IMG/VR virus record: IMGVR_UViG_3300021399_000137
Span: 5,938 to 69,937 of that record
DNA from: a virus
Taxonomy: Duplodnaviria; Heunggongvirae; Uroviricota; Caudoviricetes
Length of the DNA: 64,000 bases
Reading direction: 5' to 3' (one strand)
Shown: one piece after another, positions 1-64,000 of the stretch
How the letters are laid out: each line of letters starts with the position of its first letter
Position numbering within the stretch: the stretch's first letter is position 1
The notes under the pieces: model-generated
Databases searched by the model: none
What the model saw: the letters and a program-made list of their open reading frames with translations, nothing else
Told to the model about the DNA's origin: nothing
Program-made: the position numbers and the translations under genes

Positions 1-1948
1 ATAATTAGGAATTATATCTATAAATCCTCTAGGATTTACTTCTAATTTATCTGACCAAGTATTACCATCTTCTGATATTTCTGTAGTACAATATCTAATA
101 AATGGAAATTCATTTAATATATCTGAACAAATTACACTTGAAAATATTGGGTCTCCTATTTTCATATTAGGTCTAGAATATTTATCTAGTATAAACTGCT
201 TTACTCTCAAGTCTATAGTTTCATAATTAATGTCATATTTATCCATATAAATATCTACATTTAAAAATGGTTGAGTAACTGCAATTTCATGATATGTAAC
301 GTTTAAAGATGTTAGTCTTCTTTCATCTATATAGTCTCTTAATCTTTGACCAACATCAGTTAAAACCTGCTCTTGCTTATAGTAAACATTTACTTTATCA
401 GTAGGTTCTAATAGACTCTTCCATCCTGTATTAAAAGTTAGTACATAGTTATTACCACTTTTAACTATTTTATATTCTACTTTTTCTGGATTACTACTGA
501 ATGTTGTAACTCTAGTCATTAAATAACTAGTCTCAGAAACACCAGTATCTATTGCAGGAATGACATCATCTATTCCATATAAATCTGTTACTCCCTGTAA
601 AGTTAATGTTGTTGCTGGAATAGCAGACTGTGAGTACATATCTACATCTTTTGCAACATCATCCATATCTGTAAATTCCCAATCAGAAATATCTTTTATA
701 ATAGTATTTCTATATTTTAAAGCTTCAGTATCAGTAGCATCATAATCCTCTGTATCTGGAAGTACATACATATATACTTTATAATAATCATCTGGTTGTA
801 TTAAACCACTTGCAGGGTCATTGTAATCTAAAGCTGATATATCAGAAATTCCTGAAACAAAAGAACCCACCTCTTCAAAATCATTTATAGTTACTATAGT
901 GTTCATTGTTCTAGCATGTTTAGGCACGCTATTTTTCATTTCATCTACTGTTTCTGGGTCGTATCCTCCTAAAGATGAGGTACAACTTTCTACTATCATA
1001 TTAGATGACCACCTAGAGTCTATATTTGCAGCTCTATTTATTATATTTTTTCCTATTCTACCTTCTTGGCCATCACACAATAAATAATTTAATTGTATAT
1101 TTGTTCCTCTAGTAATATAATCAGGCCAATATGCTGGTAACTGAATATATAATGTTTTATCTACTGTAATATGAACACTAAAGCATAGTTTTCCTTTAGC
1201 ATATCTTACATCATCAACTCTTTCCCAATCAACTCCATCTATAGTTAGTCTCATAGTGTTAATTCCAATATTATATTCATTTAAATATATTCTTCCTAAT
1301 TCAGTAATATTATTTATTGAATAAACATGATTTATATGTTCTCCTTGATAAACTATAATCTCACATTTATTGTTATAAAATACTGCATCCTCTAAACTAC
1401 AAAATCTTATTTCATTTCCTGAATTTGTAAATGAAGAATATGCAGGAACTATTGTACCATCAGGTACAGTATAGTCTTCATCTCTGTTAGTCATAGTAAC
1501 AGTTGCATAAGCAGACTCAAAGTGTCTTGGTTCATATCCAATTAAACTAGCTAAAGCTATAGCTGATGCTCTTTCAGTAACAGTACTAAGATATAATTCA
1601 GAAACAACTTTATCTATTTGATAATTATTCATATCAGCTAAATAAGCTAGCATTCTTAATAGAATGGTTCCTATATCTCCATCACTAAAATCTGTCCATC
1701 TTCCTTCAGATAGTTGTTCTGCCTGTAATTTTAAATACTCTAATATAGAATAAGCATCACGCCTATTATATGGTAATATAGTTTTATCTGATGGGTCTGG
1801 TTCTTCTATTACTTCATTATATTGCGCTAATAATTCTTCTACTTTTTCTCTCATTTGAACATTATTATTAGTAGTCGCATACTTTAATAAATAATTTAAT
1901 ACTGATAAAGAACTAGTTAAATCTTGAGGTGTTAAATTACTGCTCATT
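1..1948 (-). CDS. Baseplate J-like protein (gpJ/gp6 family), 5' part only; gene runs past the window start
   Basis: ATG at 1948 with AAGGAG RBS. My hand translation of the minus strand stays open to coordinate 1. It sits after a gp25-like gene in canonical baseplate order. The ORF track lists no stop-bounded minus ORF here, consistent with an edge-truncated gene. Confidence 0.55.
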
Positions 1949-1961
1949 AAATATCTCCTTT

Positions 1962-2348
1962 CTAGGTAACAGTACCTCTAATAAATTCTAACATTATAGT
2001 ATCACCTATATTAGTGTTTAATACTGAATAATAAATTAGTATTTGTATTGTATTAACTTTATAAGTTACATCTATTTGATTAATAACAATATTGTTATAA
2101 TATTTTTCTATTGTATTAGCTACTTCTTGTCTTATTGCAGCTGCAGTAGCTGAATTTGCAGGTTCAAATAATAAACGATATAAATCACTGCCAAAAGCTG
2201 GGTCTCCTATAAGAGTTCCTTTCTGTGTTTCTAATAAAGCTCTCAAGTCTTCTCTAAACTTTTCTGTAGATGACTTAGTTCTAACTTTACCTAGATTAGT
2301 CAATAAGTCTAAACTTATTCCATTTAGTCCATAGATTTTTACACTCAT
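1962..2348 (-). CDS. Baseplate wedge protein, gp25/GpW family
   Basis: Motif GDPAFGSDLYRLLFEP...IRQEVANTIEKYYNNIV is typical of gp25-like lysozyme-fold baseplate proteins. It lies between the spike/LysM-like genes and the gpJ-like gene. Confidence 0.65.
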   Translation of the reverse strand: MSVKIYGLNGISLDLLTNLGKVRTKSSTEKFREDLRALLETQKGTLIGDPAFGSDLYRLLFEPANSATAAAIRQEVANTIEKYYNNIVINQIDVTYKVNTIQILIYYSVLNTNIGDTIMLEFIRGTVT

Positions 2349-2722
2349 TTATTCATAACACCTCCACTCTTAAATAAAGATATTGAAGATGGAATAGTGA
2401 TAATCATTCCTGCTTCTAAATCAAATATATCGCTCAAATCATTTGCAGAAAGAATAACCCATGCAAGTCTAGGGTCACCATAAACGTTATAAGCTATTAA
2501 GTCAGGTCTATAAGCTTCATGACCTTCAACTTTATGCTGAGTATCTTCAGAGTCTCTACCTGGAAATAAATCATTACGTCTCATATTTCTAATAACTAAA
2601 TCACTATTTTTAAGTAATAGTTGTTCTTTATTATCATATCTACTACGTATTACTGTAACTTTAGGATTTAGTGTTTCTTGAACTAAACTTTTATCATACC
2701 AAGTATCTTGTACATTAGCCAT
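2345..2722 (-). CDS. Small baseplate/tail protein with LysM-like motif (P2 gpX-like)
   Basis: DLIAYNVYGDPRLAWVILSAN resembles the LysM-like signature of phage tail protein X. Position is between spike and gp25-like genes. Confidence 0.35.
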   Translation of the reverse strand: MANVQDTWYDKSLVQETLNPKVTVIRSRYDNKEQLLLKNSDLVIRNMRRNDLFPGRDSEDTQHKVEGHEAYRPDLIAYNVYGDPRLAWVILSANDLSDIFDLEAGMIITIPSSISLFKSGGVMNK

Positions 2723-2762
2723 AATTTATCTCCTTTCTATTATAATATATTATTTTATTACA

Positions 2763-4022
2763 TTAAACTCCTGGATGATATGAGTCATCCCATAATCTTG
2801 CAGCACCTATAAATGCTGCACTTCCAGTAAAAGTCATTGTACCTGAACCACTAGAAATTACTGTATTACCTCCATTAAGATTTACTGAGCTAGTTCCATT
2901 AGATATAGAAGCTTTATTACCATCTAATGACATACTACCTGTACCATTATTTATTTCAATTTTAGTACCATCCATAGAAATACTATTAGTTTTTGAAGTA
3001 ATATTTACCTTACCTTCTTCCATAGAAATAGTTTCTCCAGCTGAGGTAGTAATAGAAGCTTTACCGTCCTCTAAATTTATGATATCTCCAGTTTCAGTTT
3101 CAACACTGATTTTACCTTCTTTTAAAGTAACTCTATCTCCTCCTGAATTAGTTAATATAATATCTCCATCTTCCATTTGAAGATAATCATCTGAAGAAGT
3201 AGTAATTTTCACTTTTCCTTTAGACAAATCTACTTCTTCATTTCCACCAGTTTTAATATTTACTCTACCTTTAGTAACTGTTATAGCATCTCCTTGGCCA
3301 TTTTTCAAAGAAATATAAGTTTTAGCACTACTACTTGGTTTAGTCCTACTTCCTCTTCTAGGCAACGTATTTCCTGAATTATTACCTAGTTGAAGCATTT
3401 GTCCATTAGCATCCATAAAAATAATATTCTCTGAACCATCTTCATCATCTATCATAACAGTAGCACCTTTTAAACTCTTATATAAAACTGTTTTACCTGT
3501 AGTCATTTTTTGTTTGTGAGTTTTCTTTTTATTAGCTTTAGTAGATGTAGAAGAACTTTTACTTAAATCTGTAATTCTATCATTAGTTTTTATATCCACA
3601 GATTTACCTTTATAAATCGCGTCATTATCATTATAACTTTTAGTTTTACCACTAGTATTAGTAGGGACTGAACCCATATAAACTGGTTTATTAAATGAAT
3701 TTAACTCAAAAGTTACCATTACTTGAGAACCTTTAATAGGTATTATATATTGACCCATATCGTTACTTCCACCGTTTAATAATGCTGGAGACGCCCAAGG
3801 TATTTGCTTAGTAGGCATATAGAAAGATTGATTAGTTGCTGTACCATGTAATGCCGGTATTCTAACTTTTATTCTACCTAAACCTCTAGGGTCATTAGTA
3901 TCTTCTACTATACCGGTGTAAACTGCATTTAGTTCTGTTCTAGTAGTTAGTTTTTCTTTATTTTCTTTCAAAGATTTATTAAGTCTAGTAGTACTAGCTT
4001 TAGTTATATTAAAATCAAACAC
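2763..4022 (-). CDS. Baseplate central spike, gp5/VgrG/gpV-like beta-helix
   Basis: C-terminal half is made of repetitive G/S/T/N-rich 8-10 aa units (GKVNITSKTNSISMDGTKIEINNG...), typical of a triple-stranded beta-helix spike. Baseplate context. Confidence 0.6.
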   Translation of the reverse strand: MFDFNITKASTTRLNKSLKENKEKLTTRTELNAVYTGIVEDTNDPRGLGRIKVRIPALHGTATNQSFYMPTKQIPWASPALLNGGSNDMGQYIIPIKGSQVMVTFELNSFNKPVYMGSVPTNTSGKTKSYNDNDAIYKGKSVDIKTNDRITDLSKSSSTSTKANKKKTHKQKMTTGKTVLYKSLKGATVMIDDEDGSENIIFMDANGQMLQLGNNSGNTLPRRGSRTKPSSSAKTYISLKNGQGDAITVTKGRVNIKTGGNEEVDLSKGKVKITTSSDDYLQMEDGDIILTNSGGDRVTLKEGKISVETETGDIINLEDGKASITTSAGETISMEEGKVNITSKTNSISMDGTKIEINNGTGSMSLDGNKASISNGTSSVNLNGGNTVISSGSGTMTFTGSAAFIGAARLWDDSYHPGV

Positions 4023-4025
4023 AGT

Positions 4026-4295
4026 CTATCTACCTCCCATCGAACTATTATTTGAATTATTAGCGTCTGCTTTTTGTCTAAATATATCTATCATTCTAGT
4101 TGGAGTTTTAGCTAAATCTTCTTTAGTAAGTTGTGGAATAGTATAATTATTAGTTCCCACATTTTCTCCAGTATCACTTTCTTTATTCATACCAGTACTA
4201 TCATCTCCATTTACTGAACCAGAAGTATAAGCTGATATATTTTTAATCATAGTAACTGTTTGAATAAATCCCTCAGAAGAAACATCATCTACCAC
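4026..4295 (-). CDS. Hypothetical small virion protein
   Basis: ORF in the tail-gene array with no recognisable motif. Confidence 0.3.
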   Translation of the reverse strand: MVDDVSSEGFIQTVTMIKNISAYTSGSVNGDDSTGMNKESDTGENVGTNNYTIPQLTKEDLAKTPTRMIDIFRQKADANNSNNSSMGGR

Positions 4296-4344
4296 CTCTG
4301 TAATATAATAAGTTCCTGTTGTATAATGAGAATGCCCTGTAGTA

Positions 4345-5691
4345 TCATAAGTTAATAACTTTATAAAATTTCCTGGTTTTATATGATTTGAATAGTCTCC
4401 GCCATACGGTTAATTGTGCTTCAAATGGAAGATTTTCTAACTTTAAATAAGCATCTGAGTATTCAGCTGATAAACTTTCAGAAGAAGAACTTGAAGTAAT
4501 ACTTGTTCTATCTAGTGTTGTAGTATTTAACATATCAGCAAAATAATTAGAAGATGTATTTGTCATTCCTCTTAAATCTAAAGTTCCTCCACCTCCAAAA
4601 TTAGCTAAATTTTCTCCTCCTACTGTAATGGTTTCACCATAAAGTTTATCCATAGTAGAGCTAGAAGCTAAAATTTTACCATAGTCATTCGTACCAAATC
4701 CTGCCATAGCTAAAGCTCCAACATTAGCCGCAGTAAAAGATATTACTTTAGAGTCTTTAGACCCAAAATGTAACGATATAGTATTTGTAGAGTTAGAGTC
4801 TAAATAATTTAATCTTCTAAAATGATGACCTTTTGCATCTACAAAATATTGAAATCCTGCTACTTGGTCTTTTAATTCACTACTTCCATTATTAGTATAA
4901 GTTACTGCATTTTTGCATAAAACTCTAGTTATGTATTCTGCAGCAGTTTCGTCTTGCTGTATAGTATCTATTCCTTTAACCCATCTGCACTCTTCTATTT
5001 CTGCTACTGGGAAACAGTTATCTCCATAAACTTGGTTATACGCTGCCATAATACGTCTAAAAATTCTAGACGGATTTACATATACATCAGTAGTAGTATT
5101 TTCTATAGTTTCTCCAGTTTCTGGGTCCTTTGTTAAAATAACTCGCTCGTCTTGATAAGCACATACTATATCTTTAGGGTCATTGTAATTAGCTGCAGTA
5201 CCATTAGGGTCTAAAGCTTTAGTTTTTGCATCTTCTATAGAATGACCATCTATTTCTGTTTCTTGACCAGTAATGGCGTCGTATTCTAAATCAGCATTAC
5301 ACCAATTTATAGTAGCCTTTTTAAACCACCAGTCAACTGAGCCTTCTCCTGTTCCTGCTGCTGAAAGTATACCTTCTAAAGATAACATAGTTGCTCTACC
5401 TACAAATGAAATTTGATAATCTATACATACTCCAGTAAATACTATAGAAGCATATTGGTTATTACTCCAATTATTAGCTGCGGCGTATTTAACTGTAATA
5501 TTAGGTTGTCCTCTACCAGCTAAAGCACTTTCTATTTGATATGCTGTTTCATCAAACACCTCTAAAGTAAATTTATTAGCAGCATCTCCTAAATTTCTAG
5601 TTACTTGTAAAGAAGATAAGTTCTTTCTATCTATAGAATATGATTTTCCATCAATAACAACATCTAATTGAATTGCACCTTGTACAGCCAT
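4345..5691 (-). CDS. Putative baseplate hub protein (gpD/gp27-like)
   Basis: 448-aa ORF at the position where baseplate hub genes sit between the tape measure-distal protein and the spike. Assignment is by position and size only. Confidence 0.35.
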   Translation of the reverse strand: MAVQGAIQLDVVIDGKSYSIDRKNLSSLQVTRNLGDAANKFTLEVFDETAYQIESALAGRGQPNITVKYAAANNWSNNQYASIVFTGVCIDYQISFVGRATMLSLEGILSAAGTGEGSVDWWFKKATINWCNADLEYDAITGQETEIDGHSIEDAKTKALDPNGTAANYNDPKDIVCAYQDERVILTKDPETGETIENTTTDVYVNPSRIFRRIMAAYNQVYGDNCFPVAEIEECRWVKGIDTIQQDETAAEYITRVLCKNAVTYTNNGSSELKDQVAGFQYFVDAKGHHFRRLNYLDSNSTNTISLHFGSKDSKVISFTAANVGALAMAGFGTNDYGKILASSSTMDKLYGETITVGGENLANFGGGGTLDLRGMTNTSSNYFADMLNTTTLDRTSITSSSSSESLSAEYSDAYLKLENLPFEAQLTVWRRLFKSYKTRKFYKVINL

Positions 5692-5869
5692 TTAATATCT
5701 CCTTTCCATTTATATTCTAGTAGTCCCAGAGTAAATTCTGGGACACTTTTATATCATAATTAATAAATTAATCATCTATCCATTAGCTTCTATTGTAGTA
5801 GCTCCTGGAATATCAGCTCTAGTCATCAATAAAACTAAATCAACATTAGCACTTTTAAATCTCTGATTT

Positions 5870-6268
5870 CTAACTAATTCTCCGCCAAGATACTGATACG
5901 CTAGTACAAACACATGACATGCTTCTATCACCTAGTACTAATGTTAAATCAGGAGCTTTAACTATTTGACCTTCAGAGTATATAGGATAAGCTAATGCTT
6001 GTAATGCTCTAATATATTGCAATAAATCTGTAAATCCTGCAGCCACGTAATCTTGTGTTAGATTTTGTAAAGATAAAGTCATTTGTTTAGCTCCTGTGCT
6101 AGCATATACTATTCTAGGTCTAGAAGCTCCTATAATATCTTGAGTAGTAAAGTTGGCTGATATAGACTCTGACACTCCAGTAGGAGTAACTGGAAAATAA
6201 ATTATAGTCCCAGTATTATTATTTCTAATATAGCATAAAAATTCTCCACGATTACCTTCAACGTTCAT
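5870..6268 (-). CDS. Tail protein immediately distal to the tape measure protein (tube-cap/baseplate-proximal)
   Basis: 132-aa ORF directly after the tape measure gene in the conserved position. Confidence 0.35.
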   Translation of the reverse strand: MNVEGNRGEFLCYIRNNNTGTIIYFPVTPTGVSESISANFTTQDIIGASRPRIVYASTGAKQMTLSLQNLTQDYVAAGFTDLLQYIRALQALAYPIYSEGQIVKAPDLTLVLGDRSMSCVCTSVSVSWRRIS

Positions 6269-6282
6269 ATTTTACTCCTTTC

Positions 6283-9200
6283 TTATATATTACCTTCCTG
6301 TCCTAGTCTAGTAAATGTATTTAATAATTCTCTTTGAGCGTCTTGTTCACTTCTAATTCCGTCTAAATAATTTAATAATTTAGCAAATCCTCCATCTACA
6401 GAATTTACAACTTTATCAGCTCCACCAATATTTAATCCATCGCCACCAACTCCACTTCTATTAGAGATAGAAGAAGGTAAAAATCTTCCTGTAGATACTG
6501 GTATAGCTTTAGAAGTTCTAGTACTACTTGTTGTTCCATCAGAAGATGATTGTTTTGATGAATTTGAAGAATTAAGACTTGATAGACTTACTTTAGGAGT
6601 AATTGCTGAACTATCACCTAATAATCCCGATGTTACATAAGGAGCTGGGTCTAATTCGTTTCCTCTTGCCCAATTACTAGACTGTTGAACTTCAAAATGT
6701 AAGTGTGGTCCAGTACTATTTCCTGTAGAACCAACATAACCAATAGTTTGTCCAGTTTCAACTCTTCCACTACTAACTGCTTTATTAGAAAGATGTGCAT
6801 ATAAATAGTATAATCCATTGTCACCTTTAATGATAATGTGATTACCCCATGCTCCACCCCATGATTTTTGAAGAATTTCTCCACCTATAGCTGCACCAAC
6901 AGGAGTTCCAGAAGCTGCAGCAAAGTCGGTTCCTGTATGGTAACCACTTCTTATTTTACTCATTGAACCATATTTTGATGAAATTGGCCAAGATATAGCA
7001 TCATAACCTCCAAATCCAAAACCTTTTCTAAGAGCATTAGCCTCTTCTTTACTAAGAACCATCTCATCTTTATGTAATAAAGCTTTATAATTTTCTTTAG
7101 GAACTCTATCCAAACCAGCTTTATGATAACCATCTAATGAAAGATTTCCATCAAAATCTCTTCCATTATAGTCTATAGGCATTCCTATAAAATTAAGAGA
7201 GTCAGTCATATTATGTAATAAATTAAAAGCTCTCTTAAATTTAGACTCTACTAAAGGAGTATATTTAATATATTTCTTTAAAGCGTTTCTATCTAATCCA
7301 AATAAATCTCTTGCAACTAAAGGTGTTCCAACTTTGTCCATTATTAATGTATATAAATATCTTAAAGAGACCCAAGTATCTTCATCAAACATTCCAAGTC
7401 TTGACCTCTCAAAATTTTCCCAATATTCTTTATTATACAAATATGGGTCATCTTTATTTAAGTTATTTACCCATGCAGAACCAACATTCGCAGCAGTTCC
7501 TAACCAACTTTTAATTCCACTTGCATTAGTTGCTTTTCTAGATTGAGCAACAACACTCGCATGAGTCTTATCACCTTCAAAACTAGTCCCTGAAGTACTA
7601 TTAAGAGCATTTTGTAAATCATCTTCAGTTACTCCAGAAGCCTTATTTACCCAAGTGTCTGCAACAGAAGATAATGCTGATATAGCTGCAGCAGATAAAA
7701 GAACACCTCCACCAGCCGCTGCTATTAAACCTCCACCTGAACTAAGTGCACTAGTAGAAACAGCACTAGATTTCGATAAACTTTTAATTAATCCTAATTG
7801 AGATATATTTGAGTACACATCAAATATTTTAGAACCAGCCCATAATGTAAATACTGTATTAGCTAATGATGTTAAATTAGCACTATCCCAAGCAGTAATC
7901 CATTGGTCTATCTTGTTATAAATCTTTTCTAACCAAGTAACTTCGGTAGTTTCTTGTACAAATTCATCAACATTAGATTTTAATATACCATCCAAAGCAT
8001 CTTGTTGTAATTCTAAGTATTTAGAATTATCAAAATTTTGTAAAGCTGATATAACTGTATTATCTAATCCAGTGAGTTCATTGGTCTTTTTATTTCCAAT
8101 AGCAGTAAGTAATCCTTGACCTCCTGTGGTAACATTTAAAACACCTGAACTTTGTATACCATCTAAGAATTTATACATTGCATTTAATTGACCTTCTTTA
8201 GTTTCTGAACTAAATAATGCATTATATAAACTTTGATACTGACTACCAAAAGTACTAATCCACTTTGTATCTCCTGGATTTAATATAAAATCATTTAAAG
8301 CATTTTGTACAGACTTTGCAGTATTTTCATCATACATATTAGACAATACTGCACCCATTACAGTAGATGCTTCTGCTTGAGCTTGTATTGCATCAGTGCT
8401 CATTCCTAAAGCTGATTTATCTTCCATTCCTCCATATGCTATTTCAGATAAAGCATCTAATTGTTCTTTAGATACACCTAATTGAGACTTTAATAAACCA
8501 GTAATAGTTTTATTATGTTCATCTAGCATATCATAGTCATTAGTTCTTTTCATCCATTTAAACATCTCTGTTTGTGTTTCAGCGGATACACCTAGATATT
8601 TAGAACCCATTATTGAAGCTCTCATTTGGTCTTGAGCCATTTTAGTATTAGTAATTCCCATGTTAGATAGATTTTGCATATATTGATTTAAGTCTTTACC
8701 ACTAAAAATATTACCCATATCTCTATTCATACTAGCTAAACTATTATCTAGTCCATTTTTAAAATCTAAATATTGAGATTTAGTCTCAAAGCCAAATTGC
8801 TTCATCATATCATTCTGTATAGCTATTTTATCAGTTAAAAATTTATTCAAGCCACTATTAGCTAATTTATCTAGATTAAACATATTTAATAAGCTAGTTA
8901 ATTCATCAGACGCTGATTTTAAAGTCTCTGACATAGCTTTACTAAAACTGCCTGTCGTATTTTTTAATTTCTCTCCAGTAGTTTCGATATTAAGATTTTG
9001 TTGTTGTATCTCTTTATTCATAGAGGCATAAAGTTCATTTATATAATCTGCATCTTCTCTAAGTTGTGAAGCTAATTCTTTATCACCTTTTTTCAACGTT
9101 TCTTGTCTTTTTGCAATATTATCTAATAGTTTTTGATAATCTAATAGACCTTTATTTCTAAGTTTATTAGAGTCAGTTATAGACCTTATAGCATCTCTAT

Positions 9201-9534
9201 CGTTGACATCTTGAGTTTGTTTAATTTCTTCTAAAGTAGCTATTTGTAATTCTAAAGCTCTTTTTTGAGATTTAAACTGATTTTCCTGAGAGGTGTTCAT
9301 TTTATCTTGAGATTTCTCAAGCTCTTTATACAGTTTCTGCATTTCTTTTAAATCTTTAAGAGCTGAGTCTAAATAACCTGAACCTTCTTTCCAATAGTCT
9401 TTAGCAAAACTATTTTTAGTACTTCTATTCTCTAAATAACCAAAAATACCTTTTTGTTGCTGACTACTAGAATTATCAGAAAAATCCATATTAGGTGTCA
9501 TATTATTTCCACCATTTTTTCCATTAGTTGCCAT
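6283..9534 (-). CDS. Tail tape measure protein with C-terminal M23 (lysostaphin-like) peptidase domain
   Basis: 1083 aa, long coiled-coil/helical N-terminal region. C-terminal motifs GYHTGTDF...HLHFEVQ are the HxxxD and HxH zinc ligands of M23 peptidases. Located between the tail chaperone and baseplate genes. Confidence 0.8.
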   Translation of the reverse strand: MATNGKNGGNNMTPNMDFSDNSSSQQQKGIFGYLENRSTKNSFAKDYWKEGSGYLDSALKDLKEMQKLYKELEKSQDKMNTSQENQFKSQKRALELQIATLEEIKQTQDVNDRDAIRSITDSNKLRNKGLLDYQKLLDNIAKRQETLKKGDKELASQLREDADYINELYASMNKEIQQQNLNIETTGEKLKNTTGSFSKAMSETLKSASDELTSLLNMFNLDKLANSGLNKFLTDKIAIQNDMMKQFGFETKSQYLDFKNGLDNSLASMNRDMGNIFSGKDLNQYMQNLSNMGITNTKMAQDQMRASIMGSKYLGVSAETQTEMFKWMKRTNDYDMLDEHNKTITGLLKSQLGVSKEQLDALSEIAYGGMEDKSALGMSTDAIQAQAEASTVMGAVLSNMYDENTAKSVQNALNDFILNPGDTKWISTFGSQYQSLYNALFSSETKEGQLNAMYKFLDGIQSSGVLNVTTGGQGLLTAIGNKKTNELTGLDNTVISALQNFDNSKYLELQQDALDGILKSNVDEFVQETTEVTWLEKIYNKIDQWITAWDSANLTSLANTVFTLWAGSKIFDVYSNISQLGLIKSLSKSSAVSTSALSSGGGLIAAAGGGVLLSAAAISALSSVADTWVNKASGVTEDDLQNALNSTSGTSFEGDKTHASVVAQSRKATNASGIKSWLGTAANVGSAWVNNLNKDDPYLYNKEYWENFERSRLGMFDEDTWVSLRYLYTLIMDKVGTPLVARDLFGLDRNALKKYIKYTPLVESKFKRAFNLLHNMTDSLNFIGMPIDYNGRDFDGNLSLDGYHKAGLDRVPKENYKALLHKDEMVLSKEEANALRKGFGFGGYDAISWPISSKYGSMSKIRSGYHTGTDFAAASGTPVGAAIGGEILQKSWGGAWGNHIIIKGDNGLYYLYAHLSNKAVSSGRVETGQTIGYVGSTGNSTGPHLHFEVQQSSNWARGNELDPAPYVTSGLLGDSSAITPKVSLSSLNSSNSSKQSSSDGTTSSTRTSKAIPVSTGRFLPSSISNRSGVGGDGLNIGGADKVVNSVDGGFAKLLNYLDGIRSEQDAQRELLNTFTRLGQEGNI

Positions 9535-9768
9535 TTAAGTTCCTCCTTTCTATTTAAAATAAAGTTGGACGAGGATGGTCTTCTCTCCATTGAAGCATTG
9601 TATTTATTAAATCTCTTCTAGATTGAAAATCTAAAGTATCAGTATAAGCAAAAGAAACACCGTTGGTCTTGAAGAAAAAGCTGCTCTTCCATAGTATTAT
9701 TATACATTTCTAGAGCCATTCCAATAAATTCTTCAAATTTTTCAGGTGTTTCTTTTAAAATTCTATTA

Positions 9769-10500
9769 CTATTTAGTAGGACGAAAAAATTCTGGACAAA
9801 TAACACCTGCCACTTCTATGTCTTCATGACATCTACTGCATGTTCTATATATAGTGTTATCAAGCCCAAATTCTATACTAGAAAGAGTATTTTGTATAGT
9901 AATTAAATCTCTCATATTAAGAGTATCCACATAATGTCTTTTAGCTTCTTCATCCTCAAAATCCTCTCCATTTTTATTTACTATAGTTTCCATAAGTTTT
10001 AGTGTGAAATTATATGAGTCTGGGTCTTGAACTTTACCTTTAGATGTTCTCATTTTAACTTTTTTATCTATTCTCTTAATATCTCCAGAAGATAACAATT
10101 TTAATTGTAGAATATCTCCATTTACTGGTAGAGTACAAGATAACCTATCTTCAATCCCTTCCACATCTAATATTTCAGTTTCCATTTCAGAGATATTAAC
10201 TTCTATTTCTTGTTTAAATCCACATTCAGGACAAGTAATTGTTTGATGATATGTATCTCCAAACGTGATACTTCTAAGTGCAAAAACTAAAAACATAATA
10301 TCATTTTCATGTAATAATCCTGTATCTAAATCTTTAGGTTCTACACAACAAGATTTAATAAGTCTATCAAATACAGACATATCTCTAGTAGTTAATATAA
10401 TTTTCTCTTCTTTGGTTGTCATTGCTCTAAGTGTAACTTCTTTTGGACCTCCTAATAAACCGTTACTAGGAAGCTTGAATGATTTCTCAAAACTTTCCAT
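9769..10500 (-). CDS. Tail assembly chaperone (gpG-like) with Cys4 zinc-ribbon
   Basis: Sits between the tail tube and tape measure genes. Contains CPECG...CSRCH. A 53-codon +1-frame extension follows the stop (see findings). Confidence 0.4.
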   Translation of the reverse strand: MESFEKSFKLPSNGLLGGPKEVTLRAMTTKEEKIILTTRDMSVFDRLIKSCCVEPKDLDTGLLHENDIMFLVFALRSITFGDTYHQTITCPECGFKQEIEVNISEMETEILDVEGIEDRLSCTLPVNGDILQLKLLSSGDIKRIDKKVKMRTSKGKVQDPDSYNFTLKLMETIVNKNGEDFEDEEAKRHYVDTLNMRDLITIQNTLSSIEFGLDNTIYRTCSRCHEDIEVAGVICPEFFRPTK

Positions 10501-10725
10501 TTTAAATTCCTCCTAAAATTATTTTTAAAAATACTATTATAATTTGCTATAAATTCTAATCTAATATAATATATAACTTATAGTCACAAACAATTAATCT
10601 TTATTGTATGACTAGAATACTTGTATTTATAAATTTAAATCCTAGAAATATAATTTATCATCTAAAATATAAAAGAGCCTCTAGGATTAACCTGAGGCTC
10701 AAGGATAGTATATGTTAAAAACATA

Positions 10726-11250
10726 TTACAATCTATATGCAAAGTCATAACAAATTGTAATTGAAATTTGTTTTTCTCCACCATCATCATAACTCATTTC
10801 TCCATAATCTATTCCTGATGGCCAGCATCCAACTAATTTCCATTTTCTACCTGTACCAGTTTTATTAGGTGTCCATTCTGTAACTACAGCGTCATACTTA
10901 TAGTCTTCAGCAACACCCATTTTACCAGTTTTAGGGTCATAAACTTTCTTTCTCCACTCCAAGAACTTAGTTTCAGAGTCATAGTCTATAGCGTCTCTGA
11001 TTACCATAGTGGTATTATCGAAAGTAGTCTTACCAGCTACCTTTACCGTTGTATTAAAGTAATTGATATCTGATGACTCTGTTGTTTCTTTTGGTAATGG
11101 GAAAGAAACAACCATAAATTTAAAATCTGAGTCTAAACCTGTTCCACTATTAAATTGAACTTCAAAGTGATTTTTTCTTTGTAATTGAAATTCTTTATGA
11201 TTAAATCGTGTGGCTGTTAACTCAGTATCCAAAGCTTCTTCTTGTGACAT
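10726..11250 (-). CDS. Tail tube protein
   Basis: 174 aa, immediately downstream of the sheath gene. Size and composition are typical of contractile-tail tube proteins. Confidence 0.65.
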   Translation of the reverse strand: MSQEEALDTELTATRFNHKEFQLQRKNHFEVQFNSGTGLDSDFKFMVVSFPLPKETTESSDINYFNTTVKVAGKTTFDNTTMVIRDAIDYDSETKFLEWRKKVYDPKTGKMGVAEDYKYDAVVTEWTPNKTGTGRKWKLVGCWPSGIDYGEMSYDDGGEKQISITICYDFAYRL

Positions 11251-11270
11251 AATAAAATACCTCCTTCTTA

Positions 11271-30457: not shown

Positions 30458-31138
30458 CTAGTCCTTAGCTTTAATTATAAAATTAATACCAAATACTGGT
30501 TGTACAGTATTTATAGTGCCCGATATAGTATTATGCCCTGGAAAATTAATAGTTGCTTGAGATGGATTTTCAGCTGAACCTGACTCCTCTGTATATAATG
30601 TAAATGTAACGTTTGACCATTCTTCTACTTGGTTTGGACCACCGAAAAAATGAAGACCTGGACAAAAACTATCTGCAGCATCTGCAACATTAGGAGTACG
30701 GTCATATCTTCCCCCATCTTGGGTAGCTGCTCTTGTTGACCCTCTAGCAAGTACACTATGACTATGTCTTGGTAAATACATTTGTATCGTCTGTGAGTTG
30801 CTAGTATGAGATGGAGTAAAGTTATATGAACTAGTATTTGAACCAGTAGTTTCATATAAATTTAATCCTGGGCTAGGTACAACATTCCCTGAGCTTCCTC
30901 TAGCTGAGCAATATCCTGCACCTGCTGGAGAAACACCTCTCATATCTGGAACACTTGCACTAGTAGCTGTACTATTTCCAGCTAATATTTCTACTAATTC
31001 CGGATATGCTGATTTTTGAACTGTTTGACCATTACATATTAACCATCCAGCTGGAATAGAATTAGTTGGCCACATTACTATACTTCCTATAGGGGTACCT
31101 GAAGAATTCATAGATACTCCATTAACATTTAAACTCAT
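30458..31138 (-). CDS. Phage tail-collar-domain protein (gp12/MdpB-like)
   Basis: PIGSIVMWPTNSIPAGWLICNGQTVQKSAYPELVEILAG matches the tail-collar-domain signature. G/S/T/P-rich composition is atypical for this genome. Confidence 0.55.
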   Translation of the reverse strand: MSLNVNGVSMNSSGTPIGSIVMWPTNSIPAGWLICNGQTVQKSAYPELVEILAGNSTATSASVPDMRGVSPAGAGYCSARGSSGNVVPSPGLNLYETTGSNTSSYNFTPSHTSNSQTIQMYLPRHSHSVLARGSTRAATQDGGRYDRTPNVADAADSFCPGLHFFGGPNQVEEWSNVTFTLYTEESGSAENPSQATINFPGHNTISGTINTVQPVFGINFIIKAKD

Positions 31139-31237
31139 ATTAAATCTCCTCTCTTAAAGAAATCTCTAATTTAATATATAAAATATCAACAAGCTATAAT
31201 ATATGGCCATTACTTCCAGGATATTCTTAAACATTAA

Positions 31238-32746
31238 TTAATTATCTTCATTAATATTTTTATTTAATATGTCAGATGTTTTTGCTGTAGCATAACCTGT
31301 AATTAAAGATTTTAAATCTAATCCTAAACTATCTTGAGCTACTTTAAGTATCTTATCTATTTTTTGAGTATTTTCTTCTATTAATTTAGTTGATTGGTCA
31401 CCATACATTGTAATAGTATCAACATTTGTAAGTGGGGCTGATACTTCTTTTGCAATATCTGGTAATACTTTACATATCATTTCTACTATAGAAGCTTGTT
31501 TCATTTTAGCTTGAGCCTCAGCTTTCTTTTCTATACCCTCAGCTTCTGCTAAAGCTTTAGCTTTTACACCTTCAGCCTCTGCAAGTAATTGAGCTTTTCT
31601 ACCTTCAGCTTCTGCTTCCATTTTAGCTTTAATACCTGCAGCTTCTAATTCCATAGATTGCTTATTAGCTTCTGCTATTTTAATCTTAGCTTGAGCTTGA
31701 TATTCAGCTTCTTTAGCATCTGCTTCTGCTTTTTGTATTCTAGCCTCTTTATTAGCTATAGCCTCTTGTTCTATTTTATATTTATCAGCGTCTGCCTGTT
31801 TTCTAACTAAAGCATCTAATTCTTTTTCTTTTAGAGCTACTTCTTTTTCTTTAAGTTCAGTCATCTTTTCTGCTTTAGCTACTTCTGCAGCTACAGTATT
31901 CTCATTTACTAATTTTTGTTGTTCTGCTTTTTGAATATCATATACAGTATCAGCTTCTGCTTTTTTCTTGTCTTGTTCAATTTTATATGTTGCTTTTTTA
32001 ATTTCTAATTCTTTTTGTTGTTCTGCAATTTTAGCATCTGCTTCTGCTCTAGCTTTAGCTCCCTCTTCATCTGCTAAAGACTCTGCAATTTTAATTTCTT
32101 TTTCTGCTTGAGCTTTGGCTATTTTAGCCGTTTTTTGAATATTAGATAAATTATCTATACCTAAATCTGTAATAGCGTTATTCTCGTCTGTACAAGATTG
32201 TACGTTTAATGATACTATTTCTAAACCTATTCTATTAATATCATCTTTAGCATTTTCTTGAATTTTTTCTGAAAATAATTTTTTATTATTTACTAAATCT
32301 TTTAGGTTCATTTGACCTATAATTTCTCTCATATTACCTTCTAGAACTTGTTGTACATTTGTTGCAATATAATTAGAAGATTGATTTAAAAAATGTTGTG
32401 CTGCTATCTGAATAAGAGCATCATCTTTAGGTATTCTTACATTAGCTACAGCATCCACATCAACATTTATAAAATCTGATGTTGGTACTCTACTAGTTCT
32501 AACATCTATTTGAATTAATTCTAAAGTTAATTTATCAACTCTCTCAAAGAAAGGTATTCTTAATGTTGCTTTTCCTATTAATACCCTAGGTTCTTTTCTT
32601 AAACCTGATATTAAATACACCATATCTGGTGGACATTTTACATAGCTTACTGCTATAAATGTAATTAAAAGTAATATAATTACTCCTATAATTATTGCTA
32701 TAATCATATTTACAAACCTCCTATAAATTATTCTACAATTTTCCAA
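31238..32746 (-). CDS. Flotillin-like SPFH/band-7 membrane protein
   Basis: N-terminal TM helix, SPFH core (...LIGKATLRIPFFERVDKLTLELIQIDV...), and a long coiled coil with EA/AEAEG repeats as in FloT/YuaG. Confidence 0.7.
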   Translation of the reverse strand: MENCRIIYRRFVNMIIAIIIGVIILLLITFIAVSYVKCPPDMVYLISGLRKEPRVLIGKATLRIPFFERVDKLTLELIQIDVRTSRVPTSDFINVDVDAVANVRIPKDDALIQIAAQHFLNQSSNYIATNVQQVLEGNMREIIGQMNLKDLVNNKKLFSEKIQENAKDDINRIGLEIVSLNVQSCTDENNAITDLGIDNLSNIQKTAKIAKAQAEKEIKIAESLADEEGAKARAEADAKIAEQQKELEIKKATYKIEQDKKKAEADTVYDIQKAEQQKLVNENTVAAEVAKAEKMTELKEKEVALKEKELDALVRKQADADKYKIEQEAIANKEARIQKAEADAKEAEYQAQAKIKIAEANKQSMELEAAGIKAKMEAEAEGRKAQLLAEAEGVKAKALAEAEGIEKKAEAQAKMKQASIVEMICKVLPDIAKEVSAPLTNVDTITMYGDQSTKLIEENTQKIDKILKVAQDSLGLDLKSLITGYATAKTSDILNKNINEDN

Positions 32747-32982
32747 TCTTCTGATAACATATCAGCTTGACTTGCTAGCCATCCCAATTGAACACCAGAA
32801 GTTCCTATAAATGCAATAGCTTTATTTCCCATAGCATCATGATTAACATTAATAATCTCATTATTACTATTTACATAACTAATATTAGTTGCTAATTCTA
32901 TATATTGATTTTTACCATTCCATCCATTACGTTGAACTTTCTTTCCTTGCTTTAATGCTTCTAAAGCTTCTCCAAAATTCAT
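32728..32982 (-). CDS. Small phage protein, DUF2829-like
   Basis: MNFGEALEALKQGKKVQRNGWNGKN N-terminus matches a family I recognise from phage genomes. Confidence 0.4.
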   Translation of the reverse strand: MNFGEALEALKQGKKVQRNGWNGKNQYIELATNISYVNSNNEIINVNHDAMGNKAIAFIGTSGVQLGWLASQADMLSEDWKIVE

Positions 32983-33018
32983 TATAAATCCTCCTTTCTT
33001 ATGAGATAATTTAAAAAT

Positions 33019-33050
33019 GACCGTCTATTCCGGTCTGTCAATGTGGGTTC
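33019..33050 (-). terminator. Hairpin plus T-run just upstream of the 32982 gene RBS (terminator/attenuator for the upstream RNA locus)
   Basis: Minus strand GACCGGAATAGACGGTC followed by ATTTTTAAATT. Confidence 0.45.
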
Positions 33051-33250
33051 TCCCAAATGAAATATATGCTTATAGGAGACAAAATCATTTGGTTAGTATT
33101 TCTGCATGCTTCTTGGTCTCTGCCACACTTTCAACTCCATCAAAGTTCCCGTGCATGCCTGGGGTATAGTTATTACTAGAATTTCCTATACAGTACACTA
33201 AACGACTAGCTGTACAAACTGGTCCAGGGACCGTTATATCGGAGTCAATT
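33051..33250 (-). ncRNA. GC-rich structured non-coding region (candidate ncRNA)
   Basis: Local GC well above the window average, several stable hairpins (GGTCCCTGGACC and others), no ORF. Lies between the tRNA cluster and a terminator. On the plus strand, ACUAAACGACUAGC loosely resembles a group I R element. Confidence 0.3.
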
Positions 33251-33324
33251 AATACGTTTTTTCATCTATCAATTTCATATAGCTAGCCTCACTATTTACT
33301 TTATCAAGATATATCCGAACCCCA

Positions 33325-33395
33325 GTGGAGAGATATATTGGAATTGAACCAATAATAAGAATATAAAATTCTTGCTAAACCATTAGCTAATATCT
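33325..33395 (-). tRNA. tRNA with anticodon UUA in the canonical fold (candidate ochre suppressor)
   Basis: Minus strand GAGATAT-TA-GCTA-ATGGTT-TAGC-AAGAA-TTTTATA-TTCTT-ATT-ATTGG-TTCAATT-CCAAT-ATATCTC-T-CCA. All four stems are perfect. It is compact (no nt 26, 3-nt variable loop). Anticodon-loop positions give 5'-UUA-3'. Confidence 0.5.
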
Positions 33396-33475
33396 CATGT
33401 AAGGGATTTTGATTTTATTTTCGGAGGAGTCTCCCTAACTTATACTCAACTCTTATCTGGGAGCTACCCAGCCTC

Positions 33476-33551
33476 TGGTTGCGCAGGTAGGACTCGAACC
33501 TACGACCTTGAGGTTATGGGCCTCACGAGCTACCAACTGCTCTACCACGCG
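33476..33551 (-). tRNA. Initiator-type tRNA-Met (CAU) with C1-A72 mismatch
   Basis: Minus strand CGCGTGG-TA-GAGC-AGTTGGTA-GCTC-G-TGAGG-CCCATAA-CCTCA-AGGTC-GTAGG-TTCGAGT-CCTAC-CTGCGCA-A-CCA. Closely parallels E. coli tRNA-fMet, including the unpaired 1:72 and the GCAACCA end. Confidence 0.7.
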
Positions 33552-33648
33552 ATATATTATGTAATGCTTAGGAGTAAGGCAAGTAACTAGTACACCTGAC
33601 TTTTAGATTAAGGTCGTAATCCTATATTAACCTAAGCATTATTTAGAC

Positions 33649-33733
33649 CATCTCAGTTTACGGACTCGAACCGCTTCCTCCTTTGATAAACTTTCGAGTT
33701 TTGACGTACCCTAATCGCTATCTAGACTGAGAT
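33649..33733 (-). tRNA. tRNA-like element (atypical or pseudo-tRNA)
   Basis: Minus strand has a T-loop GGTTCGAGTCC and a 7-bp acceptor pairing TCTCAGT/ACTGAGA, but I could not obtain a fully canonical cloverleaf. Confidence 0.3.
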
Positions 33734-33850
33734 ATAAAATAGGAGAATTTAGCAGTATCATCTCCTATTCTGTAGGTTTTGTTCTGCTTTTGTCCTACAC
33801 ACAACGATAAATAATCTTTTCATAGATTATATAAATACCGTCAGCTTATA

Positions 33851-34477
33851 TTATTTTATGCCTGAATTACCAAATCCTGTATCACCACGATTAGTATTCA
33901 TTACTTGTTCTCTAGTTAAATTATTTACTTTTAACCAATCATCTAATGGAATAAAATCAAAAGCATAGGTCTTTACTATATTTATAGAGCAAACTCTATC
34001 TCCTTTATGAACTTCTATATCTTTATCTCCATTATTTTGAATTAAAGCATTAATAATTCCTCTATAATTACAATCTACCCAAGGTTCTCCTACATCTATA
34101 GGAGCTCCATAGATATTTCCTAAATAGCATCCACCCCTATTTACTGAATGAACACCATAACCAGTAGGAATTATCATACCTATACCTAAAGAAACTTTTT
34201 CTGCAGAATGAGCTTTAATTACTTTATCTTCATTAAGATAAGCATCATAACCTATATCGCCTTCTTTTTTTCTTTCAGGTAACTTAGCTCCGTCTTCTAG
34301 CCAGTAAGGTACTGGTATTTTAGGTTCCATATTTAATTGTTCATGAATTTGTTTAGCCAAAATAGTATAAATTTCAGCATTAGTTTTTACTGTTGCTTCT
34401 AAGTCTTCTAATTTTTTCTCTAATTCAGAAACTCTTACTCTTAATTTATCAAGTTCAATATGATTAATATCGCTCAT
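33851..34477 (-). CDS. dUTPase-family nucleotidohydrolase (dUTPase or dCTPase/dUTPase) with ~55-aa N-terminal coiled-coil extension
   Basis: dUTPase motifs GDIGYDAY, GDRVCSI, and C-terminal RGDTGFGNSG. Confidence 0.7.
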   Translation of the reverse strand: MSDINHIELDKLRVRVSELEKKLEDLEATVKTNAEIYTILAKQIHEQLNMEPKIPVPYWLEDGAKLPERKKEGDIGYDAYLNEDKVIKAHSAEKVSLGIGMIIPTGYGVHSVNRGGCYLGNIYGAPIDVGEPWVDCNYRGIINALIQNNGDKDIEVHKGDRVCSINIVKTYAFDFIPLDDWLKVNNLTREQVMNTNRGDTGFGNSGIK

Positions 34478-34502
34478 TTCTATAAACCTCCTATAATATT
34501 TA

Positions 34503-34772
34503 TTATGAATTATTTGTGCTTAAATTATTGTACTCATTTAAAACAGCTTTATGAATTATTTCTCTTGCTGTAGAATTTATAGGATGAGCTATATCTGAAA
34601 AACCGTCTGGTGTTCTTTTACTTGGCATAGCTACAAATATTCCTTTTTCTCCATTTATAATTTTAATTCCATGAATAGCAATTTCATCATCTATTACTAT
34701 AGATGCTACTGCTAATAATCTGCTATCTTCTCTTCCACTAACTTCATTTACTCTAACGTTTGTTATTTTCAT
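34503..34772 (-). CDS. spoVG: SpoVG family protein
   Basis: MKITNVRVNEV...LAVASIVIDDEIAIHGIKIINGEKGIFVAMPSKRTPDGFSDIAHPINSTAREIIHKAVLNEY aligns along its whole length with SpoVG. Confidence 0.75.
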   Translation of the reverse strand: MKITNVRVNEVSGREDSRLLAVASIVIDDEIAIHGIKIINGEKGIFVAMPSKRTPDGFSDIAHPINSTAREIIHKAVLNEYNNLSTNNS

Positions 34773-34816
34773 ACTTTATAAATCTCCATTCTATATTAAT
34801 TTTATTTTATATTTGT

Positions 34817-34842
34817 GTTCACCAGAATTAATTCTGGTGAAC
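34817..34842. promoter_or_regulatory. Perfect 26-bp palindrome, hairpin-forming
   Basis: GTTCACCAGAATTAATTCTGGTGAAC between the ThyA-like gene and spoVG. The T-run is on the plus side only. Confidence 0.35.
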
Positions 34843-34863
34843 TTTTATATTAAAGATGATAAA

Positions 34864-35664
34864 TTACATATCATAATTAATAATTCCCATATTTTCACAT
34901 ATAGTTTTAAATTTTTCTTTTGACTCCCAGCATTCATCTACTTGTGCTTCAAGATATTTTAAATTATCATCATTCCATAACTCATCCAATTTATAATAAA
35001 CTGGAATTTCATTATCATCATTAATAATTTTTTCTAGTAAATCATAATCTCTTTCATACACATGTAATGATGTATCAAAATGAGTATATGGTCCACATTC
35101 TAACCCTAATCTATGAGCTACATATTTCTGTAATTCTGTAAAATATACGATGTCGAATGTTAAACCTTTAATCAAATCATTACTTCTCATACACACAGTA
35201 GAGCATAGTTTATTATCTCTTATATAATAATGCAAAAACATTGTACATTGAGTATCTCTAGTTACCATTCTATGTCTATCAGGTGTATTAATATTTATTA
35301 CAGCTCTTCTAGAATTTGGATTTCTTCTTAATTCATCAATAGCACATTCTAATTGGTCAAATCCATGTTTATATTTTATAATATATCCATATGCAGAATT
35401 AGCTGTTTTACCATCATCAGAAATATTTCTCCAAAATTTAGAAAAATGGTCTATAAATTCTATGTCGTTTCTTCCTGACCAATACCATATTAATTCGCCT
35501 ATAGCGTAAATCATAGCTTTATCTCTACAACTTAATGTAAGAACATTATTATCTAAATCATTAAAAACAAATTTTTCGTTTAATAATTCTTTAGTTCCAT
35601 TTACCTCTGGAGCCTTTAATAATTTACTGGCTAAATCCTTAAAAAGTGTATTTATTTCTAACAT
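34864..35664 (-). CDS. ThyA-family pyrimidine C5-modifying enzyme with Asp at the specificity position (dCMP hydroxymethylase/methylase-like)
   Basis: RNPNSRRAVINI and catalytic Cys in TQCTMFLHYY. In ...CMRSNDLIKGLTFDIVYF the residue aligned with E. coli TS Asn177 is Asp, as in T4 dCMP hydroxymethylase Asp179. Confidence 0.7.
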   Translation of the reverse strand: MLEINTLFKDLASKLLKAPEVNGTKELLNEKFVFNDLDNNVLTLSCRDKAMIYAIGELIWYWSGRNDIEFIDHFSKFWRNISDDGKTANSAYGYIIKYKHGFDQLECAIDELRRNPNSRRAVININTPDRHRMVTRDTQCTMFLHYYIRDNKLCSTVCMRSNDLIKGLTFDIVYFTELQKYVAHRLGLECGPYTHFDTSLHVYERDYDLLEKIINDDNEIPVYYKLDELWNDDNLKYLEAQVDECWESKEKFKTICENMGIINYDM

Positions 35665-35683
35665 AATATCAATCTCCTTTCAA

Positions 35684-36799
35684 TTATATATTATGCTTAT
35701 TCTTTATATCTTCGAATATTTCAAAACAATCTTTTATAACATCATCCATATCAAAATACTTATACTTTCCAAGTCTACCTGCAAAGATTACTTTGTCTTG
35801 TTTATCTGCTAATTTTTTATATTTTTCATATAAATCTAAATTCTTTTTATCAGTCATAGGATAATATGGTTCTCCTGAAGCTTGAGGATATTCAAATGTT
35901 ATAATAGAAGTGTCTGTTTTTACAGGATTAAACCACTTATGTTCTATTACTCTTGTGTAAGGTCTTTTGTTATCAGTATAATTAACTACTGCGTTACCTT
36001 GATAATTAGATTGATTTATTTCTTTATTAATAAATTTTAAACTTCTATATTCTAATTCTCCATATTTATAATTAAAATATTCATCTATCTTGCCAGTGTA
36101 TATAATATAGTCATAAATGTCTTCATAAGTACTTCTATTTTTAATAAAATCTTTATCTAACATGATATTACATCCTTCTAACATTTTTTCTATCATATTA
36201 GTATATCCATTTACTGGAATTCCTTGATAAATATCGTTAAAATAATTATTGTCGTAAATCATTCTTAGTGGTAATCTTTTAATTATATCTGGACTTAATT
36301 CAGTACAAGATTTACCCCATTGTTTTTCAGTATAACCTTTTATTAATTTTTCATATACAGTTGTTCCAACCATATTTATAGCTTGGTCTTCTAAATTTTC
36401 TATAGTAGGATGTTCTTCTTTATAAGCATCGATTTCTTTTTGTATAATTTCTTCTACTTCATTAGGCCATCTAGTATTAAACATTTTACTAAATGTATTC
36501 ATATTAAACGGTAAATTATAAAGCTCATCGTTTTCTGTTACTGCCAATGGGCTATTTATAAAATTATTAAATTTTGCAAACCTATTTATAAATGACCAAA
36601 CTTCTTCATCACTAGTATGAAATATATGAGGTCCATACTTATGAATATCTATTCCTTTATCTTTATATGTATAACAGTTTCCTGCTATGCGATTTCGACG
36701 GTCAATTACAGTTATTGCATGGCCATCTTCAATTAATAGTCTAGCTAAAGTAGCTCCAGCTAAACCTGCTCCCACAATTAAATAATTAGACATTTTCAT
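35684..36799 (-). CDS. glf: UDP-galactopyranose mutase
   Basis: YLIVGAGLAGATLA...ITVIDRRNRIAGNCYT...IHKYGPHIFHT...NSPLAV...YNLPFNMNTF is collinear with bacterial Glf (FAD-binding GxGxxG). Confidence 0.85.
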   Translation of the reverse strand: MKMSNYLIVGAGLAGATLARLLIEDGHAITVIDRRNRIAGNCYTYKDKGIDIHKYGPHIFHTSDEEVWSFINRFAKFNNFINSPLAVTENDELYNLPFNMNTFSKMFNTRWPNEVEEIIQKEIDAYKEEHPTIENLEDQAINMVGTTVYEKLIKGYTEKQWGKSCTELSPDIIKRLPLRMIYDNNYFNDIYQGIPVNGYTNMIEKMLEGCNIMLDKDFIKNRSTYEDIYDYIIYTGKIDEYFNYKYGELEYRSLKFINKEINQSNYQGNAVVNYTDNKRPYTRVIEHKWFNPVKTDTSIITFEYPQASGEPYYPMTDKKNLDLYEKYKKLADKQDKVIFAGRLGKYKYFDMDDVIKDCFEIFEDIKNKHNI

Positions 36800-37829
36800 C
36801 TACTTCCTTTTTCTTAGATTTAGTAATATGTTTCTCGTTCCACTCATTTATTTTATCTTGCCATAATTCTGTAAATCCTATATAATCTATTTCTTGAGTT
36901 TCGTTAAAGAAATACTTATACCACTCATTATTATATATAGGAACTAGCGTATGTTTTTCAGCTAAATCCTTCTTTATTCTACTCCATTTAAATGTAGAAT
37001 TTAGTTGACCTTTATCTACTTTAAAGCCTACATATTCTCCCCAAGTCTTATATAAATTCATAGACTTTTTAGTCCAAGTATAATCTCCGCCTGAAGCTAT
37101 AGATTTTTTAGGTGTCATTGTATCACCAGAATAAGTTAACCATCCAATATTTATTGTGTCTAATCCATTCTTATATACTTGTAATTGAACATCAAAATCA
37201 TCCCAAGCTTCTATATTATTATAACTAATATTATATTGATTAAACAAATTAGTATTAATATAAGCTATTTGACATATTCTGCCTGACTTAGTATAATAAG
37301 GTAATGTTTCTAAATCTTGACACCAACTAGATGCTTCTGAAATTACACCTCCTAAAGCTGGTTTATAATCAGCAATATTATGAATTACATAATACCAAGT
37401 TTTAAAGAATTGTTCTGGTGTAATTTCTACTTTTTCAGCCTTATATTTACCTGATTTAGTTAGACCTGGTCTAGTATAATATAATTTTGTAATGTCATCG
37501 TCTAATATAAAGTAATCTTCAAATCCCATTTTAAGCATGTTAGCTTGAACAAAATCTCTTTTCTTAGCAGCTCCTCTAAATTCTTGAGATGGACATAATA
37601 CTACTCCTATATTATTAGACGCTTCAACTTCTTCTTTATAATTAATGTAATCATCATCATATACGAATAAATATGTTGGAATATTAGTATTTTTCATCAA
37701 TTGAATTGATGAAGCTTGACCTCCTCTTTTATATGATATAATTACTACAGGAGCTATAACTTTTTTACTATATTCTTCAGTAGCAGTATTTACTAATTCT
37801 GTAGTCCAATTTAAACTTCTATTTTCCAT
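36786..37829 (-). CDS. Putative GT-A-fold glycosyltransferase (DxD-type)
   Basis: N-terminal PVVIISYKRGG beta-strand/Rossmann-like start and FILDDDITKL DxD motif. Overlaps glf by 14 nt and the kinase gene by 11 nt, suggesting translational coupling. Confidence 0.45.
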   Translation of the reverse strand: MENRSLNWTTELVNTATEEYSKKVIAPVVIISYKRGGQASSIQLMKNTNIPTYLFVYDDDYINYKEEVEASNNIGVVLCPSQEFRGAAKKRDFVQANMLKMGFEDYFILDDDITKLYYTRPGLTKSGKYKAEKVEITPEQFFKTWYYVIHNIADYKPALGGVISEASSWCQDLETLPYYTKSGRICQIAYINTNLFNQYNISYNNIEAWDDFDVQLQVYKNGLDTINIGWLTYSGDTMTPKKSIASGGDYTWTKKSMNLYKTWGEYVGFKVDKGQLNSTFKWSRIKKDLAEKHTLVPIYNNEWYKYFFNETQEIDYIGFTELWQDKINEWNEKHITKSKKKEVDENV

Positions 37830-38319
37830 AATAATTCCTTTCTATCTCTTTAAAAAATTCTATTTGGTCTTTATTTTTACTGATATCTAAAGCAAATACG
37901 TTATCATAAGTATTAGAAAAAATATTAGCTAACATAGTATAAAGAATATTAATTTTCTCTGCGTTTGCTAAAACTTGTTCAGTATCTCCTCTTTTAAATA
38001 ATCTTTCTTTTAAATCTTCAAAATTAGATGCAAAGAAAATAATATAAATAACAGACTTCTCTTTACAAACATTCATAAATTCTAATTGTTCTAACCAAGT
38101 CATCTTAGGTTCTCTATGATATATTATGGGATATACAATCTCGCCTAAATTACATCTATCACATACCACGCTGTCATATTTGATTAAATCTAAATGATAT
38201 TGTAAATCATTTTTAGTATCAGAGCTTGAGTGCTCTATATCCATATTTCTATTTTGCTCTAAAAATCTAGCTAAAGTTGATTTACCTATACCATCACAAC
38301 CTTCTAAAATAACATTCAT
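37819..38319 (-). CDS. Deoxynucleoside monophosphate kinase (Tmk/dNK-like P-loop kinase)
   Basis: P-loop ILEGCDGIGKSTLA at the N-terminus; 166 aa. Confidence 0.6.
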   Translation of the reverse strand: MNVILEGCDGIGKSTLARFLEQNRNMDIEHSSSDTKNDLQYHLDLIKYDSVVCDRCNLGEIVYPIIYHREPKMTWLEQLEFMNVCKEKSVIYIIFFASNFEDLKERLFKRGDTEQVLANAEKINILYTMLANIFSNTYDNVFALDISKNKDQIEFFKEIERNYYGK

Positions 38320-38345
38320 ATTATACCTCCTTATAGAATATTATG

Positions 38346-38756
38346 CTATTTAACTTCGTTTTGTTCTTCTATATCTCTATATAAACCTTTATTTAATAAA
38401 TAATCTATTCGTTCTACAATAGCTTTTATTTGTGAAATTCTCTTTTTATATTGCTTTGCTAATAATTGATATGACTCTGGAGTTCTATTTTTACTATTTA
38501 TATAAGTATATATTTGTATTTTCTCTAAAAGTTTATGTATTTTTTTCCTACTTGGAAAATTTATTTTAGTACCTGAAAATATATCTAATATTTCTAAAGT
38601 TAACAAATCATCATCTAAAATATTAAATAATATTTGAAACGCTGATGAACAATCATCAGATAATAATTTAATAAATAATTGTTTTTGCTCTTTAGATAAG
38701 TCTCTGAATGCAGATAAACATCCTACTAAATATTCTTCATCTTCTTCTGAATTCAT
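38346..38756 (-). CDS. Hypothetical acidic protein
   Basis: 136-aa ORF adjacent to the sigma-like gene. Confidence 0.3.
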   Translation of the reverse strand: MNSEEDEEYLVGCLSAFRDLSKEQKQLFIKLLSDDCSSAFQILFNILDDDLLTLEILDIFSGTKINFPSRKKIHKLLEKIQIYTYINSKNRTPESYQLLAKQYKKRISQIKAIVERIDYLLNKGLYRDIEEQNEVK

Positions 38757-38801
38757 ACTCTACCTCCATAAAAATTTATAGATAGTTAGCTCTCTTGTAT
38801 A

Positions 38802-39362
38802 TCATAGTCTACGTAATGTTGTATAAATTATTTCTGCTAAAATAGCATCTTTTATTAGTGGTACAGGTTTAAAGTTTTTGTCTACTTTAACTGGTTCTTG
38901 ATATATACCTAATTTACATAATTCATTTATTATAATATTAGTATAATCACCAAACATGCTGTATTTATCACAAATTTCAAATATTATAGGTAAATCAATC
39001 TCATATTTATCTCTAATAGAGTCATTGTTATAAAATATTTTACCTTCCCAGTAGTTATCCATCGTAATGCTTTCATATCTTTGCCACATTTGACTAGTAA
39101 TAGTATCTAAGTCTATATGATTTTCTTTGTTATGATGATACATATAGTTAGTCATAGCATTCCTTACACCAGTATATATAAATGTTCTCAAGTTTTTTGA
39201 TGGGTCATAATTACCTGCTGCTAACAATTCATATGCTTTTAAATAACCTTCTTGTTTTAAATCCATTTCTAACTCTGGGTCTCTAATATAATAAAAATGT
39301 ATTCTAAAGACTACTGTTACTACATTATGTATCATTGACTCTACACTACTGGAATTATTCAC
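38802..39362 (-). CDS. Putative late-transcription sigma factor (T4 gp55-like)
   Basis: 186 aa. LKAYELLAAGNYDPSKNLRTFIYTGVRNAMTNYMYHHNKE parallels the gp55 sigma region-2-like segment (N.h..AY....c.NAf...i.k..K) as I recall it. Confidence 0.45.
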   Translation of the reverse strand: MNNSSSVESMIHNVVTVVFRIHFYYIRDPELEMDLKQEGYLKAYELLAAGNYDPSKNLRTFIYTGVRNAMTNYMYHHNKENHIDLDTITSQMWQRYESITMDNYWEGKIFYNNDSIRDKYEIDLPIIFEICDKYSMFGDYTNIIINELCKLGIYQEPVKVDKNFKPVPLIKDAILAEIIYTTLRRL

Positions 39363-39366
39363 ACAA

Positions 39367-40401
39367 TCACCTCCTAGTACTAGAGATATTCTTCACTAAT
39401 ATATACATTGCTATTTGAAATCTTTTATCTGAAGTAAACATCTCATATATTTTTTTATCATTTAATATATCTATTAAACTAAAAATTCTGTCGTTATAAT
39501 ATTTTATTATTGTTTGTAAATAGATATTGTCTGTTGTTTTTATTTTCAATCCTACTTTTATTATATCTAAAACAGTTTGTTCATAATCATGTTTTAAAAT
39601 ATATAGAGGAAAGCTTAATAAAGCTTCTATTATCTTTTCAATGAGTATTTTATCTCCTTTTATTATAGCAATTATTAATTTGTAATATAATTCTTTTGAA
39701 GATTGGTTTAATTTTTTAAATTGTTCATCACCTAATATTATATATTGGTCTAATAACATATGAGCATCTCTAACATGACCTTTACATCTATCTATAATAA
39801 TTTCTATAATATCATTTGATACTTCTATTTGTTTTTTAGATATTATATCTAAAAGATTATTTTTTAAATCTTCATTATTTATTAAATCAAATCTAAGTTT
39901 TAAACTTCTACTTCTAATAGTAGGTAATATTTTATCTATATGTGTAGTACAAAGAACAAAGAATATTGCTGAGTTAGACTCTTCTAATATCTTCAATAAA
40001 GCCGATTGAGCTTGTGGTGTCATTAGCTGAGCTTCATCTAACACTATTACCTTATGACCTAAAGTCCTATCAAAATAAAAAGTCTCTTTTAATTCTTTAA
40101 TATCTGAAACATTACCAGTCATTGCAGAGTCAAATTCGTCATAATATAAAGTATTTTCTATATTAGCTTTACAAGACTCACATATTCCACAAGCATCTCC
40201 ATCAGGAGTTTTATTCTTACAATTTAAAGCCTTAGCAAATATTCTAGCACAAGTAGTTTTGCCTGTACCATATTCTCCTTGTAGTATGATAGACTTAGGA
40301 GCTGTGTCTGGGTTTTTAACTATAGATTGTAATAGACTTTTAACTAAATCTTGCCCAGCAACATCTTTAAATTGTTGAGGTCTAAATTCCTGTGTAATCA
40401 T
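39367..40401 (-). CDS. Clamp-loader ATPase (DnaX/gp44-like AAA+)
   Basis: Walker A GEYGTGKTT, zinc module CGICESC, Walker B VIVLDEAQ, sensor TIRSRS. Confidence 0.75.
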   Translation of the reverse strand: MITQEFRPQQFKDVAGQDLVKSLLQSIVKNPDTAPKSIILQGEYGTGKTTCARIFAKALNCKNKTPDGDACGICESCKANIENTLYYDEFDSAMTGNVSDIKELKETFYFDRTLGHKVIVLDEAQLMTPQAQSALLKILEESNSAIFFVLCTTHIDKILPTIRSRSLKLRFDLINNEDLKNNLLDIISKKQIEVSNDIIEIIIDRCKGHVRDAHMLLDQYIILGDEQFKKLNQSSKELYYKLIIAIIKGDKILIEKIIEALLSFPLYILKHDYEQTVLDIIKVGLKIKTTDNIYLQTIIKYYNDRIFSLIDILNDKKIYEMFTSDKRFQIAMYILVKNISSTRR

Positions 40402-40402
40402 A

Positions 40403-40711
40403 CTAACTCCTTTCCATCATCTCAATAAACTCATTTATACTCAATATAATATTATATCTTTCTAAAGTATAAAATACATTTTGGTTATTTAAATATTGTA
40501 ATGTTATAATTTGATAATAATATTCATCTAAATCTTTTATTTTAGTACCACTTAATATAGCTTCTAAATAATCTGTAGTTGTAGGTTTTACAAATCTCTT
40601 ATCTAATAAATAATATCTAACTTTATATTTTTGTTCGTCCTTAGTTATTTCTTTTTCTCTAGAAAAATGTAACAGACTATTAATATAAAGATAAAAATGA
40701 CTCATAATCAC
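40403..40711 (-). CDS. Hypothetical protein (possible clamp-loader accessory)
   Basis: ORF tightly following the clamp-loader gene. Confidence 0.3.
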   Translation of the reverse strand: MIMSHFYLYINSLLHFSREKEITKDEQKYKVRYYLLDKRFVKPTTTDYLEAILSGTKIKDLDEYYYQIITLQYLNNQNVFYTLERYNIILSINEFIEMMERS

Positions 40712-41087
40712 TTTCTCCTATAGCTGATAATACTAAATCTCTATCTACTTTACCTTCTGCACCTAAATATATTGTGTTAGGTAAATTAATTTTAACATCT
40801 TTATTATAGCTAACTATTAGCCAATCAGAGTCATTAAATGTTGTAATTTTAGCGTAATTAATATAATTCATATTAATTATATCTTCTACAGATTCATTAA
40901 AATAAAATTGGGAAGCAGTAGCAGCTTCTATTATCTTAAAATCTTTATCTAGTTCTTCATCATTATCATATTCAAGTTTTACTGAAGTTGTTGTCATATA
41001 TAATTGAATAATGTTATTATTCTTTTGAACTAATACCAAATCTTTAATTTTAAATATCATATCTTTAATTTTAAAAAATCTTATCAT
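40680..41087 (-). CDS. Hypothetical protein
   Basis: ORF in the replication module. Confidence 0.3.
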   Translation of the reverse strand: MIRFFKIKDMIFKIKDLVLVQKNNNIIQLYMTTTSVKLEYDNDEELDKDFKIIEAATASQFYFNESVEDIINMNYINYAKITTFNDSDWLIVSYNKDVKINLPNTIYLGAEGKVDRDLVLSAIGESDYESFLSLY

Positions 41088-41116
41088 ATTTGTACACCTC
41101 TTTATATAATATTATG

Positions 41117-41803
41117 CTATAAATTAAATAATTCAATTTGAGTTGTATAGTCTAAAATTATCTCTTCAAACTTTGTATGGTTTGTAATATCTAGAGTCAC
41201 TAATTCACCGGCATCCTTAAGTTTTATATCGTGTTTTAATTCTGAAATTTTACATCCTTTTAATTGATATTTAGCATAATTTTGTCCTTTTCTACCTGCA
41301 TCATCATTATCCAGCATTAATATAAATTTATTAGTTAAACCTTTTAATAATTCAACTTGATTTCTAGATAGATGACTAGTCATAATACCTAAAGTATTAG
41401 GGTATATAGTAGCCATCATATCTCTATCTAAATGACCTTCAGTTAATAAAATAGTATCTCCATATTTAAAATCTTTTGAAAGATTTCCTAGCCCATAAAA
41501 GGTCGACTTCATACTGCCAACCTTCATAAATTCCTTATTAGTATTAATACTTCTAAATACTATATTGATTACTTTATCTGCTATTATATTAGCCATCATT
41601 ATAGCTTCTCCATGATATGACATAAACTGTACTAAATATTGAGGTATTTCTAAATTTCTACCTCTCACAAATAATTCACCTGAAGTTATAAGTCTATAAT
41701 TATCTGGTTTATATTTATAAGCATAATGAATATATGAAAACTTACTATCTTCTATTATAGGTCTTCCTAAATTAAATATAGCTTTTAAATTATCATAATT
41801 CAT
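41117..41803 (-). CDS. Toprim-domain protein (primase-like)
   Basis: Toprim motifs LTEGHLD and LMLDNDDAGRKG. Confidence 0.5.
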   Translation of the reverse strand: MNYDNLKAIFNLGRPIIEDSKFSYIHYAYKYKPDNYRLITSGELFVRGRNLEIPQYLVQFMSYHGEAIMMANIIADKVINIVFRSINTNKEFMKVGSMKSTFYGLGNLSKDFKYGDTILLTEGHLDRDMMATIYPNTLGIMTSHLSRNQVELLKGLTNKFILMLDNDDAGRKGQNYAKYQLKGCKISELKHDIKLKDAGELVTLDITNHTKFEEIILDYTTQIELFNL

Positions 41804-41806
41804 TAT

Positions 41807-42958
41807 TTATTCTCCTTTATAAAATGGATTTTTATAACAAGATTTACTTAAATCTTCATAAAATACATCTTTAGTTTTAAATTGATGTGTGTCAGTGTCA
41901 ATTAAAGTAAATGCAGTAACAGTAGTTCTAATTCCATTTGGTTTCTTTTCATTATTTATTGTTTCAGGTCTAAGATTAAATCTTTTTAAGATTATAATTT
42001 CACCATTATAACCGAATTCTCTTAATATTTCTCTTAGTCTATTATTAACAATTTCTATTAAACTTTTATTAAATACCTTCATATAACTTTTCTCTAATGA
42101 TGGCTTAATTCTAAAATATGGGGTTTTAATTACTTTATTATCACATAATAAATAAATTTTATGCTCATTTTTCTCTCTTAATCTTAAACCTTGATTTTTA
42201 CTTTCAATAATACTTCCATTACTAGACTTATATATTTTACTGCATTCTTTTTGTTCTACTAAATCTATATCATGATTAATCTCATCTAATAGTTTTTTAT
42301 CATATTCATTTTTTGTAAAGTCTTCTATTGTTTGAATAGATAAATACTTGTCATTGTTAATCATAGAATATCTTTTAAAATCTCTATAATAAATATATGT
42401 GTTTTTTAAAGCATTACATTTATTATATTCACTATCAAAAATAAAGTTATCGTCTTCAAATATAGTACTTCCAAGATTAGTAAGAATATCTGAATATTTA
42501 CTATCTTCAGAAAATAAATCATTTGTAAATAATCCGAATTCCTTTATATAAAATAAAGATTTACTCTTTTTTCCACTACCAGTATTAACTATTCCATATA
42601 AGTAATGTATTTTACCGTTATTTATATTTATTAAATCTTCATCTGTTAAATATAAAACGATATCAGAATTAATATATTTAACAGATTTATTTCTAATTGT
42701 TTTAATTCTAATATATACTCTATAATTATTTTTCTCTTCTTTTTGTATAGTAACAATTTCCATTTTTAAATAGGCACACTTATGTATAAAACCACTTGTA
42801 TTTATGCTCATCTTAGGAAAATTTTTAATTAAATACGTTCCATTAATATTATTTTCTTTACAATATGTAAGATATTCACTAAATTTAGTATTATATTGTT
42901 GTAATTGTGCTTTAGTATTAGTTAATAAATAAGGTTTATCAAAATTACTTTTATTCAT
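41807..42958 (-). CDS. Hypothetical N/K-rich protein
   Basis: 383-aa ORF upstream of the Toprim gene. Confidence 0.3.
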   Translation of the reverse strand: MNKSNFDKPYLLTNTKAQLQQYNTKFSEYLTYCKENNINGTYLIKNFPKMSINTSGFIHKCAYLKMEIVTIQKEEKNNYRVYIRIKTIRNKSVKYINSDIVLYLTDEDLININNGKIHYLYGIVNTGSGKKSKSLFYIKEFGLFTNDLFSEDSKYSDILTNLGSTIFEDDNFIFDSEYNKCNALKNTYIYYRDFKRYSMINNDKYLSIQTIEDFTKNEYDKKLLDEINHDIDLVEQKECSKIYKSSNGSIIESKNQGLRLREKNEHKIYLLCDNKVIKTPYFRIKPSLEKSYMKVFNKSLIEIVNNRLREILREFGYNGEIIILKRFNLRPETINNEKKPNGIRTTVTAFTLIDTDTHQFKTKDVFYEDLSKSCYKNPFYKGE

Positions 42959-43000
42959 AGTTAAATTCTCCTAAATAGTTAAATTATATTTTATATTATG

Positions 43001-44185
43001 TTAGTTGTCATAAATCATTAAAAATGCTCTAATAAAATCTGTTTTTATAGTAACTCCTAAATCATCTAATGCTATATCTATATTCTGTGAATTAGAAAAT
43101 GCACTTAATAGTCTCTTTAATATTATAGCATTTAAGGTAATTTCTTTACCGAACAATCTACCTTGTGCTAATTTCTCAATAGAAAAATTAAAATTAGAAG
43201 TTCCTCTATTATTTATTATATTCAAATTTAATTTATCACTAGTATACTTCATAGATATTGTATTATTAATTCCTGGTAAATTAGTAGCTAAATTTATAAC
43301 TCTATATAATTTATCATATTGTATTGATATTTCAGGCTCTTTTATAAGTTTATTCATTTCATCTATCACCAAGTTCATCTCAGAAGCTCTTGAATTTATA
43401 AACTGATATTCTATATTGTTCATAATTATTCTATATCTAGATAGTGACGTATCTACGCTGAATAATATTATTTTACTATCTTTATAATATTTATATAGTC
43501 TACTAATAAACTCCACATCTCTAAAAGATAAACACATTTCAGGAGTTTTAATATCTCCATCTATATAATAGAATGATGATTTAAAATACATTTTATTTCC
43601 AGTAAAATATAATTTTTTAAAATCATTTATAGTTTCAGATGATATTAATGGTAATATAGAATAACATGCTTTACCAAAAGTTGATAAACTTAGTTCAGCA
43701 ACTTTATCTTTAACATCTCCGGGCATAAGAACAATGTCTTTTCTTACAGGTCTAGCATCTATTAATAAATCTCCATCTAATAGTCTAATATAAAATTTAC
43801 CTTCTCTATTATATATTAAAACTTTATTTCCCATAAGTCTTACTATTTTCTGTAATATTGCTAATGATATAGAAAATGGTTCTTCTATACATTTAGTTAA
43901 ATCTCCAATTAACTCTGCTTCATATCTAAAATGAGACAATTCATTTGTTACATAAAAATTTAATGTATATAACGATTTAATAAAAGATATAGAGCTATAT
44001 TCAGATATATCTGACTTAACTAAAATAATCTTGCTACATAAATTAATTACTCTTACTAAATCATCTCTCTTAAATATTAAATGGGGATAATCTACCGATA
44101 AATCTATAGATTTATCATTATCAACTATTAGTTCATCATCTAAAATATTATTAAATTCTAATGATACGCTTAATTCTTCATCCAT
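43001..44185 (-). CDS. Hypothetical protein (possible DnaN-like sliding clamp)
   Basis: 394 aa, size and location near the clamp loader. Only weak pattern similarity to beta-clamp N-terminal domains. Confidence 0.25.
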   Translation of the reverse strand: MDEELSVSLEFNNILDDELIVDNDKSIDLSVDYPHLIFKRDDLVRVINLCSKIILVKSDISEYSSISFIKSLYTLNFYVTNELSHFRYEAELIGDLTKCIEEPFSISLAILQKIVRLMGNKVLIYNREGKFYIRLLDGDLLIDARPVRKDIVLMPGDVKDKVAELSLSTFGKACYSILPLISSETINDFKKLYFTGNKMYFKSSFYYIDGDIKTPEMCLSFRDVEFISRLYKYYKDSKIILFSVDTSLSRYRIIMNNIEYQFINSRASEMNLVIDEMNKLIKEPEISIQYDKLYRVINLATNLPGINNTISMKYTSDKLNLNIINNRGTSNFNFSIEKLAQGRLFGKEITLNAIILKRLLSAFSNSQNIDIALDDLGVTIKTDFIRAFLMIYDN

Positions 44186-45006
44186 AGGTTCTCCATATCT
44201 TTCCTTTCATAATTATTAAGTAGTCTTAACAACTCAAAATATTCCTCTTCAGTATATTCTTTTAACGTAACATCCATGAAAAAATGTTTATCAAACCAGT
44301 CATTAATCTTTGTTAGTTTATTATCTTCTTTTTCTGATATATCTCGTTTTGTACAAAAAGCAACATTTAAACCAGGACTCCAATATTTTTCATTATATAC
44401 ATAAGCTCTTACATTTTTCAGCCTTTTAAATTTAAATTTTATTAAAGCTATAATCATTTTCTTACGATATTTCTTTACTATTTTATTTTTATAATGCAAA
44501 TAATATGATGATATATAATATTTTAAAGCTTTAAAATAAGAGACGTCGTCATAAAAACTCCATCCAGACCAATCTGCTTTATAAAAACTTTTTATTTTAT
44601 TTTTTCTTAATGCTTTTAACATAAGTTCTGTCTCTGTTAGCCACCATTTATATTCTTGACTTTTATCATCGTTAGTTTCAATATATCGTTCTATAGGTAG
44701 ACAGAAAGATGACCTACTAGGTTTAAATTTATCTATATTAATTGTAGGTTGAGTAAATAATATTAATTTACTTTCTTGATAAGACTTATCATAATAATTT
44801 AAATCAACATTATTAGACATCCATATACCAAAAGTAAAATCTGGAATTTCTTTAATTTTAAATGTACAAATAGAGTCTTCACCATATTCTATTATAAAAT
44901 ACCCATTTCCATATCTCCTTCTTATACAATGAATATAAAATTCCTTCTCTATAGTATTTAAAAAATCTTCTATAAATTCTTTATTAGTTTTTAATTTATC
45001 TTCCAT
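44170..45006 (-). CDS. Hypothetical protein
   Basis: 278-aa ORF. Confidence 0.3.
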   Translation of the reverse strand: MEDKLKTNKEFIEDFLNTIEKEFYIHCIRRRYGNGYFIIEYGEDSICTFKIKEIPDFTFGIWMSNNVDLNYYDKSYQESKLILFTQPTINIDKFKPSRSSFCLPIERYIETNDDKSQEYKWWLTETELMLKALRKNKIKSFYKADWSGWSFYDDVSYFKALKYYISSYYLHYKNKIVKKYRKKMIIALIKFKFKRLKNVRAYVYNEKYWSPGLNVAFCTKRDISEKEDNKLTKINDWFDKHFFMDVTLKEYTEEEYFELLRLLNNYERKDMENLWMKN

Positions 45007-45032
45007 AATCTATCCTCTCTAATAAAATAATA

Positions 45033-45056
45033 AAGGTCAAGCATTAAGCTTGACCT
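45033..45056 (-). terminator. Rho-independent terminator after the HU gene
   Basis: GGTCAAGC-TTAA-GCTTGACC hairpin followed by a minus-strand T-rich run. Confidence 0.55.
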
Positions 45057-45070
45057 TATTCATATTAGTC

Positions 45071-45343
45071 TTAGTTTAATGCATCTTTAAAACCTTTACC
45101 TGGTTTGAATTTAGGTGCAATTTTAGCTGGAATGCTAATAGTTTCTCCAGTATGTGGATTTCTTCCAGATTTAGCTGCTTTATGAACTGCTTCAAAAGAA
45201 CCAAATCCTACTAGAGATACTTTATCATCAGCCTTCAATGCTTCAATAACTACATCTTGAAAAGCTGCAATTGCTAAACTAGCATCTTTTTTAGATATAT
45301 TAGCTTTAGTTGCAACTGCTTCTATAAATTCTCCTTTATTCAT
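45071..45343 (-). CDS. hup: HU/IHF-family histone-like DNA-binding protein
   Basis: MNKGEFIEAVA...SLVGFGSFEAVHKAAKSGRNPHTGETISIPAKIAPKFKPGK matches HU along its full length. Confidence 0.85.
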   Translation of the reverse strand: MNKGEFIEAVATKANISKKDASLAIAAFQDVVIEALKADDKVSLVGFGSFEAVHKAAKSGRNPHTGETISIPAKIAPKFKPGKGFKDALN

Positions 45344-45380
45344 AACTATAACTCCTTTCTATAAAATATATAATTAATAT

Positions 45381-45887
45381 CTAACTAAAATGAGTACTAG
45401 TCCACTCAAAACCGTAGTTATCTGTAGTATAATATGCCATACCACATGAATTAAATTTAGAATGAAATTCTTTAGCATTCTCTTTGGCAGTAGTTGCTAA
45501 ACTTTCTAACTCATCTATAGTTAAATATCTATTATATTCATCTGTAATATCAAAATCATCCTTATACTTATTATAAAATTCCTTAAATTCATTAAAATTA
45601 CTATAATATTCAGTTGACTCAAATGAAGGACACCATCCAAAAGATAATTTACAAATATGTATTTCAGGTATTTCAAAATTATATATTAATCTACAATCTA
45701 TATTATCTACATCTTGAATATCTAAAGCTTCTTTATATATTTTATGATTTTTACTTGCTTCATCTATTAATTCTTTAATTGATTTACAATAATTATCTCT
45801 AATTTCATTTAATAGTCTTAGTGTAATCTTATTAATTTCACTTACTTTATCAAATCCTTTAGGAGTTAAATAATAATTTGTTCCCAT
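45381..45887 (-). CDS. Hypothetical protein
   Basis: 168-aa ORF. Confidence 0.3.
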   Translation of the reverse strand: MGTNYYLTPKGFDKVSEINKITLRLLNEIRDNYCKSIKELIDEASKNHKIYKEALDIQDVDNIDCRLIYNFEIPEIHICKLSFGWCPSFESTEYYSNFNEFKEFYNKYKDDFDITDEYNRYLTIDELESLATTAKENAKEFHSKFNSCGMAYYTTDNYGFEWTSTHFS

Positions 45888-45889
45888 AA

Positions 45890-46141
45890 TTAATCTTCTT
45901 TCTTTTCTTCATTTTCAAATAATAATTGGGTCTTTTCTGTATCTCCTTTAACATACTGTAATTCGCTAATCTTAGTATGAATATTAATCATTTCAGTTTT
46001 TAAGTCTTCAATCATATTATTACAAACATCAAGGTCATCATTTAAATCTTCTAATTCATCAACTACCTTCAAATACTTTTTAATTAATACTACACAAATT
46101 AAACATAATATAACCAATAAAAACATAATAATTTTAGTCAT
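45890..46141 (-). CDS. Small membrane protein with C-terminal coiled coil
   Basis: N-terminal TM helix IIMFLLVILCLICVVLI. Confidence 0.35.
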   Translation of the reverse strand: MTKIIMFLLVILCLICVVLIKKYLKVVDELEDLNDDLDVCNNMIEDLKTEMINIHTKISELQYVKGDTEKTQLLFENEEKKED

Positions 46142-46152
46142 AATAAAATCTC

Positions 46153-46485
46153 CTAACTTATAAAATTCATTTTTGCTGAAATAGGTTTCTCTATTATTTC
46201 TTTAGGCTTTCCTAAATAAAAACATACTGCATATGGAGCATATAAATCATCTGATATTTTTCTAAGCTCTTCCTTAGCTGGTTGTAATAATATATAATCT
46301 TCTATAGTTGGATAATCCTCTGGATATTTCTCAATAAAATTTTCATATATTATTTTACCATCTATCTTATCATATATTCTTATTAAATCTTTATGAGGAA
46401 ATAACTCAAAATCTATTCCACAAAATCTATATTTATTATTTTTATATATGCTATCTAACTTATCTTTAATTAACATCTTGTTCAA
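46153..46485 (-). CDS. Hypothetical protein
   Basis: 110-aa ORF. Confidence 0.3.
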   Translation of the reverse strand: MNKMLIKDKLDSIYKNNKYRFCGIDFELFPHKDLIRIYDKIDGKIIYENFIEKYPEDYPTIEDYILLQPAKEELRKISDDLYAPYAVCFYLGKPKEIIEKPISAKMNFIS

Positions 46486-47437
46486 CCTTTCTATAAATAC
46501 CTAAAGCTTCACAATGTTCTATTAATATTTTCTTTATATCCGGATATAATTCTTTAAATTTAATTTTTGCAGTTTCTTCATTCTCATCTAAGAAATCATA
46601 AAAATCTGGATTTTTCTTTACAATTAATTGGTCAATAAGACTATTTAAATCAATATCATCATTTGCTTGACTTTTATTATATAAGACCTTATCTAAAAAT
46701 ACCTCTGTTCCTGGTTTAGATGGTATTTCTACTTCTGACCATTCTAGTTTTTCAGTATCAAATAAAGCAACATTAATCTTTCTATAAATATTACACGTTT
46801 TTGAAGTTCCTCTAGTCAAAGCTCCAGGTCTAACTACACAATAACTCTTTTCTTTTATTGTAGGATATGGCGTATGGTCATGACCTAAAACGTATGCATG
46901 ATAGCCTAAATTAATACATTTGTCTTTAGTTAAATTTTCATTTCCTATACCACCAAATTTTTCATTTTCATAAAAACAATGACCAACCATTATACTATAT
47001 TTACTATTTGGAATAGCTGGAATAAAATCTTTACCAAAATCTATACCTTTAATATAAACATTATCTATAACAATATCATCTAAATGTGTTATAATATTTC
47101 CTAAAAAAGCTTTAAATAGTTTAGTAACTTTAAAATCTTTTTCATTATTAAAATACATATCATGATTTCCTATAATAGAATATACTCCTATTCCATCATC
47201 TCTCATTTCTTTAAGAGTAATCCAAATTTCTGACTCTAGCTCATCATTAATACCTGTGTTATTATCATAAACGTCTCCTAAAAAGATTACATTGCTTATT
47301 CCTTGTTCTCTACATATAGATTGCACACTTTTAATTTTACCAATTATTACTTCTCTATATTGCTCAGGTGTTTCTTTTCTACTAGCAGGAGCTATACCTT
47401 TAATATGTACATCTCCTACAAACATTATTTTACTCAT
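46466..47437 (-). CDS. Mre11/SbcD-family nuclease (gp47-like)
   Basis: Calcineurin-like phosphoesterase motifs GDVH, GDVYD, GNHD, GHDH in the canonical order. Confidence 0.8.
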   Translation of the reverse strand: MSKIMFVGDVHIKGIAPASRKETPEQYREVIIGKIKSVQSICREQGISNVIFLGDVYDNNTGINDELESEIWITLKEMRDDGIGVYSIIGNHDMYFNNEKDFKVTKLFKAFLGNIITHLDDIVIDNVYIKGIDFGKDFIPAIPNSKYSIMVGHCFYENEKFGGIGNENLTKDKCINLGYHAYVLGHDHTPYPTIKEKSYCVVRPGALTRGTSKTCNIYRKINVALFDTEKLEWSEVEIPSKPGTEVFLDKVLYNKSQANDDIDLNSLIDQLIVKKNPDFYDFLDENEETAKIKFKELYPDIKKILIEHCEALGIYRKVEQDVN

Positions 47438-47512
47438 ATGAACTCCTTTACTTTAATATTACAAACTTATCTATGACAACAATTATTACATATCTTATCT
47501 ATAATTAACACA

Positions 47513-47800
47513 TTAAATCTCCTTTATTTTATCAATTTCTCTAAACTGAAGTTCATCTTCAGGAATATCTTCTTTAACAATTACTACATTACTTTCTCCA
47601 TACATAGTATTTACTTTTACTACTTGACCTTCTTTTAAATTCTTTTTAGTCTTATATTCATAAATTTTACTTGAAAATCTCTTACCTCCATAAGATACAT
47701 TCTTATTTTCAAAGATTACTCCTACATAATGAAAATCATCATTAATTACTTCTGATTGATTATTAATTTCAACATTTGATATTTTAGCTTCATTTTCCAT
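47513..47800 (-). CDS. Hypothetical protein
   Basis: 95-aa ORF. Confidence 0.3.
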   Translation of the reverse strand: MENEAKISNVEINNQSEVINDDFHYVGVIFENKNVSYGGKRFSSKIYEYKTKKNLKEGQVVKVNTMYGESNVVIVKEDIPEDELQFREIDKIKEI

Positions 47801-47974
47801 AGTTATTTAACCTACCTTTTCATACATATTTAATTTTTGTTCTAAGATTTTAATTTCAAAATCTTTTTCTTCTAATTTGTGTTTTAAACAAATTTTATCT
47901 TTAAGTAGACTAGCTATAATTTCTGCTGGGTCCACTCCTCTAAAATCCATTTTATATCACTCCTTTATATAATA

Positions 47975-48868
47975 TTATGACTCTAATTCTTTAATATAAT
48001 TATAAAACTGATATAAACCATAATCTTGACATACTTTTTCATAAGAATTAAAGTCTGATTTTGGAATTATATCAAAATTTATAACTTTAAGTTTCATCAA
48101 TTTAAAGTTATTTAAATATACATTCCAATTCTCTACTAGTTGCTTTAACCATTTTTCATGTGATTTCTTTTTAATATCATAATCCATTAAATTATTGTGT
48201 TCATATAAATAATCTACTAAATCTAGTATTAAATCTTTAGGCATTCTTTTTACAGGTGTTTCCAGATTATCTGATGAGTCACCTTTAAATGCTCTATAAT
48301 AAGGTAACTTTTCTGGAGCTACTGGGAACTTCTCAGTGTATTCTGGTGAACCTATTTTTATCTCTTCATTACCTTTTAAAGTAACTTTATGTATTATAGA
48401 AATATTTTCATCTAAAGATTGCAACAAGTCTTTATCAGATGAAAATATATAACATTTTATCCCAAACTTACTACATATCTTAGCTCCACTAAACATTATA
48501 TCGTCTGCTTCAAAGTTATCAGCTCTTAATGTGTGAAAATGAGAAAGATTAGAAATTAAATCTCTAATCTTAGGAAAATCTTTCCAAAAAGCTGTTTCAC
48601 TAGAATGTTCTCTTTGACCTTTATAATTTTCATTTAAAGCACTTCTCCAATTACATGGAGAGTCTTCACATAAAAACACTTCATAATTTAATTTATCTAA
48701 TGTTCTTAAATTTTGACATAGGCCAAATAAATGACCGTTTGGTAATCCTTGCGGAGATTTAAATTTATCAGGTGTAAATACATAATAAGCTCTATATAAA
48801 AGATTATTTAAATCTACAAATACAGGTATTCTATCAGTATTCTTTATAATTTCTATAAATTCATCCAT
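47975..48868 (-). CDS. 5'-3' exonuclease / flap endonuclease (T4 RNase H-like, PIN/FEN fold)
   Basis: VDLNNLLYRAYY, EADD, SSDKDLLQ, GDSSDN acidic clusters typical of FEN-family nucleases. Confidence 0.7.
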   Translation of the reverse strand: MDEFIEIIKNTDRIPVFVDLNNLLYRAYYVFTPDKFKSPQGLPNGHLFGLCQNLRTLDKLNYEVFLCEDSPCNWRSALNENYKGQREHSSETAFWKDFPKIRDLISNLSHFHTLRADNFEADDIMFSGAKICSKFGIKCYIFSSDKDLLQSLDENISIIHKVTLKGNEEIKIGSPEYTEKFPVAPEKLPYYRAFKGDSSDNLETPVKRMPKDLILDLVDYLYEHNNLMDYDIKKKSHEKWLKQLVENWNVYLNNFKLMKLKVINFDIIPKSDFNSYEKVCQDYGLYQFYNYIKELES

Positions 48869-49150
48869 TTAATTTTCTCCTCTATATTCTTCTAATATAG
48901 CATATAAGATTTCTTGTCTAGTATCTTCTTTTATAGGAAATGCTATGTTTCTTCCTTTGTCATCATTTGGGAATTTTAAATATTCTCCTTTAACACCAGT
49001 CATTAATCTTATTCCTTTAATAACAACGCTATAATCAATTACTAAATCTATTGTTGCTAAAAAATTTCTATCTAATGGATGTTCTTTTCTATAATTATCA
49101 TCTATTTTAGTCATGTCTATTTTAGTTATAATCATTTTAATAACCTCCAA
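48869..49150 (-). CDS. Divergent SpoVG-like protein (second paralog)
   Basis: LATIDLVIDYSVVIKGIRLMTGVKGEYLKFP...RNIAFPI...RQEILYAILEEY follows the SpoVG pattern A.A.I..D..F.I..IR...G..G.F..MP...R.IA.PI...R..I...VL.EY. Confidence 0.45.
   Translation of the reverse strand: MEVIKMIITKIDMTKIDDNYRKEHPLDRNFLATIDLVIDYSVVIKGIRLMTGVKGEYLKFPNDDKGRNIAFPIKEDTRQEILYAILEEYRGEN

Positions 49151-64000: not shown

What the first reader, a model, noticed from the sequence alone, without database searches (positions are those of the whole stretch)
33325..33395. Phage tRNA whose canonical fold gives anticodon UUA (candidate ochre/amber suppressor)
All four stems pair perfectly, and the only 7-nt anticodon loop consistent with them is UUUUAUA, giving anticodon 5'-UUA-3' with U33. 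This would decode UAA, and UAG by wobble. The tRNA is unusually compact (no nucleotide 26, 3-nt variable loop) and has U at position 37, so the assignment is tentative. In the same window one in-frame TAG separates two Rad50 fragments (51767-51769). Most genes are intact, so any suppression would be gene-specific, not a global recoding.
Basis: partly seen in the sequence, partly recalled or inferred. Interest (0 to 1): 0.55.

Follow-up and report, generated by a model that had tools for sequence, protein, structure and literature searches.

The report
Accessory phage tRNA with UUA anticodon
A T4-like gut or rumen phage really does carry a compact tRNA gene whose anticodon would read the stop codon UAA, but it is an optional cassette that close relatives lack or have without an anticodon arm, and nothing in the genome needs stop-codon read-through.

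Summary
ARAGORN calls tRNA-Stop(tta) at 33326-33396 on the minus strand, and Rfam tRNA scores 47.3 bits against a cut-off of 29. There were no tRNA calls in 3.84 Mb of shuffled window sequence. All 21 stem pairs are Watson-Crick, CCA is encoded, and no alternative register gives a sense anticodon.

The suppressor reading is weak.
- TAA is the main terminator (43 of 76 ORFs) and coding density is normal.
- Every same-frame neighbouring ORF has its own SD and ATG.
- The Rad50 "TAG split" is a conserved gene split at the zinc hook; a relative has TAA-TGA there.
- The tRNA is abnormal: its D/anticodon stack is one layer short, position 37 is U, and it is 68 nt without CCA.

The tRNA is also dispensable. 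One relative (L238) joins tRNA-fMet directly to the downstream RNA. Another (L232) has a 47-nt "mini tRNA" in its place, with no anticodon arm but acceptor and T stems kept by 5 compensatory pair changes. Other relatives carry sense tRNAs there.

The most likely reading is an accessory cassette in a modular array of tRNA and tRNA-like RNAs. The selection I can demonstrate acts on the acceptor/T/CCA half. At most it is a weak ochre suppressor.

The parts
33326..33396 (-). Compact tRNA gene of 68 nt plus encoded CCA. The central anticodon-loop triplet is UUA, and G+C is 25-27%.
   Evidence: ARAGORN tRNA-Stop(tta). Rfam RF00005 47.3 bits. No calls in shuffles. Identical copies in L027, L028 and L239.
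33476..33551 (-). Initiator-type tRNA-Met(CAU) with a C1:A72 mismatch, 79 nt upstream in the same array.
   Evidence: ARAGORN and Rfam, 57.8 bits. Conserved in L232 and L238. L239 carries a diverged copy with 22 differences.
33397..33475 (-). Conserved spacer RNA motif. It starts right after a tRNA CCA and ends in ...CCCUUACAU just before the next tRNA.
   Evidence: Conserved after different tRNAs in L006, L007 and L008, with 3 covarying pairs. Identical in L239 and 2 differences in L232. Also found in 7 further IMG/VR contigs, followed by a called tRNA in L245 (Met) and L246 (Ser) and by uncalled Ser-like sequence in L243, L244 and L249.
33220..33325 (-). Hairpin module of 106 nt. Its terminal helix (CUGGGG.UCGGA / UCCGA..UCCCUGG) is followed by A-CCA.
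   Evidence: Conserved in L006, L227 and L239. Its pairs are kept through changes, for example two G.U pairs become A-U in L239. Absent in L232 and L238.
33019..33219 (-). Conserved structured 3' RNA or leader that always begins right after an NCCA. It ends in a terminator-like hairpin (33035-33019) just before the Tad2-like gene's SD.
   Evidence: Alignment with L006 shows 8 compensatory pairs. Present in L232, L238, L239, L227, L234, L235 and L237. Terminator scan.
33655..33735 (-). Upstream tRNA-like element, approximate bounds. It has an acceptor-like stem UCUCAGU/ACUGAGA and a T arm GCGG-UUCGAGU-CCGU around an aberrant core. ARAGORN and Rfam do not call it.
   Evidence: Read from the sequence. 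A homologous element in L232 and L234 appears to have compensating stem changes, judged by eye. Missing in L238.
32728..32982 (-). Tad2-like (anti-Thoeris sponge family) gene immediately downstream of the RNA array. It is followed by a flotillin/SPFH gene at 31238-32746.
   Evidence: Pfam PF11195, 81 bits. PF01145 and PF15975 for the flotillin gene.

Best explanation
This is a genuine tRNA-family gene kept in shape by selection, but it is an accessory cassette and not a recoding device.

It sits in a minus-strand array that runs about 33850 to 33019. The order is: tRNA-like element, initiator tRNA, conserved spacer, UUA tRNA, hairpin module ending in ACCA, structured 3' RNA, terminator. The units are joined at CCA|N junctions, and relatives have different sets of units.

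Inferred steps: the array is transcribed as one precursor. RNase P and 3' trimming back to the encoded CCA then release a 71-nt L-shaped RNA.

The part under demonstrable selection is the acceptor/T-arm minihelix with its CCA end, not the anticodon arm. The most likely role therefore needs a tRNA body rather than stop-codon reading. Candidates, all inferred, are punctuation for processing the flanking RNAs, or engaging tRNA-binding enzymes as a substrate or decoy.

If the RNA is charged at all, the short D/anticodon stack and U37 would make it at best a weak UAA (and UAG) suppressor. The phage does not depend on it.
For: - The tRNA is real and its anticodon register is fixed.
- U8, A14, G18G19 and the UUCAAUU T loop are intact, and CCA is encoded.
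- L232 is about 86% identical over 19 kb. Its fMet tRNA, spacer and 3' RNA are conserved, but window 33224-33397 is replaced by GAGUUGU-AAGGUUUAAUAU-ACAAG-UUCAAUU-CUUGU-ACAACUC-A-CCA.
- That L232 element has no D stem and no anticodon arm. Of the 12 acceptor/T pairs, 7 are the same, 5 changed on both sides, 0 on one side and 0 are broken. The T loop is identical.
- In L238 (Tad2 93% identical) the fMet CCA is fused directly to the 3' RNA, so the cassette is dispensable.
- The slot holds tRNA(CAU) in L006 and a UGG-anticodon tRNA, also with U37, in L227.
- Other units ending in NCCA with aberrant cores occur in the same array family.
- There is no recoding signal. Stops are TAA 43, TAG 23, TGA 10. 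Coding density is 87% in the standard code. Same-frame neighbours have their own SD and ATG.
- This was the only 1 of 108 ARAGORN tRNAs in 2.19 Mb of fetched phage loci that combined no nucleotide 26, a 5-bp anticodon stem, a 3-nt variable loop and a 6-nt D loop.
Against: - The D stem and anticodon stem (9-10 pairs) are perfectly Watson-Crick, and U33 and a 7-nt loop are available. A role for the minihelix alone does not explain this.
- All copies that carry the UUA tRNA are identical, and background divergence in L239 is only about 1.6%. Selection on its own anticodon arm therefore cannot be judged.
- The L232 element could be a recent deletion derivative, or a swapped cassette rather than a true orthologue.
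- No processing, decoy or punctuation function was tested.
- About 40 kb of the 118.6-kb contig was not examined.
Confidence: 0.45

Rival explanations
1. It is a functional natural ochre suppressor. A host aaRS charges the tRNA, and it decodes UAA, and UAG by U34 wobble, at low to moderate efficiency. This extends a subset of phage or host proteins or perturbs host termination during infection.
For: - ARAGORN assigns anticodon UUA with U33 in a 7-nt loop, and the call is not flagged as a pseudogene.
- The cloverleaf is complete and perfectly paired, with tertiary-contact nucleotides and CCA.
- It lies beside an initiator tRNA in one array.
- Phage suppressor tRNAs are established for TAG and TGA (bioRxiv 10.1101/2021.08.26.457843; PMC9523058).
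- tRNA-Sup-TTA genes are annotated in standard-code phages such as phiKp24 (PMC8386662).
Against: - TAA ends 57% of ORFs, and the next in-frame stop after a TAA is again TAA in 26 of 43 cases.
- No gene is interrupted by TAA or TAG. The Rad50 split is conserved with tandem stops in a relative.
- Close relatives lack the tRNA or lack the anticodon arm.
- The D/anticodon stack is one layer short and position 37 is U, not a purine. From general tRNA knowledge, both should weaken decoding.
- U73 does not fit the usual donors of ochre suppressors (Gln, Lys, Glu, Tyr, Leu, Ser). This rests on my own knowledge of E. coli identity rules.
- TAA reassignment has not been seen in phages (PMC13037316; bioRxiv 10.1101/2021.08.26.457843).
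Confidence: 0.3
2. It is a decaying or neutral relic. A former sense tRNA lost nucleotides in the anticodon/26/variable region and now persists without function in a recombination-prone tRNA array.
For: - Its presence varies among close relatives.
- It is 68 nt without CCA, and the Rfam model needs deletions in the D loop and the anticodon loop.
- Its G+C is 25-27%, against 46-58% for the other two tRNAs.
- The neighbouring arrays hold several broken or interrupted tRNA-like genes.
Against: - All 21 stem pairs are Watson-Crick with no mismatch or G.U pair. The fold z-score is -3.69.
- The acceptor and T stems are kept by 5 compensatory changes relative to L232.
- The tertiary nucleotides and CCA are intact.
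- The same sequence appears in three independent assemblies.
Confidence: 0.2
3. It is a sense tRNA misread by the programs, for example UUU, UAU or UAA through a shifted anticodon loop, or it is a chance cloverleaf in AT-rich DNA.
For: The sequence is AT-rich and the loop is U/A-only. Rfam and ARAGORN partition the arm differently.
Against: - G26-C38 fixes the register. All 27 suboptimal folds within 3 kcal/mol close the hairpin at 29-35 or 28-36, so UUA is always central.
- No ARAGORN calls in 3.84 Mb of shuffles.
- The Rfam E-value is 5.7e-07.
Confidence: 0.04

Closest known systems
Suppressor tRNAs of stop-codon-recoded gut phages (crAss-like, Lak, Agate, Jade and others; TAG to Gln, TGA to Trp)
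   Same: A phage-encoded tRNA whose anticodon pairs with a stop codon, in a low-G+C gut or rumen phage that otherwise infects a standard-code host.
   Different: Those tRNAs have CUA or UCA anticodons. Their genomes carry many in-frame recoded stops in late genes and are depleted of that stop as a terminator (bioRxiv 10.1101/2021.08.26.457843; PMC9523058). Here the anticodon is UUA, TAA is the main terminator, and no gene is interrupted.
tRNA-Sup-TTA annotations in standard-code phages, for example Klebsiella phage phiKp24 (PMC8386662), and apparently inactive suppressor tRNAs in Zeta crAss-like phages (PMC12386605)
   Same: A predicted stop-anticodon tRNA in a phage with no matching recoded genes. 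The function is unknown.
   Different: No sequence relative was found in INPHARED, IMG/VR, the JGI metagenome contigs or the GTDB genome contigs with the searches I ran. This one is unusually compact (no nucleotide 26, U37) and can be shown to be an optional cassette.
Laboratory ochre suppressors (E. coli supB, supC, supG; T4 psu tRNAs). This comparison rests on my own knowledge.
   Same: A UUA anticodon that reads UAA and, by wobble, UAG.
   Different: Those are point mutants of canonical Gln, Tyr, Lys or Ser tRNAs, with a modified purine at position 37 and standard stem lengths. Here position 73 is U, position 37 is U, and the D/anticodon stack is one layer short.
Anti-defence phage tRNAs: T5 tRNA-Lys against PARIS, tRNA-Tyr against retron PtuAB, and anticodon-loop variants (PMC11464382, PMC11555353, PMC10264068)
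   Same: An accessory phage tRNA, here next to an anti-defence-type gene (Tad2-like). Its value need not lie in codon supply.
   Different: Those tRNAs keep sense anticodons and replace cleaved host tRNAs in translation. A UUA tRNA cannot replace any sense tRNA.
Small stable RNAs C and D (species 1 and 2) of the phage T4 tRNA cluster. This comparison rests on my own knowledge.
   Same: Non-decoding small RNAs encoded within a T4-type tRNA gene cluster and processed from the same precursor.
   Different: No sequence similarity was tested or seen, and their function is also unknown.

Membership tests
tRNA (Rfam RF00005) | Covariance-model score above the gathering threshold, and a call by an independent tRNA finder | tested here: met
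   47.3 bits against 29. ARAGORN calls it, and does not flag it as a pseudogene with -rp. No calls in 3.84 Mb of shuffles.
tRNA (Rfam RF00005) | Canonical cloverleaf dimensions: 7/4/5/5 stems, nucleotide 26, a 7-nt anticodon loop and a 4-5-nt variable loop | tested here: not met
   The stems are 7/4/5/5, but there is no nucleotide 26, the variable loop is 3 nt and the D loop is 6 nt. Read the other way, nucleotide 26 is present with a 4-bp stem or a 5-nt loop. It was the only such case among 108 tRNAs.
tRNA (Rfam RF00005) | Conserved tertiary nucleotides (U8, A14, G18G19, U54-U55-C56, A58) and a discriminator plus CCA | tested here: met
   All are present in the sequence. Position 21 is U instead of A, and position 15 is U.
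Functional nonsense-suppressor tRNA | Anticodon complementary to a stop codon in a 7-nt loop with U33 | tested here: met
   The loop is UUUUAUA and the anticodon is UUA. The register is fixed.
Functional nonsense-suppressor tRNA | Purine at position 37, usually modified, 3' of the anticodon | tested here: not met
   Position 37 is U.
Functional nonsense-suppressor tRNA | Aminoacylation and measurable read-through | not testable with these tools
   This needs acylation assays, reporters or proteomics.
Functional nonsense-suppressor tRNA | The anticodon is conserved among relatives that carry the gene | tested here: not met
   The tRNA is identical only in near-identical genomes (L027, L028, L239). 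It is absent in L238, lacks an anticodon arm in L232, and is replaced by CAU or UGG tRNAs in L006 and L227.
Stop-codon-recoded phage (code 15 or code 4 type) | In-frame cognate stop codons inside conserved genes, and low coding density in the standard code | tested here: not met
   ORFs of 80 aa or more in the standard code cover 87% of the window. The ten same-frame ORF pairs are separate genes with their own SD and ATG, or belong to different families.
Stop-codon-recoded phage (code 15 or code 4 type) | The reassigned stop is depleted as a terminator | tested here: not met
   TAA ends 43 of 76 ORFs, TAG 23 and TGA 10.
Stop-codon-recoded phage (code 15 or code 4 type) | A phage-encoded release factor or aaRS accompanies the tRNA | tested here: inconclusive
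   None appears among the precomputed Pfam hits for gene calls on L027, L222 and L224. Window regions of about 14-22.7 kb and 43-51.5 kb, and 40 kb of the contig, were not covered.
Anti-defence replacement tRNA | A sense anticodon matching a host tRNA that a defence nuclease targets | tested here: not met
   The anticodon is UUA, which is no sense isoacceptor.

The most novel reading that the evidence does not exclude
The UUA tRNA may be one member of an undescribed family of CCA-terminated tRNA and tRNA-like cassettes. Some members lack an anticodon arm entirely. They are shuffled at CCA junctions within a conserved RNA array (spacer motif plus structured 3' leader) in T4-like gut and rumen phages. 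On this reading they act independently of decoding, for example as decoys or substrates for enzymes or defence toxins that target the tRNA acceptor end, or as processing punctuation that controls the downstream Tad2-like/flotillin operon. Alternatively, this could be the first natural phage ochre suppressor, used against host termination rather than for recoding.
Probability: 0.25. Interest if true: 0.7.

Novelty: new member of a known kind. Interest (0 to 1): 0.35.

Why it matters
If it were a working ochre suppressor, it would be the first natural UAA-reading tRNA shown in a phage. It would also raise the question of how a genome that ends most of its genes in TAA tolerates it. My evidence points the other way. 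A stop anticodon found by a tRNA finder is not evidence of recoding. This gene is an optional cassette, and only its acceptor/T half is demonstrably under selection. That is a useful caution for annotation pipelines that flag "tRNA-Sup" genes. It also points to a little-studied modular array of tRNA-like RNAs in T4-like gut and rumen phages that may be worth studying in its own right.

Tried and rejected
- **Exact-pattern scans for the tRNA.** I searched IMG/VR, JGI metagenome contigs and GTDB genome contigs for its T arm plus acceptor, its anticodon arm, and its D arm plus T loop. There were no true homologues. The six anticodon-arm hits contain no tRNA.
- **blastn of the tRNA against INPHARED.** The hits in Lak phages and Staphylococcus phage S6 are chance AT-rich matches without tRNAs.
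- **Loci anchored on the flotillin gene.** 19 IMG/VR and 80 metagenome loci contained no tRNA-Stop. Synteny around flotillin varies, so it is a poor anchor.
- **The 14-mer CCACTGGGGTTCGG.** It gave 111 mostly chance hits in IMG/VR. Only the L006 contig is real.
- **Rad50 TAG read-through.** Rejected: the next ORF has its own SD and ATG, the third piece is in another frame, and the split is conserved with TAA-TGA in L221.
- **A link to the two +1 frame breaks in the GroEL-like gene.** Rejected: neither site contains a UAA-type motif.
- **YrlA / Y-RNA-like identity for the spacer.** Rejected: 17 bits against a cut-off of 69.
- **Tandem-stop or short-extension signals after TAA.** No signal beyond AT-rich expectation, judged by eye.
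- **Conservation of the tRNA in L239.** Uninformative, because the background differs by only about 1.6%.

Full report
**1. The observation**

ARAGORN finds three tRNAs in the window, all on the minus strand: tRNA-Gly(UCC) at 18165-18238, tRNA-Met(CAU) at 33476-33551, and "tRNA-Stop (tta)" at 33326-33396.

Rfam RF00005 scores the Stop tRNA at 47.3 bits against a gathering score of 29, with E 5.7e-07. The fold z-score is -3.69. ARAGORN made no tRNA call in 60 dinucleotide-preserving shuffles of the window, 3.84 Mb in all. This is not a chance cloverleaf.

The RNA reads GAGAUAU UA GCUA AUGGUU UAGC AAGAA UUUUAUA UUCUU AUU AUUGG UUCAAUU CCAAU AUAUCUC U CCA. All 21 stem pairs are Watson-Crick. U8, A14, G18G19 and the T loop are present, and CCA is encoded.

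**2. The anticodon assignment**

The single G-C pair of the anticodon stem fixes the register. In all 27 suboptimal folds within 3 kcal/mol the hairpin closes at 29-35 (5-nt loop) or 28-36 (7-nt loop), so UUA is always the central triplet.

Rfam and the MFE fold close the U-A pair that ARAGORN leaves as positions 32/38. Rfam treats A24 as nucleotide 26. These describe the same physical helix.

Counted either way, the D-stem plus anticodon-stem stack has one layer fewer than a canonical tRNA. Among 108 tRNAs that ARAGORN calls in 2.19 Mb of fetched phage loci, this is the only one that combines no nucleotide 26, a 5-bp anticodon stem, a 3-nt variable loop and a 6-nt D loop. Position 37 is a pyrimidine.

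From general knowledge of tRNA function, both features should weaken decoding. I could not test that.

**3. The genome**

All ORFs lie on the minus strand and G+C is about 27%. The window matches an ENA contig, ERZ12302813 NODE_151, of 118,646 bp. The tRNA region is identical in a Logan assembly of SRR873602.

Portal_T4, Gp23, gp19, gp25 and gp53 families mark a T4-like myovirus. SpoVG and SpoVS homologues, and the source names given to relatives, suggest a Firmicutes host.

The tRNA lies in an 868-nt non-coding gap between a dUTPase gene and a Tad2-like gene followed by a flotillin/SPFH gene.

**4. Is anything read through?**

Standard-code ORFs of 80 aa or more cover 87% of the window. Terminators are TAA 43, TAG 23 and TGA 10. 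The codon a UUA tRNA would read is therefore the phage's main stop.

After a TAA, the next in-frame stop is again TAA in 26 of 43 cases.

Ten adjacent ORF pairs share a frame across a single stop. Their junctions carry SD-like sequences and start codons. Where families could be assigned, the partners are unrelated: SpoVG with a 5'-3' exonuclease, tail collar with FolD, and an unknown protein with a Toprim primase.

However, the upstream ORF ends just after a CPYC zinc-hook motif. The next ORF has AAAGGA and ATG. The ATPase C-terminal part (50814-51449) is in another frame.

A 42%-identical relative (L221) has the same split after CPYC, with tandem TAA-TGA, an SD and an ATG. This is a conserved split gene and needs no suppression.

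The flanking 6.6 kb and 8 kb of the contig show long intact gene calls and no further tRNAs. About 40 kb of the contig could not be read.

**5. Relatives**

No homologue of the tRNA was found in INPHARED, IMG/VR, the JGI metagenome contigs or the GTDB genome contigs. None was found in 99 flotillin-anchored loci either.

Protein-anchored look-ups in the larger collection gave four informative genomes.
- **L239** (Logan SRR30574122, Tad2 98% identical) has the identical UUA tRNA. Its initiator tRNA is diverged (22 differences), and a NUMOD3 endonuclease gene is inserted in the 3' RNA. Outside the fMet cassette the background differs by only about 1.6%, so the identity of the tRNA says nothing about selection.
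- **L238** (ENA ERZ1667847, Tad2 93%) has the initiator tRNA's CCA fused directly to the downstream structured RNA. It has no spacer, no UUA tRNA and no hairpin module.
- **L232** (ENA ERZ27291659, 125.5-kb contig, syntenic, about 86% nucleotide identity over 19 kb) keeps the initiator tRNA, the spacer and the 3' RNA almost unchanged. Window 33224-33397 is replaced there by 47 nt: GAGUUGU AAGGUUUAAUAU ACAAG UUCAAUU CUUGU ACAACUC A CCA.
- **L006 and L227** have a canonical tRNA(CAU) (64 bits) and a 5'-truncated tRNA with loop UUUGGUA (UGG anticodon, also U37) in front of the same hairpin module.

The L232 element is an acceptor stem plus T arm with a short connector that retains the D-loop remnant GGUUUA. 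It has no D stem and no anticodon arm.

Compared with the window tRNA, 7 of its 12 acceptor/T pairs are unchanged and 5 changed on both sides. None changed on one side only and none is broken. The T loops are identical.

**6. What the locus is**

The gap holds a modular array whose units are joined at CCA|N junctions. In transcription order they are:
- an uncalled tRNA-like element at about 33735-33655;
- the initiator tRNA;
- a 79-nt spacer motif;
- the UUA tRNA;
- a 106-nt hairpin module ending in ACCA;
- a roughly 200-nt structured RNA ending in a terminator-like hairpin at 33035-33019, just before the Tad2-like gene's SD.

The spacer follows different tRNAs in other phages and shows covarying pairs. 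It also occurs in 7 further IMG/VR contigs. ARAGORN calls a tRNA directly after it in two of them, Met in L245 and Ser in L246. L243, L244 and L249 carry the same Ser-like sequence uncalled, and L247 and L250 have no recognisable tRNA there.

The 3' RNA always starts immediately after an NCCA, whatever tRNA or tRNA-like unit precedes it. That unit is tRNA-Trp in L235 and L237, a tRNA-like unit with a 42-nt insert in L234, one with a roughly 70-nt insert in L227, and the mini tRNA in L232. Its alignment with L006 shows 8 compensatory pairs.

**7. Interpretation**

Shown:
- a real tRNA-family gene with a fixed UUA central triplet;
- no recoding and no read-through target in the DNA examined;
- variable presence among close relatives;
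- compensatory maintenance of the acceptor/T half in a relative that has no anticodon arm.

Inferred:
- the array is one transcript, processed at tRNA ends;
- the selected role of this cassette lies in the tRNA body and CCA end (processing punctuation, or interaction with tRNA-binding enzymes) rather than in reading stop codons.

I give this reading 0.45. A working, probably weak, ochre suppressor remains possible at 0.30, because the D and anticodon arms are perfectly paired and U33 and a 7-nt loop are available. A neutral relic gets 0.20, and a misread or chance.04.

**8. Comparison with what is known**

Suppressor tRNAs in recoded phages have CUA or UCA anticodons and go with in-frame stops and depletion of that stop as a terminator (bioRxiv 10.1101/2021.08.26.457843; PMC9523058). 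TAA reassignment was not seen in large surveys (PMC13037316).

Stop-anticodon tRNAs without matching recoding have been noted before: tRNA-Sup-TTA in phiKp24 (PMC8386662) and apparently inactive suppressors in Zeta crAss-like phages (PMC12386605).

Anti-defence phage tRNAs keep sense anticodons (PMC10264068, PMC11464382, PMC11555353).

This gene is therefore a new, structurally odd member of the known class of orphan stop-anticodon tRNAs in standard-code phages. Its cassette context is the more original part of the finding.

**9. Verdict**

Interest is moderate to low (0.35). The most novel reading still open is a family of anticodon-independent tRNA-like cassettes, or a true natural ochre suppressor. 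I put that at about 0.25.

Noticed in passing
window 33397-33475 (-); L006 11903-11985; L007 12419-12502; L008 10513-10596; L243-L250: A conserved ~80-nt RNA motif, CCA|GAGGCUGGGUAGCUCCCAGAUA...GAAAAUAAAAUYAAAAYCYCKUACAU. It starts right after a tRNA CCA and ends a few nt before the next tRNA or gene. It shows 3 covarying pairs and occurs in several unrelated-looking gut phage contigs. No Rfam family matches it.
   Followed up: partly
window 33019-33219 (-); L006 ~9770-9960; L232 9482-9700; L238 469-690; L234, L235, L237: A conserved structured RNA of ~200 nt that always begins immediately after an NCCA. It ends in a terminator-like hairpin just before the SD of the downstream gene (Tad2-like or flotillin). 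It has 8 compensatory pairs against L006. It could be a leader or attenuator. In L239 a NUMOD3 homing-endonuclease gene is inserted within it.
   Followed up: partly
window 33220-33325 (-) and ~33655-33735 (-): Two further tRNA-related units that no program calls. One is a 106-nt hairpin whose 7+5-bp terminal helix ends in A-CCA. The other, upstream, has an acceptor-like stem and a GCGG-UUCGAGU-CCGU T arm around an aberrant core. Both recur in relatives, with stem changes that keep the pairing.
   Followed up: partly
L232 9438-9484: A 47-nt 'mini tRNA': acceptor stem, T arm and ACCA, with no D stem or anticodon arm. It sits exactly where the window has the UUA tRNA plus the hairpin module.
   Followed up: yes
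window ~60152-61515 (-): A GroEL/Cpn60-like gene is broken into three reading frames by two +1 shifts. One is near CCA GTA TGT CTT CGG AGG (~60705-60722) and one is at an A6 run, GAG AAA AAA GTT (~60540-60552). The same gene calls appear in two independent assemblies. It could be a pseudogene, a shared assembly error or programmed frameshifting.
   Followed up: partly
window 50814-52960 (-): The Rad50/SbcC-like protein is encoded in three ORFs: an N-terminal ATPase half ending at the CPYC zinc hook (51767-52960), a 99-aa coiled-coil piece (51452-51751) and a C-terminal ATPase part (50814-51449). The split at the hook is conserved in L221.
   Followed up: partly
L006 11533-11905; L234 (extract 478-593); L227 ~829-951: tRNA genes in related phages are interrupted in the anticodon region by inserts of about 300 nt (with a 95-aa ORF), 42 nt and 70 nt. 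ARAGORN calls none of them. They could be introns or disrupted genes.
   Followed up: no
L227 1-68: A 5'-truncated tRNA with anticodon loop UUUGGUA (UGG, Pro-type) also has U at position 37, like the UUA tRNA. A pyrimidine at position 37 may recur in this phage group.
   Followed up: no
window 33476-33551 (-): The phage carries an initiator-type tRNA-Met (C1:A72 mismatch). In L239 the same slot holds a copy with 22 differences, many of them compensatory. This suggests cassette exchange rather than divergence in place.
   Followed up: partly
window 34864-37829 (-): A cluster of a thymidylate-synthase-like gene, a UDP-galactopyranose mutase (GLF) and a TET-associated glycosyltransferase (TAGT), next to dUTPase and a thymidylate-kinase-like gene. 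This suggests hypermodified, glycosylated pyrimidines in the phage DNA.
   Followed up: no
window 31238-32982 (-), 34503-34772 (-), 48869-49150 (-): A Tad2-like (anti-Thoeris sponge family) gene lies directly upstream of a flotillin/SPFH gene that has more than 7,800 homologues in the protein collection. The window also holds two SpoVG homologues, and a SpoVS homologue lies just outside it in L224.
   Followed up: no

Follow-up and report, generated by a model that had tools for sequence, protein, structure and literature searches.

A predicted cytosine-hypermodification island encoding a UDP-galactopyranose mutase in a T4-like gut phage

T-even phages combine a dCMP hydroxymethylase (T4 gp42) and a dedicated nucleotide kinase (gp1) with pool-shaping enzymes (gp56, dCMP deaminase) and with glycosylation after replication by the GT-B enzymes alpha-GT and beta-GT, which draw on host UDP-glucose; in T2 and T6 a TAGT-family enzyme glucosylates glucosyl-hmC (PMC13216743, PMC13390438). 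Metavirome clusters of GT-A glycosyltransferases (GTs) with ThyS/5mYOX genes were catalogued by Pyle et al. in 2023, and the GTs associated with thymidylate-synthase homologs and dCMP deaminase form a large class, in which enzymes with an R...DDD...EDY/F motif attach sugars directly to 5-hydroxymethylcytosine (5-hmC); the products carry hexose, HexNAc or heptose, and sugar epimerases are also reported (bioRxiv 10.1101/2023.12.21.572611). A text search of that preprint returned no mutase or furanose. In 2026, DNA galactosylation fed by a phage UDP-galactopyranose mutase (Glf) was proposed for Rhizobium phage RL38J1 of the Pootjesviridae, whose DNA bears galactosyl-(glucosyl)n-5-hydroxycytosine; galactose is the sugar next to the base, and its donor, in the authors' proposal, is UDP-galactofuranose (UDP-Galf) (PMC13326640). 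Among siphoviruses, Lactobacillus phage ATCCB (MK504445) carries a ThyA homolog, a homolog of the T4 DNA beta-GT and Glf side by side, genes that go unmentioned in a paper on this phage. In Enterococcus phage VPE25, which has no Glf, a dUTPase gene lies between those of the ThyA homolog and the beta-GT, and the DNA of VPE25 and of VFW was shown to be cytosine-modified and to resist bisulfite conversion (PMC4999554). The initial annotation of the locus presented here had found no described DNA modification to match it, a view that the 2023 clusters, RL38J1 (with 5-hydroxycytosine, not 5-hmC) and ATCCB do not sustain: the class is already known, and the novelty lies in a variation of an established anti-restriction strategy, with a sugar that the phage's own enzyme probably makes.

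The DNA analysed is a window of 64,000 nucleotides from a 118.6 kb metagenomic contig known from sequence alone, and the part examined, roughly 70 kb, comprised this window together with some 6 kb of the contig on its left side. This part contains T4-like structural (portal, capsid, tail, baseplate) and replication genes and, over these roughly 70 kb, no integrase was seen. The source is a T4-like gut phage, and its host is probably a low-GC Firmicute. Genes for additional GTs, for a dedicated dCTPase or for a canonical thymidylate synthase may lie in the remaining ~48 kb of the contig. The island (33851-38319, minus strand) reads, in order, kinase, GT-A glycosyltransferase, Glf, ThyA homolog, SpoVG and dUTPase-family protein, and the gene identities, residue signatures and conservation described below are direct observations. 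Profile searches identified every gene that the initial annotation had named, all on the minus strand, and its proposal of translational coupling among kinase, GT and Glf agrees with the reading-frame overlaps of 11 nt (kinase/GT) and 14 nt (GT/Glf); the ThyA homolog follows Glf after a gap of 19 nt. FolD (29564-30445, minus strand; PF02882 7.5e-57, PF00763 5.3e-30) and a dCMP deaminase-family protein (49137-49871, minus strand; PF00383 3.2e-16) were likewise found elsewhere in the window, as it had reported. The gene content supports the reading of the island as a putative DNA-hypermodification cluster built around a dCMP-specific ThyA homolog.

The ThyA-superfamily enzyme (34864-35664, 266 aa; PF00303 3e-28) is a predicted folate-dependent dCMP 5-hydroxymethylase. 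It scores far under every NCBIfam thymidylate-synthase equivalog cut-off (82.7 vs 327 bits), and its top PDB match is the CMP 5-hydroxymethylase MilA (4e-27). We aligned it to E. coli ThyA, whose numbering is used here and whose reference sequence was checked against published residue numbering. The equivalents of E58, W80, Y94, R126, the catalytic C146, R166, S167, D169, H207 and Y209 are retained. Asp occupies the base-specificity position N177, as expected from the initial annotation, and also the L143 position, three residues before the catalytic Cys. In the same alignment T4 gp42 shows an identical pattern, whereas RB69 gp48 and RL38J1 gp216, both proven 5-hydroxy-dCMP synthases, show the published D169N, E58F, W80A and G173V (PMC13326640). 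G173 is retained in the window enzyme along with D169, E58 and W80, and the combination of Asp at N177 and L143 with a kept D169 is the gp42 signature and not the D169N signature described in 2026. The ribonucleotide preference of MilA is set by A176 and K133 (PMC5175136), and these positions are Ser and Arg in the window enzyme, the deoxyribose type. Its closest relatives from isolated phages are the ThyA homologs of VPE25 and VFW (42-49% identity), identity to T4 gp42 is about 28%, and its lineage is VPE25/MilA-like and not that of gp42. The signature fits a T4 gp42-type dCMP hydroxymethylase that would add hydroxymethyl rather than hydroxy or methyl, in line with the hydroxymethylcytosine first suggested for this locus; the rule that relates the L143 position to a hydroxymethyl or a methyl product is correlative rather than a demonstrated determinant.

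Profile search of the putative glycosyltransferase gene (36786-37829, minus strand, 347 aa), a check suggested in the initial annotation, returned PF20691 TAGT (5.3e-13; 49.8 bits vs a gathering cut-off of 27.5), a family in which the enzymes characterised so far glycosylate DNA. The protein also matches phrog_842 'beta-glucosyl-HMC-alpha-glucosyltransferase' (7.3e-11), PF20691 is carried by 30/30 of its database homologs, and R35, D110-D112 (the DDD motif) and D210-D211-F212 are invariant across 20 homologs. Its AlphaFold model (pLDDT 82.8) has as best viral structural matches annotated TAGT proteins (5e-15 and weaker), among them a T-even-type second glucosyltransferase (2e-10), and only weak GT-A folds in the PDB. 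The founding TAGT of T2/T6 has as its acceptor a base that already bears glucose and not bare 5-hmC, which counts against our proposal; what suggests direct action on 5-hmC is the 2023 preprint and the lack of any other recognisable GT here. The gene overlapping it downstream (35684-36799, minus strand, 371 aa; PF03275 2e-76) encodes Glf, which by the curated threshold of the NCBIfam equivalog TIGR00031 (390 bits vs a cut-off of 303.75) qualifies as a bona fide UGM, with PDB matches to 4mo2 (2.3e-127) and to 1i8t, the E. coli UGM (9.5e-122), and 40% identity to the Glf of RL38J1.

Upstream of the GT, a P-loop nucleotide monophosphate kinase (37819-38319, minus strand, 166 aa) matches phrog_761 thymidylate kinase (4.5e-14), with weak matches to Pfam Thymidylate_kin and NCBIfam dTMP kinase. 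It is homologous to unannotated ORFs directly upstream of the ThyA homologs of VPE25 (30% identity, 5.6e-14) and ATCCB (31%, 2.6e-10), and in a jumbo-phage contig, L041, kinase and ThyA homolog form one fused 437-aa ORF. Cognate dNMP kinases have been co-expressed to drive a modified base into DNA (PMC13326640). At the other end of the island lies a divergent trimeric-dUTPase-family protein (33851-34477, minus strand, 208 aa; PF00692 4.8e-11), which stays under the NCBIfam dut cut-off (69.8 vs 102.55 bits) and is extended at its N-terminus by about 60 aa. We propose that it clears the dUTP and/or dCTP pool and supplies dCMP, a dCTPase activity being possible from its context.

Six distinct metagenomic contigs from related phages show the island genes in this order, with proteins 55-65% identical, and the arrangement is therefore not due to chance. 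The block kinase-TAGT-Glf is invariant in 6/6 relatives, with Glf always directly downstream of the first TAGT gene (TAGT1), and the dUTPase-family gene closes the island in all of them. Two types of enzyme occur in the ThyA slot, that of the window and that of T4 gp42; in L001, L004 and L017 its enzyme is 45-47% identical to T4 gp42 (3e-71) and about 30% to the window enzyme, indicating that two lineages of one enzyme type fill the slot.

From these observations we infer the substrates, the sugar and its linkage, and the extent of replacement, and on balance we consider it likely that the island is a T-even-type cytosine-hypermodification pathway that yields DNA with glycosylated 5-hmC, the sugar probably being donated by UDP-Galf. 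The ThyA homolog would convert dCMP to 5-hydroxymethyl-dCMP with 5,10-methylene-THF, for which FolD plausibly supplies the C1 donor, and the adjacent kinase would yield 5-hm-dCDP. Host NDP kinase would then form the triphosphate and the phage replisome would incorporate 5-hmC, while the dUTPase-family protein and, as in T4, the proposed contribution of dCMP deaminase to pyrimidine balance would shape the pools. After replication, the TAGT-family GT-A enzyme would glycosylate 5-hmC in DNA, most likely from UDP-Galf made by the phage Glf out of host UDP-galactopyranose. The product would be 5-(galactofuranosyl-oxymethyl)cytosine, in which galactofuranose is the probable sugar in view of gene adjacency and conservation, and its proposed purpose is to shield phage DNA against defences based on restriction, CRISPR and DNA glycosylases.

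A different base would result if the ThyA homolog were a flavin-dependent 5-hydroxy-dCMP synthase or a dCMP methylase, leading to glycosyl-5-hydroxycytosine or to 5-methylcytosine. N177D and an acidic L143 position are common to the window enzyme and the 5-hydroxy-dCMP synthases, and the sole published Glf-linked DNA sugar of a phage sits on 5-hydroxycytosine (PMC13326640). Nevertheless, the four positions that read N, F, A and V in both proven synthases are unchanged in the window, the phage encodes a FolD of its own, the closest relatives with a characterised role are hydroxymethylases (MilA) and enzymes from VPE25/VFW, phages of the hmC type, T4-gp42-type enzymes occupy the same slot in relatives, and with a methyl product there would be no hydroxyl to serve the GT as acceptor; we regard this as the least probable of the readings considered, and a highly improbable one.

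Another alternative concerns the sugar. The DNA may carry glycosyl-5-hmC on which TAGT places an ordinary pyranose, glucose or galactopyranose, taken from a UDP-sugar of the host; UDP-Galf would then go to some other target or to a later step catalysed by a transferase that escaped recognition. The sequence of TAGT does not reveal its donor specificity, the part examined covered roughly 70 of the 118.6 kb of the contig, L041 and a second jumbo-phage contig (L048) have extra unannotated ~350-aa proteins between or beside the GT and Glf genes, and the characterised TAGT/GT-A phage enzymes use hexose, HexNAc and heptose donors from the E. coli metabolome (bioRxiv 10.1101/2023.12.21.572611; PMC13216743). 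This reading is rather unlikely, since TAGT1 is the sole recognisable GT near Glf in the window, L004 and L017, where the genes are adjacent (overlapping in the window), no other GT Pfam match was found over the roughly 70 kb examined, and a mutase without a consuming transferase would be pointless. Galf-hmC and glucosyl-hmC have the same mass, so LC-MS alone would not tell them apart. Glf and the GT might instead act off DNA, on a host cell-wall polysaccharide or on virion proteins, with the ThyA homolog and kinase working separately in nucleotide metabolism. Galf is common in the wall glycans of Firmicutes. Glf genes of phages and prophages are mostly away from ThyA homologs (no ThyA homolog within 6 kb in 77 of the best 80 viral contigs encoding Glf, so that a phage Glf alone is no marker of DNA modification), and in an earlier annotation, that of Agrobacterium phage Atu_ph04, Glf was assigned a role in the host cell wall (PMC6630229). 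Against this, the characterised members of the GT family act on DNA, the GT lies with overlapping reading frames between a nucleotide kinase and Glf-ThyA in an order kept in six relatives, and no signal peptide or membrane segment was obvious by eye in its N-terminal sequence. Glf also adjoins hydroxymethylase genes in three further lineages (ATCCB, L041 and L048), in ATCCB paired with a T4-type beta-GT. Together with the T4-like phage and the lack of an integrase in the part examined, this makes an off-DNA role, including the lysogenic conversion that the initial annotation had named as its alternative, very unlikely.

Compared with T-even phages, the predicted glycosyl-5-hmC pathway shares the logic of a hydroxymethylase with the same active-site signature followed by a dedicated kinase, pool-shaping enzymes, dCMP deaminase and glycosylation after replication, and its GT belongs to the same Pfam family as the second glucosyltransferase of T2/T6. 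It differs in that neither alpha-GT nor beta-GT was seen in the part examined, TAGT being the sole GT there, and in that the phage encodes a sugar-nucleotide mutase, with UDP-Galf instead of host UDP-glucose as the probable donor; the kinase is Tmk-like where T4 uses gp1, and the enzyme that would shape the pools belongs to the trimeric dUTPase family where T4 uses gp56. RL38J1 shares the phage-encoded Glf and the kinase-GT-ThyA homolog arrangement (gp214-216). Its ThyA homolog, however, is of the flavin type (D169N) with the sugar ether-linked directly to C5, in contrast to the folate-type hydroxymethylase signature of the window, its Glf lies far from the ThyA cluster and not within it, and its hosts are Alphaproteobacteria instead of a probable low-GC Firmicute. 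The RL38J1 GTs were matched to different glycosyltransferase structures (PMC13326640), and gp215 gave no TAGT or other Pfam match. The clusters of Pyle et al. contain GT-A enzymes acting on 5-hmC, as proposed here, but the TET/methylase route is absent from the window. ATCCB and VPE25/VFW share the kinase and a ThyA homolog of the same lineage, and differ in using a T4 beta-GT-family enzyme (GT-B, PF09198) and not a TAGT.

The relatives also vary around the conserved block. L001, L002 and L099 have a second TAGT gene (TAGT2), which probably extends the sugar to a disaccharide and occupies the slot of a perfect 11-bp palindromic hairpin (34817-34842) read in the 91-bp ThyA/SpoVG spacer of the window. 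FolD lies beside the island in L001 (49% identity), and L002 has a split C5-cytosine methylase near it, a poor match to complete replacement of cytosine in that phage. The SpoVG homolog of the window (34503-34772, minus strand, 89 aa; PF04026 1.4e-28), a gene inside the island that was absent from the initial annotation, is flanked in 6/6 relatives by the ThyA/TAGT2 genes on one side and the dUTPase gene on the other.

The window has a G+C content of about 27%, and all genes called in the region and its surroundings lie on the minus strand. Profile searches identified, in order of transcription, a P-loop kinase of 166 aa (37819-38319), a glycosyltransferase (GT) of 347 aa (36786-37829), a UDP-galactopyranose mutase (Glf) of 371 aa (35684-36799), a ThyA homolog of 266 aa (34864-35664), SpoVG (34503-34772) and a dUTPase-family protein of 208 aa (33851-34477), all on the minus strand. 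The reading frames of the kinase and the GT overlap by 11 nt and those of the GT and Glf by 14 nt. Outside this island, the same window encodes FolD (29564-30445) and a dCMP deaminase (49137-49871). Gene calls and profile searches bore out in every particular the genes and coordinates named in the initial annotation; its inventory of the island was right for all the genes that it listed and left SpoVG unmentioned. The ThyA and dUTPase homologs scored well under the equivalog thresholds of the housekeeping enzymes, indicating that both are divergent.

To characterize the ThyA homolog, which has the thymidylate-synthase fold (PF00303, 3e-28), we aligned it with T4 gp42, RB69 gp48, RL38J1 gp216, the canonical RL38J1 ThyA, the ThyA homologs of phages VPE25 and ATCCB and those of related contigs. 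Residues are numbered as in E. coli ThyA, which was included in the alignment and whose sequence was checked against 18 published residue numbers. The alignment showed that E58, W80, Y94, R126, C146, R166, S167, D169, G173, H207 and Y209 are retained and that the position of N177 is occupied by Asp (D171 of the window protein). The position of L143 (Cys-3), which is Leu in canonical ThyAs, is also Asp, in the motif RDTQC, as it is in T4 gp42. This column was a gap in the MAFFT run; a second alignment and an ungapped count from the Cys agree on Asp. The whole active-site pattern was also seen in T4 gp42. Asp in place of Asn177 confers specificity for cytosine rather than uracil (PMC13326640, PMC5175136); acidity at the L143 position is correlated with formation of a hydroxymethyl product in place of a methyl one. 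The closest homologs from isolated phages are those of the Enterococcus phages VPE25 and VFW (42-49% identity), whose DNA is resistant to bisulfite conversion and which encode a T4-type beta-glucosyltransferase (PMC4999554). This signature, together with the relatives of the protein, suggests that the ThyA homolog is most likely a folate-dependent dCMP hydroxymethylase.

Other activities of the same fold were weighed against this one. The best solved-structure match of the ThyA homolog is MilA, a CMP 5-hydroxymethylase (4e-27), which raised the possibility of a ribonucleotide substrate. The ribonucleotide preference of MilA is due to Ala176 and Lys133 (PMC5175136); the window protein has Ser167 and Arg126 in place of this Ala and Lys, both invariant in the alignment as in deoxy-specific enzymes, and CMP specificity was rejected on these two residues. 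The Asp at N177 and the acidic L143 position are also found in ThyA homologs that, when they carry D169N as well, are flavin-dependent 5-hydroxy-dCMP synthases, as reported in 2026 (PMC13326640). In our alignment the proven synthases RB69 gp48 and RL38J1 gp216 read MRSQN and show in addition E58F, W80A and G173V. The diagnostic D169N is absent from the window protein, which reads MRSND and keeps the folate-type residues; we rejected this identity on D169, E58, W80 and G173.

Six distinct relatives (contigs L001, L002/L003, L004/L005, L017 and L099, alongside L012, the window's own contig) came from the contigs encoding GT homologs and from two IMG/VR contigs. Their proteins are 55-65% identical to those of the window, and all of them keep the order kinase-TAGT-Glf, followed by the ThyA homolog, SpoVG and the dUTPase. 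Two of the relatives, L002 and L099, have the window-type enzyme in the ThyA slot (about 52% identity). The slot of L001, L004 and L017 is taken by a member of another lineage, which shares 45-47% identity with T4 gp42 (3e-71) and only about 30% with the window ThyA homolog. The occurrence of two lineages of one enzyme type in a single slot is good evidence for dCMP hydroxymethylation as the function of this slot. A second, very divergent TAGT (TAGT2) is found between ThyA and SpoVG in L001, L002 and L099 and is missing from the window, L004 and L017. Its slot in the window is a 91-bp spacer between ThyA and SpoVG with a perfect 11-bp palindromic hairpin (34817-34842); we discarded this hairpin as a clear terminator of the ThyA transcript, since no T-run follows it on the coding (minus) strand.

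The profile search on the GT (36786-37829), a check that the initial annotation had proposed, favored a DNA glycosyltransferase. The protein matches the Pfam family of TET-associated glycosyltransferases (TAGT, PF20691) with 49.8 bits (gathering score 27.5; E 5.3e-13), a family treated as that of the T2/T6 beta-glucosyl-HMC-alpha-glucosyltransferase (PMC13216743, PMC13390438), and it also matches a PHROG family annotated as T-even beta-glucosyl-HMC-alpha-glucosyltransferase. All 30 homologs found in a large protein collection are metagenomic, and 30 of 30 are annotated as PF20691; tblastn of the GT against the phage genome collection detected no homolog. The structure that AlphaFold predicted from an alignment of 20 homologs (pLDDT 82.8) has the GT-A fold, and the DxD metal/nucleotide-sugar motif is present. 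Its best structural matches among viral models are annotated TAGT proteins (5e-15 and weaker), and the viral matches include a T-even-type second glucosyltransferase. Among PDB structures we found weak matches to generic GT-A folds only, and a PDB sequence search with the GT gave no match. Residues R35, D110-D112 and D210-D211-F212 are invariant in the homolog alignment. Mapped by position rather than by superposition, they appear to fit the R...DDD...EDY/F pattern of phage GT-A enzymes that add sugars directly to 5-hmC (bioRxiv 10.1101/2023.12.21.572611). The TAGT lies two genes from the ThyA-type hydroxymethylase, an arrangement conserved across the six relatives, and no TET was seen.

The sugar donor was approached through Glf. 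This protein passes the NCBIfam equivalog TIGR00031 (390 bits; cut-off 303.75), matches PF03275 (2e-76) and PF13450 (2.4e-20) as well as crystallised UGMs (1e-121 to 2e-127), and has an N-terminal FAD-binding Rossmann motif (VGAGLAG). The alignment places His and Lys at the positions of E. coli UGM His59 and Lys168, which are Arg59 and Arg168 in C. jejuni UNGM; these positions may set Gal versus GalNAc specificity, and a search of a paper library on the role of residues 59 and 168 in UNGM specificity found nothing. Every relative has Glf directly downstream of the main TAGT (TAGT1), and in the window the two genes overlap.

Similar gene groups were found in more distant phages. In the isolated siphovirus ATCCB, four genes stand in a row: a kinase homologous to that of the window, a ThyA homolog with 46% identity, an enzyme of the T4 beta-GT family (PF09198, 9e-22) and Glf (53%). 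Outside the clade, a stretch of 6 kb of the jumbo-phage contig L041 (IMG/VR, 394 kb) holds Glf, a TAGT (35% identity) and an ORF in which kinase and ThyA are fused. In the jumbo-phage contig L048 (IMG/VR, 300 kb), a kinase is accompanied by a dCMP deaminase, a gp42-type enzyme and a Glf that is extended by 335 aa at its C-terminus. Pootjesviridae also encode Glf, and a DNA base of RL38J1 carries galactose, for which a phage-made UDP-galactofuranose (UDP-Galf) donor has been proposed (PMC13326640). Among the viral contigs of IMG/VR that encode Glf, only 3 of the best 80 had a ThyA homolog within 6 kb of it; Glf alone is therefore not diagnostic, and we rejected it as a general marker of DNA modification in phages. 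The donor specificity of a TAGT is not readable from sequence, and by gene adjacency and conservation the sugar of the island is probably Galf.

The kinase has the P-loop GCDGIGKST and matches phrog_761 (4.5e-14). Homologous kinases adjoin the ThyA homologs of VPE25 and ATCCB, one is fused to a ThyA homolog in L041, and a Tmk-like kinase lies beside the ThyA homolog in RB69 and RL38J1 too; tblastn of the kinase against the RB69 and RL38J1 loci, these Tmk-like kinases included, showed no significant similarity. Since the linkage to ThyA homologs recurs as adjacency, as fusion and as the RB69/RL38J1 theme, the kinase most likely phosphorylates a modified mononucleotide, as a predicted functional analogue of T4 gp1. 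Conservation within the island extends to the dUTPase-family gene, and in VPE25, too, a dUTPase adjoins the ThyA homolog. Taken to its full extent, the model is that virion DNA of the clade may contain 5-(galactofuranosyl-oxymethyl)cytosine made with phage UDP-Galf, that TAGT2 would extend it to a disaccharide in some relatives and that the divergent dUTPase homolog might be the dCTPase that excludes cytosine, replacing T4 gp56; we consider this combination about evenly balanced between right and wrong.

The window belongs to a metagenomic contig of 118,646 bp (ENA ERZ12302813 NODE_151). According to the precomputed Pfam annotation, this contig encodes a T4-type portal, Gp23 capsid, prohead protease, gp13, gp19 and baseplate proteins, as well as RecA-like and Mre11/Rad50-like proteins, a clamp loader, a sigma factor and HU. 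In the window and about 6 kb of the contig to its left, the Pfam annotation includes no integrase and no GT family besides TAGT. When the island was searched by megablast in a collection of 50,697 phage records, no match was obtained; together with the tblastn result for the GT, this indicates a clade without an isolated representative in the phage collection. The clade consists of low-G+C, T4-like phages with genomes of about 110-130 kb that probably infect gut Firmicutes, the sole host hint being one homolog binned with Romboutsia.

The overall logic of the island is the same as that of the T-even phages, and its GT belongs to the same family as the second transferase of T2/T6. Clusters of GT-A enzymes and ThyA homologs were catalogued in 2023 (bioRxiv 10.1101/2023.12.21.572611), and the proposal that a phage Glf feeds DNA galactosylation, in that case on 5-hydroxycytosine, dates from 2026 (PMC13326640). 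The Glf-linked sugar of RL38J1 is on 5-hydroxycytosine, whereas the predicted base here is 5-hmC. Three elements appear to be new: an island that combines a 5-hmC-type enzyme with an in-cluster Glf and with a TAGT as its only GT, the product predicted from it (Galf-5-hmC), and the phage clade itself. Text searches of a paper library found no description of galactofuranosyl-hmC. The finding as a whole rests entirely on inference from sequence. If true, it would be the first report of a hexofuranose on 5-hmC, adding a furanose hexose to the known 5-hmC sugars, and the module of phage Glf and DNA GT would be joined to two base chemistries, that of 5-hmC in this clade and that of 5-hydroxycytosine in Pootjesviridae. 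A phage's sugar-decorated cytosines determine the restriction, CRISPR and DNA-glycosylase defences that it can escape, and they also provide enzymes for 5-hmC labelling. Glf genes of several sequenced phages, earlier read as host cell-wall functions, may serve DNA modification, and Lactobacillus phage ATCCB is identified as a cultivable test system.

Several additional observations were made in related and more distant contigs. A C5-cytosine DNA methylase split in two ORFs (236 and 177 aa) is located at 333-1560 of L002, a few kb upstream of the hmC island; it fits poorly with complete cytosine replacement, and the corresponding slot of the window holds unannotated ORFs. The fusion in L041 (1350-2663) is a single 437-aa ORF joining the kinase and the ThyA-type hydroxymethylase; the TAGT and Glf lie downstream, with a T5orf172/DUF4268 gene and an ORF of 348 aa that has no annotation in between. 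The extended Glf of L048 (6007-8064) is flanked by an unannotated 366-aa ORF on one side and by the dCMP deaminase and gp42-type enzyme on the other; its C-terminal extension of about 335 aa is without a Pfam match and might be a fused transferase. Glf (36% identity) was also detected in 19 records of T4-like Aeromonas phages, including the Tulanevirus Aes508 (L097, 6992-10771). The Aes508 gene precedes two genes for hypothetical proteins, each of about 350 aa; this group could represent a further uncharacterised Glf-linked DNA sugar system.

The window itself has other features around the island. ARAGORN predicted a tRNA whose anticodon, UUA, would pair with the stop codon UAA, at 33326-33396 on the minus strand (Rfam tRNA model, 47.3 bits), adjoining a tRNA-Met at 33476-33551 on the same strand. 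Position 37 of its anticodon loop is a pyrimidine, which is unusual. By its anticodon this tRNA could be an ochre suppressor; a quick scan for in-frame TAA read-through revealed nothing distinctive, just the ordinary in-frame adjacency expected of a compact genome. Just downstream of the island is a Tad2-like (Thoeris anti-defence) protein (32728-32982; PF11195, 6.9e-23), adjoined by an SPFH/flotillin-like protein of about 500 aa (31238-32746). SpoVG has two paralogs in the window, the island copy (34503-34772), kept in all relatives, and a second at about 48869-49150 beside the dCMP deaminase. Finally, the stretch 60152-62024 consists of three ORFs in succession (168, 279 and 128 aa); two of them have Cpn60/GroEL-family matches and the first two are contiguous in different reading frames, and the region may be a split or frameshifted chaperonin gene.

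Follow-up and report, generated by a model that had tools for sequence, protein, structure and literature searches.

A phage thymidylate synthase homolog with aspartate at the Asn177 position is a probable deoxycytidylate 5-hydroxymethylase in a putative T4-style cytosine-modification cluster

Results

Gene content of the locus

The window, by which we mean the whole stretch of 64,000 nucleotides that was analysed, belongs to the 118.6-kb metagenomic contig ERZ12302813 NODE_151, which has ~27% GC and carries all of its genes on one strand. Structural genes of the contig are T4-like (homologs of gp23, gp21, gp20, gp19, gp25 and gp53) and its best matches among cultured phages were Listeria, Bacillus and Streptococcus myoviruses. 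Because a megablast of window positions 30-42 kb against 50,697 phage records gave no match, we concluded that the phage has no close cultured relative in that reference collection. In the order of transcription, the region around the ThyA homolog encodes a clamp loader, a sigma factor, a Mor-like protein, a Tmk-like kinase, a TAGT glycosyltransferase, Glf, the ThyA homolog itself, SpoVG and a dUTPase-family protein, followed by two tRNAs, Tad2, an SPFH/flotillin protein, a tail-collar protein and FolD. The genes considered here are:

49137..49871, minus strand: dCMP deaminase-like protein, 244 aa (Pfam dCMP_cyt_deam_1, 3e-16; PHROG dCMP deaminase, 4e-35)
37819..38319, minus strand: thymidylate-kinase-like dNMP kinase, 166 aa, predicted 5-hm-dCMP kinase (Pfam Thymidylate_kin, 2e-06; PHROG thymidylate kinase, 4.5e-14)
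36786..37829, minus strand: TAGT-family glycosyltransferase, 347 aa, predicted to glycosylate 5hmC in DNA (Pfam PF20691 TAGT, 5e-13, 49.8 bits, cutoff 27.5)
35684..36799, minus strand: UDP-galactopyranose mutase (Glf), 371 aa, predicted supplier of UDP-galactofuranose (Pfam GLF, PF03275, 2e-76; PHROG 9677, 1e-127)
34864..35664, minus strand: predicted dCMP hydroxymethylase (5-hm-dCMP synthase) of the ThyA family, 266 aa
34503..34772, minus strand: SpoVG homolog within the cluster (Pfam SpoVG, 1e-28), in the same position in three related lineages
33851..34477, minus strand: trimeric dUTPase-family protein, 208 aa, with an N-terminal extension of ~60 aa (Pfam dUTPase, 5e-11; solved dUTPases down to 1e-14)
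29564..30445, minus strand: FolD, methylene-tetrahydrofolate dehydrogenase/cyclohydrolase (Pfam THF_DHG_CYH_C, 7.5e-57; THF_DHG_CYH, 5e-30)

The stand-alone kinase showed 38% identity (3e-25) with the N-terminal domain of proteins from other phages, such as P0023, that join a kinase to a ThyA homolog carrying aspartate at the Asn177 position, hereafter ThyA(Asp). Since the two are fused in those phages, their activities appear to be linked. The TAGT protein also matched PHROG 842 'beta-glucosyl-HMC-alpha-glucosyltransferase' (7e-11), and a sequence search of solved structures with it gave no match; that it acts on 5hmC in DNA is reasonably likely. The N-terminus of Glf contains an FAD/NAD-binding domain (NAD_binding_8, 2e-20) with a GAGLAG motif. 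The dUTPase-family protein, whose gene accompanies ThyA(Asp) in VPE25 and in L012, L014, L017 and L018, is a candidate dUTPase and possibly a dCTPase too; it has no similarity to T4 gp56, and the window yielded no dCTPase of the gp56 type, so that cytosine in the phage DNA may be replaced incompletely. Nor did the following 10 kb of the contig, reached via ORF 61518-62024, contain a ThyA, ThyX or dCTPase domain. FolD, which is kept in the relatives L009 and L013, is a possible supplier of the one-carbon donor.

The ORF belongs to the thymidylate synthase family and its fold is closest to that of MilA

Positions 34864-35664 coincide with exactly one ORF, which starts with ATG at 35664, ends with a TAA stop and is preceded by an AGGAG ribosome-binding site ~8 nt upstream of the start. 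The ORF matched Pfam Thymidylat_synt (PF00303) with E=3e-28 and 99 bits (cutoff 24.3) and has both the profile and the TS fold of the thymidylate synthase superfamily. It is a member of this family, and as a known kind of enzyme that is ordinary for phages it adds another member to that kind. All catalytic residues were retained (Glu57, Tyr92, Arg119/Arg120, Cys140, Arg160, Ser161, Asp163, His201 and Tyr203), and the columns corresponding in E. coli (Ec) ThyA to the catalytic Cys, Glu58, Tyr94, Arg126/127, Arg166, Ser167, His207 and Tyr209 were all invariant across homologs. Thr141 stands where TS has His147; threonine is also found there in T4 gp42, RB69 gp48 and MilA. The codons of the three residues on which the following sections turn are:

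35245..35247, minus strand: TGT, catalytic nucleophile Cys140 (Ec Cys146), an invariant column
35254..35256, minus strand: GAT, Asp137 (T4 gp42 Asp145, Ec Leu143), three residues before Cys140
35152..35154, minus strand: GAC, Asp171 (Ec Asn177, T4 gp42 Asp179), the cytosine versus uracil determinant, placed by alignments

Homologs of this ORF are labelled 'thymidylate synthase' in Pfam, PHROG and GenBank, names that are homology transfers.

A fold search with an AF2 model of the ORF returned these structures, given with score and number of residues matched:

MilA, CMP hydroxymethylase: 27.2, 248
9iqc, flavin-dependent dCMP monooxygenase: 22.1, 205
Bacterial thymidylate synthases: 20-22, 222-227
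T4 dCH: 19.5, 203

The match with MilA thus spans 248 of the 266 residues. Residues ~215-266 form extra helices, an extension of about 50 residues, and the C-terminal tail with which TS seals in the folate is missing; MilA is the reference enzyme that has such an extra helical C-terminal domain (PMC5175136). RL38J1 gp216 was likewise reported to match MilA best. Because the fold alone does not tell hydroxymethylases from hydroxylases, the decision between the two falls to residue tests. All in all, the ORF probably belongs to a MilA-like/VPE25-like structural subfamily and would be the functional counterpart of T4 gp42.

Asp171 occupies the position that determines base choice

Residues 160-175 of the ORF (RSNDLIKGLTFDIVYF) aligned without gaps with E. 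coli ThyA (RSCDVFLGLPFNIASY, BLASTP), B. subtilis ThyA (RSNDMALGNPFNVFQY, HMMER) and T4 gp42 (RSNDVVFGFRNDYAW, BLASTP). These gap-free alignments with three references place Asp171 on Ec Asn177 and T4 Asp179, and two independent MAFFT alignments gave the same column. Asp was present there in all 123 homologs from a large protein database, and the full active-site motif including the Asp171 equivalent was found in 79 of 80 related IMG/VR loci. Asn occupies this column in the dUMP-specific references E. coli ThyA, SPO1 gp29 and phage Ag3. Asp171 is therefore a fixed trait of the family and no chance substitution. As the first-pass annotation had claimed, the residue equivalent to Asn177 is Asp; every alignment put Asp171 there and none placed a different residue at the position, the outcome that would have spoken against the claim.

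According to published work on ThyA-fold enzymes, Asp at this position makes them choose cytosine over uracil (PMC5175136, PMC6400193, PMC13326640). The annotation's further statement, that the exchange switches specificity from dUMP to dCMP, agrees with the residue rules given in these three papers. On these alignments we hold with high confidence that the enzyme is specific for cytosine.

Residues around the catalytic cysteine point to hydroxymethylation

A study of T4 dCH in a ternary complex proposed a signature for hydroxymethylation made of three residue positions: at -3 from the catalytic Cys an acidic residue, Asp or Glu, that activates water (T4 Asp145, TS Leu143); at -2 from the catalytic Tyr a Ser or Thr (T4 Ser94-x-Tyr96); and a small residue where TS carries Trp83 (PMC6400193). 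In the ORF, the segment VTRDTQC contains Asp137-x-x-Cys140, and Asp137 falls on T4 Asp145 in an ungapped BLASTP block with T4 gp42. Asp at -3 from the Cys was found in 128 of 130 family and reference sequences, including SPO1 gp29, Ag3 and VPE25. The loop before the Cys is 4 residues shorter in the ORF than in E. coli and T4, and its gap is placed differently by MAFFT and by BLASTP against E. coli, only the alignment with T4 being gap-free. Because of this variation, the equivalence of Asp137 with Ec Leu143 rests on the sequence alignment with T4 and on the literature on T4 and MilA, the latter being described as an enzyme with an equally short loop and with Asp at the Leu143 position (PMC13326640). 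The motif NSAYGY corresponds to T4 NSNYGW, so that Ser90 equals Ser94 and Tyr92 equals Tyr96, and Ser90-Ala91-Tyr92 was invariant in the second alignment. At the Ec Trp83 position the ORF has Ile81 and T4 has Val85.

ThyA homologs that act as 5-hydroxy-dCMP synthases, using flavin and O2, likewise combine Asp at N177 with an acidic residue in place of L143, and they add D169N, which was proposed as diagnostic for them (NAR, 2026; PMC13326640); this rule is empirical and recent. The D169N mark was missing from the ORF. Ec Asp169 corresponds to Asp163 and Ec Gly173 to Gly167, both of which were present in 123/123 homologs. In contrast, RB69 gp48 reads RSQN...V and RL38J1 gp216 reads MRSQNMVSV, both with Asn at the Ec Asp169 position and without Gly173. 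As for the sugar of the substrate, MilA prefers CMP on account of Ala176 and Lys133, and exchanging both residues (A176S/K133R) shifts its preference to dCMP (PMC5175136). The equivalents in the ORF are Ser161 and Arg119 (Ec Ser167 and Arg126), as in deoxyribose-preferring enzymes.

The first-pass annotation had left the choice between a dCMP hydroxymethylase and a dCMP methylase, excluding a thymidylate synthase, and had proposed to look at the residues that separate the two. Every sequence test run agreed with it, and Asp137, Ser90-x-Tyr92 and Ile81 narrowed the choice to the hydroxymethylase. This reading is favoured over the methylase because the signature residues are present and the predicted DNA glycosyltransferase of the flanking region would need a hydroxyl acceptor. 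From these residues, a hydroxymethyl product is quite likely.

The cluster recurs in related phages

The whole cluster was retained in a relative with 81% identity. In a sister lineage with 70% identity and the same backbone, a T4-type beta-glucosyltransferase (PF09198) exactly replaces TAGT plus Glf, and a lineage at 52% identity carries TAGT, Glf and a second TAGT. In unrelated PolA-type phages, the kinase::ThyA(Asp) fusion is directly followed by PF09198, after which come sugar-nucleotide-type genes, dUTPase and dCMP deaminase. The closest homologs in cultured phages, with 42-49% identity, were those of Enterococcus phages VPE25 and VFW, in which the order is kinase homolog, ThyA(Asp), dUTPase and b-gt, with a second GT two genes on. 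VPE25, the nearest phage for which DNA data exist, is at 42% identity. Virion DNA of VPE25 and VFW contains a glycosylated modified cytosine, as determined by restriction and bisulfite tests and not by mass spectrometry; the DNA of both phages withstands bisulfite conversion as well as digestion with EcoRI and MspI, and it is cleaved by PvuRts1I, which cuts glucosyl-5hmC DNA (PMC4999554). Taken together, the fusion, the lineage comparisons and the DNA data from cultured phages tie the ThyA(Asp) family to a predicted role in providing 5hmC as the acceptor when DNA is glycosylated.

Discussion

Proposed pathway and its alternatives

We propose that the ORF encodes, with good probability, a folate-dependent deoxycytidylate 5-hydroxymethylase that would act alongside a dedicated kinase and a DNA glycosyltransferase to modify cytosine by a pathway of the T4 kind. 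Cys140 would attack C6 of dCMP while Asp171 binds and protonates the cytosine at N3/N4, and methylene-tetrahydrofolate would place the one-carbon unit on C5. A water activated by Asp137 and positioned by Ser90 and Tyr92 would then hydrate the exocyclic methylene, so that the product would be 5-hm-dCMP and not a methylated nucleotide. The adjoining kinase would phosphorylate 5-hm-dCMP for incorporation into DNA by the phage replisome, and after replication the TAGT glycosyltransferase would put a sugar on the 5hmC, possibly galactofuranose from UDP-Galf made by the adjoining mutase. The likely purpose would be protection against host nucleases. Family membership, residue equivalences, conservation, fold, and the neighbourhood with its recurrence were computed, and the substrate, the product, the order of the steps and the sugar are what we infer.

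The closest competitor would be a flavin- and O2-dependent 5-hydroxy-dCMP synthase of the RB69 gp48, DLP3 gp80 and RL38J1 gp216 type, with the sugar attached directly to 5-hydroxycytosine. These enzymes (PDB 9IQC; PMC13326640) resemble the ORF in their ThyA fold and in having Asp for N177 and an acidic residue for L143; like the predicted enzyme they supply an acceptor for DNA glycosylation, and RL38J1 also has Glf. We consider this reading improbable. Their D169N and lack of Gly173, seen in RB69 gp48 and RL38J1 gp216, contrast with the Asp163 of the whole family, and with Gly167; RL38J1 gp216 shares only 32% identity over 140 residues with the ORF (E=1e-14, against 4e-27 for MilA), the Ser-x-Tyr motif is as in T4 gp42, and the phage-encoded FolD suggests a demand for folate one-carbon units. 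Relatives have a beta-glucosyltransferase of the T4 type, whose family has 5hmC as its target, and the cleavage of VPE25 DNA by PvuRts1I also argues against it. A dCMP methyltransferase yielding 5-methyl-dCMP, perhaps with a separate oxidation before glycosylation, is slightly less probable again. Asp at N177 alone would fit it as well as a hydroxymethylase, and TAGT was named after its association with TET dioxygenases, which convert 5mC to 5hmC. Against it stand the hydroxymethylation signature (a methyl-forming TS has Leu143 and Trp83, which keep water out) and the replacement of the TS tail, which seals the site for hydride transfer, by a helical extension, with the MilA match covering 248 of the 266 residues. 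In addition, a scan of 65 window ORFs took in all but 11 of those with >=80 aa, in a window that spans all of the contig except ~55 kb; it revealed neither a TET/JBP dioxygenase domain nor one of a cytosine methyltransferase, and the TET-dependent route from 5mC to 5hmC was set aside.

Two further readings seem very improbable, and to the same degree. An ordinary thymidylate synthase converting dUMP to dTMP is what the database names say, and the general catalytic residues are all present; but those names were transferred by homology, and Asn177 to Asp, Leu143 to Asp, Trp83 to Ile, His147 to Thr and the lack of the TS tail are invariant in the family. The neighbours are glycosyltransferase and kinase genes, with no DHFR alongside. 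A ribonucleotide (CMP) hydroxymethylase like MilA or BcmA, serving a small-molecule pathway and not DNA, would agree with MilA being the best match in both sequence and structure. However, MilA Ala176 and Lys133 are replaced by Ser161 and Arg119, the direction in which the A176S/K133R mutant turns to dCMP (PMC5175136); the setting is the replication and nucleotide module of a lytic T4-like phage, and nothing homologous to MilB, the MilA-pathway N-glycosidase that frees the base, came up in the scans.

Comparison with known enzymes

The deoxycytidylate hydroxymethylase proposed here would have the reaction and role of T4 gp42 (PDB 1B5E, 6A9B, 6L18). The two share Asp179/Asp171, Asp145/Asp137, NSNYGW/NSAYGY, RSND, Thr after the Cys and the lack of a TS tail; both adjoin a DNA glycosyltransferase gene and belong to T4-like myoviruses that encode a dCMP deaminase as well as a dNMP kinase. 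MilA (PDB 5JNH, 5B6D) differs in its ribonucleotide preference, since Ala176/Lys133 give way here to the Ser161/Arg119 of dCMP and dUMP enzymes, and in serving the Streptomyces mildiomycin antibiotic pathway and no phage DNA pathway. The ThyA homolog of VPE25 and VFW has the same active-site signature, and around it the kinase, ThyA(Asp) and dUTPase genes keep their order, with glycosyltransferases coming next; these phages, unlike the present one, are siphoviruses of ~86 kb with a T4-type beta-GT and a second GT and without Glf. The 5-hydroxy-dCMP synthases are set apart by D169N, the absence of Gly173, flavin and O2, whereas the ORF keeps Asp163 and Gly167. The dUMP hydroxymethylases SPO1 gp29 and Ag3 (ViI-like) share the short loop, the Asp at -3 and the hydroxymethylation chemistry, but have Asn at N177, Asn after the Cys, Gln at Ec Arg127 and a uracil substrate.

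The residue set N177, L143, D169, S167 and R126 (E. coli TS numbering) sorts uncharacterised ThyA homologs into predicted makers of dTMP, 5hm-dUMP, 5hm-dCMP, 5ho-dCMP and 5hm-CMP, and the 'thymidylate synthase' labels that most homologs bear in databases would hide a cytosine-replacement pathway. Glycosylated 5hmC is predicted for this gut myovirus and for its relatives. It would make their DNA resistant to many restriction enzymes, perhaps also to some CRISPR nucleases, and a target of type IV restriction, and it could bias the preparation of sequencing libraries.

A recurrent link between ThyA(Asp) and Glf

More interesting than the enzyme itself are the recurrent link between ThyA(Asp) and Glf and the exchange of TAGT plus Glf for a beta-GT in sister phages. 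Any Glf homolog was found in only 90 of 50,697 phage records, and Glf lay within ~5 kb, often as the next gene, in 14 of the 80 IMG/VR loci retrieved with a ThyA(Asp) profile. These 14 loci represent at least three lineages, between which ThyA identity is at most 47%. Lactobacillus phage ATCCB has the order kinase, ThyA(Asp), beta-GT and Glf; the ATCCB paper does not mention DNA modification. A GalE-like epimerase lies two genes past Glf in one clade, and therefore the route from UDP-Glc through UDP-Galp to UDP-Galf would be complete there. Enterococcus phage Efs 1-1-1, whose record is flagged unverified, has Glf and no ThyA(Asp) within 8 kb, and it was left out of the supporting cases.

The only published link that we found between a phage Glf and modified cytosine is RL38J1, which carries galactose on 5-hydroxycytosine, not 5hmC, and encodes Glf (PMC13326640). 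Literature searches combining galactofuranose with 5hmC, and dCMP hydroxymethylase with Enterococcus phage, returned no report of such a modification, and we found none of any furanose hexose on 5hmC. As judged from gene neighbourhoods, the recurrent link suggests galactofuranosyl-5hmC DNA. That galactofuranose is the sugar on the DNA of this phage is a tentative proposal, somewhat less likely to hold than to fail; the broader one, that this lineage, several uncultured lineages and ATCCB decorate 5hmC in their DNA with galactofuranose through Glf (with GalE in some) and a TAGT-type or other GT, is more doubtful still. Glf could serve another purpose, or TAGT could use a different donor sugar. 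The repeated Glf link is a lead to a new DNA sugar, and a transferase that puts galactofuranose on 5hmC could serve 5hmC labelling. If the proposal is true, the sugar would behave as an exchangeable cassette through which a single phage lineage varies the chemistry of its DNA, because sister phages with the same backbone hold a T4-type beta-glucosyltransferase in that slot.

Genes that accompany ThyA(Asp) and the modification cluster

The presence of the dUTPase-family gene near ThyA(Asp), the thymidylate synthase-family enzyme with Asp at the E. coli TS N177 position, is not restricted to the window, as both genes are found together in several phage lineages. Because of this association, the dUTPase-family protein encoded in the window (33851-34477, minus strand) may be regarded as a candidate dCTPase/dUTPase. 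Alignment with a solved dUTPase placed its 'NRGG' opposite 'RTRSG', and the protein carries an N-terminal extension of ~60 residues that contains many charged residues and Leu. The genes for ThyA(Asp) and the dUTPase-family protein are separated by a SpoVG homolog, whose position is kept in three related lineages, including locus L019 (3255-3530). The source contig also carries a SpoVS homolog, located ~7 kb past the high-coordinate end of the window.

Features of the window other than the modification enzymes
29564-30445, minus strand: FolD, complete
31238-32746, minus strand: SPFH/flotillin protein, 502 aa
32728-32982, minus strand: Tad2-like anti-Thoeris gene
33326-33396, minus strand: tRNA with anticodon UUA (ARAGORN 'tRNA-Stop'; Rfam tRNA, 47.3 bits)
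33476-33551: tRNA-Met, adjoining the UUA-anticodon tRNA
34503-34772, minus strand: SpoVG homolog
41807-45006, minus strand: three conserved ORFs, 278-394 aa, adjoining a Toprim gene
62157 to beyond 64000, minus strand: 949-aa ORF, extending past the window end

Whereas the gene found near the modification cluster of the window is Tad2-like, the equivalent place in the sister lineage, which has a T4-type beta-glucosyltransferase, is occupied by Tad8 and Acb2/Tad1-like genes (L012, 10135-10610). This difference suggests that the DNA-modification genes are adjoined by a variable anti-defence islet. The two contigs of the sister lineage also differ from each other: L013 holds a gene of 778 aa with an intein-splicing domain (13955-16291), and L012 has at the same place a gene of 378 aa.

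Glf and ThyA(Asp) in other viruses

Searches with Glf, the UDP-galactopyranose mutase, identified a homolog with ~35% identity in several cultured phages with genomes of ~160-176 kb (records H124-H137), among them Aeromonas phages 25, Aes012 and phiAS4, Stenotrophomonas phage IME13 and Erwinia phage FBB1. ThyA(Asp) and Glf were found together in viral contigs. An IMG/VR phage clade of ~43% GC (L064, 7932-12708; also L048-L101) carries consecutive genes for ThyA(Asp) of 343 aa, Glf, a 350-aa protein, a 184-aa protein and a GalE-like epimerase. The 350-aa protein, which had no match in Pfam, is a candidate for a new DNA glycosyltransferase. In a very large viral contig of IMG/VR, 394 kb in length (L038, 7494-13239), a kinase::ThyA(Asp) fusion occurs with Glf and a TAGT, a member of the DNA glycosyltransferase family PF20691, together with a T5orf172/MUG113-type endonuclease-like gene and an uncharacterised 348-aa protein.

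Other genes of the window

The SPFH/flotillin and FolD genes are placed between the structural and the nucleotide-metabolism genes. The three conserved ORFs beside the Toprim gene had no match in Pfam, and the two larger ones had none in PHROGs; the 949-aa ORF is likewise without a recorded Pfam family, and no recognisable DNA polymerase was found in the window. A GroEL/Cpn60-like gene (60152-61515, minus strand) is apparently contained in two ORFs, one of 279 aa that corresponds to profile positions 1-189 and another of 128 aa that corresponds to positions 332-388. The same split is present in the gene calls of the source contig, and the gene could represent a truncated, interrupted or degenerate chaperonin.

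With respect to the tRNA genes, the UUA anticodon would be predicted from its sequence to target the UAA stop codon. TAA is the most frequent stop in the window (43 of the 76 ORFs), and the ORFs look intact when read by the standard code. In related phages, the tRNA position is occupied by other tRNAs.
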